Source: Mycobacterium sp. (GTDB lineage: Bacteria; Actinomycetota; Actinomycetes; Mycobacteriales; Mycobacteriaceae). Taken from it: a DNA stretch of 64,000 nt. The DNA lies in the NCBI GenBank assembly GCA_025966225.1, contig JAOPVI010000048.1, positions 12,138-76,137 of the forward strand, given 5' to 3'. Every line of letters starts with the position of its first letter. Positions within the stretch are counted from its first letter, which is position 1. The notes beneath the pieces are model-generated. The model had not been told where the DNA came from. It saw only the letters and a program-made list of their open reading frames with translations, and made no database searches. Shown piece after piece: positions 1 through 64,000 of the stretch. The translations under genes were made by a program, and so were the position numbers.

Positions 1-1878
1 GTTTGTCGGACGGGACTCGGCCACCGAAGTCGTCGAACATGGTGAGCCGTGGGCGCTTCTTGACGTCGGCGAAGATGGCCGCGAGCTCGGCCCGGTGCAG
101 CGTTTCCTTCTCCAGCAGCTCGCCGGCAAGGGTATCGAGCACGTCGCGGTACTCGGTGAGGATGTCCCACGCCTCGGTGTGCGCGGCCTCGATGAGCTTG
201 CGCACCTCGTCGTCGATGATCTGTGCGACCTCGTGCGAATAGTCGGCCTGCGTGCCCATGGTGCGGCCGAGGAACGGGTCGCCGTGTTCGGTTCCGTACT
301 TGACGGCGCCCAGCTTCGAGCTCATGCCGTACTCGGTCACCATCGCCCTGGCGATCTTGGTGGCCTGGTCGATGTCGGAGACGGCACCGGTCGTGGGCTC
401 GCGGAACACGAGTTCCTCGGCGGCACGTCCACCCATCGCGAACACCAGCCGGGCGATCATCTCCGAGCGGGTCATCAACCCCTTGTCGTCCTCGGGGACG
501 GCGACCGCGTGACCACCCGTGCGCCCACGGGCCAGGATCGTCACCTTGTAGATGGGATCGATGTCGGGCATGGCCCAGGCCGCCAGGGTGTGGCCGCCTT
601 CGTGGTAGGCGGCGATCTTCTTCTCGTGCTCGCTGATGATGCGGCCCTTGCGACGGGGTCCGCCGACCACCCTGTCCACGGCCTCTTCGAGCGCGGCCGC
701 CGCGATGACGGTGCCGTTCTCGCGCGCGGTGAGCAGCGCGGCCTCGTTGATGACGTTGGCCAGGTCCGCTCCGGACATGCCCACGGTCCGCTTGGCCAGC
801 CCGTCGAGATCGGCGTCAGGCGCGATCGGCTTGCCCTGCGAATGCACCCGCAGCACTGCGCGTCGGCCCGCGATGTCGGGGTTCGACACTGGGATCTGCC
901 GGTCGAACCGGCCTGGGCGCAGAAGCGCGGGGTCGAGTATGTCGGGGCGATTGGTGGCCGCGATCAGGATGACGCCCTGGCGCTCGCCGAAGCCGTCCAT
1001 CTCGACGAGCAGCTGGTTCAACGTCTGCTCGCGTTCGTCGTGCCCGCCACCGAGGCCGGCACCGCGCTGGCGGCCGACGGCGTCGATCTCGTCGACGAAG
1101 ATGATGCAGGGGCTGTTCTGCTTGGCCTGCTCGAACATGTCCCTGACGCGCGACGCACCAACGCCGACGAACATCTCGACGAAGTCCGAACCCGAGATGG
1201 TGAAGAACGGAACCCCCGCTTCGCCTGCCACGGCGCGGGCGAGCAGCGTCTTGCCGGTGCCCGGCGGGCCGTAGAGCAGCACGCCCTTGGGAATCTTCGC
1301 GCCGAGCGCCTGGTACCGCGTCGGGTTCTGCAGGAAGTCCTTGATCTCGTAGAGCTCCTCGACCGCCTCGTCGACACAGGCGACGTCGGCGAAAGTGGTC
1401 TTGGGCAGGTCCTTGTTGAGCTGCTTGGCCTTCGACTTGCCGAAGCCGAAGCCCATCCTGCCGCCGCCGCCTTGCATGCGGGAGAACATCACGAACAACC
1501 CGACGAGCAAGAGCAACGGCAACATGTAGATGAGCAGCGAACCGATCACGCTGCCTTCGTTGACGATGGTGTTGGTCTTGGCGTTCTTGGCCGTCAGCGC
1601 ATTGAACAGATCCACCCCGTACCCAGTCGGGTACTTGGTGATGATCTTGTCGCTGTTCTCGGTGTCGCCGTTGCCGTTCTTCAGGTCGAGGCGGACCTGT
1701 TGTTCCCGATCGTCGAGCTGAGCGCTCTTGACGTTGTCGGAGCCGATCTGCGCCATCGCGACCGACGTGTCGACGGGCTTATAGCCGCGAGTGTCGTCAC
1801 TGAAGTAGAAGAAGGACCAACCAAGGAGCAGCACGACCGCGATCGCGGTGACAGTGCGGATGACGTTCTTTCGATTCA
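1..1878 (-). CDS. ftsH: ATP-dependent zinc metalloprotease FtsH (C-terminal end runs off the left edge of the window)
   Basis: Absent from the ORF track because its stop lies outside the window. Reverse-complement translation from ATG at 1878 gives [13 protein letters not shown]. Walker [16 protein letters not shown] is at about 1250-1295 and zinc site [11 protein letters not shown] at about 577-611. The 95..2011(+) ORF is its antisense shadow. Confidence 0.96.
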
Positions 1879-2315
1879 TCGTTGTCTTCGGCCAGCGAAT
1901 GGCTACGCAGGCCTGGTCCTTCCGGTACGCATGCTTAGTTCGTTCAGGTTACCGCTACCCCAACGTGCGACGGTTCCCGACGGCTCCCTGGGGGAACGAC
2001 CGTCTAGGTGATCGGTCTTGCGTGCCCGCACGCTGAGCAGAACCGATCCATCGGTGTCAGCGGGGCGTCGCAGCGCAGGCATTCCGATTCGACGGCTGGA
2101 CCTGTCGATTCGGGCTGTGGCGAGGAGGTGGCTGGGGTGGTCTGCGGCGCCCGTCGCCGGGCGATGGCTCCGACGACTTGCCGGGCCAAGAACCACCCGA
2201 GGAACCAGCCGACCGCGATGGCCGTGAAAATGCCCCAGAGGCCCCATGGGCTGACGATAATTCCGAACCACGAAGTGCACTTCGCGTTGGAGCGGCGCTG
2301 TGCTTGGCTGTGCCC

Positions 2316-3266
2316 GTGAGGGCTCCGACCGAACGGTTCATCGACACCAACGGCGTTCGGTTGCGGGTGCTCGAGGCGGGTGAGCGTGGGGCGCCTCTGA
2401 TCGTGCTGCTGCACGGATTCCCCGAGCTTGCCTGCACGTGGCGCCACCAGGTTCCCGCGCTCGCGCAGGCCGGCTACCACGTGCTGGCCCCCGACCAACG
2501 CGGCTACGGCGGGTCGACCAAACCGCATGACGTCGACGCCTACACCGTGGTCGAGTTGTCGGCCGACGTGGTCGGACTGCTCGACGACGTCGGCGCCGAC
2601 CGGGCGGTGCTCGTAGGCCACGACTTCGGCGGCGTGGTCGCGTGGGGCGCGCCGCTGCTGCATCCCGAACGCTTCGCAGGCGTGGTCGGCATCAGCTTTC
2701 CGCCGGTGCCGCGACCGCGCGTCCCGACCACTTCGGCCTTCCGTCGGATATTCGGCGAAGACTTCTTCTACATCCTCTACTTCCAGGAGCAGGGGCCCGC
2801 CGACGCGGAGCTGTCCCGCGACCCCGCCACGACGATGCGGCGCATCATGGCGCCTCTCGACCCGGCGGCCGAGGTGCGCGCGCCAGACGAGGGCTTCCTG
2901 GCCCGGATACCCGAGCCGGGGCACATCCCGCCGTGGCTGACGCAGGACGAATTCGACCACTACGTCGCGGAATTCAGCGAGCACGGCTTCACCGGCCCGC
3001 TGAACTGGTACCGCTGCTTCGACCGCAACTGGGAACTGACGGCTGACCCCGCCGCCCCCACGATCACCGCGCCCGCGCTGTTCATCGGCGGCTCCGCCGA
3101 CCCGACGTTGGCCTACACGCCGCGCGACCGAGTGCGCGAGCTCGTCACCGGGGACTACCGCGAGGTGATGATCGACGGCGGTCACTGGTTACCCGAGGAA
3201 CGGCCGGCCGGGGTCACCAAGGCCCTGCTGGAGTTCGTCGGCGGACTGAAGCTGCCGGATCTGTAG
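2316..3266 (+). CDS. ephA: alpha/beta-fold epoxide hydrolase (EphA-like)
   Basis: Lies in frame with ORF 2178..3266. GTG at 2316 gives VRAPTERFIDTNGVRLRV, matching the remembered EphA N-terminus. Contains HGFPELACTWRH and the nucleophile region VGHDFGGVVAW. Confidence 0.88.
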   Translation: MRAPTERFIDTNGVRLRVLEAGERGAPLIVLLHGFPELACTWRHQVPALAQAGYHVLAPDQRGYGGSTKPHDVDAYTVVELSADVVGLLDDVGADRAVLVGHDFGGVVAWGAPLLHPERFAGVVGISFPPVPRPRVPTTSAFRRIFGEDFFYILYFQEQGPADAELSRDPATTMRRIMAPLDPAAEVRAPDEGFLARIPEPGHIPPWLTQDEFDHYVAEFSEHGFTGPLNWYRCFDRNWELTADPAAPTITAPALFIGGSADPTLAYTPRDRVRELVTGDYREVMIDGGHWLPEERPAGVTKALLEFVGGLKLPDL

Positions 3267-3275
3267 GGTGCCTGT

Positions 3276-4013
3276 ATGCCGATCAGCGCGTGGGCAAAGT
3301 TGCCAACTCGATTCCTCGTCGTCGCCGCCGCGGGGCTGACCGTGGCCGGACTCGCGGCCTGCGACGCGAAGTCCGGGCCCGCGACTGCGGCCGAGGGCAG
3401 CGTGCGACAGGTCACCGTCGTCGGCGAGGGCAAGGTTCAGGGCACGCCCGACACCGTCACCGTCAGCGCGGCCATCGAGTCCATCGCACCCGATGCCAGC
3501 TCGGCGCTGAACCAGACCAACCAAAGCATGTCGGCGGTCACCGACGCGGTCGCCAACCAGGGCGTCGACCGCAAGGACATCAGCACCACGGGGATCACCC
3601 TTGCGCCCCAGTACGGCGACAACTCCGTCATCACCGGTTACCAGGCGAGCAATTCGATCGAAGTGAAGGTGCGCAAGCTCGACGCCGCGTCGCCGGCGAT
3701 CCTGGCGATTCAGAACGCAGGCGGCAACGCCACTCGCATCAACTCGGTGAACCTATCGATCGAGGACGATTCGCAGCTGGTGAAGGACGCCCGCGCAGGC
3801 GCGTTCAACGACGCCAAGAATCGCGCCGAGCAGTACGCACAATTGTCCGGGCTCGACCTTGGCAAGGTCAGCTCGATTACCGAGGCCGGGGCCAACGTCC
3901 CACCGCCAACGCCGATGCCCCGGTTCGACGCCACGGCCGCGGCCGGCGTGCCGATCTCGCCGGGCCAGCAGACCGTTGGTTTCTCGGTGACCGTGGTGTG
4001 GGAGCTGTCCTAG
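3276..4013 (+). CDS. lpqG: SIMPL/DUF541-family lipoprotein (LpqG-like)
   Basis: ORF of 245 aa with a signal peptide and lipobox VAGLAAC. The position after ephA matches the remembered Rv3623 synteny. Confidence 0.8.
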   Translation: MPISAWAKLPTRFLVVAAAGLTVAGLAACDAKSGPATAAEGSVRQVTVVGEGKVQGTPDTVTVSAAIESIAPDASSALNQTNQSMSAVTDAVANQGVDRKDISTTGITLAPQYGDNSVITGYQASNSIEVKVRKLDAASPAILAIQNAGGNATRINSVNLSIEDDSQLVKDARAGAFNDAKNRAEQYAQLSGLDLGKVSSITEAGANVPPPTPMPRFDATAAAGVPISPGQQTVGFSVTVVWELS

Positions 4014-4014
4014 C

Positions 4015-6240
4015 TCACGCCGGCGAGATCTGGACGGGAATCCCGTTCAGCACCGCAGTTCCCGACAACGGGTCGAGCGAGGCGCCGTCGTTGAGTTGAT
4101 TGACGTTGACGCCAGGCCGCCCGGCCGCCACCGATTGCCTGGCGCCCCGGCGGTCGTGACCCCAGCCGTGGGGCAGCGAGACGACCCCGCGCCGGATGGC
4201 CTCGGTGAGCTCGACGGGCGCCTCGAGTTCACCACCCGGACCCTTGATGCGCGCCTTGTCGGTCACCCCGAGTTCGGCTGCGTCGGCGGGGTGGATCTGC
4301 AGGGTGCACGTGTTGGAGCCGCCGTTCAGCGCGGGCACGTTGTGCATCCAGCTGTTGTTCGACCGCAGATGACGGCGGCCGACGAGCACGAAGCCGTCGG
4401 CCCCGCGGTCCAGCGACTCTCGCAGCCGCGCCACGTCGGAGACCAACGGCGCCGGTGCCAATTCGATCTTGCCCGACGGCGTCCTGAGCACCTCGGGGAT
4501 GCGCGGTGCAAGGGCTCCGAAGTCGATGCCGTGCGGCGCCCTCTTGAGCCGTTCGAGGGTGAGACCATCGGGGGTGCGCCCGAATCCGTCGCCATAGGGA
4601 CCGAGCCGCAACATCACGTCGAGTCGCCGCTCGTAGCCGCGGCCTGGCGGGATCATCGCGACCAGTTCCTCGGGATCGCGGCCCGCCACCGGCGAATCGG
4701 GGTCGGCGGTCTCCCTGGCGAGCGTCGTCGCGATGACCTGCTCGTCGACGAGGGCCGGGTCGGCAAAGGGTCCGAGGCCGTAGAGGATCAGCGCGAGCCG
4801 GGACAGGATCTCGGGTTCGTCGGGATACCCCGGCGGCAGCGGAACCGCCGGAGGCGAGTACCGCGCGTTGTTGCGCACCGGAGTGGCGCTGAGCGCGACA
4901 TCGAAGTGCGCGCTCTGCGACGGCTGAGGCGGCGGCAGGATGACGTCGGCGTGGCACGTCGTCTCGTTGAGGTAGGGGTCGACGCTCAGCATGAACCCGA
5001 CCTCGTGCAGGGCTCGGCTCAACCGGTCACCGTCCGGCGCCGAGAGCACCGGATTGCCCGCGACGGTGATGATCGCCCTCGGCTGATCGTCGCCGGGCGT
5101 CTCGAGTTCCTCTGACAGCGCGGCGACGGGCAGTTCGGAGAGCACCTCGGGGTGCCCGGAAACGCGGCTGTGCCATCGCCCGGTGCGGAAGCCGCGGCCC
5201 GGCTTGGGCGGACGCGGCGCCTGCGCGATGGGCGACAGCGGGAACATCGCACCCCCCGGACGGTCCAGGTTGCCCGTCAGAACGTTGATCACGTCGACGA
5301 GCCAGCTTCCAACGGAACCGAATTCGACCGTCGAGGTGCCCATCCGGCCGTAGACCGCCGCTGAGGACGCCGCCGCGAGTTCGCGGGCGAGTTCGCGGAT
5401 GGCCGCCGCAGCTATCCCGCAGTGCTCGGCGACGTACTCGGGGGCGAACCCCTCGGCCAGCGCGCGCACGTCATCGACGCCGACGACGTGAGCACCAAGG
5501 CCACCGAGGTCATCGGCCACCAGGCCTTCGTCGAACAGGGTGTGGACGATCGCGGACAACAGTGCGGCGTCGGTTCCGGGTCGCGGCGCGAGGTGGCGAT
5601 CGGCCAGTTCGGCCGTGCGGGTGCGCGCCGGGTCGATGACGACCAGTCGCCCGCCGCGCTTGCGCAGCGCCTTGAGCTTCCCGCCGAAGTCGGCGACGGT
5701 CGCCAGGCTCCCGTTGGAGACCAACGGATTCGCGCCGATCACGACCAGCAGGTCGGTGCGGTCGACGTCCGGCACGGTGAACGCCAGGGGGTTGCCGAAC
5801 ATCAGCCCGAGGGCGACGTGCTTGGGCATCTGATCGAGCGTGCTCGCGGAGAAGGTCAGGTGCGTTCCGAGGCCCTTGATGACGAGCGGCAGATAGAGCC
5901 CACCCGCGATGGTGTGCGCGTTGGGATTGCCGAGGTACACGGCGACCGACTGCCCGCCATGGTCGCGCAGCACGGCGCCCAGTCCGTCTGCGGCCGCCTG
6001 GAAGGCTTCGTCCCACGTCACCTCGACCAGTTCGCCGTCGCGCCGAATCAGCGGCGCCCGCAGGCGATCCGGATCACCGTCGAGTTCTCCGAAGCTGGCC
6101 CCCTTGGGACAGATGAAACCCCCACTGAAGACGTCCTCGCGGTCACCGCGGGCGGAGGTGACCCGGCCCGATTCGATGGTAAGCGTCAGGCCGCAGGTGG
6201 CCTCGCAGAACGGGCAGATGCGCAAGGCCGTCTCGGTCAC
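4015..6240 (-). CDS. molybdopterin-dependent oxidoreductase (formate dehydrogenase-like family)
   Basis: ORF of 741 aa with the N-terminal Fe-S cysteine cluster ICPFCEATCG...FICPKG. Length and composition are typical of MopB-superfamily enzymes. Its start lies 18 nt downstream of the hpt stop on the same strand. Confidence 0.85.
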   Translation of the reverse strand: MTETALRICPFCEATCGLTLTIESGRVTSARGDREDVFSGGFICPKGASFGELDGDPDRLRAPLIRRDGELVEVTWDEAFQAAADGLGAVLRDHGGQSVAVYLGNPNAHTIAGGLYLPLVIKGLGTHLTFSASTLDQMPKHVALGLMFGNPLAFTVPDVDRTDLLVVIGANPLVSNGSLATVADFGGKLKALRKRGGRLVVIDPARTRTAELADRHLAPRPGTDAALLSAIVHTLFDEGLVADDLGGLGAHVVGVDDVRALAEGFAPEYVAEHCGIAAAAIRELARELAAASSAAVYGRMGTSTVEFGSVGSWLVDVINVLTGNLDRPGGAMFPLSPIAQAPRPPKPGRGFRTGRWHSRVSGHPEVLSELPVAALSEELETPGDDQPRAIITVAGNPVLSAPDGDRLSRALHEVGFMLSVDPYLNETTCHADVILPPPQPSQSAHFDVALSATPVRNNARYSPPAVPLPPGYPDEPEILSRLALILYGLGPFADPALVDEQVIATTLARETADPDSPVAGRDPEELVAMIPPGRGYERRLDVMLRLGPYGDGFGRTPDGLTLERLKRAPHGIDFGALAPRIPEVLRTPSGKIELAPAPLVSDVARLRESLDRGADGFVLVGRRHLRSNNSWMHNVPALNGGSNTCTLQIHPADAAELGVTDKARIKGPGGELEAPVELTEAIRRGVVSLPHGWGHDRRGARQSVAAGRPGVNVNQLNDGASLDPLSGTAVLNGIPVQISPA

Positions 6241-6258
6241 GTCACGCCTCCCTTCTCC

Positions 6259-6879
6259 TCAGGGCTCCTCGTAGACCTTCGGGTCGAGAGTGCCGATGTA
6301 GGGCAGATCGCGGTAGCGCTCTGCGTAGTCGAGGCCGTAGCCGACGACGAACTCGTTGGGAATGTCGAACCCGATGTAGTCGATGTCGAGGTCGACGCGG
6401 ATGGCGTCGGGTTTGCGCAGCAGCGAGCACACCTTGAGCGACCGGGGATGCCGGGTGGCGAGGTTGCGGAGCAACCACTTCAGAGTCAGACCCGAGTCGA
6501 CGATGTCCTCGACGATCAGCACGTCGCGGTCGTTGATGTCGCGGTCGAGGTCCTTCAGGATGCGGACGACGCCGGACGACGACGTCGACGACCCGTAGGA
6601 ACTGACCGCCATGAACTCCAGCTGCGTGGGCAGCGGGATGGCCCGCGCGAGGTCGGTGACGAACATGACCGCGCCCTTGAGCACCGTGACCAGAAGAAGG
6701 TCCTGACCGTCGGCGACGGCGGCTCGGTAGTCCTCGCCGACCAGCATGCCCAACTCGGCGACGCGAGTCTGGATTTTGTCCTCGGACAGCAGCACCGACT
6801 TGATGTCGCCGGCGTAGAGCTCGGCGGCAGAATGCGCAGGCACGGCATCAGCGTGCCACGTCGGTGGCCCCTCGACCAA
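6259..6879 (-). CDS. hpt: hypoxanthine-guanine phosphoribosyltransferase
   Basis: PRPP-binding motif [14 protein letters not shown]. The ORF frame is 6259..6996, but the tilS stop is at 6891, so TTG at 6879 is the likely start; GTG at 6843 is an alternative. Confidence 0.9.
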
Positions 6880-6890
6880 TACAGGTTCCG

Positions 6891-7853
6891 CTAGACCGAT
6901 TCGCGGGTCAGCGAGAGCCGACCGTCGCGGCGGCCCGCGAACAGTCGCTGGCCGGGAAACGCGGAGCCGACCGCCACGCCGCCCTGCCCGCGCCACGCCG
7001 TGACCAGCGTGTCGACGCCGCGAATGTGCTTGTCCGTCAACCCGGTGGCGCCGCCGGCAAGTAGCCAGCCCCGGATGACGCGACGTCGGATGGCGGCCGG
7101 CAGCGTCGCCAGCTCGGCGACGTCCAGTTCGTCATCGGAGGCAAGCTCGCGGAGCGCGGCCGCCGCTTGGCCGTCGAGCGCATCGGTGTCCTCCCGAAGG
7201 GCCGCCGCGGTGCGGGCGAGTGCTTCGGCCACTCCGCCGTCGAGGACGTCCTCCAGAAGCGGCAACACCTCGCCGCGCAGCCGGACCCGCGTGAAGCGGG
7301 GGTCGGTGTTGTGCGGGTCGTGCCACGGGGTCAAGCCGAGGTCCGCGCAAGCGGTGTGGGTGAGCGCCCTCCGCACGCCGAGGAGTGGTCGACACCACGG
7401 CGGATCGAATGGCCGCATGCCTGCGATCGACCGGGGACCCGATCCACGCCCGAGGCCCAGCAGGACCGTCTCGGCCTGGTCGTCCAAGGTGTGCGCGAGC
7501 AGCACCGGGGCACCGGCCCTGGCCCCATCGAGCGCGGCGTATCGGGCGGCGCGGGCGGCGCCCTCTGGGCCGCCGTCGGTGCCCACGTCGACGCGAAGGA
7601 CGAGGGCGTCGACGCAGCCCAGCTTCAGGGCCTGATCGCGGGCGCGGGCGGCGACGCGTTCGGAGTCGGCTTGCAGCCCGTGGTCGATGAGCAACGCGGT
7701 CGTGTCGCGCTCCTTGGCGGCCACCGCCGCAAGCGCAAGGGAGTCCGGGCCCCCCGACAGGGCCACGCACCACCGTCGTTCGCCGGGCACGTGGGTGCGG
7801 GCGAAGTCGGCGAGCGCCTTTGCCAGCGTCGCTACAGGACCCGGTCGATCCAT
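6891..7853 (-). CDS. tilS: tRNA(Ile)-lysidine synthase
   Basis: ORF of 320 aa with the PP-loop motif [11 protein letters not shown]. Position upstream of hpt matches mycobacterial synteny. Confidence 0.92.
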
Positions 7854-8890
7854 CGTCGTGGTTCGTCGACTTCCGTTGGCAGCGGCAGGGTTTCGGGGTT
7901 GGTCCAGACGGTGTTGAACTTCGCCATGCCCACCTCGGCCACCACGTGGTCGACGAAGGCCTTGCCGCGGGTGTACTGGCTGAGCTTGGCGTCGAACCCG
8001 AGCAGCGCCCGGATGACGCGCTGCAGCGGCGGCTGTTTGCGTTGGCGCCGCTCGTTGAACCTGCGCCTGATCGTGGCCACCGACGGCACCACCGCAGGCC
8101 CGACGGCGTCCATCACGTGATCGGCGTGCCCCTCGAGCAGAGTGCCGAGCACCAGCAGCTGATCGAGTGCCTTGCGCTGCGGCTCGGACTGGATGGCCCG
8201 CATGATACCGAGCACCCCTTCGGAATTCGGTTCTGGCGCAGCACCTTCACGGCGGTTTCGCACGAACTCGCCGAGCCTGCTGACCACCTGGGTGACGTCC
8301 TGTTCGGACTCGTCGGTGAGCACGGACAATGCGCGCGACATGTGTTCGGCCAGCCATGGATTGGCCCGGAACTGGACGCGGTGAGTGACCTCGTGCAGAC
8401 ACACCCACAACCTGAAATCGGCTGGCGACACCCGCAGCTGACGCTCGACGGCGATGATGTTCGGATAGACCAGCAGAAGCTCGCCACCGTTGACCGCGAA
8501 GGGGTCGTACTGCCCGAGGATGCCCGACGAGATGAAGGCCAGCACCGCGCCGGTCTGCGCACCCGTGACATGGCCGGTGAGGAAACCGCTTGACTTGCCC
8601 TCGCCGCCGCCCATCATGAGCCGCATGGATTCTGTTGCGGCCGTGACCCATTCGGCCCTGTCGATGATGCGTGCTTCCGTCACGGCGGCACCCTCGTTGA
8701 GCAATGTCACGTCGCGGACGGGGAATTCAGCGCTACGGCTGGACTCCGCAAGCTGCTCGAAGGCCTGCTGACGGGTGTATTCGGTGGTCGGCGGCCCCGG
8801 CCGGACGAGCTTGGAACCGACGGTGGCCGCGAAGCCCCAGTCGACGGTGCCTCCCACGGACGGACCAGAGGACGGGCTCACGATCCGCAC
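7832..8890 (-). CDS. zinc-dependent metalloprotease (Rv3626c-like, DUF2342-type)
   Basis: ORF of 352 aa with the HEVTH zinc motif. It overlaps the tilS start by 22 nt and the dacB stop by 13 nt, which suggests an operon. Confidence 0.82.
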   Translation of the reverse strand: MRIVSPSSGPSVGGTVDWGFAATVGSKLVRPGPPTTEYTRQQAFEQLAESSRSAEFPVRDVTLLNEGAAVTEARIIDRAEWVTAATESMRLMMGGGEGKSSGFLTGHVTGAQTGAVLAFISSGILGQYDPFAVNGGELLLVYPNIIAVERQLRVSPADFRLWVCLHEVTHRVQFRANPWLAEHMSRALSVLTDESEQDVTQVVSRLGEFVRNRREGAAPEPNSEGVLGIMRAIQSEPQRKALDQLLVLGTLLEGHADHVMDAVGPAVVPSVATIRRRFNERRQRKQPPLQRVIRALLGFDAKLSQYTRGKAFVDHVVAEVGMAKFNTVWTNPETLPLPTEVDEPRRWIDRVL

Positions 8891-10266
8891 CCGCAGCCGC
8901 GCAGGGTCGCGGCGAGTGCGTCGATCGCGGTGCGCCCCGTTGGACCGGCATTGTTCGAGATCAACGAGAAGGTCAGCACCCGCCCCCCAGCGTCGGTGAC
9001 GATGCCCGCCAAGGCGTTGGTCCCGGTCAACGAGCCCGTCTTGGCCCGAAGCAAGCCGGCCGCCGCCAAGCCCGCATCCGTGTCGAGGAACCGGTTGGAC
9101 AACGTTCCGCTACCTCCTGCGATCGGCAACAGGTCGAGTAGCGGCCGGAGCACGGGCGTCTCGTCGCCCGCTGCAGCGTTCACCACCCCGTCGAGCGTCA
9201 ACGCGGTCAGCCGGTCGTTCACCGACAGCCCACTGGAGTCGACGAGCGCCGCAGCGGCAGTGTCGATGCCGCCCTTGCGGAGTTGACCGAGCACCGCCTG
9301 CACACCGCCGTCGAAGCTCTGTGGACGGTCGACGGCCGCGGCCACCTCGCGCCCGATCGACTCGGCCATCACGTTGTCGGACTCGCTCATCATCTGCCTC
9401 AGCCGCTCGATCAGCGGCGGCGACTTCACCTCGGCGATCTGCTTCGCCGTGGCGGGAGTGGTCGGCAACACCGTGACGGTGGCCGGATTCGCGCCGAAGG
9501 CCACGGCCAGCGCACGGCCTGCGTCCAGCGCGGGGGTCGGGGAGCGCCGCGAGTCGACGCTGACCGGTTGCGTGCGCCCGGCGTCGAGCATCACCGATTC
9601 GATCGGGGCGATGTCGCCGTTCTCGATGTCGGTCGGATCCCACCCGGGCGCCATCGTGGGCCCGCTGAACGCGCTGGTGTCCACCTCGACGGTCGTGACG
9701 GCGACGCCGGCATCGCGCACCTGCTTGACCAGGTCGCTTATCCGCGCCGCACCCTTGTACCAAGTGGGCTGACCGGGTGCGGCCGCCGACAAAGTCGGGT
9801 CACCGCCGCCCTTGAGGATCAGCAGCCCAGGCGTATCCGGGTCGGTGAGCACCGTGGTGGACAGCGTCGCGTCGCGATCGAGCGTGAGCAACGCGGCGGC
9901 AGTGGTCAGCACCTTGTTGGTCGATGCGGGCTGCATCGGCACGTTGGCCCCTTGCGCCCAAAGCTGCGCACCGGTAAGCGCGTCGGTGACCCGTCCGGTG
10001 AGAATGCCCAGGTTCGGGTCGGCGACGAACGGCGCCAGCGTGGCTGCCAGCCGGTCCGGCGTCGGTGTCGGCGCGGAGTCCGCGAGCTCGGTGATGCCGG
10101 GTTGCGGGGTGGCGAGTGCGGGCTGCGGCTTGGCGGCCTGCGCCGCGCTGGTCGACTGGCCACCCGCGCCGACGACTGCAGCCACCGCGACGACCGCGGC
10201 GACGATGACGAGCACCGCCAAGCCGATCAACACATGGGTGGATCGGCGCCACGTCGTGGGCCGCAT
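8878..10266 (-). CDS. dacB: D-alanyl-D-alanine carboxypeptidase/endopeptidase (PBP4 family)
   Basis: ORF of 462 aa with an N-terminal TM or signal segment and the SxxK active site PASTNKVLT. Confidence 0.9.
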   Translation of the reverse strand: MRPTTWRRSTHVLIGLAVLVIVAAVVAVAAVVGAGGQSTSAAQAAKPQPALATPQPGITELADSAPTPTPDRLAATLAPFVADPNLGILTGRVTDALTGAQLWAQGANVPMQPASTNKVLTTAAALLTLDRDATLSTTVLTDPDTPGLLILKGGGDPTLSAAAPGQPTWYKGAARISDLVKQVRDAGVAVTTVEVDTSAFSGPTMAPGWDPTDIENGDIAPIESVMLDAGRTQPVSVDSRRSPTPALDAGRALAVAFGANPATVTVLPTTPATAKQIAEVKSPPLIERLRQMMSESDNVMAESIGREVAAAVDRPQSFDGGVQAVLGQLRKGGIDTAAAALVDSSGLSVNDRLTALTLDGVVNAAAGDETPVLRPLLDLLPIAGGSGTLSNRFLDTDAGLAAAGLLRAKTGSLTGTNALAGIVTDAGGRVLTFSLISNNAGPTGRTAIDALAATLRGCGCGS

Positions 10267-10389
10267 GACTCTCCCGGATTCGGGGGCTGCCGAACAGCCC
10301 GTCTAGGTCAGGGTATCGCTCGACTATGGTTGACCCGCGTCGTCACCCGACGACCCCAGACGCTTTGTAGACACTAAGGAGCCGCGGCG

Positions 10390-10878
10390 GTGCAGTTCGA
10401 CGTCGTCATCGAGATCCCCAAGGGTTCGCGCAACAAGTACGAGGTGGACCACGAGACGGGGCGCGTCAAGCTCGACCGCTACCTCTACACGGCGATGGGC
10501 TACCCGGCCGACTACGGGTTCTTCGAGAACACCCTCGGCGAGGACGGCGACCCGCTGGACGCGCTGGTGCTGCTGCCCGAGTCGGTCTTTCCCGGCGCCA
10601 TCGTCGAGGCCAGACCAGTTGCGATGTTCCAGATGACCGACGAGGCGGGCGGCGACGACAAGCTGCTGTGCGTGCCAGCAGGCGATCCGCGGTGGGACCA
10701 CGTCCAGGACCTCGCCGACGTGCCGCCGTTTGAGCTCGAGGCGATCAAGCACTTCTTCGTGCACTACAAGGACCTCGAACCGGGCAAGTTCGTGAAGGCC
10801 GCCGACTGGGCAGGCCGCGCGGAGGCCGAGGCCGAGGTCTACCGGTCGGTCGAACGGTTCAAGTCCTCCGGGCACTGA
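10390..10878 (+). CDS. ppa: inorganic pyrophosphatase
   Basis: ORF of 162 aa with a GTG start. Contains [12 protein letters not shown] and [10 protein letters not shown], typical of family I PPase. Confidence 0.96.
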
Positions 10879-10970
10879 TGAGCGCTTGCGCGAAGAACAT
10901 CCGGCACTGAATTAGCACCGCCGTAACACTGGGTAACCTCAGCGTGCCTTAGGCCTTCGATCATGGGCTT

Positions 10971-11492
10971 GTGCTGTTGCATCAAGGGATCGGCCTGGAC
11001 GCGTTCAACGCGTCGCCCGAACGCAAGGCGGTGCATGCGCTCTACGAGTGCTGCAACAGCGTGACGTTGGCGCGCGACCTCGCGCGCGGCCGAGCCTACG
11101 AGGACCACGACGCCCTGTTCCGTCGGGCCGACGCGCTGCTGTTCGCGCTCTCCGAGCCGGCCGTCGACCAGATTCTCGAGGCCTGCCCGCACCTCGGCAG
11201 ACGGCCGCGCAGCGCCAAGTCCCAAGCCGAGCAGTGTGCGGTGTGGGACGACGACCCCGCGGTGATGACCGAACTCAGCGACTCGGCTCACCAATACGCC
11301 GACAAATACGGGTTCGCGTTCGTGATGTGCATCGGGGGGCTCGGTGCCACCGACGTACTGGCCGCGATCGCCGACCGCATGCACCACGACACCGAAACCG
11401 AGCGGAAGGTGATGCGCAACGAGTTGGCCAAGATCAACCGGTCCCGGCTCGAGCGCATGCTGGGACCCGAAGGTGGCTACCACAACTGGTGA
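10971..11492 (+). CDS. uraD: 2-oxo-4-hydroxy-4-carboxy-5-ureidoimidazoline (OHCU) decarboxylase
   Basis: ORF of 173 aa. The FNASPERKAVHALYECCNS and ACPHLG (AHPRIG-like) pattern is typical of UraD. It lies directly upstream of allantoicase. Confidence 0.8.
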   Translation: MLLHQGIGLDAFNASPERKAVHALYECCNSVTLARDLARGRAYEDHDALFRRADALLFALSEPAVDQILEACPHLGRRPRSAKSQAEQCAVWDDDPAVMTELSDSAHQYADKYGFAFVMCIGGLGATDVLAAIADRMHHDTETERKVMRNELAKINRSRLERMLGPEGGYHNW

Positions 11493-11517
11493 AGGCTGCT
11501 CGCCTAGGCTCGATTGA

Positions 11518-12552
11518 GTGACCACCCCATCCGAACGAAACCTGGCGCATTCACACTTCCTTTCGCTGCCCGATCTGGCTGCGCGTCCCGCTGGCGGGGC
11601 GGTGTTGTGGGCCAACGACGATCTGTTCGCCGAGAAGGAGAACCTGATCAAGCCGGCGCCCGCGGAGTTCCGGCCCGCCACGTTCGGCCACAAGGGCCAG
11701 CTCTACGACGGATGGGAGACGCGGCGCAGGCGTGACGTCGGACCCGATGCGTTCGATTCGGTGATCGTGCGGCTCGCCGTTCCGGGGCTCGTCCGCGGCG
11801 TGGTCGTCGACACCGCGTGGTTCACCGGCAACTACCCTCCGCAGATCTCGGTCGAGGCCGCCTACGTCGCGGGTTATCCGTCCGTCGAGGAACTCGTCGA
11901 AAAGACCCAATGGACCACCATCGTCGAGCGCACCGCGGTGAACGGAGACACCCGCAACCCGTTCAAGGTCGACTCGTCACGGCGCTGGTCGCACGTGCGG
12001 CTGTCCATCTACCCGGACGGCGGGGTGGCTCGGTTTCGGGTGCACGGCGAGGGGCTGCTCAATCCCGACTTCGCAGAGAACATGACGCTGGACCTGGCCG
12101 CGATGGAGAATGGCGGGCGAATCACGGCCTGCTCCAACATGTTCTACAGCTCGCCGAACAACCTGCTGCTGCCGGGCACCGCCAGAACCATGGGTGACGG
12201 CTGGGAGACCTCGCGTAGGCGCGACGCCGGAAATGACTGGGTACAGCTTCATTTGGCGAGCCGCGGCGTGCTCAACGCGGCCGAGCTCGACACGTCGTAC
12301 TTCGTCGGCAACGCCCCCGGCGTCGCCCGGCTCTCGGGACGCGACGGGGACGGCGACTGGTTCGAGCTGTTGCCACCGACGGACCTTCAGCCCGACACCC
12401 GGCACCGCTTCCTCATCGCCGACGATCGCCCGATCACCGACGCGCGGCTCGACATCCATCCCGACGGCGGGATGGCGCGAGTGCGCCTGTTCGGCAGCCT
12501 CACCCCCGACGGCCTCGAGCAGATCAGGAAGGCCTGGGAAGCCAGCGCCTGA
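11518..12552 (+). CDS. alc: allantoicase
   Basis: ORF of 344 aa with the two-repeat allantoicase architecture. The duplicated motifs are YDGWETRRRRD and GDGWETSRRRD. Confidence 0.88.
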   Translation: MTTPSERNLAHSHFLSLPDLAARPAGGAVLWANDDLFAEKENLIKPAPAEFRPATFGHKGQLYDGWETRRRRDVGPDAFDSVIVRLAVPGLVRGVVVDTAWFTGNYPPQISVEAAYVAGYPSVEELVEKTQWTTIVERTAVNGDTRNPFKVDSSRRWSHVRLSIYPDGGVARFRVHGEGLLNPDFAENMTLDLAAMENGGRITACSNMFYSSPNNLLLPGTARTMGDGWETSRRRDAGNDWVQLHLASRGVLNAAELDTSYFVGNAPGVARLSGRDGDGDWFELLPPTDLQPDTRHRFLIADDRPITDARLDIHPDGGMARVRLFGSLTPDGLEQIRKAWEASA

Positions 12553-12751
12553 GCCTCAGCGCGCCACATCGAACTCGGTGGGGAGTGTCGTCGGGACAGC
12601 ACCTGCGCGGCGGCGGCCAACTGGTTCCTGGTGGTTTCGGTGCCGGCGTGCGACGGATCGCGATCATCGGCCAGAGCGCGTATCTGCGCGTGCACGGTGC
12701 GACGACAAGCATTAGCGCTTTTGCTGATGCTATGGGCGTACGCACCGCCGC

Positions 12752-15700
12752 ATGCTGGCTAGCATGAGTGAGACAAGCTGGAGCGACCCCGACATGGACG
12801 CTGACATGAGCGAGCTTCCGACAGGAACGGTCACCTTGCTGCTGGCCGACGTCGAGGGTTCGACCAGGTTGTGGGAGACCCAGCCCGACGTCATGACGGC
12901 GGCAGTCGCGCGACTCGACGAGACCCTGTCCGAAGCGATCGCGACCCATCACGGCGTGCGACCCGTCGAGCAGGGTGAGGGCGACAGTTTCGTCATCGCA
13001 TTCCCCCGCGCCGCCGACGCGGTGGCATGCGCGCTTGAGTTGCAACGGTCGCCGTTGGCGCCGATCAAGTTGCGCGTCGGCGTCCACACCGGCGACATCC
13101 AACTGCGCGACGAAGGCAACTACATCGGCCCGACGATCAACCGCACCGCGCGACTCCGTGATCTCGCGCATGGCGGCCAGACGGTGCTCTCGGGTGCGAC
13201 GGAACCGCTTGTCATCGACCAACTCCCGCCTGACGTGTCGCTCACCGATCTGGGGTCCCATCCGCTGCGCGATCTCCCCCGCCCAGAACGGGTGGTGCAA
13301 CTCTGCCATCCCGATCTGCACAACGACTTTCCGCCGCTGCGCACCGCCAATGCCGTAGCAACCAAGCATCTTCCGGTGCAGCTGTCGAGTTTCATCGGAC
13401 GTAATGCGGAAATAGTCGGGATCCGCGAGGCGCTCGCCGACAACCGGCTGATCACGCTGACGGGCGCGGGTGGCGCGGGAAAGACGCGCTTGGCGGTGCA
13501 GGTCGCGGCCACCATCGCCACCGAATTTGCCGACGGCGTTTGGTATGTCGACCTGGCATCGATCACCAATCCCGAGGTGGTGCCCGTGACGGCGGCACGC
13601 GCGCTGGGTCTGCCAGACCAACCCGGCCAACAGACGATGGACGTACTGCTGCGATTCATCCGCGATCGCCGGGTGTTGATCGTCCTCGACAACTGCGAAC
13701 ACCTGCTCGACTCCAGCGCGGAATTGATTGTCGGGCTGTTGGCAGGTTGCCCCCGTTTGACGCTGCTGACGACGAGTCGCGAGCCAATCGGCGTGACGGG
13801 CGAGGTGAGCTGGCGGGTGCCCTCGCTGTCATTGGCCGACGAAGCGATCGAACTGTTCAGCGACCGCGCGCGCAGGACCAAGCCCGAATTCCGTGTCACT
13901 GCAAACAACGCCGAGGCCGTGACCGAGATCTGTCGTAGGCTCGACGGCCTTCCCCTGGCCATCGAGCTCGCCGCGGCCCGCGTCCGCGCACTGTCGCCTG
14001 CCGAAATCCTCGAAAGCCTGCATGATCAGTTCCGACTGCTGACTGGTGGAGCGCGTACCGCTGTGCGCCGCCAGCAGACCTTGCGCGCATCGGTGGACTG
14101 GTCGCACGCGCTGCTGAGCGAGCCCGAACAGGTGTTGTTCCGAAGACTGGCGGTTTTCCACGGCGGGCTCGATGTCGACGCCGCCCAGGCCGTCGCGGGC
14201 GGCGCCGAGGCGGAGCGCTATCAGGTGCTCGACCAGCTCACGCTGCTGGTCGACAAGTCTCTCCTGGTCACCGATCAAAGCAAACATGGAACGCGCTACC
14301 GGCTGCTGGAAACCGTGCGTCAGTACGCACAGGAGAAACTGCACGAGTCCCGCGAGGGCGACGACGTACGGATTCGTCACCGCGACCACTACGCGGCGCT
14401 GGCCGCCCAGTTCGCCGCTGCAGCAGGCGACGACTACGAGCGGCGCATCGATCAGGCAGACTCCGAAATCGACAATCTGCGTGCCGCTTTCGCGTGGAGC
14501 CGGGAAAACTCGGACACCGAGCTGGCACTCGAACTGGCGTCGGCCCTGCATCCGCTCTGGCTCGCGCGGGGACGCATCCAGGAAGGGCTCAACTGGCTCT
14601 CCGCTGCCCTCGCCGACGCAGACTGCGACGGAGCCGCCGCGTCGGCGCAGCGAGTGCGCGCGTCGGTGGGGCGGGCCGTCCTGATGGCATTCAGGGGCAT
14701 GGTCGCCCCTGCCGAGCTGGATGACCCCGGCCGAATTCTGGCGGCGGCACGGGAACTCGGCGACCCCGCGCTCGTGGCCCGGGCGCTGACCGCGTGTGGG
14801 TGTTTCGCCGACGCCGACCGCGAGCGAGGCAGCGCCTGCTTCGCCGAGGCTGCGCAAATTGCGCGGGACATCGGCGACTCGTGGTGGCTCGGGCAGACAC
14901 TCGTCTTGGACGCTACGTTCGCACTCGTCTTTGGTGAACCAGTCGCGGCAGAGGCGGCCGCCAAAGAAGGGCTTGCAATAGCGGACGGCATCGGCGACGG
15001 CTCCGTATCGCGGCAGTGCCGCTACGTCCTGGCCTGGGCTCAGGTCCTGCGTGGCGATTTGACCGGGGCGCTCCCTCGGCTTCGTGAGGTGGGCGAGGAG
15101 TACGCGATGGCTCACGACGCGATGTTCGCAGTGCACGTATCGAATATGGAGGCGATCACGCTGGCCTACCAGGGACACTCGGACGAGGCTCGACTGGCCG
15201 CGGAAGTTGCCCTCAAACGCGCAGCCGAATTCTTTGATTCCACCACGGCTTCCGTCTACTCCGGGTTCGCGATCTTGCACCTGGCTGCGGGCGACGCGAG
15301 CGCAGCATGGGAGGCATCTGAGGCAGGACGCAAGCTCACCGGGATGTACTTTCAGACGGCCCCGCTCTACAACTGGACGGCCCTGGCGCCGTTGGCATGC
15401 GGCGATCTCGCCGCCGCACGTCGCTGGGCCGACGACGTGGTGGCGGCAACCACGGCCTGGAGTCGGGCCGCCGCCTTGACGTCGCGCGCGCGCGTCGAGA
15501 TTGCGCTGGGCGAACTCGACGTCGCCGACCGTGATGCGTACGACGCGCTCGACTTGGCCGCCCGCCTCGGCGGTGACCTCCTCGTCCCATTCGCTCTCGA
15601 CTGCCTCGCTGTAGTGGCAGCTCATACCGGTAACCACGTGTCCTCGGCGCGGCTGTTCGGCGCGGCGGACGCAGCCCGTCTGCACATGGGCATGATGCGC

Positions 15701-16060
15701 TTCAAAGTCTTCGACGAAGGCGACGAGGCCAGGATCGCCGGAGTTCGGAATGCTCTGGGTGAGCACGACTTCGACGCTGCATGGGCCGAGGGCGCGGCTT
15801 TGTCGATCGAGGAAGCGACTGCGTTCGCGCTGCGTGGCCGCGGCGGCCGCAAGCGCGCCTCGACCGGTTGGGATTCGCTCACCCCGGCCGAACTCAACGT
15901 CGTCCGACTGGTCTGCGAGGGCTTGGGCAATAAGGACATCGCCGCGCGACTCTTCGTCTCGCACAGAACCGTGCAGGCCCACCTCACGCACGTTTACACC
16001 AAGCTCGGACTGACCTCCCGGGTGCAGCTAGCCCAGGAGGCAACGGCCCGTACTACGTGA
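12752..16060 (+). CDS. class III adenylate/guanylate cyclase - STAND ATPase - TPR - LuxR HTH regulator (Rv0386/Rv1358/Rv2488c-like architecture)
   Basis: ORF of 1102 aa. It has an N-terminal cyclase signature TLLLADVEGSTRLWE, a P-loop LTGAGGAGKTRLA, a helical repeat region and a C-terminal LuxR HTH LTPAELNVVRLVCEGLGNKDIAARLFVSHRTVQAHLTHVYTKLG. Confidence 0.9.
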   Translation: MLASMSETSWSDPDMDADMSELPTGTVTLLLADVEGSTRLWETQPDVMTAAVARLDETLSEAIATHHGVRPVEQGEGDSFVIAFPRAADAVACALELQRSPLAPIKLRVGVHTGDIQLRDEGNYIGPTINRTARLRDLAHGGQTVLSGATEPLVIDQLPPDVSLTDLGSHPLRDLPRPERVVQLCHPDLHNDFPPLRTANAVATKHLPVQLSSFIGRNAEIVGIREALADNRLITLTGAGGAGKTRLAVQVAATIATEFADGVWYVDLASITNPEVVPVTAARALGLPDQPGQQTMDVLLRFIRDRRVLIVLDNCEHLLDSSAELIVGLLAGCPRLTLLTTSREPIGVTGEVSWRVPSLSLADEAIELFSDRARRTKPEFRVTANNAEAVTEICRRLDGLPLAIELAAARVRALSPAEILESLHDQFRLLTGGARTAVRRQQTLRASVDWSHALLSEPEQVLFRRLAVFHGGLDVDAAQAVAGGAEAERYQVLDQLTLLVDKSLLVTDQSKHGTRYRLLETVRQYAQEKLHESREGDDVRIRHRDHYAALAAQFAAAAGDDYERRIDQADSEIDNLRAAFAWSRENSDTELALELASALHPLWLARGRIQEGLNWLSAALADADCDGAAASAQRVRASVGRAVLMAFRGMVAPAELDDPGRILAAARELGDPALVARALTACGCFADADRERGSACFAEAAQIARDIGDSWWLGQTLVLDATFALVFGEPVAAEAAAKEGLAIADGIGDGSVSRQCRYVLAWAQVLRGDLTGALPRLREVGEEYAMAHDAMFAVHVSNMEAITLAYQGHSDEARLAAEVALKRAAEFFDSTTASVYSGFAILHLAAGDASAAWEASEAGRKLTGMYFQTAPLYNWTALAPLACGDLAAARRWADDVVAATTAWSRAAALTSRARVEIALGELDVADRDAYDALDLAARLGGDLLVPFALDCLAVVAAHTGNHVSSARLFGAADAARLHMGMMRFKVFDEGDEARIAGVRNALGEHDFDAAWAEGAALSIEEATAFALRGRGGRKRASTGWDSLTPAELNVVRLVCEGLGNKDIAARLFVSHRTVQAHLTHVYTKLGLTSRVQLAQEATARTT

Positions 16061-16065
16061 AGCCT

Positions 16066-16365
16066 TCAATGGCCGGCCTCGAACGCGATGGGAAGCGTTG
16101 TCGGACCCGAGATCTCGAAGATCGACTTCCACGGCGCCGGACCGGTGCGCCGCAGGTTGGGCATGCGGCGGGCAATGACCGTCAACGCCTCGGCAAGTTC
16201 GACCCTGGTCAGGTGGGCACCGAGGCAATAGTGCACTCCCCGCCGAACGTGAGCATGGCAGGCGGCTCCTCGCGGGTGATGTCGAGGCGCTCCGGCCCGT
16301 CGTAGCGCGCCGGTCCCGGTTGGCCGCGGCCGTACTGGCCATGACGTACGCCCCGGCCCCGATGA
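16066..16365 (-). pseudogene. cytochrome P450 3'-terminal remnant with two -1 frameshifts
   Basis: Three frames together read GVLIGAGAYVMASTAAANRD / PARYDGPERLDITREEPPAMLTFGG / GVHYCLGAHLTRVELAEALTVIARRM...FEAGH*. This includes the heme-binding loop FGGGVHYCLG. The frame breaks fall in a C-run near 16312 and a G-run at 16238-16241. About 300 N-terminal codons are absent. Confidence 0.8.
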
Positions 16366-16461
16366 GCACCCCACCTCGCCCACGTCTTCGCCAAGCTGGG
16401 AGTCGCCTCCCGCACGCAACTCGCCCAACTCGCCTCAAAGCAGACGACGTCGGACGCATGA
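16366..16461 (+). pseudogene. LuxR-family C-terminal remnant (last ~31 codons only)
   Basis: Translation APHLAHVFAKLGVASRTQLAQLASKQTTSDA* parallels the end of the upstream intact gene (HLTHVYTKLGLTSRVQLAQEA). An in-frame TGA sits immediately upstream at 16363. The remnant abuts the P450 remnant head to head. Confidence 0.65.
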
Positions 16462-16468
16462 TGGTCCC

Positions 16469-17617
16469 GTGACCGACGTAGTTCAAGGGCATTGCGATGC
16501 CCGATTCGACAAAGTGGCCGACGCGCTCGGCCAAGCCATCTCCGACGGCGAGGAGGTCGGCGCATCCATCGCCATCGACATCGGCGGCGAGACCGTCGTC
16601 GACATCTGGGGCGGCCACGCCGACGCCGCGAAGACGAAGCCGTGGACGGCGGACACCGTCGTCAACGTCTGGTCGTCGACCAAGACGGTCACTGCGCTCG
16701 CCGGCCTGATGCTGATCGATCGCGGACTCATCGAACCGAGCACCCCCGTCGCCAGCGTCTGGCCGGAGTTCGGGGCGAACGGCAAGGAGCACATCGAGTT
16801 TCGCCATTTCCTGTCGCATTCGTCGGGCGTGTCCGGGTGGGATCAGCCCGTCGTGCCCGAGGACATCTACGACTGGGACAAGTCGACGGCCATGCTCGCC
16901 GCCCAGGCTCCGTGGTGGGAGCCGGGCACCGCGTCGGGCTACCAGGCGCTGAACCACGGTCACCTCATCGGTGAGGTACTGCGCCGGGTGACGGGAACGT
17001 CACTCAAGGAGTTCGTCCGCGACGAGATCGCGGGGCCGCTCGACGCGGACTTCCAGATCGGTGCCGCACCTGGGGACTCGGCGCGCATCGCGGAGGTCAT
17101 CCTCCCCGCGGACCCGATGGAGGGCCTTCCGCCGCTGGATCAGTGGACCGAGCAGATGATCAAGACGTTCACCGGTCCCGCGCCTGACCCAGCAATTGCG
17201 AACACTGCGGAGTGGCGGGCCGCCGACATCGGCGCCGCCAACGGTCACACCAACGCGCGGGCGCTGGCGCGGATACTCTCGGCGATCTCGTTGGGCGGGG
17301 CGGTGGACGGCGTTCGGCTACTACGGCCGGAGACGATCGAGCGGATCTTCGAGGTGCAGTGCGAGGGACCCGACCTGGTGCTGGCACTCCATCCGATCAA
17401 GTGGGGCCTCGGATTCGGCCTGCCCACCCCCGAATCCATCCCGTACATCCCTGAAGGGAAGATCTGTTTCTGGGGTGGCTGGGGCGGATCCTGGGAGGCG
17501 ATGAACCCCGACCGACGGACCACCATCGCCTACGTGATGAACAAGATGGGTCCGGGTATCGAGGGTTCCGAGCGCACCGCCAAGTACTTCACGCACATCT
17601 ACGAAGCGCTGTCCTGA
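16469..17617 (+). CDS. serine hydrolase, beta-lactamase/esterase (class C-like) family
   Basis: ORF of 382 aa with a GTG start and the SxxK nucleophile motif VWSSTKTVTAL. Confidence 0.82.
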   Translation: MTDVVQGHCDARFDKVADALGQAISDGEEVGASIAIDIGGETVVDIWGGHADAAKTKPWTADTVVNVWSSTKTVTALAGLMLIDRGLIEPSTPVASVWPEFGANGKEHIEFRHFLSHSSGVSGWDQPVVPEDIYDWDKSTAMLAAQAPWWEPGTASGYQALNHGHLIGEVLRRVTGTSLKEFVRDEIAGPLDADFQIGAAPGDSARIAEVILPADPMEGLPPLDQWTEQMIKTFTGPAPDPAIANTAEWRAADIGAANGHTNARALARILSAISLGGAVDGVRLLRPETIERIFEVQCEGPDLVLALHPIKWGLGFGLPTPESIPYIPEGKICFWGGWGGSWEAMNPDRRTTIAYVMNKMGPGIEGSERTAKYFTHIYEALS

Positions 17618-17621
17618 CGAT

Positions 17622-18842
17622 TCAGCCCTCCCGAGTCGCTTCGCTCCTGCCCTCCGGAGCCACCAACGAGGCGATGCGGCGCCCGATGGGAAGCGCGGCC
17701 GTCGCCGCGGGTGACGGCGAGTTGAGCACGTGGACCATCCGCGCGGTCTGCTCGATGACGAAGTCGTGCACGAGGGTGCCGTCCCTGCGAACGGCCTGGG
17801 CCCGGATACCCGCCTCGCGGGGAAGCAGGTCGTCGATGGTCAATGCAGGCGCGTACTTGCGGCACTCGCGCAGATAGCTATTCTTGGACAACGAGTTTCG
17901 AATCTCGTGCACGCCCGTACGCACGTTCGCCCCGGCGACGCGCCACAGTCCCGGGAAGGCGGCCATGCGGGCGACGTCACGGAAGTCGAAGGAGCCCTTC
18001 GGATAACCTTCGCGAGCCAATCCGAGCACGGCGCTGGGCCCGACGGTGATGTCGCCGTCGATGGTGGGGCTCAGGTGCACGCCGAGGAACGGAAGTTCGG
18101 GATCGGGCACCGGGTAGATGAGCCGCCGCACGAAGTTCGCACGTGCCGAAGGCAATTGGAAGTACTCACCTCGGAACGGGACGATCTGTACGTCCGTCCG
18201 AACCCCGGCCAACTCCGCGAGCCGATCCGACTGCAGTCCGGCGCACACCACCAAGCGGTCGCAGCGCAACGACGCCGACTCCGTCGAGACGGTCACGCCC
18301 GCGGCGCCCTCGACGATGTCGGTCACCCTGGCACCGGTGCGCACCGCGCCGCCCGCGGCCATGATCAAGTCGGCAAGCTTGCGCGCCACCAGCCGGTAGT
18401 CGACGATGCCCGTGGCGGGAAGGTGCAACGCCCGCAAACCTGTGACGTTCGGCTCGAGCTCGCCGAGCTCGTCGTGATCCATTGGCCGATAAGTGATTCC
18501 GTTGACCGCGGCGCGGTCTTGCAATACGGTCAGCCGGCTTGCTTCGACGGAGTTGGTTGCGACGATGAGCTTTCCGCACTCTTCGAACGCGATGCCGAAT
18601 TCAGTGCAGAAGTCTTTGGTCTCCCGTTCGCCTGCCTTGGAAAGCGTGGCCTTGAGACTGCCGGGTTCGTAATAGATGCCGGAGTGGATGACGCCGCTGT
18701 TGTGACCCGTTTGATGGACGGCGACGTCGTGCTCACCGTCGAGTACGACGACCGACGCGTCGGGCTGCGCCTCGAGCAGGTGGTGCGCCGTCGAGAGCCC
18801 GACGATCCCGGCCCCGATGACGCAGTAGCGATACCGATCCAT
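17622..18842 (-). CDS. lhgO: FAD-dependent L-2-hydroxyglutarate oxidase/dehydrogenase
   Basis: ORF of 406 aa with the N-terminal dinucleotide fold YCVIGAGIVGLSTA. Overall pattern is LhgO-like. Confidence 0.8.
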   Translation of the reverse strand: MDRYRYCVIGAGIVGLSTAHHLLEAQPDASVVVLDGEHDVAVHQTGHNSGVIHSGIYYEPGSLKATLSKAGERETKDFCTEFGIAFEECGKLIVATNSVEASRLTVLQDRAAVNGITYRPMDHDELGELEPNVTGLRALHLPATGIVDYRLVARKLADLIMAAGGAVRTGARVTDIVEGAAGVTVSTESASLRCDRLVVCAGLQSDRLAELAGVRTDVQIVPFRGEYFQLPSARANFVRRLIYPVPDPELPFLGVHLSPTIDGDITVGPSAVLGLAREGYPKGSFDFRDVARMAAFPGLWRVAGANVRTGVHEIRNSLSKNSYLRECRKYAPALTIDDLLPREAGIRAQAVRRDGTLVHDFVIEQTARMVHVLNSPSPAATAALPIGRRIASLVAPEGRSEATREG

Positions 18843-18874
18843 TGCCCCGAACTGTACAAGTCGCAGTTAGCGCG

Positions 18875-19168
18875 TCACCACGTTGCGGAGTGGCTCGCCG
18901 CGAGCCAGCCGATGTTGGCCGTGATGCCGTCGCACCGGCCGATGAAGGTATCCGCGGTGACCCCAGAGGCGTGCGGCGTCATCAGCACGTTGGGCAACCG
19001 CGAGAAAGGCAGCTCGCTCGGAGCGGCCGGTTCGCCGCGAGTGGCCGGGTAGCGGTACCAGACGTCGACCGCAGCGGCGCGGATGCCGCCGTCGCGCAGC
19101 GCCTCGTAGAGCGCGACCTCCTCCACGATGGGCCCGCGACCGACGTTCACCAGCACCCATGAGTCCAT
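18875..19168 (-). pseudogene. D-isomer-specific 2-hydroxyacid dehydrogenase, C-terminal fragment only
   Basis: The 97 aa read VLVNVGRGPIVEEVALYEALRDGGIRAAAVDVWYRYP...LMTPHASGVT, which carries the catalytic R/E/H region. An in-frame stop lies 18 codons upstream and the upstream residues show no homology. The N-terminal ~200 aa are missing. Confidence 0.72.
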
Positions 19169-19209
19169 GCTAATTCGGGGTTGGACGGGTATCCGCAGGT
19201 CGTCGTACC

Positions 19210-20225
19210 GTGGTGAGCATCATGAGTACCGCACGTCACGCCTCCCCGAACCCGTCCGTGCTGCAGGTCGGACCACTGAAGCCGTCGTTGGCGCAGACGC
19301 TTGCCGATGGTTACTCGGCGTACGTACTGCCCGACGAGCCTGCTGAGCGCGCGGAGTTTCTGTCGTTGCACGCCGGCGAGATCACCGCCGTCGTGACGTC
19401 GGGTCGTACCGGGGTGGACGCGGACCTGATGGCGGCGCTGCCGAAGCTTGGCGCGGTCGTGAACTTCGGCGTGGGTTACGACACCACCGACGTCGACGCC
19501 GCCGCAGCCCGCGGGATCGGCGTGAGCAATACCCCGGACGTCTTGACCGACTTCGTGGCGGACACCGCGATCGGCATGATGATCGACACGTTGCGACATT
19601 TCTCGGCCGCCGACCGCTACGTGCGGGCGGGCCAATGGCCGGTGGCCGGTGGCCGGTGGCCGGGAACTACCCGTTGACGCGTCAGGTCAGCAATACCCGG
19701 GTGGGCATCATCGGGCTCGGCCGGATCGGCGGTGCAATCGCCAAGCGGCTCAGTGCTTTTGGTTGCACGATCTCGTATCACAATCGGCGTCCAGTCGAGG
19801 GTTCGCCGTATGAGTACGTGACGTCGCCGGTGGGGTTGGCCAGCGGTGTCGACGTGCTGATCGTCGCGGCGGCAGGCGGTTCGGGCACCCGGCAGTTGGT
19901 CGGCCGCGAGGTTCTCGACGCGCTCGGTGCCGACGGCTATCTGATCAACATCGCGCGCGGCAGCGTCGTCGACCAGGACGCGTTGGTGGCGGCGCTGTCT
20001 GCGGGTCGACTGGCCGGCGCGGGCCTGGACGTGTTCACCGACGAGCCGAACGTGCCAGAGGCGCTGCTGTCCATGGTCAACGTCGTCGTGCTGCCGCACG
20101 TGGGTAGCGGGACGGTGCAGACGCGAGCGGCGATGGAGCAACTGACGCTGCGCAACCTGGACGAGTTCCTGGAGTCAGGTCAGCTCGTCACGCCCGTGCC
20201 GATGCCGGTCGCCACTTCGGGCTGA
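19210..20225 (+). pseudogene. 2-hydroxyacid dehydrogenase (glyoxylate/hydroxypyruvate reductase-like) disrupted by a frameshift in a heptanucleotide repeat
   Basis: ORFs 19210..19677 and 19635..20225 are the two halves of one enzyme. They carry VGIIGLGRIG and INIARGSVVD...DVFTDEP...PHVGSGT. The halves join only if 14 nt are removed from, or 7 nt added to, the repeat at 19637-19663. Confidence 0.85.
19637..19663 (+). repeat. tandem heptanucleotide repeat (GGCCGGT)x3 plus partial GGCCGG
   Basis: Read directly: aat ggccggt ggccggt ggccggt ggccggg aac. One full copy plus the partial would give the in-frame peptide GQWPVAGNYPL. Confidence 0.95.
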
Positions 20226-20297
20226 GCTCGCCTTTGGGCCAATCCTGCAGTTCGCGAGGCGACGTACTTCAGACTGAAGCCTCGGGCAGGAGGGCTG

Positions 20298-23200
20298 ATG
20301 GAGTCGGGACGATCGTGTCGGGCCTGCGGTCTGGGCCTGCGGTCCGGTGCCCGGTTCTGCGATGGATGTGGCGCACCGACGGGCACCGACCCCGCTCTGG
20401 CCGAGTACAAGCAGGTCACGATTCTGTTCGCCGATGTCGTCCGGTCCATGGACATCGCCGCTCGCGTCGGCCCGGAGCGACTGCGGGAAATCATGACCGA
20501 GTTGGTCAGCCGCTCGGCTGTTGTAGTCGAGCGCAGTGGCGGAACGCTGAACAGCTACACCGGCGACGGCATCATGGCGCTGTTCGGGGCGCCGGCAGCC
20601 TTGGAGGACCACGCATTTCGTGCGTGCGTGGCCGCGCTCGACCTTCAACACGCTGCGGAACCACTCGCCGGCGACGTGATGCGCCACGACGGCGTGGTGC
20701 TCCAGCTTCGCATCGGCATCAACTCCGGCCAGGTGATAGCGGGCGAGATCAGCCCGACGAGTTACACCGCGATCGGCGATCAGGTCGGCTTTGCGCAGCG
20801 GATGGAATCCGTCGCCCCGCCCGGCGGTGTCATGTTGAGTGAGGCCACCGCACGGTTGGTCGAGGGCGTTGCGGCACTGGGTGATCTCGAGCTGGTGCGT
20901 ATCAAGGGCGCTGACGAGCCGGTGCAGGCCCGCCGCCTCCTCGACATGAAGGAGCGTCGCATCCGCCCCGTGGGCCACGAGGCGCCGGTGATCGGGCGGC
21001 AGCACGAAATCGGCTCACTCACCACGTTCCTGGAACAGGCGATGCGCGGTGACGCATCAGTGGTTCGAGTGACCGGACCGGCGGGCATCGGCAAGAGCAG
21101 GCTGATCGGTGAAGTCACGACGACGGCCGTTGACCGCGGCGCAGAAGTGTTCTCCACCTTCTGCCAGTCCCACACCGGGGACGTTCCGTTCCACGCGATT
21201 TCCGGCCTGCTGCGGGCGGTCTTCGAGGTCGACGAGCTCGACATCGACGCGGCGCGGGAGCGGGTGCGGGTGCGGCTGCCCGATTCCGACAACGAGGACC
21301 TGATTCTGCTCGACGATCTGCTGGGCATTCGTGACACCGCCGGTGGGTTGCCGGCTGTCGATCCAGAGGCGCGACGCCGGCGGCTGGCACGGTTGGTGGA
21401 GACAGCGATCTCGGCGAGTACTCCCGCGGTGTACGTGATCGAGGACGTGCACTGGATCGACGAGGTCAGCGAATCGATGCTCGTCGACTTCGTCGCAACG
21501 GTTTCCGGAACGTCGGCGCTCGTCCTTATCACCCACCGTCCCGAGTATCAGGGCACACTCAGCCACATTGCGGGAGCTGAGGCGATTGAGCTTGCCCCGC
21601 TTGATGGTTCACACGGGTCGGCGTTGACCGCGCTGCTGGTCGGCAGGCGCCCGTCGACCGCCGGACTCGCGACGCAGATTGCCGAACGTGCCGCCGGGAA
21701 CCCGTTCTTCACCGAGGAGATCGTGCGCGACCTCGTCGAACGAAAGATTCTCGAGGGCCACCGCGGCGAGTATGAGTGCCGCCGCGACGCTGCGGAGGTC
21801 AGCGTGCCCGCGACCGTACAGGCCACCATCGCCGCGCGCATCGACCGCCTTGGTGCACGTGCGAAGCGGACACTGAACGCCGCGGCGGTCGTCGGGTCTA
21901 GGTTCAATGCGGATTTGCTCGCCGAAGTGCGCAGTGACTCCATGCTTGGGGAGTTGATGGACGCCGAGCTGATCGATGCGCTCGATTCCCCTGCTGCCGA
22001 GTACGCGTTCAGACACCCGCTGATCCGCACGGTGGCCTACGAATCACAACTGAAATCGGAACGGGCGCAACTGCATCGGCAGCTGGCTGAGGTCATCGAG
22101 CGCCGCCAGCCGACGGCGGCACACGAGAACGCTGCGCTCATCGCGACGCACCTGGAGGCGGCGGGCGACCAACGTGGAGCGTTCGGTTGGCACATGCGCG
22201 CGGCGGGATGGTTGACCGACCGCGACCTCGGCGCGGCCCGAGCGAGTTGGCAGCGGGCTCGAATGGTCGCTGACAGGCTGCCCGGTGACGAGCCCGACCG
22301 GCTAGCGATGCAGATAGCGCCTCGCACCCGGCTCTGCGGCAGCATGTGGATGGCTGGCGGCACGGTCGCCGACACCGGTTTCGACGAACTGCGCGAGCTC
22401 TGCGAGGCGAAGGGCGACAAGGTATCGCTCGCGATTGGCATGTCCGGACTGGTCATGGCGCTGTCAGGGCATCAACGTCTCGTCGAGGCGTCAAGTCTGG
22501 CATCGGAGCTGACTGCGCTGGTCGAGGCGCTTGGAGAGTCCTCACTGACCGTCAATCTGCTCATCGCGGCCGTCTACGCCAAATCCGAGGTCGGTGAGAT
22601 GACCGAAGCTCTTGGCTTGGCCCAACGCGTCATCGACCTGGCCGATGGCGATCTCACGATGGGTGACAAGCTCTTCGGCTCACCGCTGACGCTCGCGACT
22701 CGGATGCGCTGCCTCATTCGACTGTGTCTGGGTATCGACGGCTGGCGATCCGATGCCGACGCGGCTATCGCGATGGCTGCCCCGCTCGCTCCGAAGAATC
22801 TCGTTACCGCGATCTTCTACAAGTACATCGTCGCAATACCCGTCGGCGCCCTGGCCGCCGACGCTGTCGCCTTGCGCGAGACCGCCGATGCCCTGCGTGT
22901 GGCCGAGCAAACCAGCGACGAGTACACCTTGGCAGCGGCCCAGCTCACCCGAGGACTCGTCCTCGTCCGCCAAGACGATCCGCACCGGGAGGAAGGCTTC
23001 ACGCTGCTCACCCAGGCGCGGGACACGGCACTGGCGAAGGGGTTCACGATGAATGCGCTGGCAATTGTCGATCCCGAGATCGCAAGGGAGCGGTCCCGAA
23101 ACGGTGATCTCGACGGTGCAATCGAACTCGCCCGAGCGGCCATTGACGACATGTTCGACAGTGGCGCAATGTACTTGCGCGGGGTGGCCACCACGATTCT

Positions 23201-23441
23201 GGTGGAGTCGCTGCTGGAGCGCGGAGCCGATCGTGACCTGCGGGAGGCACAGGCGGCCATCGACCGGTTGGCAGGAGTGCCCACGGAGCCCGGATTCATA
23301 CTGCACGAACTGCCCTTGCTACGGCTGCGCGCTTTGATGGCGCGGGCGCAGGGCAGCGAGCAGCCCTACCGCGAGCACATGGCGCGGTACCGCGCGAAAG
23401 CGTTGGCGGCCGGATTCGAGCCGCTCGCCACTTCGGGCTGA
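20298..23441 (+). CDS. zinc-ribbon - class III adenylate/guanylate cyclase - AAA/STAND ATPase - TPR-like protein (no LuxR output)
   Basis: ORF of 1047 aa. It has an N-terminal CRACG...FCDGCG zinc ribbon, the cyclase signature VTILFADVVRSMD...YTGDGIMALFGAP, the P-loop VTGPAGIGKSRL and a long helical C-terminal region. Confidence 0.9.
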   Translation: MESGRSCRACGLGLRSGARFCDGCGAPTGTDPALAEYKQVTILFADVVRSMDIAARVGPERLREIMTELVSRSAVVVERSGGTLNSYTGDGIMALFGAPAALEDHAFRACVAALDLQHAAEPLAGDVMRHDGVVLQLRIGINSGQVIAGEISPTSYTAIGDQVGFAQRMESVAPPGGVMLSEATARLVEGVAALGDLELVRIKGADEPVQARRLLDMKERRIRPVGHEAPVIGRQHEIGSLTTFLEQAMRGDASVVRVTGPAGIGKSRLIGEVTTTAVDRGAEVFSTFCQSHTGDVPFHAISGLLRAVFEVDELDIDAARERVRVRLPDSDNEDLILLDDLLGIRDTAGGLPAVDPEARRRRLARLVETAISASTPAVYVIEDVHWIDEVSESMLVDFVATVSGTSALVLITHRPEYQGTLSHIAGAEAIELAPLDGSHGSALTALLVGRRPSTAGLATQIAERAAGNPFFTEEIVRDLVERKILEGHRGEYECRRDAAEVSVPATVQATIAARIDRLGARAKRTLNAAAVVGSRFNADLLAEVRSDSMLGELMDAELIDALDSPAAEYAFRHPLIRTVAYESQLKSERAQLHRQLAEVIERRQPTAAHENAALIATHLEAAGDQRGAFGWHMRAAGWLTDRDLGAARASWQRARMVADRLPGDEPDRLAMQIAPRTRLCGSMWMAGGTVADTGFDELRELCEAKGDKVSLAIGMSGLVMALSGHQRLVEASSLASELTALVEALGESSLTVNLLIAAVYAKSEVGEMTEALGLAQRVIDLADGDLTMGDKLFGSPLTLATRMRCLIRLCLGIDGWRSDADAAIAMAAPLAPKNLVTAIFYKYIVAIPVGALAADAVALRETADALRVAEQTSDEYTLAAAQLTRGLVLVRQDDPHREEGFTLLTQARDTALAKGFTMNALAIVDPEIARERSRNGDLDGAIELARAAIDDMFDSGAMYLRGVATTILVESLLERGADRDLREAQAAIDRLAGVPTEPGFILHELPLLRLRALMARAQGSEQPYREHMARYRAKALAAGFEPLATSG

Positions 23442-23653
23442 GCGATCGACTAGCAACGCCTGCCACTTCGCGAGATCCACACCTGGGCTGTTGGATTGGC
23501 GGCGGAACGACCGTGGTGTCGAGCTCGCGAACGTGCTAGCTGCGCGAGTATGCCAGCCGCAGCGTCGAGCTAGTGCGGCTCACCTGACGTAGCAGCCGGT
23601 GCTCGTGTTGTGACAGTGGCTGCTCTGGCTCGTTGTCGACGCAACGGATTCGG

Positions 23654-24580
23654 CTATCCCACGGCCTCCTCGACTAGGCCGTCAGTCGTCCACTCCCGTT
23701 GCGGCAGCACATCTCTCAGCAAGCGGAGCAGCGCCGGGTTGGTACTGTCGCCGCGCCACACCGCGTCCAATTCGACCGGCCGCTCCCGGAACGCCCCGAT
23801 CGATCGGAACACCACCCCTTCGGGATGCAGCGTCGCCGCCGACGCGGGCACCAAGGCGATCCCGATCTGCGAGCGCACCAGCACCAGCATCGTGTGCACC
23901 TGCGTCACGTACTGCACGTAGCGCGGTGTTGCACCGGCGATGGTGAACGTGCTGATCAGCAGTTGGTTGAAATACCGGGCCTGCACCGGCGAGTACATGA
24001 TGACGTCCTCGCCGTCGAGGTCATTCAGCGTCAACTGACGGCCCAGGTCCGCCAGCGGGTGCCCCATCGGTAGCGCGGCGATCAGCTGTTCGTGCAACAG
24101 CGGCCGCGACACCAGGCCAGGGCGCTTCACCGGCGGGCGTGCCATCCCGAGGTCCAATTCACCGTTCAGCAGGCCCTCTAGCTGCACCGACGTCACCATC
24201 TCGCGCAGCTCGAGCTTCACGTCTGGCAGCTTCTCCCGCGCAGCCTCGAGCAGCAGCGGCAGCACGACGTGTGCCGACGCCGCGGTGAAGCCGACGACGA
24301 CGGTGCCGAGGTCCCCAGCGGGTACGCGCCTCACCGTCATCGCCGCGCCCTCGGCCAGCTGCAGGATCCGACGCGCGTCGGGAAGGAACGCCACCCCGGC
24401 GGGGGTGAGCGTCACGGATCGAGTTGTCCGGTCGATCAGCTGAACGCCGAGTTCGCCCTCGATCTGTTGAATCTGCCTGCTCAGCGGCGGCTGGGTCATG
24501 TGAAGCCGTTCAGCGGCGCGCCCGAAGTGCAGTTCCTCGGCTACGGCGATGAAGCACGACAGCCGCCCGGATGAGAACAC
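23654..24580 (-). CDS. LysR-family transcriptional regulator
   Basis: ORF of 308 aa with the N-terminal wHTH FIAVAEELHFGRAAERLHMTQPPLSRQIQQIE and a typical LTTR length. Confidence 0.9.
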   Translation of the reverse strand: MFSSGRLSCFIAVAEELHFGRAAERLHMTQPPLSRQIQQIEGELGVQLIDRTTRSVTLTPAGVAFLPDARRILQLAEGAAMTVRRVPAGDLGTVVVGFTAASAHVVLPLLLEAAREKLPDVKLELREMVTSVQLEGLLNGELDLGMARPPVKRPGLVSRPLLHEQLIAALPMGHPLADLGRQLTLNDLDGEDVIMYSPVQARYFNQLLISTFTIAGATPRYVQYVTQVHTMLVLVRSQIGIALVPASAATLHPEGVVFRSIGAFRERPVELDAVWRGDSTNPALLRLLRDVLPQREWTTDGLVEEAVG

Positions 24581-24651
24581 CTATGCACTCCCAGTATCAT
24601 TCGACGCGCAAGATGCGTCGATGGTGCATGAGTTTAGCTACCAGCGCGGGC

Positions 24652-24912
24652 TCAGGGCCTCGAATTCGGGGTGGATGCTCTGTCGGCGAACTCGCCGGCG
24701 TCGAGAGCGTGGAATTCGCCTGTGCCGCAGGCGATGAAGACTCCGCCCGGGCCTGCGTCGACGCCCTTGGCGACGTGCGCGGCGAGCTTGGTCAGGTCGA
24801 CCTCGCCCGACACGGTGAAGGGTGTGACGGGAAAGAACAGTACGCCTTCGAGCATGTCGTGGAACTGCTCGCTGGATGGGCTGGGTCTGTCAGACTTGGG
24901 TGAGGCGTCCAT
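24652..24912 (-). pseudogene. 5-dehydro-4-deoxyglucarate dehydratase (KdgD/DapA family), N-terminal ~65-85 codons only
   Basis: EQFHDMLEGVLFFPVTPFTVSGEVDLTKLAAHVAKGVDAGPGGVFIACGTGEFHALDAGEFADR aligns with the remembered KdgD N-terminus (LLSFPLTDFD...AAGGTGEFFSL). It then stops at 24652, only 72 nt from the LysR start. Start is ATG at 24912 or 24855. Confidence 0.72.
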
Positions 24913-26488
24913 CGACGCGGCGCCATATCCCGTCGGGATTTCCGTCGGCAATCGCGCTGGGCAGCAGTGCCTTCGGCACGTCCTGATAGGCGACGGGTCG
25001 CAGAAACCGTTCGACCGCGCGTGCTCCGACGGAGGTCGTGCGCGAGTCGGACGTGGCGGGCGACGGGCCGCCGTGCACCATCGCGTAACCAACCTCGACG
25101 CCAGTCGGCCAGCCGCCGAACAGGATTCGCCCGACCTTGGTCTCCAGCGTCGGCAGCAGCTTGCCCGCATCGTCGTAGTCCGACTCGTCGGCGTGAACGG
25201 TCGCAGTCAGCTGGCCTTCCAAACTTGCTGCTATGTCGTTCATCTCATCGACGTCGGTGCATCGCACGACGAGGCTCGACGAGCCGAACACCTCGGCCTG
25301 CAGCACCTCGGACCCCCGGAAGGACGCGGCGTCCGTGCTGAACAGCGCCGCCCGGCAGGTGGTGGGGTTGTCGGCCGCCTCGCCGCGGACGACGAGGTCA
25401 GCGGAGCCGGCCAACGCGGCGACGCCGTCGGCGTAGCTCTTGGCAATTGCGGGCGTCAGCATCGGGGTGGCTGCCGTCTGCACCAGCGCATCGCGGGCCG
25501 CGGAGAGGAACGCGTCGAGCCCAGCCCCGTCGACGGCGATGACCAGCCCAGGGTTGGTGCAGAACTGGCCGGAGCCCATGGTCAGCGAGCCGACGAAGGC
25601 GCGACCCAGGTCGGCACCCCGCGTCGAAAGCGCCCCACCGAGCAGAAACACCGGGTTGATCGAACTCATCTCCGCGTACACCGGGATGGGCTCTGGCCGG
25701 GCCGCGGCGGCTGCGACGAGAGCCGTTCCGCCGGCTCGGGATCCGGTGAAGCCGACGGCCTTGATCCGTGGATCGGTGACGAGTGCGGTACCGAGGCCAG
25801 GACCGGAACCGAACAGAAGCGAGAACGTCCCTGCGGGCAATCCGGAGGACGCGACGGCGCCGGCGATGGCGCGGGCCACCAGTTCGGACGTGCCGGGATG
25901 CGCATCGTGCCCCTTGACGACGACGGGGCAACCGGCCGCGAGTGCCGATGCGGTGTCGCCGCCTGCGACCGAGAACGCCAGCGGGAAGTTGCTGGCCCCG
26001 AACACGGCGACCGGGCCGAGCGGGACGGCCCGCTGGCGAATGTCGGGCCGCGGCAATGGGGTTCGGTCGGGCTGCGCAGGGTCGATGCGTGCCTCAGTCC
26101 AGCTGCCATCGCGCAACACGGCGGCGAAGAGCCGGAGCTGTCCGGTGGTTCGGCCCACCTCGCCTGCGATCCGGCCTTCGGGCAAGCCGGTCTCTGTCAC
26201 CGCCCGGCCGACGAGCGTCGTCGAGCTCGCTTCGAGGTTGTCGGCAATGGCCTCCAGGAAGAGTGCGCGTTGCTCGGAGGTGGTGGCCCGGTAGGTGGGG
26301 AAGGCCTCGGCGGCGGCGGCGCACGCGGTCTCGACGTTGGACACATCGCCGTGGCGGTACGCCGGTTCGACGGCGGTGCCGGCGGCGGGGTCGAAGCCAC
26401 GCACCTCCGGCCCGGTGCCCGTGACGGGAACGCCGGCGATGATCATCTGTCCGGTCAGGTGGCTGGAGTCGTGGATCGTTGCTGTCAC
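24890..26488 (-). CDS. NADP-dependent aldehyde dehydrogenase, alpha-ketoglutaric semialdehyde (2,5-dioxovalerate) dehydrogenase-like
   Basis: ORF of 532 aa with the catalytic Cys region GSGQFCTNPGLV. The length and N-terminus are typical of the KGSADH subgroup. It is adjacent to the kdgD remnant. Confidence 0.85.
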   Translation of the reverse strand: MTATIHDSSHLTGQMIIAGVPVTGTGPEVRGFDPAAGTAVEPAYRHGDVSNVETACAAAAEAFPTYRATTSEQRALFLEAIADNLEASSTTLVGRAVTETGLPEGRIAGEVGRTTGQLRLFAAVLRDGSWTEARIDPAQPDRTPLPRPDIRQRAVPLGPVAVFGASNFPLAFSVAGGDTASALAAGCPVVVKGHDAHPGTSELVARAIAGAVASSGLPAGTFSLLFGSGPGLGTALVTDPRIKAVGFTGSRAGGTALVAAAAARPEPIPVYAEMSSINPVFLLGGALSTRGADLGRAFVGSLTMGSGQFCTNPGLVIAVDGAGLDAFLSAARDALVQTAATPMLTPAIAKSYADGVAALAGSADLVVRGEAADNPTTCRAALFSTDAASFRGSEVLQAEVFGSSSLVVRCTDVDEMNDIAASLEGQLTATVHADESDYDDAGKLLPTLETKVGRILFGGWPTGVEVGYAMVHGGPSPATSDSRTTSVGARAVERFLRPVAYQDVPKALLPSAIADGNPDGIWRRVDGRLTQV

Positions 26489-26598
26489 GAAGCCAACGCT
26501 AGGACTCCAACCGATACATGTCCAAGACCAACGTTGGGACTATTGATAGCAGAACTGCATGAGTGATGGCCGACGTGGACCGAGCGCCGTGGGCCGCG

Positions 26599-27042
26599 CT
26601 ACGCAGACGCGCGACCCCGCAGCGCCAGCCGGTTGAGCACGTCACGGCCTAGGCCGTCGACGTCCGTCCGTGAGCCCTCGGGTATCAAGGTGACGCCGTC
26701 CGCCACAGCCGCCAACTCGATGTCGGCGATGAGCCCGGTCAGCCCGTCGACGGTCCCGGCATACTGCACCGTCGGCGCCTCGCGGGCTGCGAGCCACGCC
26801 CTGGCCGAACGAAAGTCACCCGTCACCGTGACCCGGACGTCGAGGATCACGTCGACGTCAGGCCGGTCCGCGCGGATGCGAGCCCCGTCGCGCTTGGCGA
26901 GTTGGAGGTCGCGTGCCGCGAACCGGACGACCGGAGGACCGCCCGCCGTCAACTCGGTCCAGTCGTCGTCCGCCTCACTGGCGAAGAAAAGCCTCACCTT
27001 CCGCACGGTACGGGTGCGACCCCGCTGCTGCCACCGTTGCAA
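26599..27042 (-). CDS. hypothetical protein; resembles only the C-terminal third of LLM-class flavin/F420 oxidoreductases (possible gene fragment)
   Basis: ORF of 147 aa (TTG start) with a stop codon immediately upstream. The tail YAGTVDGLTGLIADIELAAVADGVTLIP recalls the C-terminal GTP..vA..l..l...G.DG..L motif of LLM enzymes. The assignment is weak. Confidence 0.3.
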   Translation of the reverse strand: MQRWQQRGRTRTVRKVRLFFASEADDDWTELTAGGPPVVRFAARDLQLAKRDGARIRADRPDVDVILDVRVTVTGDFRSARAWLAAREAPTVQYAGTVDGLTGLIADIELAAVADGVTLIPEGSRTDVDGLGRDVLNRLALRGRASA

Positions 27043-27112
27043 TCAGCGAGAATCCATCGGAATGACCGTGCGGCGTCGCGGGGCCGACGCTCAGGCTTAG
27101 TAGTTTGTAGAC

Positions 27113-30100
27113 GTGACAATGGACGTGGGGGGCGGAGCACTGTCAGCCGATGCGCGGCCGGGCATCCCAGCTCAGTACCTGCTATCGGCGCAAGCACCCG
27201 ACCCACGCACGCTGATCGACGTGCTCTACGCCACCGCCGAGCGTCACCCCGACTCCCCCGCCCTCGACGACGGTGACGTTCAACTCACCTACGCCGAACT
27301 CGTCGCCGACATCGAAGAGAGCGTCGAGTGGCTGGCCGCGCGGGGAATCGGCCGCGGCGACCGCATCGGCATCCGGATGCCATCCGGCAGTTACGCGCTC
27401 TACGTCGCGATCCTGTCGGCCTTGGCCGTCGGCGCCGCCTATGTGCCCGTCGACGCAGACGATCCCGACGAACGTGCCGAATTGGTGTTCGGCGAGGCAG
27501 GCGTCGTCGGGGTCATCACCGAGGCCGGCCTGGTACGTGGGGTTGGTTTGTCCCGCGGTTGGCGGGCAGGTGAGCCGTTGGCGCGCGACGACGCCTGGAT
27601 CATCTTCACCTCCGGGTCCACCGGAACGCCCAAGGGCGTCGCGGTGACGCATCGCAACGCCGCGGCCTTCGTCGACGCCGAGGCCCAGATCTTCCTGCAG
27701 GACAATCCACTGGGCCCCGGCGACCGCGTGCTCGCCGGGCTGTCGGTGGCGTTCGACGCGTCGTGCGAGGAGATGTGGCTGGCCTGGCGCCACGGTGCGT
27801 GTCTGGTGCCCGCCCCGCGCTCGTTGGTCCGCAGCGGCATGGACCTGGGCCCGTGGTTGGTGTCCCGGGACATCACGGTCGTCTCGACGGTGCCGACGCT
27901 CGCAGCGCTCTGGCCCGCCGAGGCGCTCGAAGCCGTGCGACTGCTGATCTTCGGCGGGGAAGCCTGCCCTCCGGAGCTCGCCGAGCGACTCGCCGTCGAG
28001 GGCCGCGAAGTGTGGAACACCTACGGGCCCACCGAGGCCACCGTCGTGGCGAGCCTCGCGCGACTCCACGGCAATTCGCCCGTGAGCATCGGGCTGCCGC
28101 TGCCGGGCTGGGATCTGGCGGTCGTCGACAAGGACGGCCAGCCCGTGGCAAAGGGCGAGGTCGGCGAGTTGGTCATCGGCGGCGTCGGCCTGGCGCGCTA
28201 CCTGGATCCGGAGAAGGACGCCGAGAAGTACGCCCCGATGCCCACCCTGGAGTGGGCCCGCGCGTACCGCAGCGGTGACCTGGTCCGCCTCGAAGCCGAC
28301 GGGCTCTACTTCCAGGGCCGCGCCGACGACCAGGTCAAGGTGGGTGGGCGCCGCATCGAACTCGGCGAGGTCGACTCTGCGCTGGTGAACCTGCCAGGCG
28401 TCAGCGGCGGCGCCGCCGCGGTGCGCCGCACCACTAGTGGCACGCCGCTGCTGGTCGGCTACATCGCCAGCGCGGACCCCGAATTCGACCTGGCGGCGGC
28501 GCGGGCCGCGCTGGCCGACTCGCTGCCCGCCGCGCTGGTGCCCCGGCTGGTGCTCGTCGACGAGCTGCCGACGCGGACGTCGGGCAAGGTGGATCGCAAT
28601 GCCCTGCCGTGGCCCATCGAGGGCGACGACGGCTCCGACGGACCGGAGCTTGCAGGAACGATGGGCTGGCTGGCCGGGCTGTGGCGAGACGTATTGGCCG
28701 CGCCGGTCGACGGACCCGAGGCCGACTTCTTCGCGCTCGGCGGCGGTTCACTGTCGGCGGCACAGCTGGTGGCCGCCCTGCGCGCGCGCTACCCGCAGGT
28801 GACCGTCGCCGACCTGTACGACCATCCGCGACTCGGCTCGCTCGCCGGTTACCTCGATGAGCTCGACCCGCCCCCGAAGGTCGAAACCCGTTTGGTGAAG
28901 CCGGTATCCAGGTGGACCGAGTTGGCGCAGGTGGTGGCATCGGTACCGCTGGCCACGCTCGCGGGGATGCAGTGGGTGGTGTGGCTGGCCCTGCTCAACA
29001 ACGTCGCGGCGGCGCTGCACGTGGTGCCGTGGGCACAGCCGGTGAACTGGTGGTGGGTACTCGCAGGCTTCCTGGTGTTCGTAACCCCGTTGGGGCGCAT
29101 GGGCATTGCGATACTCGGCGCCCGCATCCTCGTCGGAGGACTCGAGCCGGGCACCTACCGGCGGGGTGGGAGCGTCCACCTCCGGGTCTGGCTCGCCGAA
29201 CGACTCGCCGACGCCAGCGGCGCGGAGAACCAGGCCGGCGCGCCGTGGTTGGTGTACTACGCACGCGCACTGGGCAACAGGGTCGGCAAGGGTGTCGACC
29301 TGCACTCTGCACCTCCCGTCACCGGGATGCTGACCCTGGGCCACCGGTGCTCGATCGAACCCGAGGTCGACCTCACCGGGCACTGGATCGACGGCGATCT
29401 CTTCCACGTCGGTCCGATCACCGTCGGCAACGACGCTACGATCGGCGCGCGAACAACTCTGCTGCCCAACGCAATCATCGGCAAGAACGCCGACGTCGCA
29501 CCGGGTTCCGGCGTCATCGGCAAGGTCAAGGCCGGCCAGTACTGGAAGGGTTCACCGGCGATGAAGTCGGGCAAGGCCCGGCACCCGTGGCCTGACGAAC
29601 GCCCACGCCGCGCCCCGCTGTGGGTCGCGGTGTACGGTGTGACGTCCGTCCTGCTCGGCGGGGTTCCGCTGGTCGCGCTCGGCGCCGGACTTGCCTTGTT
29701 GGGCTGGGCGATTCGTGACACCCCAACGCTTCGGGCCGCGCTCGTCCCCGTTGCCATCTGGACGCCCGTCGCCACCATCGTCGCCGTGGTGGTCTATGCC
29801 GCGACGACGGTCATCGGGGTGCGGATGCTGGCGCTGGGCCTGCGCGAGGGTTATCACCCGGTGCGCAGTCGAGTCGGTTGGCAGTTGTGGGCCACCGAGC
29901 GGCTGATGGATGCAGCCCGCAACTATCTGTTCCCCATCTACGCTAGCCTGCTCACGCCATGGTGGCTGCGGCTGCTCGGCGCGAAAATCGGTAAGGGCAC
30001 CGAGATCTCGACCGCCCTGCTCACGCCGAAGTTCACGGTGGTCGAGGACGGCGCGTTCCTGGCCGACGACACCATGGTGGCGTCCTACGAGCTGGGTGGC

Positions 30101-31054
30101 GGATGGATCCACGTCTCGACGGCCACCGTCGGCAAGCGGGCCTTCCTCGGCAACTCCGGCATCACCCAGCCGGGCCGGCGGGTGCCCGACGACGGGCTGG
30201 TGGCCGTGCTCAGTGCGACGCCGCACAAGGCCAAGGCGGGTTCGTCGTGGCTGGGCAGCCCACCGATCCGGCTGCGCCGCAAACCGACGGCCGCCGACGC
30301 GCTCCGCACCTTCCATCCCTCGCTGCGGCTGAAGGTCATGCGCGCGACGGTCGAGACGTTCCGGGTGATCCCGTTGATCGTGACGTTCGCCATCGGCGTG
30401 GCGGTGCTTGGCGGATTGCAATTGTTGGCCCGCGAATGCGGCTGGTGGTGGACGGTGGCCGCAGGCGGAGTCGTGCTGCTCGCGGCGGGCGCGCTGGCGG
30501 GGGCCGTCGCGGTCATCGCGAAGTGGTTGGTGGTCGGACGCATCAAGGCCGTCGAACATCCGCTGTGGTCGTCGTTCGTGTGGCGCAACGAGGTCTCCGA
30601 CACCTTCGTCGAGACGGTGGCGGGGCCCTGGTTCGCCAGGGCGGCCAGCGGCACCCCGGTGATGAATCTGTGGCTACGGGCGCTCGGGGCCTCGGTCGGC
30701 CGGGGCGTGTGGTGTGAAACCTACTGGCTGCCAGAGGCCGACCTGGTCACCCTCGGCCGGGGCGCGACGGTCAACCGCGGCTGCGTGGTTCAGACCCACC
30801 TGTTCCACGACCGCATCATGCGCTTGGACACCGTCGTCGTCGAAGCCGGCGCCACCCTGGGCCCCCATTGTGTGGCCCTGCCTGCCGCCAAGATCGGCGC
30901 GGGGGCAACGGTCGGACCGGCCTCCCTGGTCATGCGTGGCGACGAAGTGCCGCCGTCGACGCGATGGCAAGGGAACCCGATCGCCCCGTGGAATGCCTTC
31001 CGCAAGAAGCGCCGCAGCGCGCCCGACAAGACTCCCAAGGAATCCGCCGCGTGA
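27113..31054 (+). CDS. Pls/PosA-type single-module non-ribosomal peptide synthetase: adenylation - thiolation - six TM helices interleaved with three hexapeptide-repeat (acyltransferase-like) domains
   Basis: ORF of 1313 aa. A-domain cores present are IIFTSGSTGTPKGV, FDAS, NTYGPTE, YRSGD, GRADDQVKVGGRRIELGEV and PTRTSGKVDR. The carrier-protein motif is FFALGGGSLSAAQL. There follow three TM pairs, each followed by a left-handed beta-helix-like repeat region (e.g. IGARTTLLPNAIIGKNADVAPGSGVIGKV). No HHxxxDG condensation motif or thioesterase domain was noticed. Confidence 0.88.
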   Translation: MTMDVGGGALSADARPGIPAQYLLSAQAPDPRTLIDVLYATAERHPDSPALDDGDVQLTYAELVADIEESVEWLAARGIGRGDRIGIRMPSGSYALYVAILSALAVGAAYVPVDADDPDERAELVFGEAGVVGVITEAGLVRGVGLSRGWRAGEPLARDDAWIIFTSGSTGTPKGVAVTHRNAAAFVDAEAQIFLQDNPLGPGDRVLAGLSVAFDASCEEMWLAWRHGACLVPAPRSLVRSGMDLGPWLVSRDITVVSTVPTLAALWPAEALEAVRLLIFGGEACPPELAERLAVEGREVWNTYGPTEATVVASLARLHGNSPVSIGLPLPGWDLAVVDKDGQPVAKGEVGELVIGGVGLARYLDPEKDAEKYAPMPTLEWARAYRSGDLVRLEADGLYFQGRADDQVKVGGRRIELGEVDSALVNLPGVSGGAAAVRRTTSGTPLLVGYIASADPEFDLAAARAALADSLPAALVPRLVLVDELPTRTSGKVDRNALPWPIEGDDGSDGPELAGTMGWLAGLWRDVLAAPVDGPEADFFALGGGSLSAAQLVAALRARYPQVTVADLYDHPRLGSLAGYLDELDPPPKVETRLVKPVSRWTELAQVVASVPLATLAGMQWVVWLALLNNVAAALHVVPWAQPVNWWWVLAGFLVFVTPLGRMGIAILGARILVGGLEPGTYRRGGSVHLRVWLAERLADASGAENQAGAPWLVYYARALGNRVGKGVDLHSAPPVTGMLTLGHRCSIEPEVDLTGHWIDGDLFHVGPITVGNDATIGARTTLLPNAIIGKNADVAPGSGVIGKVKAGQYWKGSPAMKSGKARHPWPDERPRRAPLWVAVYGVTSVLLGGVPLVALGAGLALLGWAIRDTPTLRAALVPVAIWTPVATIVAVVVYAATTVIGVRMLALGLREGYHPVRSRVGWQLWATERLMDAARNYLFPIYASLLTPWWLRLLGAKIGKGTEISTALLTPKFTVVEDGAFLADDTMVASYELGGGWIHVSTATVGKRAFLGNSGITQPGRRVPDDGLVAVLSATPHKAKAGSSWLGSPPIRLRRKPTAADALRTFHPSLRLKVMRATVETFRVIPLIVTFAIGVAVLGGLQLLARECGWWWTVAAGGVVLLAAGALAGAVAVIAKWLVVGRIKAVEHPLWSSFVWRNEVSDTFVETVAGPWFARAASGTPVMNLWLRALGASVGRGVWCETYWLPEADLVTLGRGATVNRGCVVQTHLFHDRIMRLDTVVVEAGATLGPHCVALPAAKIGAGATVGPASLVMRGDEVPPSTRWQGNPIAPWNAFRKKRRSAPDKTPKESAA

Positions 31055-32448
31055 CCCGCTCCGCGAAGAAGACCGGCGCTGGGGGTCACCCCGCTTGCGG
31101 GGGAGAGCGCGGCGACCGGGGGAAGAATGGAGCACGCAAGGGCAGCACCCCACCCGTCATCGACCCCTACCTTCCACACAACGGCAACTTCGGGTTCCGG
31201 GTGTCCCGGTACGAATTGGAGCTCGAGTACAAGGTCCAGCTCAACCGGCTGTCGGGCACGGCGACCATCACCGCCGCGACGCTCGCATCGCTGAAGACGT
31301 TCACGCTCGATCTCGCCGACGCCCTGACGGTGTCCAAGGTGTCCGTCAACGGCCATCGGCCCGCTCAGTTCCGTCACGCGAGTGGCAAGCTGCACGTCAC
31401 GTTGTCCTCGACGCTGCCCGCAGGCGCCGCCATGTCGATCAGCGTGCGCTACGCAGGGAACCCGCGACCCATCCAATCCCTATGGGGCGAAGTCGGATTC
31501 GAGGAGCTCTCGGCCGGAGCACTGGTCGCTGGCCAACCGAACGGCGCCGCGACCTGGTTCCCCTGCGACGACCACCCAAGCTCAAAGGCCAGCTACCGCA
31601 TCCAGCTCAGCACCGAGAACCCCTATCGCGCGGTCGTCAACGGCAAGTTGCTGTCCCGCCGCACCCGTGCGGCGATGACCACGTGGACGTACGAGCAGGC
31701 CGAGCCGACGTCGACGTACCTGATGACCCTGCAGATCGGGGTGTACGAGGCGCACCGGCTGGCGAAGGCGCCCGTCGAAATGAATGCCGCGTTGCCGCAA
31801 CGCTTGCGCCGCAACTTCGACCACGACTTCGGCCGCCAGCCCGACATGATGAAGCTCTTCGTCAAACTGTTCGGCCCGTATCCACTCGCCACGGGCCACA
31901 CCGTCGTCGTGACCGACGACGACCTCGAGATTCCGCTTGAGGCGCAGGGCATTTCGATCTTCGGCGCGAACCACTGCGACGGGCATCGCAGCTCGGAGCG
32001 GCTCATCGCACACGAGCTTGCCCACCAGTGGTTCGGCAATTCGGTGACCGCGCGGCGCTGGCGCGACATCTGGCTACACGAAGGATTCGCGTGTTACGCG
32101 GAGTGGTTGTGGTCAGAGGAGTCCGGCGGCCGCAGCGCCGACGAGTGGGCCCGGCACTACCACCAGCGGCTCAAGTCGTCGGCCCAGAATCTGCTGCTGG
32201 CCGACCCCGGCCCTAAGGACATGTTCGACGACCGCGTCTACAAGCGCGGAGCCATCACGCTGCACGTGTTGCGACGCACGATCGGCGACGAGAACTTCTT
32301 CAACCTGCTTCGGGGCTGGACCGCGCGCTACTGGCACACCACCGCGGTCACCGACGACTTCACCGGGCTGGCAGCCAATTACACGGACCAGTCGCTGCGT
32401 CCGCTCTGGCAGGCCTGGCTGTACTCGACGGCTGTCCCCGACCTGTGA
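31051..32448 (+). CDS. M1-family zinc metallopeptidase (aminopeptidase N-like)
   Basis: GTG at 31051 overlaps the NRPS stop (GTGA). The motif HELAHQWFGNSV...WLHEGFA fits HEXXH-X18-E. The N-terminus is basic and no signal peptide is evident. Confidence 0.88.
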   Translation: MTRSAKKTGAGGHPACGGERGDRGKNGARKGSTPPVIDPYLPHNGNFGFRVSRYELELEYKVQLNRLSGTATITAATLASLKTFTLDLADALTVSKVSVNGHRPAQFRHASGKLHVTLSSTLPAGAAMSISVRYAGNPRPIQSLWGEVGFEELSAGALVAGQPNGAATWFPCDDHPSSKASYRIQLSTENPYRAVVNGKLLSRRTRAAMTTWTYEQAEPTSTYLMTLQIGVYEAHRLAKAPVEMNAALPQRLRRNFDHDFGRQPDMMKLFVKLFGPYPLATGHTVVVTDDDLEIPLEAQGISIFGANHCDGHRSSERLIAHELAHQWFGNSVTARRWRDIWLHEGFACYAEWLWSEESGGRSADEWARHYHQRLKSSAQNLLLADPGPKDMFDDRVYKRGAITLHVLRRTIGDENFFNLLRGWTARYWHTTAVTDDFTGLAANYTDQSLRPLWQAWLYSTAVPDL

Positions 32449-33722
32449 CCGACGGCGCGTCGGCAGTACCAGCACCCGGCCCGATCCCTCAGGGACCCGT
32501 GACCAGGGCCAGTGTCGCCCGGGTTGGCATCGCGACCGTCATCAGCGCGCTGTGCGGGTATGCGGTGCTCTACCTCGCCGCCCGCGACCTCGAACCAGCA
32601 GGCTTCTCGGTGTTCGCCGTGTTCTGGGGCGCGTTCGGGTTGCTGGCAGGAGCGGCCAACGGCTTGTTGCAGGAGTCCACCCGCGAGGTGCGCCAGGTCC
32701 AGCAGGGCCCGGAAACGACGGGCCCGCAGCTCCATCCGATCCGGGTGGCCGTCGTGGTCGGCCTGGTCGCCGCAGCTGTCGTCGCGGGCACCGCCCCGCT
32801 GTGGTCGAGTCACGTCTTCGTCGAGTCACGTTGGCTCAGCGTCGGCCTGCTCAGCGTGGGCATCTTTGGGTTCTGCCTGCACGCGACGCTGCTTGGCGTG
32901 CTGGCCGGGGTCAACCGCTGGAGCCAGTACGGGACACTGATCGTCGGCGACGCGACGGGCCGTGTCGTCGTCGCGACCGCCACGTTCCTGGTCGGCTGGG
33001 GTCTGGTCGGCTACCTGTGGGCCACCGTCGCTGGGTCGATCGCCTGGCTGGTGCTGCTGTTGGCGTCACCGGCGACGCGCGCGGCGGCACGCGTGCTAAC
33101 CCCCGGCACCACCATGACGTTCCTTCGCGGCGCCTCTCATTCGATCGCGGCGGCAGGCGCCAGCGCCATCCTGATCATGGGCTTCCCCGTGCTACTGAAG
33201 GCCACGTCGCATGAACTCGGCGCGACCGGCGGCGTGGTGATCCTCGCGGTGACGTTGACGCGCGCCCCGCTGCTTGTTCCGTTGAACGCGATGCAGGGCA
33301 ACCTCATCGCCCACTTCGTCGACGAGCGGTCCGCGCGACTGCGCGCGTTGATCATGCCTGCGTTGGTGGTGTTGGGCCTCGGCGCGCTCGCGGTGCTCGT
33401 CGCCGGGTTGGCCGGGCCGTGGCTGTTGCAGGTGGCGTTCGGACCCGAATACCGGGCGGGCGGCGGCCTGCTGGCCTGGTTCACGGCCGCGGCCATCGCC
33501 ATCGCGCTGCTGACCCTGACCGGGGCCGCGACCGTCGCGGCCGCACTGCATCGGGCGTACGCGGCCGGGTGGGTCGGTGCGACGCTGGCCTCGGCGTTGC
33601 TGTTGCTGCTGCCAACGCCGTTGGAGACGCGAACCGTGGTCGCCCTGCTGTGCGGGCCGCTGGTCGGAATCGTGGTGCATCTGGTCGCGTTGGTAAGGAG
33701 CGAGCCAGGTCCGAACGTGTAG
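32445..33722 (+). CDS. polytopic membrane protein, Rv3630-like (MOP/Wzx flippase-like)
   Basis: ORF of 425 aa that is hydrophobic throughout, with about 12-14 predicted TM helices. GTG at 32445 overlaps the M1 peptidase stop (GTGA). The flippase assignment is an inference from topology and context. Confidence 0.7.
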   Translation: MTDGASAVPAPGPIPQGPVTRASVARVGIATVISALCGYAVLYLAARDLEPAGFSVFAVFWGAFGLLAGAANGLLQESTREVRQVQQGPETTGPQLHPIRVAVVVGLVAAAVVAGTAPLWSSHVFVESRWLSVGLLSVGIFGFCLHATLLGVLAGVNRWSQYGTLIVGDATGRVVVATATFLVGWGLVGYLWATVAGSIAWLVLLLASPATRAAARVLTPGTTMTFLRGASHSIAAAGASAILIMGFPVLLKATSHELGATGGVVILAVTLTRAPLLVPLNAMQGNLIAHFVDERSARLRALIMPALVVLGLGALAVLVAGLAGPWLLQVAFGPEYRAGGGLLAWFTAAAIAIALLTLTGAATVAAALHRAYAAGWVGATLASALLLLLPTPLETRTVVALLCGPLVGIVVHLVALVRSEPGPNV

Positions 33723-33723
33723 T

Positions 33724-34437
33724 TTGTTCGGCATCAGCACCTCAGACACCCGTTACGACGACGTTTGGATCGTCGTCCCAGCCTTCAACGAAGCGAGCGT
33801 GATCGCCGAGGTCATCGCCGACGTTCGCTCCGTCTTCCGTCATGTGGTGTGCGTCGACGACGGCAGCAGCGACGACACCAGCGACCGGGCCTTCTCCGCC
33901 GGCGCTCACGTCGTGCGCCATCCGGTCAATCTCGGGCAGGGTGCGGCCATCCAGACCGGCGTCGAGTACGCCCGGAGCAGGCCGGGCGCCGCGGTGTTCG
34001 CGACGTTCGACGCCGACGGCCAGCACCGCGTCAAGGACGTCGTGGGCATGATCGACCGGCTCACCTCCGAGGACCTCGACATCGTCGTCGGTACCCGGTT
34101 CGGCGACCGCGTCCCCGAGGGCATGCCGAAGCTGAGGCGACTGCTGTTCCCCATCATCGCCAAGGTCAGCCCCGCCAGCCGCAAGCTCGGCCTCACCGAC
34201 GCGCACAACGGGCTGCGGGTGTTCGACAAGACCGTTGCCGATGGCCTCAACCTCACGATGAGCGGCATGAGCCACGCCAGCGAGTTCGTGGCGCTGATCG
34301 TCGAGAACGGTTGGCGGGTGGCCGAGCAACCGGTCGAGATCCTGTACACCGAATACTCGATGTCGAAGGGCCAGCCGCTGGTCAACGGGGTCAACATCAT
34401 CGTCGACGGGTTGCTGCGCGGAAGGATGCGCCGATGA
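33724..34437 (+). CDS. ppgS: GT2 polyprenyl-phosphate glycosyltransferase (Rv3631/PpgS-like)
   Basis: ORF of 237 aa with a TTG start 1 nt after the upstream stop. GT-A motifs VVPAFNE, DDGSSD and DADGQH are present. The symbol comes from synteny with the remembered Rv3631. Confidence 0.82.
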   Translation: MFGISTSDTRYDDVWIVVPAFNEASVIAEVIADVRSVFRHVVCVDDGSSDDTSDRAFSAGAHVVRHPVNLGQGAAIQTGVEYARSRPGAAVFATFDADGQHRVKDVVGMIDRLTSEDLDIVVGTRFGDRVPEGMPKLRRLLFPIIAKVSPASRKLGLTDAHNGLRVFDKTVADGLNLTMSGMSHASEFVALIVENGWRVAEQPVEILYTEYSMSKGQPLVNGVNIIVDGLLRGRMRR

Positions 34438-34775
34438 ACTGGATCCAGGTACTGCTGATCGCTGCGGTCGTCGTGCTTCTGGTGTACCTACTGGCTTCCC
34501 GCCGCAAGGCGCAGTCGAGGGCCTGGGTGAAGGTCGGCTACGTGCTCTTCGTCATCGCGGCGGTGTACGCCATCGTGCGACCCGACGACACCACCGTGGT
34601 GGCCAACTGGCTTGGCATCGGGCGCGGGGCTGACCTGCTCGAGTATGCGTTCATCATCGCGTTCCTGTTCACCACGATCAGCGCATACATGCGCTTCAAG
34701 GACCTCGAATTGCGCTATGCCCGTTTGGCGCGCGCGGTGGCGCTGGAAGGGGCCAGGGCGCCGGAAGATGGTTAG
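34434..34775 (+). CDS. small membrane protein DUF2304 (Rv3632-like)
   Basis: ATG at 34434 overlaps the ppgS stop (ATGA). The 113 aa begin MNWIQVLLIAAVVVLLVYLL and contain about 3 TM helices. Confidence 0.75.
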   Translation: MNWIQVLLIAAVVVLLVYLLASRRKAQSRAWVKVGYVLFVIAAVYAIVRPDDTTVVANWLGIGRGADLLEYAFIIAFLFTTISAYMRFKDLELRYARLARAVALEGARAPEDG

Positions 34776-34909
34776 TTCGCCGCCCGCAGCTCAGTGACTC
34801 GGCGGGATTCCTTCGAGCAACGCGGCCAGTACCTGGTCCGTTGCGCCTCGAGCTCGGGCTGTGGCAGCACCGCCCGGATGAGCGCTGCCCCGTCACTCAC
34901 AATCTTTTC

Positions 34910-37701
<2,792 letters not shown>

Positions 37702-37762
37702 CTGGACACAGGCGATAATCAGAAGTTGACGGTGACTGGTTCGGTATCCGAGGGGTGCACGG

Positions 37763-38161
37763 GTGGGCGTTCTTGACGGCTTCTTGTCGACGTGGTCGAA
37801 CGCTAAGGCGACCTTCGGTGAGGGCGCCCCACGGGGTGGCGCACAGTTCGACGCCAGCGGACCCCTCAACCAGCTGAAATCCGATCTCGACTCGGCGGCG
37901 CCCGGCTCAAGGTGGACTGGTTCGGCCGCAACCGCATACGGAGCGGCCAACAGCGAGCACCAGCGTGTCATCGGCGAATTGGGCGGGTTGGACAAGCGCC
38001 TCGCCGCCCACGTCGACGAGTCAGCCCGCATCGTCACCGCGGGACGCAACGAGCTCGATGCAGTGCGCAAGTGGGTCGTCGACGCGGCGGGAAACATGCC
38101 CAACAATGCCGAAGGCCAGCGGATGCTGGTGCGACTCATGGCAATTGATGAGCAACGATGA
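37763..38161 (+). CDS. EspA/EspE-like (WXG-type helical) protein, probably truncated
   Basis: The 132 aa contain GSRWTGSAATAYGAANSEHQRVIGELGGLDKRLAAHVDESARIVTAGRNEL. This parallels the remembered EspA segment GDGWLGSAADKYAGKNRNHVNFFQELADLDRQLISLIHDQANAVQTTRDIL. Downstream, plausible coding segments switch frames. Confidence 0.5.
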   Translation: MGVLDGFLSTWSNAKATFGEGAPRGGAQFDASGPLNQLKSDLDSAAPGSRWTGSAATAYGAANSEHQRVIGELGGLDKRLAAHVDESARIVTAGRNELDAVRKWVVDAAGNMPNNAEGQRMLVRLMAIDEQR

Positions 38162-38602
38162 CGTCCCCGGGGATTGAGGCAAGTTCGCCGACCAGCAGAA
38201 GGGCGGCTTCGACCGCCTGCCGGACTCCGTCCAGAAGATTCTGGAAGAAGCGAACCCCAAGGCGTCGACGCCCTGCGGATAACGCTGTCCGCTCCGGGAG
38301 AACCCTCTCCGTTGCAACCACAGGTCGGCCCGTCCCCCGCACCGAGCGCCGATGTGTTCGGCGATTGGCGAATCCCCAATGTCGAGTTCCCGACCAAACC
38401 TTACTTCGCTCTCAATGGCCCACGTACGAAGCAGATGTAGCGAAATGCGTTGAGAAGGCGCCGGATTCGCTAGAACGGCGTGCCTTCCTCCTTAATGGTG
38501 AGCATCCGCGCAGCGACTTTCCCACGTCACCGTCAAATCCAGGGTGGCCGGAGAAGAAGGACTGAGCGGAAGCCGTCAGCCGCTCGTGCCAAGCTAGTAA
38601 GC

Positions 38603-38983
38603 GTGACTAACTTACGCGACGAAGGTCTGCAGGTCTTTCGAGAGTTGCTTCCTGGAGTACTTCCCGACGGCCCCAACGATCAGGTCGACTTCGGCTCCGA
38701 CGGCTTCGCCCCCGAACTCATGGACATCGGCCTCGAGAACGTCTTCGGCAAGCTGTGGACGCGCGAAGGATTGAGCCGCCGCGACCGCAGCCTCGTCACG
38801 CTCGGGATTCTCATCGCACTGCGCGCAGATCAGGAACTGAAGTTCCACTTCAAGATTGCGCGTACCAACGGATTGACCGACGAGGAACTCGCGGAAGTCA
38901 TCTACCACGCCAGTGGCTACGCCGGCTTTCCCGCTGCGGCGACGGCCAAGGGCGTGGCCGACGAGGCCTTCGCGGATGAGTGA
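38603..38983 (+). CDS. carboxymuconolactone decarboxylase (CMD/AhpD-like) family protein
   Basis: GTG at 38603 lies in frame with ORF 38480..38983. The pattern VFGKLWTREGLSRRDRSLVTLGILIALR...HASGYAGFPAA is typical of CMD-family proteins. Confidence 0.78.
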   Translation: MTNLRDEGLQVFRELLPGVLPDGPNDQVDFGSDGFAPELMDIGLENVFGKLWTREGLSRRDRSLVTLGILIALRADQELKFHFKIARTNGLTDEELAEVIYHASGYAGFPAAATAKGVADEAFADE

Positions 38984-38997
38984 CGCGGGCGAATGTG

Positions 38998-39070
38998 AGC
39001 CGCCTCCGGGAATCGAACCCGGGACCTTCTCATTACGAGTGAGACGCTCTACCGACTGAGCTAAGGCGGC
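38998..39070 (-). tRNA. tRNA-Thr (anticodon CGT)
   Basis: The reverse complement is GCCGCCTTAGCTCAGTCGGTAGAGCGTCTCACTCGTAATGAGAAGGTCCCGGGTTCGATTCCCGGAGGCGGCT. It shows a cloverleaf with a 7-bp acceptor stem, a T-arm GGTTCGATTCC and the anticodon loop CT-CGT-AA. No CCA is encoded. Confidence 0.92.
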
Positions 39071-39143
39071 GGTGCCCGGCCGATGGGTCATCGTTTCAGG
39101 GCGCGACGAGTGTACGACAGCGGCCCTGCGGTCCCAAAGTTGA

Positions 39144-40349
39144 TCAACGCAAGGCCTGGCCCACCGTCGCCACCATCGCGTCCACCGCGAACTTCGGCTT
39201 GACGTTGACGGCGAGCGCCTCGCGGCACTCCAGCACCGCCTCGATGCACCGCAACAGCCGGTCCGGCGGAGCGTGGGCGGCCATCGCCGCGATCTTGTCG
39301 GCCATGTCCGGGTGATTGGGCTGCACCGCGTACGCACCCGAGGACACCAGCAGCGCATCGCGAAAGTACGTCGCCAGATCGATGAGCGCCCGGTCCAGCG
39401 CGTCACGCGACGCTCGGGTGAGGCGTGACTTCTGGCGTCGCTCAAGTTCTTTCAGCGCGCCAGCGGAGCCCCGCAGGGCAGTGGCCGTGCCCTTGCCGCT
39501 ACCACCAGCACCCAACGCCGTACGGAGCTCCTCGGTCTCGGCTTCGTTACGGTCCTCCGTCAGCGCCTTCGCCTCTGACTCCGCGGACGCCACCAACTCC
39601 TCGACGGCGGCGAAGGCCCGCGACGGCGTCGCCGCGTCGCGGGCGAGGCTCAGCGCGCGTTCCCGACGGCCACGCGCCTGCTCATCGGTGGCCAATCGGC
39701 GGGCCCGACCCACGTGTCCACCGCTGACCGACGCCGCCCAGAGCGCGTCGGCCTCTGGCAGTCCGTCGGTTTCGACGAGCACCTGGGCGATCGCTTCGAG
39801 CCTGGGAGTGACCAACGCCACGTGACGACACCGCGAGCGCAAGGTGATCGAGATGTCCTCGGGATCCACCGACGGGGCGCACAGCAGGAAGACCGTCGAC
39901 GGCGGCGGCTCCTCAACGACCTTGAGCAGGGCGTTCGCCGCGCCTTCGGTCAATCGGTCGGCGTCCTCGACCAGCACGACCTGCCATCTGCCCGTGCCGG
40001 GCCGCCGCGAGGCCACCTGCACGATTCCGCGCATCTCGTCGACACCGATGGATAGGCCCTCGGGGATGATCCGGCGGACGTCGGCGTGCGTGCCCGCCAT
40101 GGTCGTGGTGCACGCGCGGCACTCTCCACATCCCGGAATGCCGTCCGACGTGCACTGCAGCGCGGCCGCAAAGCACAGCGCCGCAATCGACCGACCCGAG
40201 CCGGGGGGCCCCGTGATCAGCCACGCATGTGTCATCGTCCCGGTCACGACCGTGCTGTGAGCCGAGTCACCGCCGGCAGCCGTCGCCGCGGCCACCAATT
40301 CCGCTTCGACAGCGTCCTGGCCCACGAGACGCGAGAAAACACCACTCAT
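39144..40349 (-). CDS. holB: DNA polymerase III subunit delta'
   Basis: The internal ATG at 40349 gives MSGVFSRLVGQDAVEAEL and a 401-aa product, with the P-loop ITGPPGSGRS. The longer ORF reaching 40622 overlaps the divergent cyclase gene. Confidence 0.9.
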   Translation of the reverse strand: MSGVFSRLVGQDAVEAELVAAATAAGGDSAHSTVVTGTMTHAWLITGPPGSGRSIAALCFAAALQCTSDGIPGCGECRACTTTMAGTHADVRRIIPEGLSIGVDEMRGIVQVASRRPGTGRWQVVLVEDADRLTEGAANALLKVVEEPPPSTVFLLCAPSVDPEDISITLRSRCRHVALVTPRLEAIAQVLVETDGLPEADALWAASVSGGHVGRARRLATDEQARGRRERALSLARDAATPSRAFAAVEELVASAESEAKALTEDRNEAETEELRTALGAGGSGKGTATALRGSAGALKELERRQKSRLTRASRDALDRALIDLATYFRDALLVSSGAYAVQPNHPDMADKIAAMAAHAPPDRLLRCIEAVLECREALAVNVKPKFAVDAMVATVGQALR

Positions 40350-40383
40350 CGAGCGCAAGCCTAGTGCTCGGGCCGGACACGAC

Positions 40384-42024
40384 GTGCACGCAGCAACGCT
40401 AAGCGTCCCCGCGGCCCGATACGGTGATGGCGTGACGACCAGGACGCTATCGATCGGGCGAATCTCCGCATTCGTCCGCTGGGTCGCGCGCACACCCTGG
40501 CCGGTGTTCTCGCTGGGCATGTTGCAGTCCGACATCATCGGCGCCCTGTTCGTGCTGGGCTTTCTCCGATTCGGGCTGCCTCCCGAGGACCGCATCCAGC
40601 TGCAGGACCTGCCTGCCGCCAACTTGGCGGTCTTCCTCGGTTACCTGTTCGTTTCGTTCACCGCGGGCGTGTGGCTCAGCCTGCGCCTGTTGATTCCGGT
40701 AATCCGCTGGCAGCGCACCGACACCCTGCTCGGCGGTGGTGACCCCGCGATGACCGAGTTGGCGCGGGTGCGGGCGCTGAGGATGCCGTACTACCGCTCG
40801 GTGATCAGCGTGTCGAACTGGTGCCTCGGCTCCATCGTCTTCATCGTGGCCAGCTGGCCCGTCGCCAGCCACTCCGCGCCCGTCGTCGCGGTGGCGACTG
40901 CGCTCGGTGCGACGGCCACGGCGATCATCGGGTACCTGCAGTCCGAGCGGGTGCTGCGGCCGGTCGCCGTCGCAGCGCTACGCGGCGGGGTGCCGGAGAC
41001 GTTCCGCGCGCCCGGCGTGATCCAGCGTCAGGTGCTGGCGTGGGTGCTGTCCACCGGCGTGCCGATCCTGGCGATCGTGTTGGCGCTGGTCGCCAGCAAG
41101 TTCGAGATCCTGACCGCGCCCGCCGAGAAGCTCAACACGCCGATCCTGCTGCTCGCGGTCTTCGCGCTCGTCATCGGACTGGCCGGGACGGTGCTGGTCG
41201 CCATGTCGATCGCCGACCCGCTACGCCAATTGCGTTGGGCACTCGGCGAAGTGCAACGCGGCAACTACAACGCGCACATGCAGATCTACGATGCCAGTGA
41301 GCTGGGCCTGCTCCAAGCGGGCTTCAACGACATGGTGCGCGATCTGGCCGAGCGGCAACGGCTTCGCGACCTGTTCGGCCGTTACGTCGGTGAAGACGTG
41401 GCCCGCCGTGCGCTGGAGCGCGGCACGGAGCTAGGCGGCCAGGAACGCGAGGTCGCCGTGCTGTTCGTCGACCTCGTCGGCTCCACGCAGCTGGCGTCCA
41501 CCAAGCCGGCGTCCGAGGTCGTCAGCCTGCTCAACGAGTTCTTCCGCGTCATCGTCGACACCGTCCACCGGCACGGTGGATTCGTCAACAAGTTCCAGGG
41601 CGACGCGGCGCTGGCCATCTTCGGAGCACCCATCGAACACCCCGACGCCTCGGGCGCCGCGCTCGCCGCCTCGCGTGAACTGCACGACGACCTCATAGAA
41701 GTTTTGGGGCAGACCGACTTCGGCATCGGGGTGTCGGCAGGCCGCGCGATCGCAGGCCACATCGGCGCCCTGGCCCGCTTCGAGTACACGGTCATCGGCG
41801 ACCCCGTCAACGAGGCGGCCAGGCTCACCGAGTTGGCCAAGCTTGAAAGCGGCCACGTGCTGGCGTCGGCCATCGCCGTCAGCGGAGCGCTCGACGCCGA
41901 GGCACTGTGTTGGGACGTCGGCGAGATCGTCGAATTGCGCGGCCGCTCGGCACCCACCCAGCTCGCCCGGCCGGTGAATCTGGCTGTCCCGGAAGAGCTT
42001 CCGAGTCAGGTGCAGAGCAACTAG
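40384..42024 (+). CDS. membrane-anchored class III adenylate cyclase (6TM-HAMP-cyclase, Rv3645-like)
   Basis: ORF of 546 aa with N-terminal TM helices, a HAMP-like linker and the cyclase core VAVLFVDLVGST...FQGDAALAIFGAP. The exact start is uncertain; an in-frame GTG giving VTTRTL lies shortly downstream. Confidence 0.86.
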   Translation: MHAATLSVPAARYGDGVTTRTLSIGRISAFVRWVARTPWPVFSLGMLQSDIIGALFVLGFLRFGLPPEDRIQLQDLPAANLAVFLGYLFVSFTAGVWLSLRLLIPVIRWQRTDTLLGGGDPAMTELARVRALRMPYYRSVISVSNWCLGSIVFIVASWPVASHSAPVVAVATALGATATAIIGYLQSERVLRPVAVAALRGGVPETFRAPGVIQRQVLAWVLSTGVPILAIVLALVASKFEILTAPAEKLNTPILLLAVFALVIGLAGTVLVAMSIADPLRQLRWALGEVQRGNYNAHMQIYDASELGLLQAGFNDMVRDLAERQRLRDLFGRYVGEDVARRALERGTELGGQEREVAVLFVDLVGSTQLASTKPASEVVSLLNEFFRVIVDTVHRHGGFVNKFQGDAALAIFGAPIEHPDASGAALAASRELHDDLIEVLGQTDFGIGVSAGRAIAGHIGALARFEYTVIGDPVNEAARLTELAKLESGHVLASAIAVSGALDAEALCWDVGEIVELRGRSAPTQLARPVNLAVPEELPSQVQSN

Positions 42025-42130
42025 CTCCTAGCGTGTTCGGCGACTTGTGTGTCAGAGCTGCGAGTAGTCAGAACCGTCGGGCAGAATTCGACGAATTCAC
42101 TTGGTGCCGGCGACCTCGCATGCCGTCGAG

Positions 42131-44926
42131 CTAGGCCTTCTTCGCAGCCTTCTTCGCGGGGGCCTTCTTGGCGGCCTTCTTCGCAGGCGACTTCTTCGCG
42201 GCCTTCTTCGCCGGGCCACGCGCCCGCCGGTCGGCGAGCAGTTCGGACGCCCTCCCGTCGGTGATCGACATGACGTCGTCGCCCTTGCGCAGGCTGGCGT
42301 TGGTCTCGCCGTCGGTGACGTACGGTCCGAACCGGCCGTCCTTGATCACCATCGGCTTCTCGGACACGGGGTCGTTGCCCAGTTCGCGCAGCGGCGGAGT
42401 GGCTGCGCCCTGGCGGCCGCGTCGCTTTGGCTCGGCGTAGATCTTCAGCGCCTCGTCGAGCGTGACGGTGAACATCTGCTCTTCGGTGGCCAATGAGCGA
42501 GAATCGGTGCCGCGCTTCAGATACGGCCCATAGCGGCCGTTCAGTGCGGTGATCTCCTCACCGTTGGCCGGATCGACGCCGACGACGCGCGGCAGCGACA
42601 GCAGCCTCAGCGCATCCTCGAGCGTGATGGTCTCCAGATCCATGGTGCGCAGCAATGAGCCGGTGCGCGGCTTGGGACCGGTCGGCTTCTTGCCCTTCTT
42701 GGCCGGCGCGCCGTCCTCGGGCTCCTCGGGCGGCGCGGGCAGCACCTCGGTGACATACGGCCCGTAGCGTCCGTCCTTGGCGACGACCTCGTGTCCGGAG
42801 ACCGGGTCGACACCAAGCGAGCGACCCTCCTGCGGTGTGGCGAAAGCCTTTTCGGCAAGTTCGAGCGTCAGCTCGTCCGGCGTCAGGTCGTCGCTGAGGT
42901 TGGCCCGCTGCGGCGTCGGTTCCCCGTCGTCACCCAGAATCATCCGCTCGAGATACGGGCCATTGCGGCCGACGCGCACGTTGACCGCGCGTCCCTCCGA
43001 GTCGTCGAACAGCTTGATGGAGTTGACCAACCGAGCGTCGATCTCTTCGAGATTTCCGCCGACGAGCTTCTTGAGTCCACCGGCGCGAGCGATGGAGCCG
43101 TCGACGCCGTGTTCGCCACCGAAGTAGAAGTTGTTGAGCCAGTTGGTCCGTTGCTCGTTACCCGAGGCGATCTCGTCGAGTTCGTCCTCCATTGCGGCCG
43201 TGAAGTCGTAGTCGACCAACCGTCCGAAGTGCTGTTCGAGCAACCCGGTGACGGCGAACGCGACCCACGACGGCACCAGGGCACTGCCCTTCTTGTGCAC
43301 GTAGCCGCGGTCCTGAATCGTCTTGATGATCGACGAATACGTCGATGGGCGACCGATTCCCAGGTCCTCGAGCGCCTTGATCAACGACGCCTCGGTGTAG
43401 CGGGCAGGCGGGCTGGTGGTGTGGCCGTCGGCCGTCAGGCCGGTCGCGTCGACGCGCTGGCCCTGAGTGAGATTGGGCAGTCTGCTCTCGGCGTCGTCGG
43501 CCTCGCCGCCGGCCTGCTCGTCGAGGCTCTCGACGTAGGCCTTCAGGAAGCCCGCGAACGTGATGGTGCGACCACTGGCGTTGAACACGACCTGCTCGCC
43601 GGACCTGGCAGTGCCCGAAATACGAAGGGAGAGCGTGGTTCCGCGGGCATCGGCCATCTGCGAGGCCACCGTCCGCTGCCAGATGAGTTCGTAGAGCCGG
43701 AACTCGTCGGAATCGAGCGCGCTGTGCAGCTGGCCAGGCGTCTGGAACACGTCACCCGCGGGTCGGATGGCCTCGTGCGACTCCTGGGCGTTCTTCACCT
43801 TGCGCGTGTACTGCCGCGGCGACGGATGCACGTACTCCTGGCCATAAAGCTGCCCGGCCTGGTTGCGCGCCGCGGTGATGGCCGACTCCGACAACGTCGT
43901 CGAGTCGGTACGCATGTAGGTGATGTAGCCGTTCTCGTAGAGCCGCTGCGCGATGCTCATGGTGCGCTCCGACGAGAAGCGCAGCTTGCGGCCGGCCTCC
44001 TGCTGCAGCGTCGACGTCATGAACGGCGGGTAGGGCTTGCGCGTGTACGGCTTCTGCTCCACCGACGACACCGTCAGCTGCGCGCCGCGCACGCCGCTGG
44101 CAAGCGCGGTCGCCGCAGCTTCGTCCAGCACCAGCACTTCGTCGGGCTTCTTGACCGCACCCACCGAGTCGAAGTCGCGTCCGCTCGCGACGCGGCGCCC
44201 GTCGACCAGGTTGAGCTTCGCCGTGAACTTCGGCGGCGAGGCTTCCGGGTCCGACACGCTGGCATCGAGTTCGGCGGTGACGTCCCAGTAGCCCGCGCTG
44301 CGGAACGCCATGCGCTCCCGTTCGCGCGAAACGATGATGCGGGTCGCGACGGACTGCACGCGGCCTGCCGACAGCTTCGGCGCGACCTTCTTCCACAGCA
44401 CCGGACTGACCTCGTAGCCGTACAGCCGGTCGAGGATGCGTCGCGTCTCCTGGGCGTCGACCAGGTCGATGTCCAAGTCGCGTGGGCTCGCCGCTGCGGC
44501 GAGGATCGCGGGCTCGGTGATCTCGTGGAACACCATCCGCTTGACCGGAACGGTCGGCTTGAGCGTCTCGAGCAGATGCCAGGCGATGGCCTCGCCCTCG
44601 CGGTCACCGTCGGTAGCGAGATAGAGCTCGTCGACGTCCTTGAGCAGGGCCTTGAGCTCGCTGACCGTGGACTTCTTGTCGGGACTGATGATGTAGAGCG
44701 GCTCGAAGTCGTCGTCGACGTTGACGCCCAGCCGCGCCCATGGCTCCGACTTGTACTTGGCCGGCACGTCCGCCGCCGCTCTCGGCAGGTCGCGAATGTG
44801 CCCGCGGGACGACTCGACGATGTAGTTGGCGCCCAGGTATTGGGCGATTTTGCGCGCCTTCGTGGGCGACTCGACTATGACGAGTCGCCGCACACGACCG
44901 TTGCCGCTGCCATCGTGGTCAGCCAA
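42131..44926 (-). CDS. topA: DNA topoisomerase I
   Basis: ORF of 931 aa with a Toprim N-terminus VIVESPTKARKI and the catalytic Tyr region GYITYMRTDS. The lysine/alanine-rich C-terminal tail is typical of mycobacterial TopA. Confidence 0.97.
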   Translation of the reverse strand: MADHDGSGNGRVRRLVIVESPTKARKIAQYLGANYIVESSRGHIRDLPRAAADVPAKYKSEPWARLGVNVDDDFEPLYIISPDKKSTVSELKALLKDVDELYLATDGDREGEAIAWHLLETLKPTVPVKRMVFHEITEPAILAAAASPRDLDIDLVDAQETRRILDRLYGYEVSPVLWKKVAPKLSAGRVQSVATRIIVSRERERMAFRSAGYWDVTAELDASVSDPEASPPKFTAKLNLVDGRRVASGRDFDSVGAVKKPDEVLVLDEAAATALASGVRGAQLTVSSVEQKPYTRKPYPPFMTSTLQQEAGRKLRFSSERTMSIAQRLYENGYITYMRTDSTTLSESAITAARNQAGQLYGQEYVHPSPRQYTRKVKNAQESHEAIRPAGDVFQTPGQLHSALDSDEFRLYELIWQRTVASQMADARGTTLSLRISGTARSGEQVVFNASGRTITFAGFLKAYVESLDEQAGGEADDAESRLPNLTQGQRVDATGLTADGHTTSPPARYTEASLIKALEDLGIGRPSTYSSIIKTIQDRGYVHKKGSALVPSWVAFAVTGLLEQHFGRLVDYDFTAAMEDELDEIASGNEQRTNWLNNFYFGGEHGVDGSIARAGGLKKLVGGNLEEIDARLVNSIKLFDDSEGRAVNVRVGRNGPYLERMILGDDGEPTPQRANLSDDLTPDELTLELAEKAFATPQEGRSLGVDPVSGHEVVAKDGRYGPYVTEVLPAPPEEPEDGAPAKKGKKPTGPKPRTGSLLRTMDLETITLEDALRLLSLPRVVGVDPANGEEITALNGRYGPYLKRGTDSRSLATEEQMFTVTLDEALKIYAEPKRRGRQGAATPPLRELGNDPVSEKPMVIKDGRFGPYVTDGETNASLRKGDDVMSITDGRASELLADRRARGPAKKAAKKSPAKKAAKKAPAKKAAKKA

Positions 44927-45059
44927 CTGTGTCTACGCTCCACTTCTTTGCCGCCACTTGACACCCGACGACGCGTCCGGGATCGGATTCGCCCAATGGC
45001 AAGGGACAATTTCGCATTCTGGGCGGGACTACGCAAACTGGATCGCCGCAAGGTCGACG

Positions 45060-45650
45060 TCAAGTGCGTGGCCATTGCAGGAACGCGTCGGTGTCACCCG
45101 GGGGTTCCCCTACGTTCTCTACCAGCCGCGATAGCCTTCTTCGACCACTGATTCGCAGGGCTGGGTGCGTGCCGCGCGTACCAATCAAGGTCGGGGCGAT
45201 TCCCACCCGCATCATCGCCGATGCGAGGGCCGAGTGCGTGTCTGGCGCGTGAGGGTCGAGCCCGAGCAGATAGCGGTCGGCCTCTGGGGTGCCTGCGGCC
45301 AACGTCCACGCCCGCAACTCCCTGGGGCCAGGTAACCACTGCGGAGGCACCGTCTTGACCGCTCCGCGCGTCCACTGAGCCGCAATGTCGGTCAATCGGG
45401 CGTCCACCGCCGTCCGGACCAGTGGGGTGTTCTCGTCGGTACGTGCGAGCTCGGGCTGCAGGCCTGCCTCCGCGATCATCTCGGCGAGCGCCTCGGCGCG
45501 CCACAGCCGGTCGACGACGACCGACAACCGGGCGCCCTGGTCCTTGCCCGAGCCGACCAGCACCACCTGGCCGGATGCGGCCAGCATGCCGGTCAAGTCG
45601 GCCACCGCAGGCGGCACCGACTCAGCCGAGAAGAAGGACAGCTGACTCAC
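45060..45650 (-). CDS. conserved hypothetical protein (Rv3647c-like)
   Basis: GTG at 45650 (VSQLSFFSAES...) gives 196 aa. Codon usage is consistent with coding. The call rests on remembered synteny between topA and the helicase. Confidence 0.6.
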   Translation of the reverse strand: MSQLSFFSAESVPPAVADLTGMLAASGQVVLVGSGKDQGARLSVVVDRLWRAEALAEMIAEAGLQPELARTDENTPLVRTAVDARLTDIAAQWTRGAVKTVPPQWLPGPRELRAWTLAAGTPEADRYLLGLDPHAPDTHSALASAMMRVGIAPTLIGTRGTHPALRISGRRRLSRLVENVGEPPGDTDAFLQWPRT

Positions 45651-45815
45651 GAAGGTGACACTAGGGCAGCGACCGACTTGGATGGAGCCGCCTTGCCGTC
45701 TCCCGAGGTCGATTTCGGTGTCGGCCGCCGCGGAACGCAAATCCGGCTCGTTTCCTCTACTACTTCGGAGAACTGCGCGACGGGTTGCGACCATCGTGTA
45801 GTCGACAATTCATTC

Positions 45816-45821
45816 AGGAGG
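45816..45821 (+). promoter_or_regulatory. Shine-Dalgarno AGGAGG for the helicase gene
   Basis: AGGAGG lies 6 nt upstream of the GTG at 45828. Confidence 0.6.
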
Positions 45822-45827
45822 CTGTCC

Positions 45828-48158
45828 GTGTCGCGTGGAGGGTCGGACTTCGGCCGCGAGCTACTCGCTTGCGCGGTCGACGGGACCGACGCCGAAGAGC
45901 ACCCGTTGCGCCACGTCTCTGACCTCGCTCCGAGGCCAGCCAGTGCGCGGCCGTGGCCACGGTGGGCCGACCCGGACGTCGTGCGCGCGTTCGTCGAGCG
46001 CGGCATCGCCGAACCGTGGTCGCATCAGGTGGCAGCCGCCGACCTCGCCCATTCGGGCCGCCACGTCGTGCTCAGCACCGGCACCGCGTCCGGTAAGTCG
46101 CTGGCCTACCAGCTGCCAATCCTCTGCGCGATGACCGCCGATCCCCGGGCGCGCGCCCTGTACCTGGCGCCGACGAAGGCGCTCGGCCACGACCAGTTGC
46201 GCACGGCCCAAGCCCTGACCACCACGATCGAGCGACTCGCCGACGTGGCACCAAGTCCGTACGACGGGGACTGCAGCACCGAGGCCAGGCGCTTCGCGAG
46301 GGAGCGGTCGCGGTGGATCTTCTCCAACCCCGACATGATCCACCTGTCGCTGTTGCGAAACCACGCCCGCTGGGCGGTGTTCCTGCGCAATCTTCGATTC
46401 ATCGTCGTTGACGAATGCCATTACTACCGTGGCATTTTCGGATCCAACGTGGCGCTGGTACTGCGCCGTCTGATGCGACTGTGTGCCCGTTACTCGGCAG
46501 GCGATGCTCCCGGGCCGACGGTGATCCTCGCCAGCGCGACGGCGTCCTCACCCGCGGCCACCGCCTCCGAACTGCTCGGGCAAGCCGTCACCGAGGTCAC
46601 CGAGGACGGCTCCCCGCAGGGCGGCCGCACGGTGGCACTCTGGGAGCCCGCACTGCGCACCGATCTGCTCGGCGAGAACGGCGCGCCGGTCCGCCGTTCG
46701 GCAGGAGCCGAAGCCGCCCGGGTGATGGCCGACCTGATGGTCGAGGGTGCCCGGACGCTGACCTTCGTCCGATCGCGACGCGGCGCGGAGCTCACCGCCC
46801 TCGGCGCACGGGCCCGCCTCGAGGACGTCGGACCGGAGCTCGTCGACCTGGTGGCGTCGTATCGGGCCGGATACCTGGCCGAAGACCGCCGAGAACTGGA
46901 AAGCGCGCTGGCCGAAGGACGGCTTCGGGGACTTGCCACGACCAACGCACTCGAACTGGGCGTGGACATCGCTGGCCTCGATGCGGTGGTGCTGGCCGGC
47001 TTCCCAGGAACGGTCGCCTCGTTCTGGCAACAGGCGGGCCGGGCCGGGCGGAGGGGCCAGAGCGCGCTGATCGTCATGATCGCGCGCGACGATCCGCTGG
47101 ACACCTACCTGGTCAACCATCCGGCCGCACTGCTCGGCAAGCCGCTCGAACGGGTCGTCATCGATCCGAGCAACCCGTACGTCCTTGGTCCGCAATTACT
47201 TTGCGCAGCTGCCGAACTCCCGCTCACCGACGCAGAGGTGCGGACGTGGAACGCCGAGTCCGTCGCCGAGTCGCTCGTCGACGACGGGCTGCTGCGGCGC
47301 AGACCCACCGGCTACTTCCCCACTCCTGGCGTCGATCCGCATCCCGCGGTGGACATCCGCGGGTCCGGCGGCGGCCAGATCGCGATAGTCGAAGCGGAGA
47401 CGGGCCGACTGTTGGGTAGCACCGGCGCGGGCCAGGCGCCTTCCTCGATACACCCGGGCGCGGTCTACCTGCACCGCGGCGAGAGTTACGTGGTCGACTC
47501 ACTCGACTTCGAAGGCGGCCTCGCGTTCGTTCATGCCGAAGATCCCGGCTACGCGACGTCGGCCAGGGAACTCACGGACGTCTCGGTATCGGGCCCCGGC
47601 GAGCGGCACACCGTGGGGCACGTGACGACGGGGCTGGTGCCGGTATCGGTGAGCCACACCGTGATTGGCTACCTGCGGCGACGACTCAACGGGGAAGTCA
47701 TCGACTTCGTCGAACTCGACATGCCGACCCAGACCCTGGAGACGGTAGCCGTGATGTGCACGATCACCCCGGAAGCACTGCAGGACAACGGTATCGATCC
47801 GCTCCGCTTCCCAGGAGCACTGCACGCCGCCGAGCACGCGGCCATCGGATTACTGCCCCTGGTCGCCAGCTGCGACCGCGGCGACATCGGCGGGGTGTCG
47901 ATGGCCGTCGGCCCCGATGGCCTGCCGACCATATTCGTCTACGACGGCCATCCGGGAGGTGCGGGATTCGCGGAGCGAGGCTTCCGGGAGCTCGCCGTGT
48001 GGTGGGACGCGACCGCGGCGGCGATCGAAGCGTGCGAGTGCCAACACGGTTGCCCGTCGTGCGTCCAGTCGCCGAAGTGCGGCAATGGCAACGAACCCTT
48101 GGACAAGGCGGGCGCAATCCGCGTGCTGCGTCTGGTGCTCGGCGAGCTGGAACTGTGA
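45828..48158 (+). CDS. DEAD/DEAH (DECH)-box helicase with C-terminal DUF1998 zinc-cysteine module (Rv3649/MrfA-like)
   Basis: GTG at 45828 follows an SD sequence and gives 776 aa. Motif I is STGTASGKSLAY, motif II is VVDECHYYRG, and the C-terminal Cys4 module is CECQHGCPSCVQSPKCGNGN. Confidence 0.9.
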   Translation: MSRGGSDFGRELLACAVDGTDAEEHPLRHVSDLAPRPASARPWPRWADPDVVRAFVERGIAEPWSHQVAAADLAHSGRHVVLSTGTASGKSLAYQLPILCAMTADPRARALYLAPTKALGHDQLRTAQALTTTIERLADVAPSPYDGDCSTEARRFARERSRWIFSNPDMIHLSLLRNHARWAVFLRNLRFIVVDECHYYRGIFGSNVALVLRRLMRLCARYSAGDAPGPTVILASATASSPAATASELLGQAVTEVTEDGSPQGGRTVALWEPALRTDLLGENGAPVRRSAGAEAARVMADLMVEGARTLTFVRSRRGAELTALGARARLEDVGPELVDLVASYRAGYLAEDRRELESALAEGRLRGLATTNALELGVDIAGLDAVVLAGFPGTVASFWQQAGRAGRRGQSALIVMIARDDPLDTYLVNHPAALLGKPLERVVIDPSNPYVLGPQLLCAAAELPLTDAEVRTWNAESVAESLVDDGLLRRRPTGYFPTPGVDPHPAVDIRGSGGGQIAIVEAETGRLLGSTGAGQAPSSIHPGAVYLHRGESYVVDSLDFEGGLAFVHAEDPGYATSARELTDVSVSGPGERHTVGHVTTGLVPVSVSHTVIGYLRRRLNGEVIDFVELDMPTQTLETVAVMCTITPEALQDNGIDPLRFPGALHAAEHAAIGLLPLVASCDRGDIGGVSMAVGPDGLPTIFVYDGHPGGAGFAERGFRELAVWWDATAAAIEACECQHGCPSCVQSPKCGNGNEPLDKAGAIRVLRLVLGELEL

Positions 48159-48489
48159 GCTGAGCTCGAGAAGCGCGGGACTTGAATCCGTCCGCGACAG
48201 CGACCGACCCCTCGACAGTCGCCTCCACGAATTGGCGCGGGCTACCACCCACCGGCACGCCGAGCACTCAGACAATTGCGAAGAACGGTCGGACAACGCG
48301 ATCCGTTCCTAGTCCCGAAAGCTCGGGCTCACCGGAAAAATACCGTGTCGCCGCTGCTAGACGCAACTTTGCGATGCCCGCCGTTCGGACCAACTGTTTG
48401 GCTGAACCCGCAGCTAGCAGCGCATTCCTACGGAATTCGTCGGCCCTGGCGCTACTGGAAGGCAATCACCTGAACGGTAGGATGGCGCC

Positions 48490-49566
48490 ATGACCCACGA
48501 CTGGCTCCTCGTGGAGACGCTCGGCACCGAGCCAGCCGTAGTAGCCCAGGGCAATTCCACCAAGAATCTGGTTCCAATCAGCGCCTTTCTTCGGCGCAAC
48601 CCCAACCTGATGGCGATCCAGACAGCCATCGGAGAGACGGTCCGGGCCGGTCACGCGCTCAGCAGCATCACGCCGAAACACGACCGCGTGATTCGCACCG
48701 AGGTCGTCCAGATGATCGACGGCCGGGTTCACGGCGTCCACGTCTGGATCGGCCCGCCCGACGAAGAACCGCCGGATCGGCTCATCCCCGGTCCGCTCAA
48801 GTGGGATCTGACCAATGGGATCGCCACCGATACGCGCGAGTCGTTGTCGAACAGCGGTCGCGATCCGTCCACCGAGGCCACCCATGGTCGGGCGTTCGCC
48901 GAGGACCTGCCGACCCGCGATCTGAACGCCAGTGAGGCGCACGTCCTTTCGGTCGCCATCAAGCCCGAACCCGGCCGCTCCTTCTGTAGTACGTGGGACA
49001 TCACCGACCACGTGGGCACGCCCATCACGGTGGGATTCGTCGCGCGGGTGATGCTCGAGAGTGACGACGGCGGTCCCGAGATCTTGATGTGCCGGGCAAT
49101 GAATTGGCGTAGCGAGCGGGATGAATCTGGCGTCCCACCAATTGATCTCGCGCGAAGGTTCTTGAATGGGCCGGCCCAGCCCGGCGTGCACCGCGCCCTG
49201 GTCGACCTGCGGACCTGGACCCTGCTCAAGTGGCTCGACGACCCGTGCCCGTTCTACGACTGGCGGGCCAGGGAAGAGGACGAATCCGTCGTACACCCGG
49301 ACGACGCAGCCGCAATGGCGTCCATGACGACGGAATTCGATGGAGGCGCGGCGTCCCGGGTACTGCGGTTGAGGGCCAACGGCGGCGGATGGACGCCCAT
49401 CCACGTCACCGCGCACCGCGTCGAACTCGAAGAGGGAATCTTCGCGGGCATGCTGTCGCTGCGGTTACCGACGCAGGACGAACTGAACAGCCCCGCCGAC
49501 GCCGCGCCGGCCAAGCCACGCAAGGTCCGCGCACGCAAGGCGAAGGACGAGGCCGCGCAAGCCTAG
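48490..49566 (+). CDS. Rv3651-like protein (PAS/GAF-like folds, DUF5593 type)
   Basis: ORF of 358 aa with coding-like composition and a basic K/R/A tail. Assigned from its position between the helicase and the Tad genes. Confidence 0.62.
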   Translation: MTHDWLLVETLGTEPAVVAQGNSTKNLVPISAFLRRNPNLMAIQTAIGETVRAGHALSSITPKHDRVIRTEVVQMIDGRVHGVHVWIGPPDEEPPDRLIPGPLKWDLTNGIATDTRESLSNSGRDPSTEATHGRAFAEDLPTRDLNASEAHVLSVAIKPEPGRSFCSTWDITDHVGTPITVGFVARVMLESDDGGPEILMCRAMNWRSERDESGVPPIDLARRFLNGPAQPGVHRALVDLRTWTLLKWLDDPCPFYDWRAREEDESVVHPDDAAAMASMTTEFDGGAASRVLRLRANGGGWTPIHVTAHRVELEEGIFAGMLSLRLPTQDELNSPADAAPAKPRKVRARKAKDEAAQA

Positions 49567-49889
49567 CGCGGTGTGTCGGTAGGGCCCGCGCGAGCCTGCG
49601 CACGGGCTGAGCCAACCCCCCATCTACCAAGCTCCACGCGGACGTCCACGCCGACGACGACGTCGAGCTGCTCCACGCGGCAGGTCGTGATCGTGGACCG
49701 CATCGCGCCCGCCACTGACGAGGCCGCCGCGCACGCCGCAGCACTCCCCGATGCGAGTCGACCGGCTGCGGCCAGCGCGGCCAGATCTGCGGCCGCCTGC
49801 GCTCGGTGACGGGCGACCACTGCCGTGCCGAACACCATGACGTCCAATGCAATCGACATCAGAAGTGCCAACATCGCGACCGCCACCAC
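49563..49889 (-). CDS. TadE-like pseudopilin (Rv3654c-like)
   Basis: The frame is that of ORF 49563..50219, but only the 3' part is credible. It reads (V)VAVAMLALLMSIALDVMVFGTAVVARHRAQAAADLAALAAA, a hydrophobic N-terminal helix. Start is GTG at 49889 or 49886, or ATG at 49874. Confidence 0.58.
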   Translation of the reverse strand: MVAVAMLALLMSIALDVMVFGTAVVARHRAQAAADLAALAAAGRLASGSAAACAAASSVAGAMRSTITTCRVEQLDVVVGVDVRVELGRWGVGSARAQARAGPTDTPR

Positions 49890-49905
49890 GGTGGCCGAGC
49901 CGCGC

Positions 49906-50235
49906 TCAGCCGCCCGGTTCGCGGGCGGCCACCGCCTCTGCCGCGATGCGCACGCGCAGCCACAGCGCCGGGCTCGCGCTGACACGTGCGACCACGTAGT
50001 CGCCGTCGCGCCGAAGTTCCAGTAGTGCGCCCGCGGGCCCGATCCTGTGGGCCGCGTCCACCGCGGCGCCCTCGTCACCCCTGGCGGCCAATCGCGCTGC
50101 CTCCCTCGCAGAATCGACGCAACGCAGCTGGACAGCCATCGCCGACGCACCGGCCAATCCTGCGACCAGCACCACCGCCAGCGACGCGATCGCGAACGCC
50201 GCCTCGACCGTGGCGCCACCGGCAGTTCCGCTCAG
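49906..50235 (-). CDS. TadE-like pseudopilin (Rv3655c-like), no canonical start codon found
   Basis: The frame contains GGATVEAAFAIASLAVVLVAGLAG, a TadE-type N-terminus. No in-frame ATG, GTG or TTG lies between the flp stop and this motif. The coordinates use CTG at 50235. Confidence 0.5.
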   Translation of the reverse strand: MSGTAGGATVEAAFAIASLAVVLVAGLAGASAMAVQLRCVDSAREAARLAARGDEGAAVDAAHRIGPAGALLELRRDGDYVVARVSASPALWLRVRIAAEAVAAREPGG

Positions 50236-50435
50236 ACATTGGTGTTGAGCGCCCTGGTGATGATGTTCGTCAGCGCCGTCACGATGGAGTCCCCGGTGAC
50301 CACGCTGTACAAGATCGCACCGAAGGCGGCCGCGGCGATGGTGCCGATCGCGTACTCGACCGTAGACATTCCGGATTCGTCCACCCACAACAGTTCCAGC
50401 CGTCCGCGCAATCGGCGAAATGTGTTTCCCATCAT
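50232..50435 (-). CDS. flp: Flp-family type IVb pilin
   Basis: The 67 aa read MMGNTFRRLRGRLELLWVDESGMSTVEYAIGTIAAAAFGAILYSVV, which contains the Flp processing motif G/xSTVEY. Confidence 0.82.
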   Translation of the reverse strand: MMGNTFRRLRGRLELLWVDESGMSTVEYAIGTIAAAAFGAILYSVVTGDSIVTALTNIITRALNTNV

Positions 50436-50499
50436 CGTCGTTCCTCCCCATGTTGCCTCCTGTGACCCGCGGACCGTCCGTGGGTCGACTGCCAAGCGC

Positions 50500-51075
50500 T
50501 CACAACACGCCCATGTCCAATACGTCACGCGCCAGTCCCATCACGACCGGGACGACGCCAAGGCATAGGAACGCGGGCAGGTAACACAATCCGAGCGGGC
50601 CCGCGACGAGCACCGACGCCCGTTCTCCGGCCGCGCTGGCCGCATCGCCCGCGTCCTGGCGGGATTGGTCGGCAAGGTCGGCGACGCCCTGGGCGAGGGC
50701 CGCTCCCGAAGCAGCCGAGCGGCGGGCCAACCGGGTCAGCGCCTCGACGTGCCGATCGGACGAGGTGCCGACACTGGACCATGCCGTCGCCGCGTCGGCG
50801 CCAAGGGCAAGCAGTTCCGCCGCGCGCGCGAGCACTGCCGCGAGCGGCTGAGGCGCCGAGGGGGCCGTCGCGGCTGCGGCACTCGCCACCGCCATGCCCG
50901 ACGACAGGCAGGCCGCAAACACGTCGAGTGTCGACGCCACCGCGAGCGGGTCGACGGGTCCCGCAGAGTCGCGCATGGTTGCGGCTACCGACGGGTCTAG
51001 GCCCGCGCGGGCAAGCCGCCGCGGAGCTCCTGCGCTCAACAGGGCGGCAGCGAGAAATAGTGCGGCCCAGGTCAT
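50500..51075 (-). CDS. tadC: type II secretion system F-family protein TadC
   Basis: The internal ATG at 51075 gives a 191-aa membrane protein (MTWAALFLAAALL...). It has an ATGA overlap with the tadB stop. Confidence 0.8.
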   Translation of the reverse strand: MTWAALFLAAALLSAGAPRRLARAGLDPSVAATMRDSAGPVDPLAVASTLDVFAACLSSGMAVASAAAATAPSAPQPLAAVLARAAELLALGADAATAWSSVGTSSDRHVEALTRLARRSAASGAALAQGVADLADQSRQDAGDAASAAGERASVLVAGPLGLCYLPAFLCLGVVPVVMGLARDVLDMGVL

Positions 51076-51860
51076 GTCGATGCCCCATTGGTAATGCGAT
51101 CCGACCACAGCAGCCCCGCACATGCGAGCGAGGATCCGACCACGAGCAACCCGCCGCCCAGGCCGCCGGACAACAGAAATCGCACCGGATCCGCCCCGAT
51201 CAGCTGACCGAGCGCCATCCCGAGCACGGGGAGCCCAGCGAGCACCATCGCGGTGGCGCGGGCCCCGGCCATGCCTGCGGCGACTCGCGATTCGAACCGC
51301 TGACGCTCGACGACGTCCTGGTGCGCCGTACGCATCAGCGTCGCGATCGCCAACCCGTGGCGATTGGCCAACTCCCAACACGCCGACAGCCGGGACCAGT
51401 ACGTCGGCACGGCCGATCGAGCCGCCGCGGCGTCGAGTCCGACCGCCACGTCGACGCCCAGCCGTGCCCTGGCGGCGACGACACGCAGTGCGGACGCCAC
51501 GTCATCGGATACCTCCGCGGCCGCCGTCTCGAAGGCCACCACGGGATGAGCGCCTGCACGCAGTTCCCCCGCGAGTACGTCGAGGGCAGCCTGCAGCGCC
51601 GCCGATTCCGACGCGCGACGGGCCCGCCGCCCCGCCCCGTGCCTGCGCCACGCGACCGTGCCCGAAACCACCGTCAACGCGACGGCGGCGCTCGGGGGTA
51701 CGACGCAGGCGACGGCGAGCGCGCCCACCACGAGCCCGAGCGCCAGCCCCGACCTTCGCAGGCCAGGGGGTAGCGGCCGAGTGGTGGCGGGCCCTCGCCT
51801 GCGCACGGGTGCGACGACGACCGCGACGGCAAGCGCCAAGAGTGCGAAGGTCACGGGCAC
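51072..51860 (-). CDS. tadB: type II secretion system F-family protein TadB
   Basis: A 262-aa membrane protein that overlaps the tadA stop by 10 nt. Confidence 0.82.
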   Translation of the reverse strand: MPVTFALLALAVAVVVAPVRRRGPATTRPLPPGLRRSGLALGLVVGALAVACVVPPSAAVALTVVSGTVAWRRHGAGRRARRASESAALQAALDVLAGELRAGAHPVVAFETAAAEVSDDVASALRVVAARARLGVDVAVGLDAAAARSAVPTYWSRLSACWELANRHGLAIATLMRTAHQDVVERQRFESRVAAGMAGARATAMVLAGLPVLGMALGQLIGADPVRFLLSGGLGGGLLVVGSSLACAGLLWSDRITNGAST

Positions 51861-53017
51861 CGCCGTTCGGCGAGCATAACCCTCAAATCATCCATGCCAC
51901 CGTCGATTCCACGTTCGGCGTGCCACGCGGTACGTGCGCCCACTAGTCCATCGGGACCACGCCGCAGGACCGCGATCTCGCCGAGCCTGCGACGTCCATC
52001 GCGATCCCGACCGACGTGCAGCACGACGTGTACGGCTGCCGACAACTGGCTGTGCAGCGCGGCCCTATCAAGGCCACCGAGCGCGGCCAACGCCTCGAGC
52101 CGGGCAGGAACCTCGGCGGGCTTGTTCGCGTGAACCGTGCCCGCTCCCCCCTCGTGGCCCGTGTTGAACGCAGCGAGCAGGTCGACGACCTCGCCGCCAC
52201 GCACCTCACCGACCACGATCCGGTCGGGCCGCATGCGCAGGGCTTGCCGCACCAGGTCGCGTACGGTGACCGCTCCGACTCCCTCGACGTTCGCGCCGCG
52301 CGCGACCAGCTTGACCAGGTGAGGATGGCGCGGTGCGAGCTCAGCCGCGTCCTCGACGCACACGATGCGCTCGTCGGCGGCGACGGCACCGAGGGCCGCG
52401 GACAGCAACGTCGTCTTGCCAGCCCCTGTTCCGCCCGAGATGAGGAAAGCCACTCGGGCTCCGATGATCTCGCGCACCACGCCGGCGATCTCGTTGGGGA
52501 TCGTGCCGCAGCCGACGAGCGCATCGAAGTCCTGGCTGGCGGGCCGCAACACCCGCAACGACAGACACGTGCCGCCTGTCGCGATCGGCGACAGGATCGC
52601 GTGCAGCCGTACCGCGAACTCACCGCCCCCGAGGCCTGTCAGCTGGCCGTCTACCCAGGGCTGTGCTTCGTCGAGTCGACGCCCCGCCGACAGAGCCAAC
52701 CGCTGAGCCAGCCGTCGCACCGCGGCGTCGTCTGCGAATTCGATTGGAACACGCCTCAATCCGAAGCCATCGTCGACCCAGACCGAATCGGGTGCGGTCA
52801 CGAGCACGTCGGTGGTGCCCTCGGCACGAAGTAGCGGCTCCAGGATTCCCGCTCCGGACAGTTCGGTTTGCAGGACACGAAGGTTGTCGAGCACCTCGGT
52901 ATCGCCAAGCACACCGCCGGATTCGGCCCGGATCGCGGCAGCTACGACGTTGGGCCGCAACGGCATCGACTCCGAGGCCAACCGTTCCCGGACGCGTTCG
53001 ATCAACGAGGCACTCAC
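51851..53017 (-). CDS. tadA: CpaF/TadA-family secretion ATPase
   Basis: GTG at 53017 overlaps the ssd stop (GTGA). Walker A is [15 protein letters not shown], with the typical VirB11/CpaF core. Confidence 0.9.
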
Positions 53018-54081
53018 GCGGCGCTCCGCTCTCCAGGCAGCTGATGCAGAACGGCGAGCACGCGGCGTGCGGCCCTGGCGAGTGGCGAACGCCGACGCGG
53101 CCTCAGCCCGTCGCGCTCGAGTGCACTCGCCACACCCGGTTGAGCGCGCATCGAGGCGAGGTGCGGCAACCCGACCGCGCGAGCGACCTCGGCTGCCGTC
53201 AGTCCACCGGGCGCCGGACCACGCACGACCAGGCCGACGTTGGCATTCACCCCGACGAGCCACTGACCGACGGCCGTGGCTGCGGCACAGGACCGCACGT
53301 CGGCCGGGGTGACGACGGCGACGAGATCAGCGGACGCGAGCGCGGTCTCCACGGCAGGAGTCGCGCGCCGAGGCAGGTCGCAGATGACCGTCGCGCCCCC
53401 ACGAGAACCCGCGTCGACCACCGCATCGAGGGCGGCTGCATCGACGTGGCCACCTGCTCGACCCGCCGACAACACGGCGATTCCGCGATGTTCGGGCAGC
53501 GCCGCCTGCAGCGCGGGCCATCCGATGCGTCCCCCTTGAAGGGCGAGGTCTGACCAGCGCAAACCCGATTCGCCTTCGGTGCCCACGACCAGCTCGAGGC
53601 CTCCACCCCATGGATCGAGGTCGACCAGCAGAGGATGGGTGGCAGCGTGCGCGAGCGCCGTGGCGAACACGGACGCGCCTGCCCCGCCACGCGCCCCGAT
53701 GACTGCGAGCACGGCGCCGCGGCGCTGCGCTTCGCGACCCGACTCAGCTGCGTCGGACAGTGCCGAGACGAGCTCGGCTTCTTCCCCGGGCATGACCAGA
53801 ATGCGTTGCGCGCCGACGGCGATCACAAGGGGCCAGTCGGTTGCCCGCGGCTCAGCCCGACTGACGACGAAGATCCGCCCGCGCCGCGGCAGGGCGGCCT
53901 TCGCGCAGCGCGCGGCACCTTCGAAGTCGAGTAGCACGGCCGACGCCGCTGCCCACACCTTTGGGCTGGACGGCTCCGTCACGTGGACGACTCGCGCACC
54001 GATCGCTGCAACGACGCGGTCTACCTCGGCGCGCAGTGCCTCGTCGGCGACCAGCGCCAAAATGCCTTTGTTCGTGCTCAC
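53014..54081 (-). CDS. ssd: CpaE/ParA-like septum-site-determining protein (Rv3660c/Ssd-like)
   Basis: ORF of 355 aa with the deviant Walker A VIGARGGAGASVFA. It is the first gene of the Tad operon. Confidence 0.84.
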   Translation of the reverse strand: MSTNKGILALVADEALRAEVDRVVAAIGARVVHVTEPSSPKVWAAASAVLLDFEGAARCAKAALPRRGRIFVVSRAEPRATDWPLVIAVGAQRILVMPGEEAELVSALSDAAESGREAQRRGAVLAVIGARGGAGASVFATALAHAATHPLLVDLDPWGGGLELVVGTEGESGLRWSDLALQGGRIGWPALQAALPEHRGIAVLSAGRAGGHVDAAALDAVVDAGSRGGATVICDLPRRATPAVETALASADLVAVVTPADVRSCAAATAVGQWLVGVNANVGLVVRGPAPGGLTAAEVARAVGLPHLASMRAQPGVASALERDGLRPRRRSPLARAARRVLAVLHQLPGERSAA

Positions 54082-54251
54082 GACTCCACAATGCGGAGGT
54101 CGACTGACGTCACGCTACGGCCGCACGCACATTTGTGGATGAACTCGCCTCTGTGCACAGACGGCCACCACGGATTCGCGGATATTTCACTCCGCAACTT
54201 TCAGGCCTGGGCGTGCCCGGGTCGTCCGACGAATTATTCGGAAACTTGCCC

Positions 54252-54350
54252 GGAAAAAGGGACGACCCCCGCCAGGGGGGGAGGAGGCGGAGGTCGTCGT
54301 GTATCAGCCCCGGGGGGTCGGGCTGATCCACACCCGGCATAAGCCGAGTG
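54252..54350 (-). ncRNA. 6C-family sRNA (M. tuberculosis B11 / ncRv13660c equivalent)
   Basis: The minus-strand RNA folds into hairpin AUCAGCCC-GACCCCCCG-GGGCUGAU (54304-54326). A 13-bp terminator stem GACGACCUCCGCC/GGCGGGGGUCGUC with loop UCCUCCCCCCU (54261-54298) follows, then CCUUUUUCC. Two loops each with six consecutive C is the 6C hallmark. The location in the ssd/HAD IGR matches the remembered position of B11. The 5' end is estimated. Confidence 0.75.
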
Positions 54351-54356
54351 ATGTCC

Positions 54357-54362
54357 ACTATA
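54357..54362 (-). promoter_or_regulatory. candidate -10 hexamer TATAGT for the 6C sRNA
   Basis: The minus strand reads TATAGT about 7 nt upstream of the proposed 5' end. No -35 element was assessed. Confidence 0.35.
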
Positions 54363-54499
54363 CACGCGGCAATGCCGCGCAGCGCAAGCCCTGATTTTCC
54401 GTGAAAGCAGGCGATGACCTGGAAAATTGCAGACACGGCCACGTGTCGTTGACTGCCACTTCAGCCGGTCTCCCGCCGCGCGCCGAGGGACCGCCGCCT

Positions 54500-55369
54500 A
54501 TGCTGTGCAGCGTGACCGCTTCCGAATCGGCGCCGGACGGTTCGCTCGCGCCGCGGCCCGTGGCAGGAACAGGTCAGCCGGTACACACCGCGGCATTCTT
54601 CGATCTCGACAAGACGGTCATCGCGAAGTCCAGCACCCTCGCTTTCAGCAAACCCTTCTTCGAGCAAGGGCTAATCGGTAGACAGACGGTGCTGAAGTCC
54701 GCGTACGCACAATTCCTGTTCCTGATGTCGGGTGCCGACCACGATCAGATGGACCGAATGCGGACCTACATCACCAACATGTGCACGGGATGGAACGTCG
54801 AACAGGTCAAGTCCATCGTCGGTGAGACGTTGCACGACATCGTCGATCCGCTGGTGTTCGCAGAAGCCGCCAATCTCATTGCCGACCACAAGTTGTGCGG
54901 ACGTGACGTGGTCGTCGTCTCGGCCTCGGGCGAGGAGATCGTGGCACCCATCGCGCGGGCGCTTGGGGCGACTCACGCGATGGCCACCCGCATGGTCGTC
55001 GAGGACGGCAAGTACACCGGGGAAGTCGCCTTCTACTGCTATGGCGAAGGCAAGGTCGAAGCTATCCGCGAGTTGGCCGCCCGCGAAGACTATGCACTCG
55101 AGTACTGCTACGCGTATTCGGACTCGATCACCGACCTGCCGATGCTCGAGGCGGTCGGACACCCGACCGTCGTGAATCCCGACCGTGCTTTGCGCAAGGA
55201 GTCGGTCGCGAGGGGCTGGCCCGTGCTCGAGTTCTCCAGGCCGATCCCGTTGCGCGACCGGATTCCAGCACCTTCCGGGGCCGCGGTCGCCACGTCGGTG
55301 GCTGTCGGCGTCAGCGCGCTGGCCGCAGGCGCGCTGGCCTACTCACTGCTTCGGCGCTTCAACTTCTGA
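54500..55369 (+). CDS. HAD-IB family hydrolase (SerB-like, Rv3661-like) with C-terminal TM helix
   Basis: Lies in frame with ORF 54401..55369; the start is ATG at 54500 or GTG at 54512. HAD motif I is FFDLDKTV. The hydrophobic tail is AVATSVAVGVSALAAGALAY. Confidence 0.86.
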   Translation: MLCSVTASESAPDGSLAPRPVAGTGQPVHTAAFFDLDKTVIAKSSTLAFSKPFFEQGLIGRQTVLKSAYAQFLFLMSGADHDQMDRMRTYITNMCTGWNVEQVKSIVGETLHDIVDPLVFAEAANLIADHKLCGRDVVVVSASGEEIVAPIARALGATHAMATRMVVEDGKYTGEVAFYCYGEGKVEAIRELAAREDYALEYCYAYSDSITDLPMLEAVGHPTVVNPDRALRKESVARGWPVLEFSRPIPLRDRIPAPSGAAVATSVAVGVSALAAGALAYSLLRRFNF

Positions 55370-55399
55370 CCCGCCGCTGAACCGATAGCTGACGGCCGA

Positions 55400-55775
55400 T
55401 CGGTCACGATAGGGAGTCGGCGGCGATTGCCCCTTGATGTGACCGCCGTCACGGAGTACAAAGGAGTCACGGACGCTCGGTGAGGCTAAGTTCGAGTCGG
55501 AAGAGAAGATTCGCTCTCCCAAGTCGAGCGACCTAGCACGGATCGCGGTACCCACGCGGAGCACATGCCGCGTTATGGCTAGAGTGTTGCGGGCCTGCGT
55601 AATTGCGAAGAGCGGTCAACCACGACGATCCCTTGGGTGGGATTGCAGTTGAAGCGCAGCGGAAGGACGCCGAGGCCACCCACGTAACCCACCGAGCACG
55701 CTTGGTAGCCACGAATCCGTGCTAGCGGGCGGCGAGCCGAATTCAATTCGGAGCGCCGCCTGCTTCACTTTGCTG
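55400..55775 (+). ncRNA. candidate Ms1 / MTS2823-like 6S-type sRNA (boundaries approximate)
   Basis: A 410-nt non-coding, lower-GC gap lies between the HAD (Rv3661-like) and Rv3662c-like genes, which is where MTS2823/Ms1 lies in M. tuberculosis as remembered. No credible ORF is present. Several hairpins are visible and a strong plus-strand terminator sits at 55725-55775. No sequence comparison was possible. Confidence 0.45.
55725..55775 (+). terminator. intrinsic terminator-like hairpin
   Basis: GCGGGCGGCG-AG-CCGAA-TTCAA-TTCGG-AG-CGCCGCCTGC forms 15 bp including one G-U pair. It is followed by TTCACTTTGCTG. It lies 17 nt beyond the stop of the convergent Rv3662c-like gene, so it may act in both directions. 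Confidence 0.6.
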
Positions 55776-55779
55776 GGAG

Positions 55780-56535
55780 CTACTTCGACGACGACTCGGC
55801 TATCGCGAGCGCCTCCCTGGCCCCGTCCTCCAACGCCAGACAGCTGGTGATCAGCCACACCGCGAGCCCGTCCGGGGTCCCCGACGCAAACCCGCGCGCC
55901 GCGGCGCGATAGTCGCCCGACTCACGCATCCAATAGACCTCGGGAACGCCGAGGCCGTGAGGATCCAGCCCGTTGGTGATGCTGATCAGCCGAGCGACGG
56001 CCCGCGCCACCACCCCATCCGCGACTCCGAACGGGGCCAGGGTCAGCAGTTCACCGTGTGCCACGGCCGCAAGGACGGGCGCAGGCACCCGGGTTCCACT
56101 TGTCACGATGTCGCCGAGAAGCTCGAGCCGACGCCCCACCCCCGGGTCCGATCGGGGCCGGCCAAGGGCATCCGAGTCGGTCAGGTCTGCCGCGGCCAGG
56201 GCATGGAGTCGCGCGATGGCCTGCAGCGGGGCATGTTGCCAGACGCCAACCAGCGCGGTGGCACCGCCTTCCAGCGCTTCGGCGACGCGCAACGCGCCTG
56301 CAAGGACCGCGCCGGGTTGGCCATCGGCTGACATCGAGAGCGAGCCGCCGTCCAACACCGATGACGCCCGCGCGGCCCGCACCGCGGCCTCGGCTGCGGT
56401 CTCGGGCCAACCACGGAGATTGACCCGGTGCCGGTGGGCCCTGGCGACGGCCGCACGCGCCGCCTCACTCGCTTCGGCGACCCCGGGTAAGTCCACCAAG
56501 GGGGCGAGTGGGTCGGCTTGGCCTTTGGAGATCAT
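55780..56535 (-). CDS. conserved hypothetical protein (Rv3662c-like)
   Basis: ORF of 251 aa with coding-like third-position GC. Assigned by remembered synteny only. Confidence 0.6.
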   Translation of the reverse strand: MISKGQADPLAPLVDLPGVAEASEAARAAVARAHRHRVNLRGWPETAAEAAVRAARASSVLDGGSLSMSADGQPGAVLAGALRVAEALEGGATALVGVWQHAPLQAIARLHALAAADLTDSDALGRPRSDPGVGRRLELLGDIVTSGTRVPAPVLAAVAHGELLTLAPFGVADGVVARAVARLISITNGLDPHGLGVPEVYWMRESGDYRAAARGFASGTPDGLAVWLITSCLALEDGAREALAIAESSSK

Positions 56536-56592
56536 CGACGCCCAACGCTATCCCAGGCTCGCGTCGACGCTCCCGTGACTAGGCTCACAGCC

Positions 56593-58548
<1,956 letters not shown>

Positions 58549-58555
58549 CCCCCAA

Positions 58556-58626
58556 CCTTCGCGAGCGTGCGCAGAACGCTGCCGTTCTTCGGCGTGTCGT
58601 GAGACAGACACGCCCGCTCGCGAAGG
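58556..58626. repeat. nested inverted-repeat element between convergent acs and protease genes
   Basis: The perfect 12-bp outer arms are CCTTCGCGAGCG (58556-58567) and CGCTCGCGAAGG (58615-58626). They enclose two perfect hairpins, AGAACG-CTGC-CGTTCT (58573-58588) and GGCGTGTC-N8-GACACGCC (58591-58614). Confidence 0.85.
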
Positions 58627-58634
58627 GGGTGAAG

Positions 58635-59348
58635 CTATCCGCCGATCGGCACGAAGCCCGCACCCGGCCGGTTCTTGGCGTTGATGTCGGCAAGGATCGA
58701 GTTCATCGACATGGTGACGGCAGGGGTATGCAGCGGAATGTACTGCGTCACGCACGTCGGAAGATCTTCGCTGAACGCGCCGTGGATCATGCCGACCAGG
58801 TGATTGTCGACGGTGACGGGGGCTCCGGAGTCCCCCGGCTGCCCACAGACCTGATTGAGAATCGTGCCCGGTTTGTCGCCAGGGCCCCAGGTGACGCCAC
58901 ACGACTGGCCGGTGGTTCGCCCGAGCTTGCATGCGACCTCGCCGAAGACCGGATCGGGCGCAAGCCCGTCGATCAGGAAGCCGCCGACGTTGTCGACCGG
59001 CTGTACCTTCTGCGGGTCGAACTCGATGACCGCGTAGTCGAGGCCCTCGTTGCCAGCCACCATGGTGCCGAGCACACCGCGGTCCGCGGCGGCCTCGGAG
59101 CCGACCTGAGCTCCCGGCCCCCCACAGTGCGCCGACGTGAAGCCGATCAGCTTGCCGCGATTGTCGTGGCCGATGGCAGTGAGCGTGCAGAACGTGTCCC
59201 CGTCGATGACGATGCCCGAGCCTCCGCCGAGCGGCACCAGGTCATCGGCGCGCGCGGCAGGCAGGAGCGGCGTGGTCAGGGCCAAGACCACCATCGCGAG
59301 GACCGCCGACACCGCGAGTTGCCAGCGGTATATCAACGGCATCTCCAC
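58635..59348 (-). CDS. secreted chymotrypsin-fold (S1) serine protease (Rv3668c-like)
   Basis: ORF of 237 aa with a signal peptide. The catalytic His context is TSAHCGG and the Ser context is GQPGDSGAPV. Confidence 0.85.
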   Translation of the reverse strand: MEMPLIYRWQLAVSAVLAMVVLALTTPLLPAARADDLVPLGGGSGIVIDGDTFCTLTAIGHDNRGKLIGFTSAHCGGPGAQVGSEAAADRGVLGTMVAGNEGLDYAVIEFDPQKVQPVDNVGGFLIDGLAPDPVFGEVACKLGRTTGQSCGVTWGPGDKPGTILNQVCGQPGDSGAPVTVDNHLVGMIHGAFSEDLPTCVTQYIPLHTPAVTMSMNSILADINAKNRPGAGFVPIGG

Positions 59349-59477
59349 TCGTCAGCCCCGACTGTTCGTCAAGCGCGGCCAGTCTATCGTCGACCGGAAT
59401 CGAACTGCCCGCTGCGACATGGCAACATGAACCACATTGAGCTCTGGATTGATCCGACGCTGGGGAGGACGTAAGCC

Positions 59478-59990
59478 GTGAGCAGTGGTGACCGCAAGAA
59501 CGGCGTGCCGACGACTGTGACGTCGATTCCGTTGATCGACCCGCATGCACCCAAGCCCGACGCATCCCTCGGTGACCTGGTCAAGGATGCGACGGCGCAG
59601 ATGTCGACGCTGGTCAGGGCCGAGGTCGAACTCGCGAAGTCCGAGATCACCCGTGACGTCAAGAAGGGGCTGACGGGCAGCGTCTTCTTCATCCTGGCGC
59701 TCGTGGTGCTGTTCTACTCGACGTTCTTCTTCTTCTTCTTCGTGGCCGAACTGCTCGACACGTGGATCTGGCGCTGGCTGGCGTTCCTGATCGTGTTCGC
59801 GCTGATGGTCTTGACCACCGCAGTGCTCGCCCTGTTCGGTTATCTGAAGGTCCGGCGCATCAGAGGGCCACAGCAGACCATCGAGTCCGTCAAGGAAGCC
59901 CGCGTCGCGCTGATTCCCGGTGGGGACAAGCAGGCAGGCACCAAGACTGGAACGGATCTGGAGTCGACCACAGATCCATCAGGCTGGTAG
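59478..59990 (+). CDS. phage-holin-family / DUF1469 membrane protein (Rv3669-like)
   Basis: ORF of 170 aa with two TM helices, including a poly-Phe run encoded by (TTC)6 at 59724-59741. Confidence 0.7.
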   Translation: MSSGDRKNGVPTTVTSIPLIDPHAPKPDASLGDLVKDATAQMSTLVRAEVELAKSEITRDVKKGLTGSVFFILALVVLFYSTFFFFFFVAELLDTWIWRWLAFLIVFALMVLTTAVLALFGYLKVRRIRGPQQTIESVKEARVALIPGGDKQAGTKTGTDLESTTDPSGW

Positions 59991-60943
59991 TGCCACCGCC
60001 TGATCCGTCGGTCACCCGGATCGACGGGCCGTGGCGTCATCTCGAGGTGCACGCCAACGGGATTCGCTTTCACGTCGTAGAGGCCAAGCCCGCCGAGCAG
60101 AGCGCACCGCCTGCCGGGGAGCGTCCGCTCGTCATCCTGCTCCACGGATTCGGATCGTTCTGGTGGTCGTGGCGCCACCAGCTGAGGGCCCTGACGGGCG
60201 CGCGGGTGGTCGCAGTTGACCTACGCGGCTATGGCGGCAGCGACAAACCGCCCCGCGGCTACGACGGGTGGACGCTGGCCGGTGACACCGCCGGGTTGGT
60301 GCGTGCGCTCGGACACGAGAAGGCGACTTTGATCGGGCACGCCGACGGCGGGCTGGTCTGCTGGGCGACGTCGGTGCTTCATCCGCGGGTGGTGCGGGCG
60401 ATCGCGTTGGTCAGCTCACCGCATCCGGTGGCGCTGCGTGCCTCGGCGCTGACTCGACGGGACCAGGGCCGGGCGCTGCTGCCGTGGATATTGCGCTACC
60501 AGCTGCCGTGGTGGCCGGAACACGTACTGACCCGGGACAACGCCCAGGAGCTCGAGTTGCTGGTGCGGAGTAGATCCAGTGGCAAATGGCTTGCCTCCGA
60601 AGACTTCTCAGAGACCATCGGCCACATGCGGCGAGCCATCCAGATTCCGTCTGCGGCGCATTCGGCGTTGGAGTACCAGCGCTGGGCGGCCCGCAGCCAG
60701 TTACGCGGTGAAGGTCGTCGCTTCGTGAAGTCGATGAAGCGCCCGCTCGCCGTGCCGATGCTGCACCTCCGCGGCGACGCCGACCCCTACGTACTCGCAG
60801 ATCCGGTCGATCGCACGCAGCGCTATGCACCGCACGGCAGATACGTATCAATTGCCGGCACGGGGCATTTCGCTCACGAGGAAGCCCCAGACGTGGTCAA
60901 CGAACACCTGCTGCGATTCCTGGCCCAGGTATCCGGCGCCTGA
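59990..60943 (+). CDS. ephE: alpha/beta-fold epoxide hydrolase (EphE-like)
   Basis: GTG at 59990 shares its G with the upstream TAG stop and gives 317 aa. Contains HGFGSFWWSWRH and the nucleophile region IGHADGGLV. Confidence 0.84.
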   Translation: MPPPDPSVTRIDGPWRHLEVHANGIRFHVVEAKPAEQSAPPAGERPLVILLHGFGSFWWSWRHQLRALTGARVVAVDLRGYGGSDKPPRGYDGWTLAGDTAGLVRALGHEKATLIGHADGGLVCWATSVLHPRVVRAIALVSSPHPVALRASALTRRDQGRALLPWILRYQLPWWPEHVLTRDNAQELELLVRSRSSGKWLASEDFSETIGHMRRAIQIPSAAHSALEYQRWAARSQLRGEGRRFVKSMKRPLAVPMLHLRGDADPYVLADPVDRTQRYAPHGRYVSIAGTGHFAHEEAPDVVNEHLLRFLAQVSGA

Positions 60944-60946
60944 CCC

Positions 60947-62137
60947 TCAGGGCATGCAGGTTCCGGTGGGGACCTTCGCGGTGTTGCCCACCTTCGCCAT
61001 CTGTTTGGCGACCTCGTTGGCCGTGAGCACGAACCCGGTGTCCGCGTCGTCGACCGCGGCGCCGAACACCACTCCGAGCACCCGACCGTCCCTATCGATC
61101 AACGGTCCGCCCGAATTACCTTGCCGGACAGTGCCTCTGATGGTATACACCTCACGGACCACCGTGGTGGTGTGATAAATGTCAGGCCCACTGAGCTGGA
61201 TGATCTCCCGAATCCGAGCAGGCGTCGCGGTGAAGTCCCCGCCGCCGGGATAACCCAACACGACCGCGTCGGTCCCCGTCTGGGCCTCTCGGCTGTCGAA
61301 GCCCAGCGGCGCCGACGGCAGATCCGGCACGTCGAGAATGGAGATGTCAGCATCGGGGTCGTAGGACACGACGCTCGCGTTGTAGGTCTGGCCCTCGGCT
61401 TCCACGGTGACGGTCTCCGAGCCAGCGACGACGTGCGCGTTGGACATCACCCGGTTGGGCGAGACGACGAAGCCGCTGCCCTCGAGAATCCGCTGGCAAC
61501 TCGGTGCCACACCGCGGATCTTGAGCACGCTGGGTCGTGTCGCGGCGACCACGGGATCCGACGCCAAACCAGGGTCGGGCACCTCGACGTTGACGATGGG
61601 GGTGCGACCGAACGTCGGGAACACGTCGGGCAGTCCGGTGGTGTCGACGAACTTGCTGAGGCTGGCCCGCAGTTCCCTGGTCACCCATTCGGGCGCGACC
61701 TTGTCGACGCCGGTGAGAATCCGCGAACCACGCACGGCCGCAGCGAGATTCGGTTGATCTGAGGACGTGAACGGGATGGCCAACACCCACGCGGCCAGCA
61801 GGATCGTGACGACCTGCAGCGCCACTCCGCCCAGCGAATCGATGGTGCGCAGACCCGAATTGCGGATGGCGGCCCGCGCGGCCCGGCCGAGCACCACGCC
61901 TGCGATCTCGCCGATCACGACCAGGCCGAGCACCAGGAACAGCGCGACGAACAACCTGGTGCGGTTGCCCTCGATATGGGTGACCACGTGCGGGGCGAGC
62001 AGGACGCCCGCCACCGCGCCGAGCACCACTCCGATGAACGACAACAGCGAGCCGAGCACCCCGGAGCGCCAGCCAGAGATGGCGGCGACGAACGCGACGG
62101 CCAGGATCGCGAGATCGAGCCACTGTGACGCAGTCAT
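60947..62137 (-). CDS. marP: membrane-anchored periplasmic serine protease MarP (Rv3671c-like)
   Basis: ORF of 396 aa with four N-terminal TM helices and a trypsin-like domain carrying SNAHVV and GNSGGPL. Confidence 0.9.
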   Translation of the reverse strand: MTASQWLDLAILAVAFVAAISGWRSGVLGSLLSFIGVVLGAVAGVLLAPHVVTHIEGNRTRLFVALFLVLGLVVIGEIAGVVLGRAARAAIRNSGLRTIDSLGGVALQVVTILLAAWVLAIPFTSSDQPNLAAAVRGSRILTGVDKVAPEWVTRELRASLSKFVDTTGLPDVFPTFGRTPIVNVEVPDPGLASDPVVAATRPSVLKIRGVAPSCQRILEGSGFVVSPNRVMSNAHVVAGSETVTVEAEGQTYNASVVSYDPDADISILDVPDLPSAPLGFDSREAQTGTDAVVLGYPGGGDFTATPARIREIIQLSGPDIYHTTTVVREVYTIRGTVRQGNSGGPLIDRDGRVLGVVFGAAVDDADTGFVLTANEVAKQMAKVGNTAKVPTGTCMP

Positions 62138-62943
62138 TGTTGGCCCTCACGGTAACCGTTGGTGGTGTCGACGAGGGCGATTGCCTCATCGAGCTCACGC
62201 ACGTCGCGAGTGTTCCACGGCTTCGCCCAGCCCGCGACGTCGAGCATCGCCGAGATCACCTGGCCGGTGAAACCCCAAACCAGCATCTCGTTCAGCAGGA
62301 ATGCCGGGCCCGCGAACCGCCGGGTGTTCTGCTGTCGGTACACCATCAATCGATTGTCGGGATTGATGAAGGCGCGCACGGGAACCCGCGCCACGATCGC
62401 CGTTTCTCCCGAATTGACGACGCCGACCGGCCCAGGATCGGGCGAGTACGCGAGCACCGGAATCACGTGAAAGCCCGACGGCGGGATGAACATCCGGTCG
62501 AGGGTCGCCAGCGGGCGGAGTCGGGTGGTGTCGATGCCCGTCTCCTCGCGCGCCTCGCGCAACGCGGTGAACACCGGACCATCGTCCCCCGGGTCGGCCG
62601 CACCGCCAGGAAACGCCGCCTGTCCTGCGTGGTTGCGCAGCGTCGAGGCCCGAACCGTGACCAGCAGATCGGCGTCGTCGGGGAGCCCGCCGGACGGCGA
62701 ATCCTCCGGTCCCGAGAACAGCACCAGTACCGCGGCATCGCGATTGTTGCCGTTGAGCGTGGCCGCGGCATTGGCGGCGGTGATGCTGGCCAAGACGTCG
62801 GCAGGCACACTCCGTCGATAGGCGCCAGGCACGTCGGCGACCTTGTTGACCAGGTGCTTGAGCCAAGTGGGCGCGGCGGCGGGACCGAGCTGACTGCCCG
62901 CGCGGTCGGAGCTCAACCCGGCGCTCCCATCTGTGGTGTTCAC
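62134..62943 (-). CDS. Nudix hydrolase (CoA pyrophosphatase-like, Rv3672c-like)
   Basis: GTG at 62943 overlaps the upstream stop (GTGA) and gives 269 aa. The Nudix box is GGAADPGDDGPVFTALREAREETGI. Confidence 0.86.
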   Translation of the reverse strand: MNTTDGSAGLSSDRAGSQLGPAAAPTWLKHLVNKVADVPGAYRRSVPADVLASITAANAAATLNGNNRDAAVLVLFSGPEDSPSGGLPDDADLLVTVRASTLRNHAGQAAFPGGAADPGDDGPVFTALREAREETGIDTTRLRPLATLDRMFIPPSGFHVIPVLAYSPDPGPVGVVNSGETAIVARVPVRAFINPDNRLMVYRQQNTRRFAGPAFLLNEMLVWGFTGQVISAMLDVAGWAKPWNTRDVRELDEAIALVDTTNGYREGQQ

Positions 62944-63590
62944 GTTATGCCTGAGTTCACCGCGGCTGCTATCTCGTCGGCAGTGACGAAGGACCGCGGC
63001 AGGACCTCGGCAACGGTACCGTCCGAGCGCAGTACGACCGTCGCAGGCATCACGTTGGGAACCCTCAGTGCGGCCGCGATGAGTCTGCGACCGTCCTGAA
63101 GGGTCGGCAACCGCACCCCGAGCTCGGCCAGTCGCAACAGACCGGCCGTCTCGTTCTCGTCCTGATGCACGGTGAGCACGGTGACGCGGTCGCCCTCGCG
63201 GCGCTGGTACTCGGCCATCGCAGGAAGCTCGTCGGCACAGGGCCCGCACCAGTACGCCCACAGGTTGAGCACGGTCGCCCGGCCCGCCAGCGATTTGGCC
63301 ACGTCGACGGGGGTGCCATCGCCCGCGCACGGCAGGGTGATGCCGCGGAGGGCCTGCGGACCGTCACCGACGCCGGCGGGCGGACACGGTTCGAGCCTGG
63401 CCTTGGCCCGCGGCTCGGCGAGCGCTTCGGCAGTGTCGGCGTCCCGATGGTCGCGGGCGACCCCTTGGCTGCCGACTCCGGGCGTCGCGCTCTGCTCCGA
63501 ATCGGAGTCGCGCAGTTCCATCGACAACGCGACGACCAGGGCCGCAACTACGATCAGCACCGCAACGGTCCAGCGGGTCGTCCTACTCAT
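62940..63590 (-). CDS. membrane-anchored thioredoxin-like protein (TlpA/ResA family, Rv3673c-like)
   Basis: ORF of 216 aa with an N-terminal TM helix and the redox motif WAYWCGPC. Confidence 0.85.
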   Translation of the reverse strand: MSRTTRWTVAVLIVVAALVVALSMELRDSDSEQSATPGVGSQGVARDHRDADTAEALAEPRAKARLEPCPPAGVGDGPQALRGITLPCAGDGTPVDVAKSLAGRATVLNLWAYWCGPCADELPAMAEYQRREGDRVTVLTVHQDENETAGLLRLAELGVRLPTLQDGRRLIAAALRVPNVMPATVVLRSDGTVAEVLPRSFVTADEIAAAVNSGIT

Positions 63591-63602
63591 CTTGTCGCGA
63601 GC

Positions 63603-64000
63603 TCAGAGCCCGGCCAACGCCAGCAGGTGCTCGGTCTCCGGACCCTTCACCAGTGGAGCCGCGACGAGTGGATCCGTCGGGCCCGTACCAAAGGAGGGGC
63701 AATCCTTGGCCAGCACGCACACCCCGCAGGCGGGTTTCTTGGCGTGACACACCCGGCGGCCGTGGAAGATCACCCGGTGGCTGAGCAGTGTCCACTCCTT
63801 GCGCTCGATGAGGTCGCCGATCGCGAACTCGACCTTCACCGGATCCTCTAGCTCGGTCCAGCGCCAGCGCCGCACCAACCGGCCGAAGTGGGTGTCGACG
63901 GTGATTCCGGGAATGTCGAACGCATTGCCGAGCACGACGTTGGCCGTCTTGCGGCCGATGCCGGGCAGGGTGACCAGTTCGTCCAGCGTGTGTGGAACCT
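63603..64000 (-). CDS. nth: endonuclease III (N-terminal end runs off the right edge of the window)
   Basis: The HhH-GPD segment [20 protein letters not shown] and the 4Fe-4S cluster loop [17 protein letters not shown] are both present. The stop is at 63603. Confidence 0.93.

Follow-up and report, generated by a model that had tools for sequence, protein, structure and literature searches.

Does a single-module, membrane-spanning synthetase gene in a mycobacterium specify a poly(amino acid), and if so, which one? We investigated this question in a 64,000-nucleotide stretch of DNA from Mycobacterium sp. (contig JAOPVI010000048.1; hereafter the window), in which an open reading frame at 27113..31054 encodes a 1313 aa protein related to the synthetases of cationic homopolymers. 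All features described below lie on the forward strand unless stated otherwise.

Architecture of the synthetase

The frame has a GTG start, with ATG at 27119 or GTG at 27125 as possible alternatives, and its GC3 of 0.87 is in the range of real genes in the window. Pfam identified an AMP-binding domain (aa 40-362, E=2.7e-64), a PP-binding domain (aa 519-581) and a Hexapep match (aa 769-802). Because it gave no other family at E≤0.01, the protein has no recognisable condensation or thioesterase domain, in agreement with the original prediction of one adenylation (A) and one carrier domain and neither of these. The NCBIfam profile TIGR02353 ('Pls/PosA family NRPS') matched aa 605-1290 over profile positions 2-695 of 695 with 757.4 bits, against a cutoff of 423.1. 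This comparison, proposed earlier as a check on the C-terminal ~700 aa, upheld the Pls/PosA-type architecture. Based on the open reading frame, TIGR02353, GC3 and homologues, the gene is a pls orthologue encoding a single-module NRPS-like synthetase. On sequence grounds, membership of the Pls/PosA-type homopoly(amino acid) synthetases is fully supported by the architecture, the TIGR02353 score, the predicted catalytic residues and the absence of condensation and thioesterase domains.

The A domain (aa ~30-505; 27200..28627) was delimited by Pfam AMP-binding, TIGR01733, the match to the S. albulus Pls A-domain structure (PDB 7WEW), its motifs and its specificity code. All ten core motifs (A1-A10) are present, as had been noted from the sequence. 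The carrier domain (aa 519-581; 28667..28855; PP-binding E=3e-13) has the expected GGGSLSA phosphopantetheine site; GGGSL begins at aa 543, placing the carrier serine at Ser546. In Pls/PosA-family A domains, Asp 235 contacts the alpha-amino group, Glu 239 the side-chain amine, and Lys 517 is catalytic (PMC10522769). The alpha-amino-binding Asp and the catalytic Lys, both named earlier as residues to check, are found as Asp215 (in FDAS) and A10 Lys492, and the side-chain-amine-binding Glu is E219. In all 75 homologues compared, Lys492, Ser546 and the first eight code positions (D215 and E219 among them) are unchanged. This established the catalytic and binding residues of the enzyme together with its A-domain and carrier architecture.

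The remainder of the protein contains six hydrophobic helices, which hydropathy placed in three pairs (aa ~607-625/648-670, 836-868/873-910 and 1078-1107/1112-1144), as originally described; their pLDDT in an AF2 model was 80-92. The hairpins TM1-TM2 (aa ~607-670; 28931..29122), TM3-TM4 (aa ~836-910; 29618..29842) and TM5-TM6 (aa ~1078-1144; 30344..30544) are each followed by a soluble domain: C1 (aa ~673-835; 29129..29617), C2 (aa ~913-1077; 29849..30343) and C3 (aa ~1147-1295; 30551..30997). Residue mapping through a Streptomyces homologue (locus L002) showed that two chain-length residues of Pls, W646 and L883, are retained as W640 in the first hairpin and L873 in the second.

The claim that C1, C2 and C3 are all hexapeptide-repeat domains stood in part. 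The three are homologous to each other, with hhalign probabilities of 98.7% (C1-C2), 97.6% (C2-C3) and 99.3% (C1-C3) and E-values from 3e-12 to 4e-20. Of the three, C1 alone reaches the Hexapep threshold of Pfam (E=3e-8); C3 falls below it (24 bits vs 27) and C2 has no Pfam match. C3 is the best conserved of the three, with 65% identity to its Streptomyces near-orthologue, compared with 45% for C1 and 25-38% for the TM hairpins. The C-terminal polymerising region of Pls-type enzymes has no solved structure. In our AF2 model, whose mean pLDDT is 60.9 and which is poor in the beta-helix parts, we read the short-strand pattern of C2 as resembling a beta-helix. Foldseek searches with this model returned mostly proteins of the left-handed beta-helix (LbH) fold, acetyltransferases among them, as top matches, although the best (E=0.017) was not significant. 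LbH acyltransferases (LpxA, GlmU, and serine, galactoside and maltose acetyltransferases) share the Hexapep signature of C1 and, below threshold, C3, and three packed beta-helices resembling a trimeric acyltransferase have been modelled in the PosA paper. The synthetase differs from them in that a single chain contains all three 'subunits', with TM hairpins between, and in that Pls-type enzymes take their acyl group from a carrier-protein thioester, not from acyl-CoA or from ACP supplied in trans.

Predicted substrate and product

The specificity code (D215, A216, E219, S258, I279, G281, T303, V311, V312 and K492) reads DAESIGTVVK. S. albulus Pls, for which lysine specificity has been shown experimentally, has the same ten residues (Supplementary Table 2, PMC10522769). 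Comparison of this Stachelhaus code, proposed with the original prediction, hence placed the enzyme with the Lys type. Lys-activating enzymes have the code DAESIGTV[VI]K, with Ala at position 2, a position that sets substrate length; the codes for ornithine (PosA, DMEHNGTVSK), Dab (DFECLSAVTK), Dap (DFEYVGTVTK) and beta-lysine (DGESVSVVNK) are different (PMC10522769 and its Supplementary Table 2). The A domain is ~66% identical to that of Pls and scored 632.7 bits against 7WEW vs 202.8 bits against the PosA A domain (8G95), a measure of closeness that sets Pls against PosA.

We therefore predict that the substrate is L-lysine and the product ε-poly-L-lysine, because the code is identical, the A domain is ~66% identical, and a pldII-like peptidase gene follows in translational coupling (see below). 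Such codes forecast the activated amino acid, but neither the linkage nor the chain length. The earlier view that both substrate and product were unknown was too strong. In our assessment it is likely that the enzyme would activate lysine and polymerise it through the epsilon-amino group to ε-poly-L-lysine, with a PldII-like peptidase coupled to it. The A domain would form lysyl-AMP from L-lysine and transfer the lysyl group to the phosphopantetheine arm of Ser546, where it forms a thioester. The C-terminal region, with its three TM hairpins and three hexapeptide-repeat (left-handed beta-helix type) domains at the cytoplasmic face, would catalyse attack on the thioester by the epsilon-amino group of free lysine or of a free ε-lysine oligomer. 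Repetition of this attack would generate an epsilon-linked L-lysine homopolymer that at no point is bound covalently to the enzyme, and which the M1 zinc peptidase would hydrolyse, as PldII does. The sequences show the architecture, the catalytic and binding residues, the code and the gene pair; the identity of the product, the length of its chains, the way it is exported and what it does in mycobacterial physiology are inferences.

The enzyme shares with S. albulus Pls (BAG68864; 7WEW) the A-T-(TM pair + C domain) x3 organisation, the identical code and the equivalents of W646 and L883, and both genes have a coupled M1 peptidase gene downstream. It differs in its mycobacterial host, in its cell-wall modification genes further downstream, in a product that is here predicted only, and in overall sequence: across 1287 aa it is 54% identical to the L002 protein, the nearest of the Streptomyces homologues examined, which itself has an A domain 92% identical to the one in S. 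albulus Pls. Production of ε-poly-L-lysine by coryneform Pls has reportedly been confirmed by heterologous expression, and the abstract of a preprint supports this. The Pls of Corynebacterium variabile, compared here by its description, is a homologue outside Streptomyces and nearer to mycobacteria; the study makes no mention of mycobacteria (PMC8117764). The δ-poly-L-ornithine synthetase PosA of Acinetobacter baumannii (8G95-8G98) shares TIGR02353, the architecture and D, E and K at code positions 1, 3 and 10; it has Met in place of Ala at position 2 and activates ornithine.

The Pls/PosA family also includes enzymes for ornithine, Dab, Dap, beta-lysine and D-lysine, codes are predictive only, and PosA weakly activates L-Lys besides Orn (PMC10522769). 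It is nevertheless very improbable that the mycobacterial enzyme polymerises one of these instead, as 10/10 code positions match Pls, while other characterised members differ at three to six. Furthermore, no supply genes for Dab, Dap or beta-lysine were found alongside, and the gene context is that of a Lys-type pls-pldII pair, which differs from the context of other synthetases (PMC8117764).

The peptidase and the downstream genes

Immediately downstream of pls lies a gene (31051..32448) for a 465 aa M1-family zinc metallopeptidase, identified by Pfam Peptidase_M1 and Peptidase_M1_N. Its GTG start overlaps the TGA stop of pls (GTGA at 31051-31054), its zinc motif HELAH-x18-E begins at aa 321, and it is 41% identical to the counterpart that the S. 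albulus-like locus L002 has at the equivalent place. A translationally coupled pls-pldII operon is known from Streptomyces and Corynebacterium (PMC8117764, PMC9223678). We found the gene pair in 67/74 full-length actinobacterial loci, L002 included, with the 4-bp overlap in at least 23 of the 67 paired loci, which established that it is conserved. From its zinc motif, coupling and conserved position, the protein is the probable PldII counterpart, a putative polymer-degrading enzyme that may serve in self-protection or turnover. Two features count against this reading. Neither a signal peptide nor a TM segment is evident in the peptidase, whereas PldII has been reported to be active outside the membrane (PMC9223678), and by our own placement it has PLEAQ where exo-acting M1 enzymes have GxMEN.

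Three further genes follow. The first (32445..33722), whose GTG start overlaps the peptidase stop, encodes a 425 aa polytopic, Wzx/COG2244-like membrane protein named 'O-antigen/teichoic acid export membrane protein' by JGI; it has no Pfam or NCBIfam match, and probably belongs to the same operon. The second (33724..34437) is ppgS, for polyprenyl-phospho-N-acetylgalactosaminyl synthase (NF058614 equivalog, 409.5 bits vs a cutoff of 370). The third (34434..34775), whose start overlaps the ppgS stop, encodes a small DUF2304 membrane protein (PF10066, E=7e-29) resembling the PpgS partner Rv3632. From pls to the DUF2304 gene, the first two junctions in the window overlap by GTGA, the third leaves a gap of 1 bp and the fourth overlaps by ATGA, and no convincing terminator was found between any of the five genes. 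The Wzx-like gene follows the peptidase gene in the same orientation in all Mycobacteriaceae loci examined and in Speluncibacter, and ppgS and the DUF2304 gene come next in most of these Mycobacteriaceae loci. This linkage to the pls pair appears specific to Mycobacteriaceae, being found elsewhere only in Speluncibacter.

Galactosamine (GalN), made via PpgS and Rv3632, is itself a cationic substituent of arabinogalactan (PMC9671496). Together with the conserved order, the packed junctions and the lack of a convincing terminator, this suggested an alternative in which the chemistry is the same, but the mycobacterial enzyme makes a short or cell-associated polycation for the envelope, linked to the galactosamine-modification genes, and not an antibiotic released from the cell. 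The fall in identity to the window protein with taxonomic distance, which resembles vertical descent more than the scattered occurrence of an antibiotic cluster, also points this way. We regard this alternative as unlikely, since adjacency is not function, loci outside Mycobacteriaceae and Speluncibacter have the pls-peptidase pair but lack these genes, and two mycobacterial loci (L045 and L076) retain pls, the peptidase gene and the membrane protein gene with ppgS absent within 3 kb downstream. M. tuberculosis carries Rv3630-Rv3632 and is not known to have pls, which also counts against it. An extended form of the proposal, in which the Mycobacteriaceae have joined the pls-pldII pair in one operon with the Wzx-like gene and the ppgS/Rv3632-type genes, would place ε-(oligo)lysine in a module for envelope charge, either wall-associated or regulated together with GalN decoration, instead of making it a secreted antibiotic, with the Wzx-like protein as GalN flippase or polymer exporter; we consider this a long shot. 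The linkage does make an envelope-charge hypothesis testable, and the Wzx-like protein is a candidate for the missing flippase of the GalN pathway.

Distribution and conservation

The mycobacterial source proposed earlier is borne out by the best named homologues, which are 84-95% identical and come from species of Mycobacterium or Mycolicibacterium, and by the mycobacterial Ms1 and 6C sRNAs that the window carries. NCBI-named mycobacterial orthologues are 79-95% identical to the window protein, the homologues in Mycobacteriaceae cover 84-99%, and a paralogue with 72% identity occurs on pMAH135-type plasmids of M. avium-complex strains. Family matches were present in at least 594 species-level genomes. 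The novelty first attributed to the gene was therefore overstated: orthologues occur in hundreds of actinobacterial species, NCBI names already identify it in many mycobacterial genomes, and Supplementary Table 2 of PMC10522769 lists a 'Mycobacterium' accession whose code is of the Lys type. As an identification it is routine and a fairly ordinary find, as standard pipelines already name pls and the specificity code already gives the substrate. The part of the novelty claim that stands is that we found no experimental report of ε-poly-L-lysine from any mycobacterium in the searchable literature.

This lack of reports, and the silence of many such clusters under laboratory conditions, might suggest that the gene is a silent or decaying relic, yielding no product whatever the conditions, but this is highly implausible given an intact 1313-codon frame with all catalytic motifs, a conserved operon structure and 79-95% protein identity across many species of Mycobacteriaceae, from which purifying selection can be argued.

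If the synthetase is active as predicted, many environmental mycobacteria would make ε-poly-L-lysine, a potent broad-spectrum polycation and approved food preservative, and M. avium-complex strains with pMAH135-type plasmids might make it too. The polymer could bear on how they compete in soil and water, on biofilm and surface charge, or on interactions with host cells.

Upstream of pls, and divergent from it across a 70-bp gap, lies a small conserved open reading frame of 147 aa (26599..27042, reverse strand; GC3 0.84) with no family match. Its homologues are directly upstream of pls in three loci (L001, L044 and L076) and 2-3.5 kb upstream in two others (L062 and L063), and Rhodococcus-group loci have ~40% identical frames 2-6 kb upstream. 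It has been called as a gene in L001, L083 and L084.

Domain architecture and predicted substrate of the synthetase

The synthetase gene (27113..31054, + strand, 1313 codons, GTG start) has a GC3 of 0.87, similar to that of the neighbouring real genes and against 0.70 in a spurious overlapping ORF upstream. Pfam placed an AMP-binding domain at aa 40-362 (E=2.7e-64), a PP-binding domain at aa 519-581 and a hexapeptide repeat block at aa 769-802. Because no further family was found at E<=0.01, we describe the protein as having neither a condensation nor a thioesterase domain. All ten of the ten adenylation core motifs were present, and the carrier serine is Ser546, within GGGSLSA. This bore out the original prediction of a 1313-aa protein with a single adenylation and a single carrier domain and with no condensation or thioesterase domain. 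A search of the C-terminal region with NCBIfam TIGR02353 ('Pls/PosA family non-ribosomal peptide synthetase') matched aa 605-1290 over the full profile length; the score of 757 bits exceeds the curated cutoff, which is 423 bits, and confirms that the Pls/PosA family had been correctly assigned. An exact-sequence database look-up of the 1313-aa protein gave no match.

Hydropathy analysis identified six hydrophobic helices arranged in three pairs, as had been proposed. If each pair is a hairpin, the A and T domains and the three soluble domains between and after the pairs (C1, C2 and C3) would all be cytoplasmic. The accompanying claim that each pair is followed by a hexapeptide-repeat domain held directly for C1, which scored above the Pfam Hexapep threshold; C3 fell slightly below it and C2 had no Pfam match, yet the three domains are mutually homologous by hhalign (probability 97.6-99.3%, profiles from 75 homologues). 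An AF2 model of the C-terminal 724 aa, built from a shallow alignment of 26 sequences that are 81-94% identical, had a mean pLDDT of 60.9, with good TM helices and poor beta-helix regions. Foldseek comparison of this low-confidence model with the PDB gave top matches mostly of the LbH fold, chiefly acetyltransferases and gamma-carbonic anhydrases, none of them significant (best E=0.017). In the published AlphaFold model of PosA, three left-handed beta-helices pack together above the six helices in the membrane (PMC10522769).

We placed the Stachelhaus positions via the conserved motifs FDAS, LLIFGGE, NTYGPTE and SGKVDR, and obtained the specificity code DAESIGTVVK (D215, A216, E219, S258, I279, G281, T303, V311, V312, K492). 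This code is identical to that of S. albulus Pls (DAESIGTVVK, Lys) and does not match those of PosA (DMEHNGTVSK, Orn), the Dab enzyme (DFECLSAVTK) or the Dap enzyme (DFEYVGTVTK); the same table of experimentally characterised enzymes gives DGESVSVVNK for beta-Lys (PMC10522769, Supplementary Table 2). The second code position (Ala, Met or Phe) determines the side-chain length accepted, and the Asp and Glu of the code bind the two amino groups of the substrate (PMC10522769). Among PDB entries, the Pls A domain (7WEW) matched the window A domain with 632.7 bits, and that of PosA (8G95) with only 202.8 bits. Since both the code and these scores point to Pls, L-lysine is the predicted substrate, and to have called the substrate unknown was too cautious. 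The code DAESIGTV[V/I]K was common to 75 of 75 proteins (74 from loci with a full-length synthetase, plus the window protein).

We consider it very probable that the synthetase is an epsilon-poly-L-lysine synthetase orthologue with a PldII-like peptidase. By homology with the characterised enzyme, lysine would be adenylated and then loaded onto the phosphopantetheine arm of Ser546. With the membrane-embedded C-terminal region as catalyst, free lysine or a free oligomer would attack the thioester through its epsilon-amine, and repeated rounds would yield epsilon-poly-L-lysine, which the M1 peptidase would then hydrolyse. In Pls, mutation of the linker residues W646 and L883 gives a shorter product (review PMC8506220). 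The equivalent residues, W640 and L873, are kept in the window protein, which hints that its product would not be drastically shortened.

The adjoining peptidase gene and inheritance of the pair

The GTG start of the M1-family zinc peptidase gene (31051..32448, + strand; HELAH-x18-E) and the synthetase stop codon TGA overlap (GTGA). In S. albulus, pldII adjoins pls; its product is a metallopeptidase that degrades epsilon-PL, and translational coupling of the two genes has been described (PMC9223678). An M1 peptidase lies immediately downstream of the synthetase in 67 of the 74 loci with a full-length synthetase, and the identical 4-bp start/stop overlap occurs in at least 23 of those 67. The locus of Streptomyces sp. 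MspMP-M5 (L002), with an A domain 92% identical to that of S. albulus Pls, encodes a 1319-aa synthetase whose W646 and L883 agree with the published Pls residues. The window synthetase is 54% identical to this protein over 1287 aa, and the peptidases encoded downstream of the two synthetases share 41% identity.

A scan with the Pls A-domain sequence as query, in which each bacterial species was represented by a single genome, found at least 594 related stretches, and the best 80 of these at least 594 matches were nearly all from named Actinomycetota. A protein search with the same domain had only partial proteins of <860 aa among its matches, and S. albulus Pls itself was absent from them. Among the fetched loci, identity to the window protein was 79-87% for Mycobacteriaceae synthetases, 66-71% for Rhodococcus, Nocardia, Gordonia and relatives, about 59-64% for Pseudonocardiales (e.g. 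Amycolatopsis, Lentzea and Saccharopolyspora) and 50-61% for Streptomyces and Micrococcales. Because identity drops as taxonomic distance grows, the pls-peptidase operon shows the pattern expected for old, vertical inheritance. Base composition near the synthetase is the same as in the remaining window, and we therefore saw no sign of a recently acquired island. Among named proteins, the best homologues come from Mycobacterium and Mycolicibacterium (84-95% identical), and the window carries an Ms1 small RNA (55469..55771, + strand, 280 bits) and, close to it, a 6C RNA (54257..54332, - strand, 88 bits). A tRNA-Thr(CGT) is located at 38997..39070 (- strand).

Upstream of pls, we rejected the + strand ORF 24671..26566 (631 aa) as a gene; it has a GC3 of 0.70, belongs to no family and is a shadow ORF, an example of the spurious long ORFs found in high-GC DNA. 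The real gene at this position encodes an aldehyde dehydrogenase (24890..26488, - strand; GC3 0.83, PF00171) that is 80% identical to a called gene at the Mycobacteriaceae locus L001. A small ORF of 147 aa (26599..27042, - strand) is divergent from pls across a 70-bp gap, and family searches gave only a sub-threshold, chance-level match. Homologues of this ORF occur on the upstream side of pls in several loci of mycobacteria; in loci of Rhodococcus, Prescottella and Antrihabitans they are about 40% identical and lie a few kb from pls, again upstream. Further upstream, 20298..23441 (+ strand) encodes a 1047-aa protein in which an AAA_16 ATPase domain comes after an adenylate/guanylate cyclase catalytic domain, and downstream of that gene is a LysR regulator (23654..24580, - strand).

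A mycobacterial gene string with arabinogalactan galactosamine genes

The start of a gene for a 425-aa polytopic membrane protein (32445..33722, + strand) overlaps the peptidase stop. A gene for such a protein of ~420 aa, mostly overlapping the peptidase gene by 4 bp, follows the peptidase in every Mycobacteriaceae locus examined (L001, L044, L045, L062, L065, L073, L076, L083, L084 and the window) and in a Speluncibacter locus, and was seen in no other fetched locus. The 425-aa protein had no match in Pfam or NCBIfam; its homologues carry the JGI name 'O-antigen/teichoic acid export membrane protein' and, in one UniRef entry, 'polysaccharide biosynthesis protein', and by these names it appears Wzx/COG2244-like.

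Directly downstream are ppgS (33724..34437, + strand; equivalog NF058614, 409.5 bits against a cutoff of 370), a Rv3632-like DUF2304 gene (34434..34775, + strand) and, on the opposite strand, a GalE-type epimerase gene (34910..35851, - strand). In most of the loci with the membrane protein gene, that gene is likewise followed by ppgS and DUF2304, with a GalE-type epimerase nearby on the other strand; ppgS was not found in the 3 kb fetched downstream at L045 and L076, though the membrane protein gene is kept there. In M. tuberculosis, PpgS and Rv3632 make polyprenyl-phospho-GalNAc and Rv3634c provides UDP-GalNAc, while the flippase and deacetylase that precede galactosamine transfer to arabinogalactan have no gene assigned (PMC9671496). 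By sequence similarity, ppgS, DUF2304 and the epimerase gene are an arabinogalactan galactosamine-modification gene set. Because its gene sits directly upstream of ppgS, the 425-aa protein is a candidate flippase of this pathway or, alternatively, a candidate polymer exporter.

In the window, pls, the peptidase gene, the Wzx-like gene, ppgS and DUF2304 appear to form one tightly packed, co-oriented string; the two cationic envelope-related products may be functionally linked, or the genes may simply lie side by side. Promoter and terminator scans of 26400..36000 gave no useful signal, with no promoters and three terminator-like sites against 3.7 expected. A 600-aa protein encoded downstream had no Pfam match. 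The interest of the locus rests on the putative polycationic polymer in mycobacteria and on this operon-level linkage to the arabinogalactan galactosamine genes.

Previous records and a plasmid paralogue in mycobacteria

According to the original prediction, no such polymer was known to have been described from mycobacteria, and here it stood: the full-text literature searched held no report of epsilon-poly-lysine production by any mycobacterium or of a NAPAA cluster, its mycobacterial matches for polylysine concerned reagent or drug-carrier uses only, and an AEM survey of coryneform Pls leaves mycobacteria unmentioned (PMC8117764). The novelty of the enzyme had been judged too generously. The NCBI pipeline names mycobacterial orthologues 'Pls/PosA family non-ribosomal peptide synthetase', the cluster class NAPAA of genome-mining tools covers such enzymes, and a Pls homologue with a Lys code is listed as 'Mycobacterium tuberculosis (PLV54557.1)' (PMC10522769, Supplementary Table 2). 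The window synthetase is therefore not a novel enzyme type; judged from its sequence, it is an unstudied enzyme of a well-known sort, with no difference in predicted chemistry. To our knowledge M. tuberculosis H37Rv has no such pls gene, and PLV54557.1 may come from a mislabelled or contaminated assembly.

Plasmid pMAH135 of M. avium subsp. hominissuis (L082; NZ_AP012556.1 62761..66741) carries a Pls/PosA paralogue with 72% identity to the window protein. The gene before it, of the PLP-dependent cysteine-synthase family, overlaps its start, and a Dap-type enzyme was suspected for that reason; this was ruled out because the code of the paralogue is the Lys code DAESIGTVVK. No M1 peptidase follows the paralogue at L082, and large NRPS genes and PE/PPE/WXG100 genes flank it. 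Near-identical copies are present on further M. avium and M. intracellulare plasmids.

Follow-up and report, generated by a model that had tools for sequence, protein, structure and literature searches.

The 64-kb window, the whole stretch of DNA analysed here, comes from a soil-type mycobacterium and carries on its plus strand a chain of five open reading frames, for a synthetase, a peptidase, a membrane protein, PpgS and a DUF2304 protein. An earlier note had identified these products from the sequence as an NRPS polymer synthetase, an M1 peptidase, a MOP-like protein, PpgS and a small Rv3632-like membrane protein, and profile and structure matches agree with it. The note also placed galE1 and a Rv3635-like GT-C-type protein next door, where both are found, although the real Rv3635-like gene is the one listed in Table 1. 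The galE1-like gene is convergent with the chain. On the left, the unit is bounded by a divergent gene whose product matches no Pfam family above threshold; its homologues lie directly 5' of the NRPS gene in several Mycolicibacterium-type loci (e.g. L001, L002, L005, L017 and L040).

Table 1 Features of the five-gene chain and its flanks (positions in the window).
Feature	Positions	Strand	Basis
Divergent gene, 147 aa, left boundary of the unit	26599..27042	-	ORF
P1, conserved promoter-like element TTAGTAGTTTGTAGAC	27098..27112	+	Conservation
Pls-type single-module NRPS, 1313 aa	27113..31054	+	Pfam, NCBIfam, TM prediction, specificity code
PldII-like short M1 zinc metallopeptidase, 465 aa	31051..32448	+	Pfam, motif, structure match
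Rv3630-like polytopic membrane protein, 425 aa, MOP/Wzx-like	32445..33722	+	TM prediction, fold match
P2, second conserved promoter-like element GTGTAGTTTGttcggCATC	33717..33740	+	Conservation
ppgS, polyprenyl-phospho-N-acetylgalactosaminyl synthase, GT2, 237 aa	33724..34437	+	NF058614, Pfam
Rv3632-like small membrane partner of PpgS, DUF2304, 113 aa	34434..34775	+	Pfam, TM
galE1-like UDP-hexose / UDP-HexNAc 4-epimerase	34910..35851	-	Pfam Epimerase, TIGR01179 GalE
Rv3635-like GT-C-fold membrane protein, 600 aa	35899..37701	+	Homologues, fold match

Domain analysis of the synthetase revealed Pfam AMP-binding, PP-binding and Hexapep matches, arranged as an A domain and a PCP followed by six TM helices (residues 607-625, 649-667, 838-856, 876-894, 1088-1106 and 1117-1135) interleaved with three tandem hexapeptide-repeat domains. 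The protein scores 757 bits against TIGR02353 (Pls/PosA; cut-off 423), and its A domain matches that of S. albulus Pls (7WEW) with E=1e-188, about two-thirds of the residues being identical in the printed alignment. The specificity code DAESIGTVVK is the same in all 79 full-length relatives and is identical to the lysine code of the experimentally characterised S. albulus Pls (PMC10522769, supplementary table 2), so the enzyme is predicted to be a synthetase for epsilon-poly-L-lysine. PosA, the delta-poly-L-ornithine synthetase of Acinetobacter baumannii, shares the TIGR02353 family and the domain plan (PMC10522769), as do other cationic homo-poly-amino-acid synthetases. PosA differs in its ornithine code, DMEHNGTVSK, and in the DAP/DAB enzymes position 2 is F, whereas the locus described here combines a lysine code with a peptidase gene context of the Pls type.

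The M1 gene adjoins the NRPS gene in 77 of 80 related genomes and is preceded by AAGGAA 6-11 nt 5' of its start. Its product contains Peptidase_M1_N and Peptidase_M1 domains, with HELAH at residue 321 and E344 together forming HEXXH-X18-E, and no GXMEN motif was found in it. The best solved-structure match is 6A8Z, a 474-aa 'zinc metalloprotease' (E=4e-43). We liken the protein to S. albulus PldII by gene arrangement and published description; it has no predicted signal or TM segment, which is at odds with the action outside the membrane reported for S. albulus PldII (PMC9223678).

The third protein has 12 predicted TM helices (hydrophobic segments) and no Pfam, NCBIfam or PDB-sequence match, and its homologues are labelled 'O-antigen/teichoic acid export membrane protein' by JGI. 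Foldseek ranks 1-27 for its AlphaFold model are all MOP proteins, MATE and WzxE, with MurJ lower, and the top matches have E of about 1e-4 and TM of about 0.5. The protein thus resembles the MOP superfamily, an assignment that follows from a weak, low-confidence model (pLDDT 57). An alternative in-frame GTG at 32499 is used in one database entry (407 aa). The start at 32445 is favoured over it, given the conserved -4 position of the former and the invariant residues G17 and P18, which lie 5' of the alternative start.

PpgS exceeds the cut-off of the NCBIfam equivalog NF058614 (409.5 versus 370 bits) and contains Pfam Glycos_transf_2. The following protein matches Pfam DUF2304 with 100.7 bits and has three hydrophobic segments; GGAAGGA lies 5' of its start, beside the ATGA overlap. 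Rv3632 is the partner of PpgS in the synthesis of polyprenyl-P-GalNAc for the GalN decoration of arabinogalactan (PMC9671496, PMC3485146), and epimerase activity has been described for Rv3634c (PMC5389812). Homologues of the Rv3635-like protein (573-616 aa) are annotated 'hypothetical' or 'transmembrane'. Its model (pLDDT 71.5) has a C-terminal beta-sandwich domain, and the Foldseek top matches are EmbB, STT3/OST, AglB, AftD and Pmt4. The modelled fold looks like GT-C, and the protein carries a WDD motif near the N terminus (Y41 W42 D43 D44 invariant).

The four junctions claimed in the earlier note were re-read in the sequence and are kept in relatives: GTGA at 31051-31054 (NRPS/M1), GTGA at 32445-32448 (M1/membrane protein), a 1-nt gap, with a single T separating the TAG stop at 33720-33722 from TTG at 33724 (membrane protein/ppgS), and ATGA at 34434-34437 (ppgS/DUF2304). 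Of 77 adjacent NRPS/M1 pairs, 34 have the M1 start codon at -4, 15 have it at -1 and 14 show another overlap, while the -4 overlap recurs at the M1/membrane-protein junction in 23 of 24 loci and at the ppgS/DUF2304 junction in 13 of 16. The junctions are conserved and are no accidents of ORF calling. The tally of 16 membrane-protein/ppgS junctions contains no overlaps, the gap being at most 30 nt in 13 and larger in two, with one lacking a start codon in range; unlike this tally, the gene calls for M. madagascariense give a 4-nt overlap. Three of the four junctions leave no room for regulation, and an Rfam scan of the chain found no element.

Within P1, the TANNNT hexamer TAGTTT (27101-27106) ends 7 nt ahead of the G of the NRPS GTG start, a spacing that predicts a leaderless mRNA. 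P1 is kept in 16 of 16 relatives examined, and the remaining upstream region is not conserved. P2 covers both the membrane-protein stop codon and the ppgS start codon TTG, at the one junction without overlap in the tally. Nearly all loci that have this junction show a recognisable form of its motif, GTGTAnnTTG...CATCGACA, NRPS present or absent. The window contains two exact copies of the 9-mer GTAGTTTGT (0.05 expected), the second of them lying in P2. In relatives, an ATG without Shine-Dalgarno follows 10-13 nt past the P2 hexamer; the window has ACC there, so only TTG 33724, within P2, can start PpgS here. From their conservation and geometry we infer that P1 and P2 act as promoters, and if P2 is active, ppgS and the DUF2304 gene may be a largely independent transcription unit in relatives. 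The earlier note had read the five genes as a single unit. P1 at the NRPS start and the tight junctions are in keeping with this, but P2 is a promoter-like site inside the chain; terminator-like sites in the chain do not rise above chance. One five-gene expression unit is plausible on this arrangement.

The functional coupling of the NRPS/M1 pair with ppgS, also proposed in the note, is not borne out by the relatives. In approximately 45 assessable genomes, from Nocardia, Rhodococcus, Tsukamurella, Kribbella and slow-growing Mycobacterium, the pair has no ppgS closer than 10 kb, the whole sugar block occurs without NRPS/M1 in eight of 25 assessable ppgS loci, and eight genomes retain NRPS, M1 and the membrane protein after loss of ppgS and the DUF2304 gene. 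M. smegmatis is itself without ppgS (PMC3485146). The left flank is the same in NRPS-less loci and here. In five of six NRPS-less loci examined, a P1-type element precedes a mini-ORF of 12-14 codons, whose stop overlaps the Rv3630-like start by GTGA at the site held here by synthetase and peptidase.

That each module is intact without the other in many relatives, and that the membrane protein outlasts ppgS beside pls-pldII, weigh against an integrated pathway of envelope charge modification, in which polylysine would grow on a lipid-linked amino sugar made by PpgS, be joined to it or leave the cell together with it. For example, deacetylated polyprenyl-P-GalN or arabinogalactan-GalN would prime Pls as amine acceptor, and the MOP protein would flip the conjugate. 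Pls extends a free acceptor nucleophile, which makes a foreign amine primer chemically conceivable, and the tight chaining kept in many Mycolicibacterium-type genomes, the similar neighbourhoods in Williamsia and Speluncibacter and the free amines on both products point the same way. In addition, the GalN pathway still awaits assignment of its flippase and its deacetylase (PMC9671496). Nevertheless, Streptomyces Pls is described in the literature as releasing free polymer without such partners, no ligase, transpeptidase or deacetylase candidate lies at the locus, and P2 separates ppgS from the genes upstream; such a pathway is very improbable. Shared chemistry, with the polymer attached to or exported with the lipid-linked sugar, is unsupported, and nothing at the locus suggests that the polymer becomes attached to the envelope. 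The Dlt D-alanylation and MprF/LysX lysyl-lipid systems offer an analogy only, in that they equip the envelope with amine-bearing groups, like GalN or, if it were retained, polylysine, with no homology here beyond a generic adenylation domain; the DltA matches are far below their cut-offs.

We instead favour, with a probability of roughly 60%, a composite operon of two known, biochemically independent modules, the cassette within the cell-wall sugar operon being a variant joining of known systems. In the pls-pldII module, membrane-embedded Pls would adenylate L-lysine and load its carrier domain, the three tandem C-terminal domains would polymerise lysine iteratively to epsilon-poly-L-lysine, and the M1 zinc endopeptidase, translationally coupled via the 4-bp overlap, would trim or degrade the polymer as self-protection. 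The other module would be an arabinogalactan-decoration block, in which GalE1 supplies UDP-GalNAc, PpgS and its DUF2304 partner form polyprenyl-P-GalNAc, and the Rv3630 homologue (MOP/Wzx-like) and Rv3635 homologue (GT-C), as putative flippase and transferase, probably flip and transfer the lipid-linked sugar. The mini-ORF with the same overlap in cassette-less relatives suggests that P1 transcription probably crosses all five genes, and translation would be handed on by stop/start coupling. P2 could add independent ppgS expression in relatives; here it cannot give a canonical PpgS start. Since the cassette in this lineage lies between P1, the putative promoter, and the sugar operon beginning with the Rv3630-like gene, both modules are probably switched on together, and their co-expression or co-regulation is likely. 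The cassette may have been deleted in the relatives without it or inserted here.

The NRPS-M1-membrane-protein trio occurs in three families (Mycolicibacterium, Williamsia L043 and Speluncibacter L053). This recurrence, together with its survival of ppgS loss, counts against the composite reading, since the membrane protein could serve the polymer instead of the sugar pathway. It might then be a MATE-like exporter or immunity pump for the cationic polylysine or its fragments, with ppgS-DUF2304 a separate operon behind pls-pldII-exporter, as the nearly invariant overlap with the peptidase gene, the MATE cation exporters among its best structural matches and the position of P2 would allow. Yet the membrane protein stays, coupled to the mini-ORF, in the five loci without pls-pldII described above, and also in Mycolicibacter, where pls lies 8 kb off, beyond the opposite end of the sugar block. 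It co-occurs with the Rv3635 homologue wherever assessable within Mycobacteriaceae, in other genera more than 45 pls-pldII loci lack a gene of this kind in their vicinity, and Pls presumably exports its product itself. We therefore regard an exporter role as quite unlikely.

The adjacency could also be an inherited neighbourhood only, transcribed separately from promoters inside coding sequence, with overlaps of no regulatory meaning. The position of pls-pldII near holB and topA in both Nocardia and Mycobacteriaceae argues that the region is ancestrally shared, and in Mycobacterium sp. UM_WGJ, as in Mycolicibacter, the pair flanks the sugar block on its opposite side. A P2-like element is present, and overlaps of four bases are commonplace in actinobacterial operons of high GC content. 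On the other hand, the membrane-protein gene has no visible Shine-Dalgarno and forms its GTGA overlap with either the M1 gene or the mini-ORF, suggesting that its expression depends on translation that starts upstream at P1; the missing canonical start of PpgS past P2 and the conserved start positions at the junctions likewise make simple adjacency unlikely.

Comparison of the composite operon with described systems places its first module beside S. albulus pls-pldII, with which it shares the A-PCP module, the six TM helices and three tandem hexapeptide-type domains without a classical C or TE domain, the code, and a zinc peptidase gene directly 3' with a 4-bp stop/start overlap. In S. albulus the overlapping genes form a single operon (PMC4361855) and are translationally coupled (PMC9223678), and a Pls-peptidase operon also occurs in Corynebacterium (PMC8117764). 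Unlike in S. albulus, the pair here runs straight into the Rv3630-like MOP gene, ppgS and the DUF2304 gene, and stands behind a leaderless-type promoter element that in relatives serves only the sugar operon. The C. glutamicum locus (cgp_0391, cgp_0393, ppgS cgp_0394 and cgp_0396) shares galE1, a DUF2304-type partner and ppgS, a set needed there for cell-wall decoration, with no Pls described at the locus (PMC9671496). An extra GT2 gene beside ppgS, absent from the window, is found in Williamsia and Speluncibacter as in C. glutamicum.

With M. tuberculosis Rv3630-Rv3635, whose arrangement we draw from publications and NRPS-less metagenomic loci rather than from the H37Rv sequence, the locus shares a PpgS that passes the curated equivalog cut-off, a DUF2304 partner whose gene overlaps the ppgS stop, an upstream Rv3630-like protein, and galE1 and a Rv3635-like protein next door. 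It differs in the pls-pldII cassette between the promoter and the Rv3630-like gene, and in lacking a counterpart of Rv3633 between the DUF2304 gene and galE1. Downstream, synteny with the M. tuberculosis region covers holB, a HAMP cyclase, topA and a helicase, which we take to be Rv3644c-Rv3649.

The five genes of the chain (27113-34775) lie on one strand (+), neighbours being no more than 1 nt apart at the junctions. Profile and structure searches matched them to a Pls-type NRPS, an M1 peptidase, a MOP-like membrane protein (Rv3630-like, matched through a weak model), PpgS and a DUF2304 protein, in keeping with the genes named in the earlier note. The four junctions described there were likewise read in the sequence. 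The chain is most economically read as a composite operon in which two independent pathways are joined. In the first, lysine would be polymerised by Pls and the polymer trimmed by the M1 peptidase; in the second, a lipid-linked amino sugar would be made, and probably flipped and transferred, for the decoration of arabinogalactan. The two would be co-expressed in this lineage because the pls-pldII cassette (the NRPS and M1 genes) occupies the leader of the sugar operon.

Features of the locus and its surroundings, with coordinates in the window.
Feature	Coordinates	Strand	Remarks
Cyclase/NB-ARC/LuxR-type signalling protein, 1102 aa	12752-16060	+	upstream of the locus
Signalling protein, 1047 aa	20298-23441	+	sub-threshold match to TOMM kinase/cyclase fusion family; upstream of the locus
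Aldehyde dehydrogenase	24890-26488	-	upstream neighbour
GTAGTTTGT, first copy	27100-27108		NRPS head
NRPS/M1 junction	31051-31054	+	GTGA
M1/membrane-protein junction	32445-32448	+	GTGA
GTAGTTTGT, second copy	33719-33727		ppgS start
Membrane-protein/ppgS junction	33720-33722; 33724	+	TAG, one base, TTG
ppgS/DUF2304 junction	34434-34437	+	ATGA
galE1	34910-35851	-	convergent with the five-gene chain
Rv3635-like GT-C-fold protein, 600 aa	35899-37701	+	WDD motif, GT-C structural matches
Small EspA/EspE-family protein	37763-38161	+	Pfam PF18879, 82 bits; directly 3' of Rv3635-like gene
tRNA	38998-39070	-	Rfam
6C RNA	54257-54332	-	Rfam, 88 bits
Ms1 sRNA	55469-55771	+	Rfam, 280 bits

Pls-type synthetases have been studied in Streptomyces, where they make a secreted food preservative. 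The NRPS of this high-GC window (G+C about 0.64-0.71 in 2-kb windows) has 1313 aa, with AMP-binding, PP-binding and Hexapep as its sole Pfam families and no classical condensation or thioesterase domain. Its C-terminal region (residues 605-1290) scores 757.4 bits on the NCBIfam model TIGR02353 (Pls/PosA), whose cut-off is 423.1, and simple Kyte-Doolittle hydropathy places transmembrane helix pairs at 607-667, 838-894 and 1088-1135, dividing three tandem soluble C-terminal domains. The predicted layout is that of the Pls plan. The A domain aligns with 7WEW, the solved A domain of the Streptomyces albulus epsilon-poly-L-lysine synthetase, at E=1e-188, and the specificity-code positions were fixed via motifs and this alignment. 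Residues 215, 216, 219, 258, 279, 281, 303, 311, 312 and 492 read DAESIGTVVK, which recurs in 79/79 full-length NRPS relatives among the matches listed. This is the code of the experimentally characterised, lysine-specific S. albulus Pls (PMC10522769, supplementary table 2), whereas the codes of the ornithine, DAP and DAB enzymes in that supplement differ. By its lysine code, the NRPS is predicted to be a synthetase of epsilon-poly-L-lysine (Pls proper). In culture, C. variabile yielded no polymer despite a functional Pls homologue (PMC8117764).

An Rfam scan of the operon returned no riboswitch or other RNA family, and in particular no lysine riboswitch 5' of the NRPS; an exact-sequence look-up found no identical record for the NRPS or for one Rv3635 homologue. 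The Pls-type gene is widespread in mycobacteria and their relatives: the genome scan matched at least about 600 stretches. In the searchable literature, no paper was found tying Pls to the mycobacterial envelope, or on a role for Pls in mycobacteria or their relatives. Supplementary table 2 of PMC10522769 also holds a lysine-code Pls-type protein under 'Mycobacterium tuberculosis (PLV54557.1)'; the entry may stem from a mislabelled or contaminated assembly, a doubt raised because sources on the Rv3629c-Rv3633 neighbourhood describe no synthetase there.

The M1 protein is a short zinc peptidase comprising Pfam Peptidase_M1_N and Peptidase_M1, with HELAH at residue 321 and E344 forming HEXXH-X18-E; the GXMEN motif is absent, and the sequence starts with a basic N terminus of low complexity. 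The hydropathy scan alone shows no hydrophobic signal or transmembrane segment, whereas an exterior location is reported for S. albulus PldII. The S. albulus pls and pldII genes share the same 4-bp overlap (PMC4361855) and are described as translationally coupled, with PldII an endo-type self-protection enzyme (PMC9223678); the pairing is present in Corynebacterium too (PMC8117764). The genome scan for the NRPS gave 80 loci among the matches listed, from Mycolicibacterium, Mycobacterium, Mycolicibacter, Rhodococcus, Nocardia, Tsukamurella, Williamsia, Gordonia, Speluncibacter and Kribbella. Genes in these loci were picked by a codon-position GC filter; six-frame ORF all-vs-all clustering was dominated by shadow ORFs in this high-GC DNA. 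The M1 gene adjoins the NRPS in 77/80 of them, with an overlapping start available in 63/77. The NRPS-peptidase pair is a known unit, and from the synteny kept out to Kribbella, together with the literature description of PldII, we infer that the M1 peptidase is a PldII orthologue. The NRPS tail (30990-31050) and the first ~33 M1 residues (31051-31150) are lysine/arginine-rich and of low complexity, with a length poorly conserved between species.

The earlier note had proposed that polymer and lipid-linked sugar serve one envelope charge-modification system, with the NRPS/M1 pair linked to ppgS. On comparison of relatives, this linkage proved lineage-specific. Among the listed matches of the genome scan, 16 NRPS loci have the Rv3630-like gene, ppgS and DUF2304, 9 (8 assessable) have the Rv3630-like gene without ppgS and DUF2304, and 53 have the peptidase alone, of which ~45, whose downstream sequence extends for 5 kb or more, carry the pair without ppgS. 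In the assessable eight (L009, L011, L013, L034, L035, L040, L074 and L075), NRPS, M1 and Rv3630-like genes are followed by the Rv3635-like gene. A metagenome scan for ppgS gave 25 loci with sufficient upstream sequence; NRPS, M1 and membrane-protein genes stand 5' of ppgS in 17/25, and the other 8/25 have no NRPS within ~8 kb of a full block of Rv3630-like, ppgS, DUF2304, galE1, Rv3635-like, holB, cyclase and topA genes. The pattern holds in both directions. Each module therefore stands without the other, an outcome that the earlier note had itself named as refuting its proposal. Coupling of the polymer to the lipid-linked sugar, covalently or by export, found no support. It is most improbable that Pls extends an amino-sugar acceptor (deacetylated polyprenyl-P-GalN or arabinogalactan GalN), yielding an anchored polycationic coat flipped or exported by the MOP-like protein. 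Were this so, no free polylysine would be released, and the system would be a new kind of envelope charge modification.

The pls-pldII pair of Mycolicibacter engbaekii and Mycobacterium sp. UM_WGJ lies on the opposite side of the sugar block, past the Rv3635-like gene. Published accounts agree with a lineage-specific linkage: the C. glutamicum ppgS locus is described without a synthetase (PMC9671496), ppgS is absent from M. smegmatis (PMC3485146), and Rv3629c-Rv3633 are given as the neighbours of Rv3632 in M. tuberculosis (PMC6487176). In the first five of the eight ppgS-less loci and in L075, the gap is filled by another NAD-dependent epimerase (+) that shares ~30% identity with GalE1; this suggests that the sugar specificity has been swapped. 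An extra GT2 gene lies between the Rv3630-like gene and ppgS in Williamsia (L043, 16998-18176, -) and Speluncibacter (L053, 16549-17439, -), recalling cgp_0396 of the C. glutamicum arabinogalactan-modification locus. The neighbours of pls-pldII in Rhodococcus (an MFS transporter, a GntR regulator and a gamma-glutamyltranspeptidase) and in Mycolicibacter (an encapsulin system) bear no relation to the window locus.

On the sugar side, PpgS matches the NCBIfam equivalog NF058614 with 409.5 bits (cut-off 370) and Pfam Glycos_transf_2 (GT2), and is predicted to be a polyprenyl-phospho-GalNAc synthase. Its partner, a small Rv3632-type membrane protein (DUF2304, Pfam 100.7 bits), shows the -4 overlap in 13/16 relatives. 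Hydropathy of the Rv3630-like protein gives 12 hydrophobic segments, and it has no match in Pfam (even at E=10), NCBIfam or a PDB profile search. JGI labels its homologues O-antigen/teichoic acid export proteins, and its weak model (pLDDT 57) places MOP proteins (MATE, WzxE) at all of Foldseek ranks 1-27 (E ~1e-4, TM ~0.5), with MurJ lower. The flippase of the GalN pathway has not yet been named (PMC9671496). A minor possibility is that the Rv3630-like protein works in polymer export, as the persistence of the NRPS-M1-Rv3630-like trio after loss of ppgS would allow; however, the gene accompanies the sugar block where the cassette is missing. Because it is kept with the sugar block without the cassette, and co-occurs with the GT-C (Rv3635-like) gene wherever assessable within Mycobacteriaceae, we assign the MOP-like protein to the glycan side, on gene content.

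Both galE1 and an Rv3635-like gene lie downstream of the chain as the earlier note had stated, although the latter is the plus-strand gene of the table and not a minus-strand ORF. Its product has a polytopic N-terminal domain with an invariant W42 D43 D44 in the first outer loop, and its model (pLDDT 71.5) best matches EmbB, STT3, AglB, AftD and Pmt4, all GT-C enzymes (E 5e-4 to 4e-2, modest TM of 0.3-0.4); by predicted fold it is a GT-C glycosyltransferase.

Directly 5' of the NRPS start stands a putative promoter element, P1 (GCTTAGTAGTTTGTAnnCGTGAC), kept in 16/16 relatives examined, unlike the sequence around it. From the end of the TANNNT hexamer of P1 to the G of the NRPS start codon the distance is 7 nt, and such spacing in mycobacterial promoters is the geometry of leaderless mRNAs. 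The element (CTTAsTATTTTCAAAyTGTG) also precedes the Rv3630-like gene in 5/6 NRPS-less loci examined. In these five metagenome loci (L142, L148, L150, L154 and L159), it is followed by a mini-ORF of 12-14 codons, e.g. VATNHVGRRKALPR. The stop of the mini-ORF and the Rv3630-like start overlap in a GTGA, and the site is equivalent to 27098-32448 of the window. The mini-ORF opens with GTG GCG AYR, as the NRPS does in some genomes with the cassette, and closes with bases similar to the 3' end of the peptidase gene; the left-flank genes are the same with and without the cassette. The shared P1, the mini-ORF overlap and the left flank therefore define pls-pldII as a cassette of 5.3 kb that is present or absent at a single fixed site. 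This site lies between the putative promoter and the Rv3630-like gene; the latter lacks a Shine-Dalgarno sequence and appears to depend on stop/start coupling. The mini-ORF may be what a deletion left behind, or it may encode a leader peptide required for translational coupling; as to its history, an in-frame deletion remnant seems likelier than insertion of the cassette.

This arrangement is the best available support for the chain as one expression unit. A scan for sigma-70 promoters and intrinsic terminators found 0 of the former and 3 terminator-like sites, not above shuffled sequence; its consensus is poorly suited to mycobacteria, and relatives were compared instead. No terminator-like site above chance was found inside the chain, and the DUF2304-galE1 intergenic fold (z = -1.2) gave no convincing terminator. 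Strand, junctions, the terminator result, P1 and mini-ORF coupling lend indirect support to a single transcript over all five genes.

A second putative element, P2 (GTGTAnnTTG...CATCGACA), lies at the membrane-protein/ppgS junction and is recognisable in nearly all loci having this junction, whether the cassette is present or absent. The junction is overlapping in 0/16 loci of the tally, and gene calls in M. madagascariense give a 4-nt overlap at all four junctions. Relatives have an ATG at 10-13 nt 3' of the P2 hexamer, with no Shine-Dalgarno sequence before it, which suggests a near-leaderless ppgS transcript. In the window, the codon at that position is ACC and the sole canonical PpgS start is the TTG within P2, so PpgS here seems to rely on the upstream genes for read-through and coupling. 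P2 may add an internal transcription start, and thereby qualifies the claim of a single expression unit. Exactly two copies of the 9-mer GTAGTTTGT are present in the 64-kb window (0.05 expected), and both are conserved in relatives; the copies could mark two promoters of the same type or sites bound by a common regulator.

Each of the two modules is already known, as is the pls/pldII overlap. In the searchable literature, no description was found of the modules' fusion under one leaderless-type promoter, of the mini-ORF stand-in, or of how widely Pls-type genes occur in Mycobacteriales. The composite operon leads to the testable hypothesis that environmental mycobacteria turn on a polycation jointly with the cationic GalN decoration of the wall. 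The exchange of cassette and leaderless mini-ORF at one site would be a natural example of a coupling-dependent leaderless operon in which 5.3 kb of coding sequence can be gained or lost, and the Rv3630-like MOP and Rv3635-like GT-C proteins are candidates for those GalN-pathway steps that lack an assigned gene.

Two long ORFs of the region were rejected. The longest, 35800-38397 (-) with 865 aa, is a shadow of the Rv3635-like gene, and the upstream '631-aa' ORF at 24671-26566 (+) is a shadow of the aldehyde dehydrogenase gene. Farther 3' follow holB, a HAMP cyclase, topA and a helicase, then the Ms1 and 6C RNAs, an order which we take to be that of the M. tuberculosis Rv3644c-Rv3662 region.
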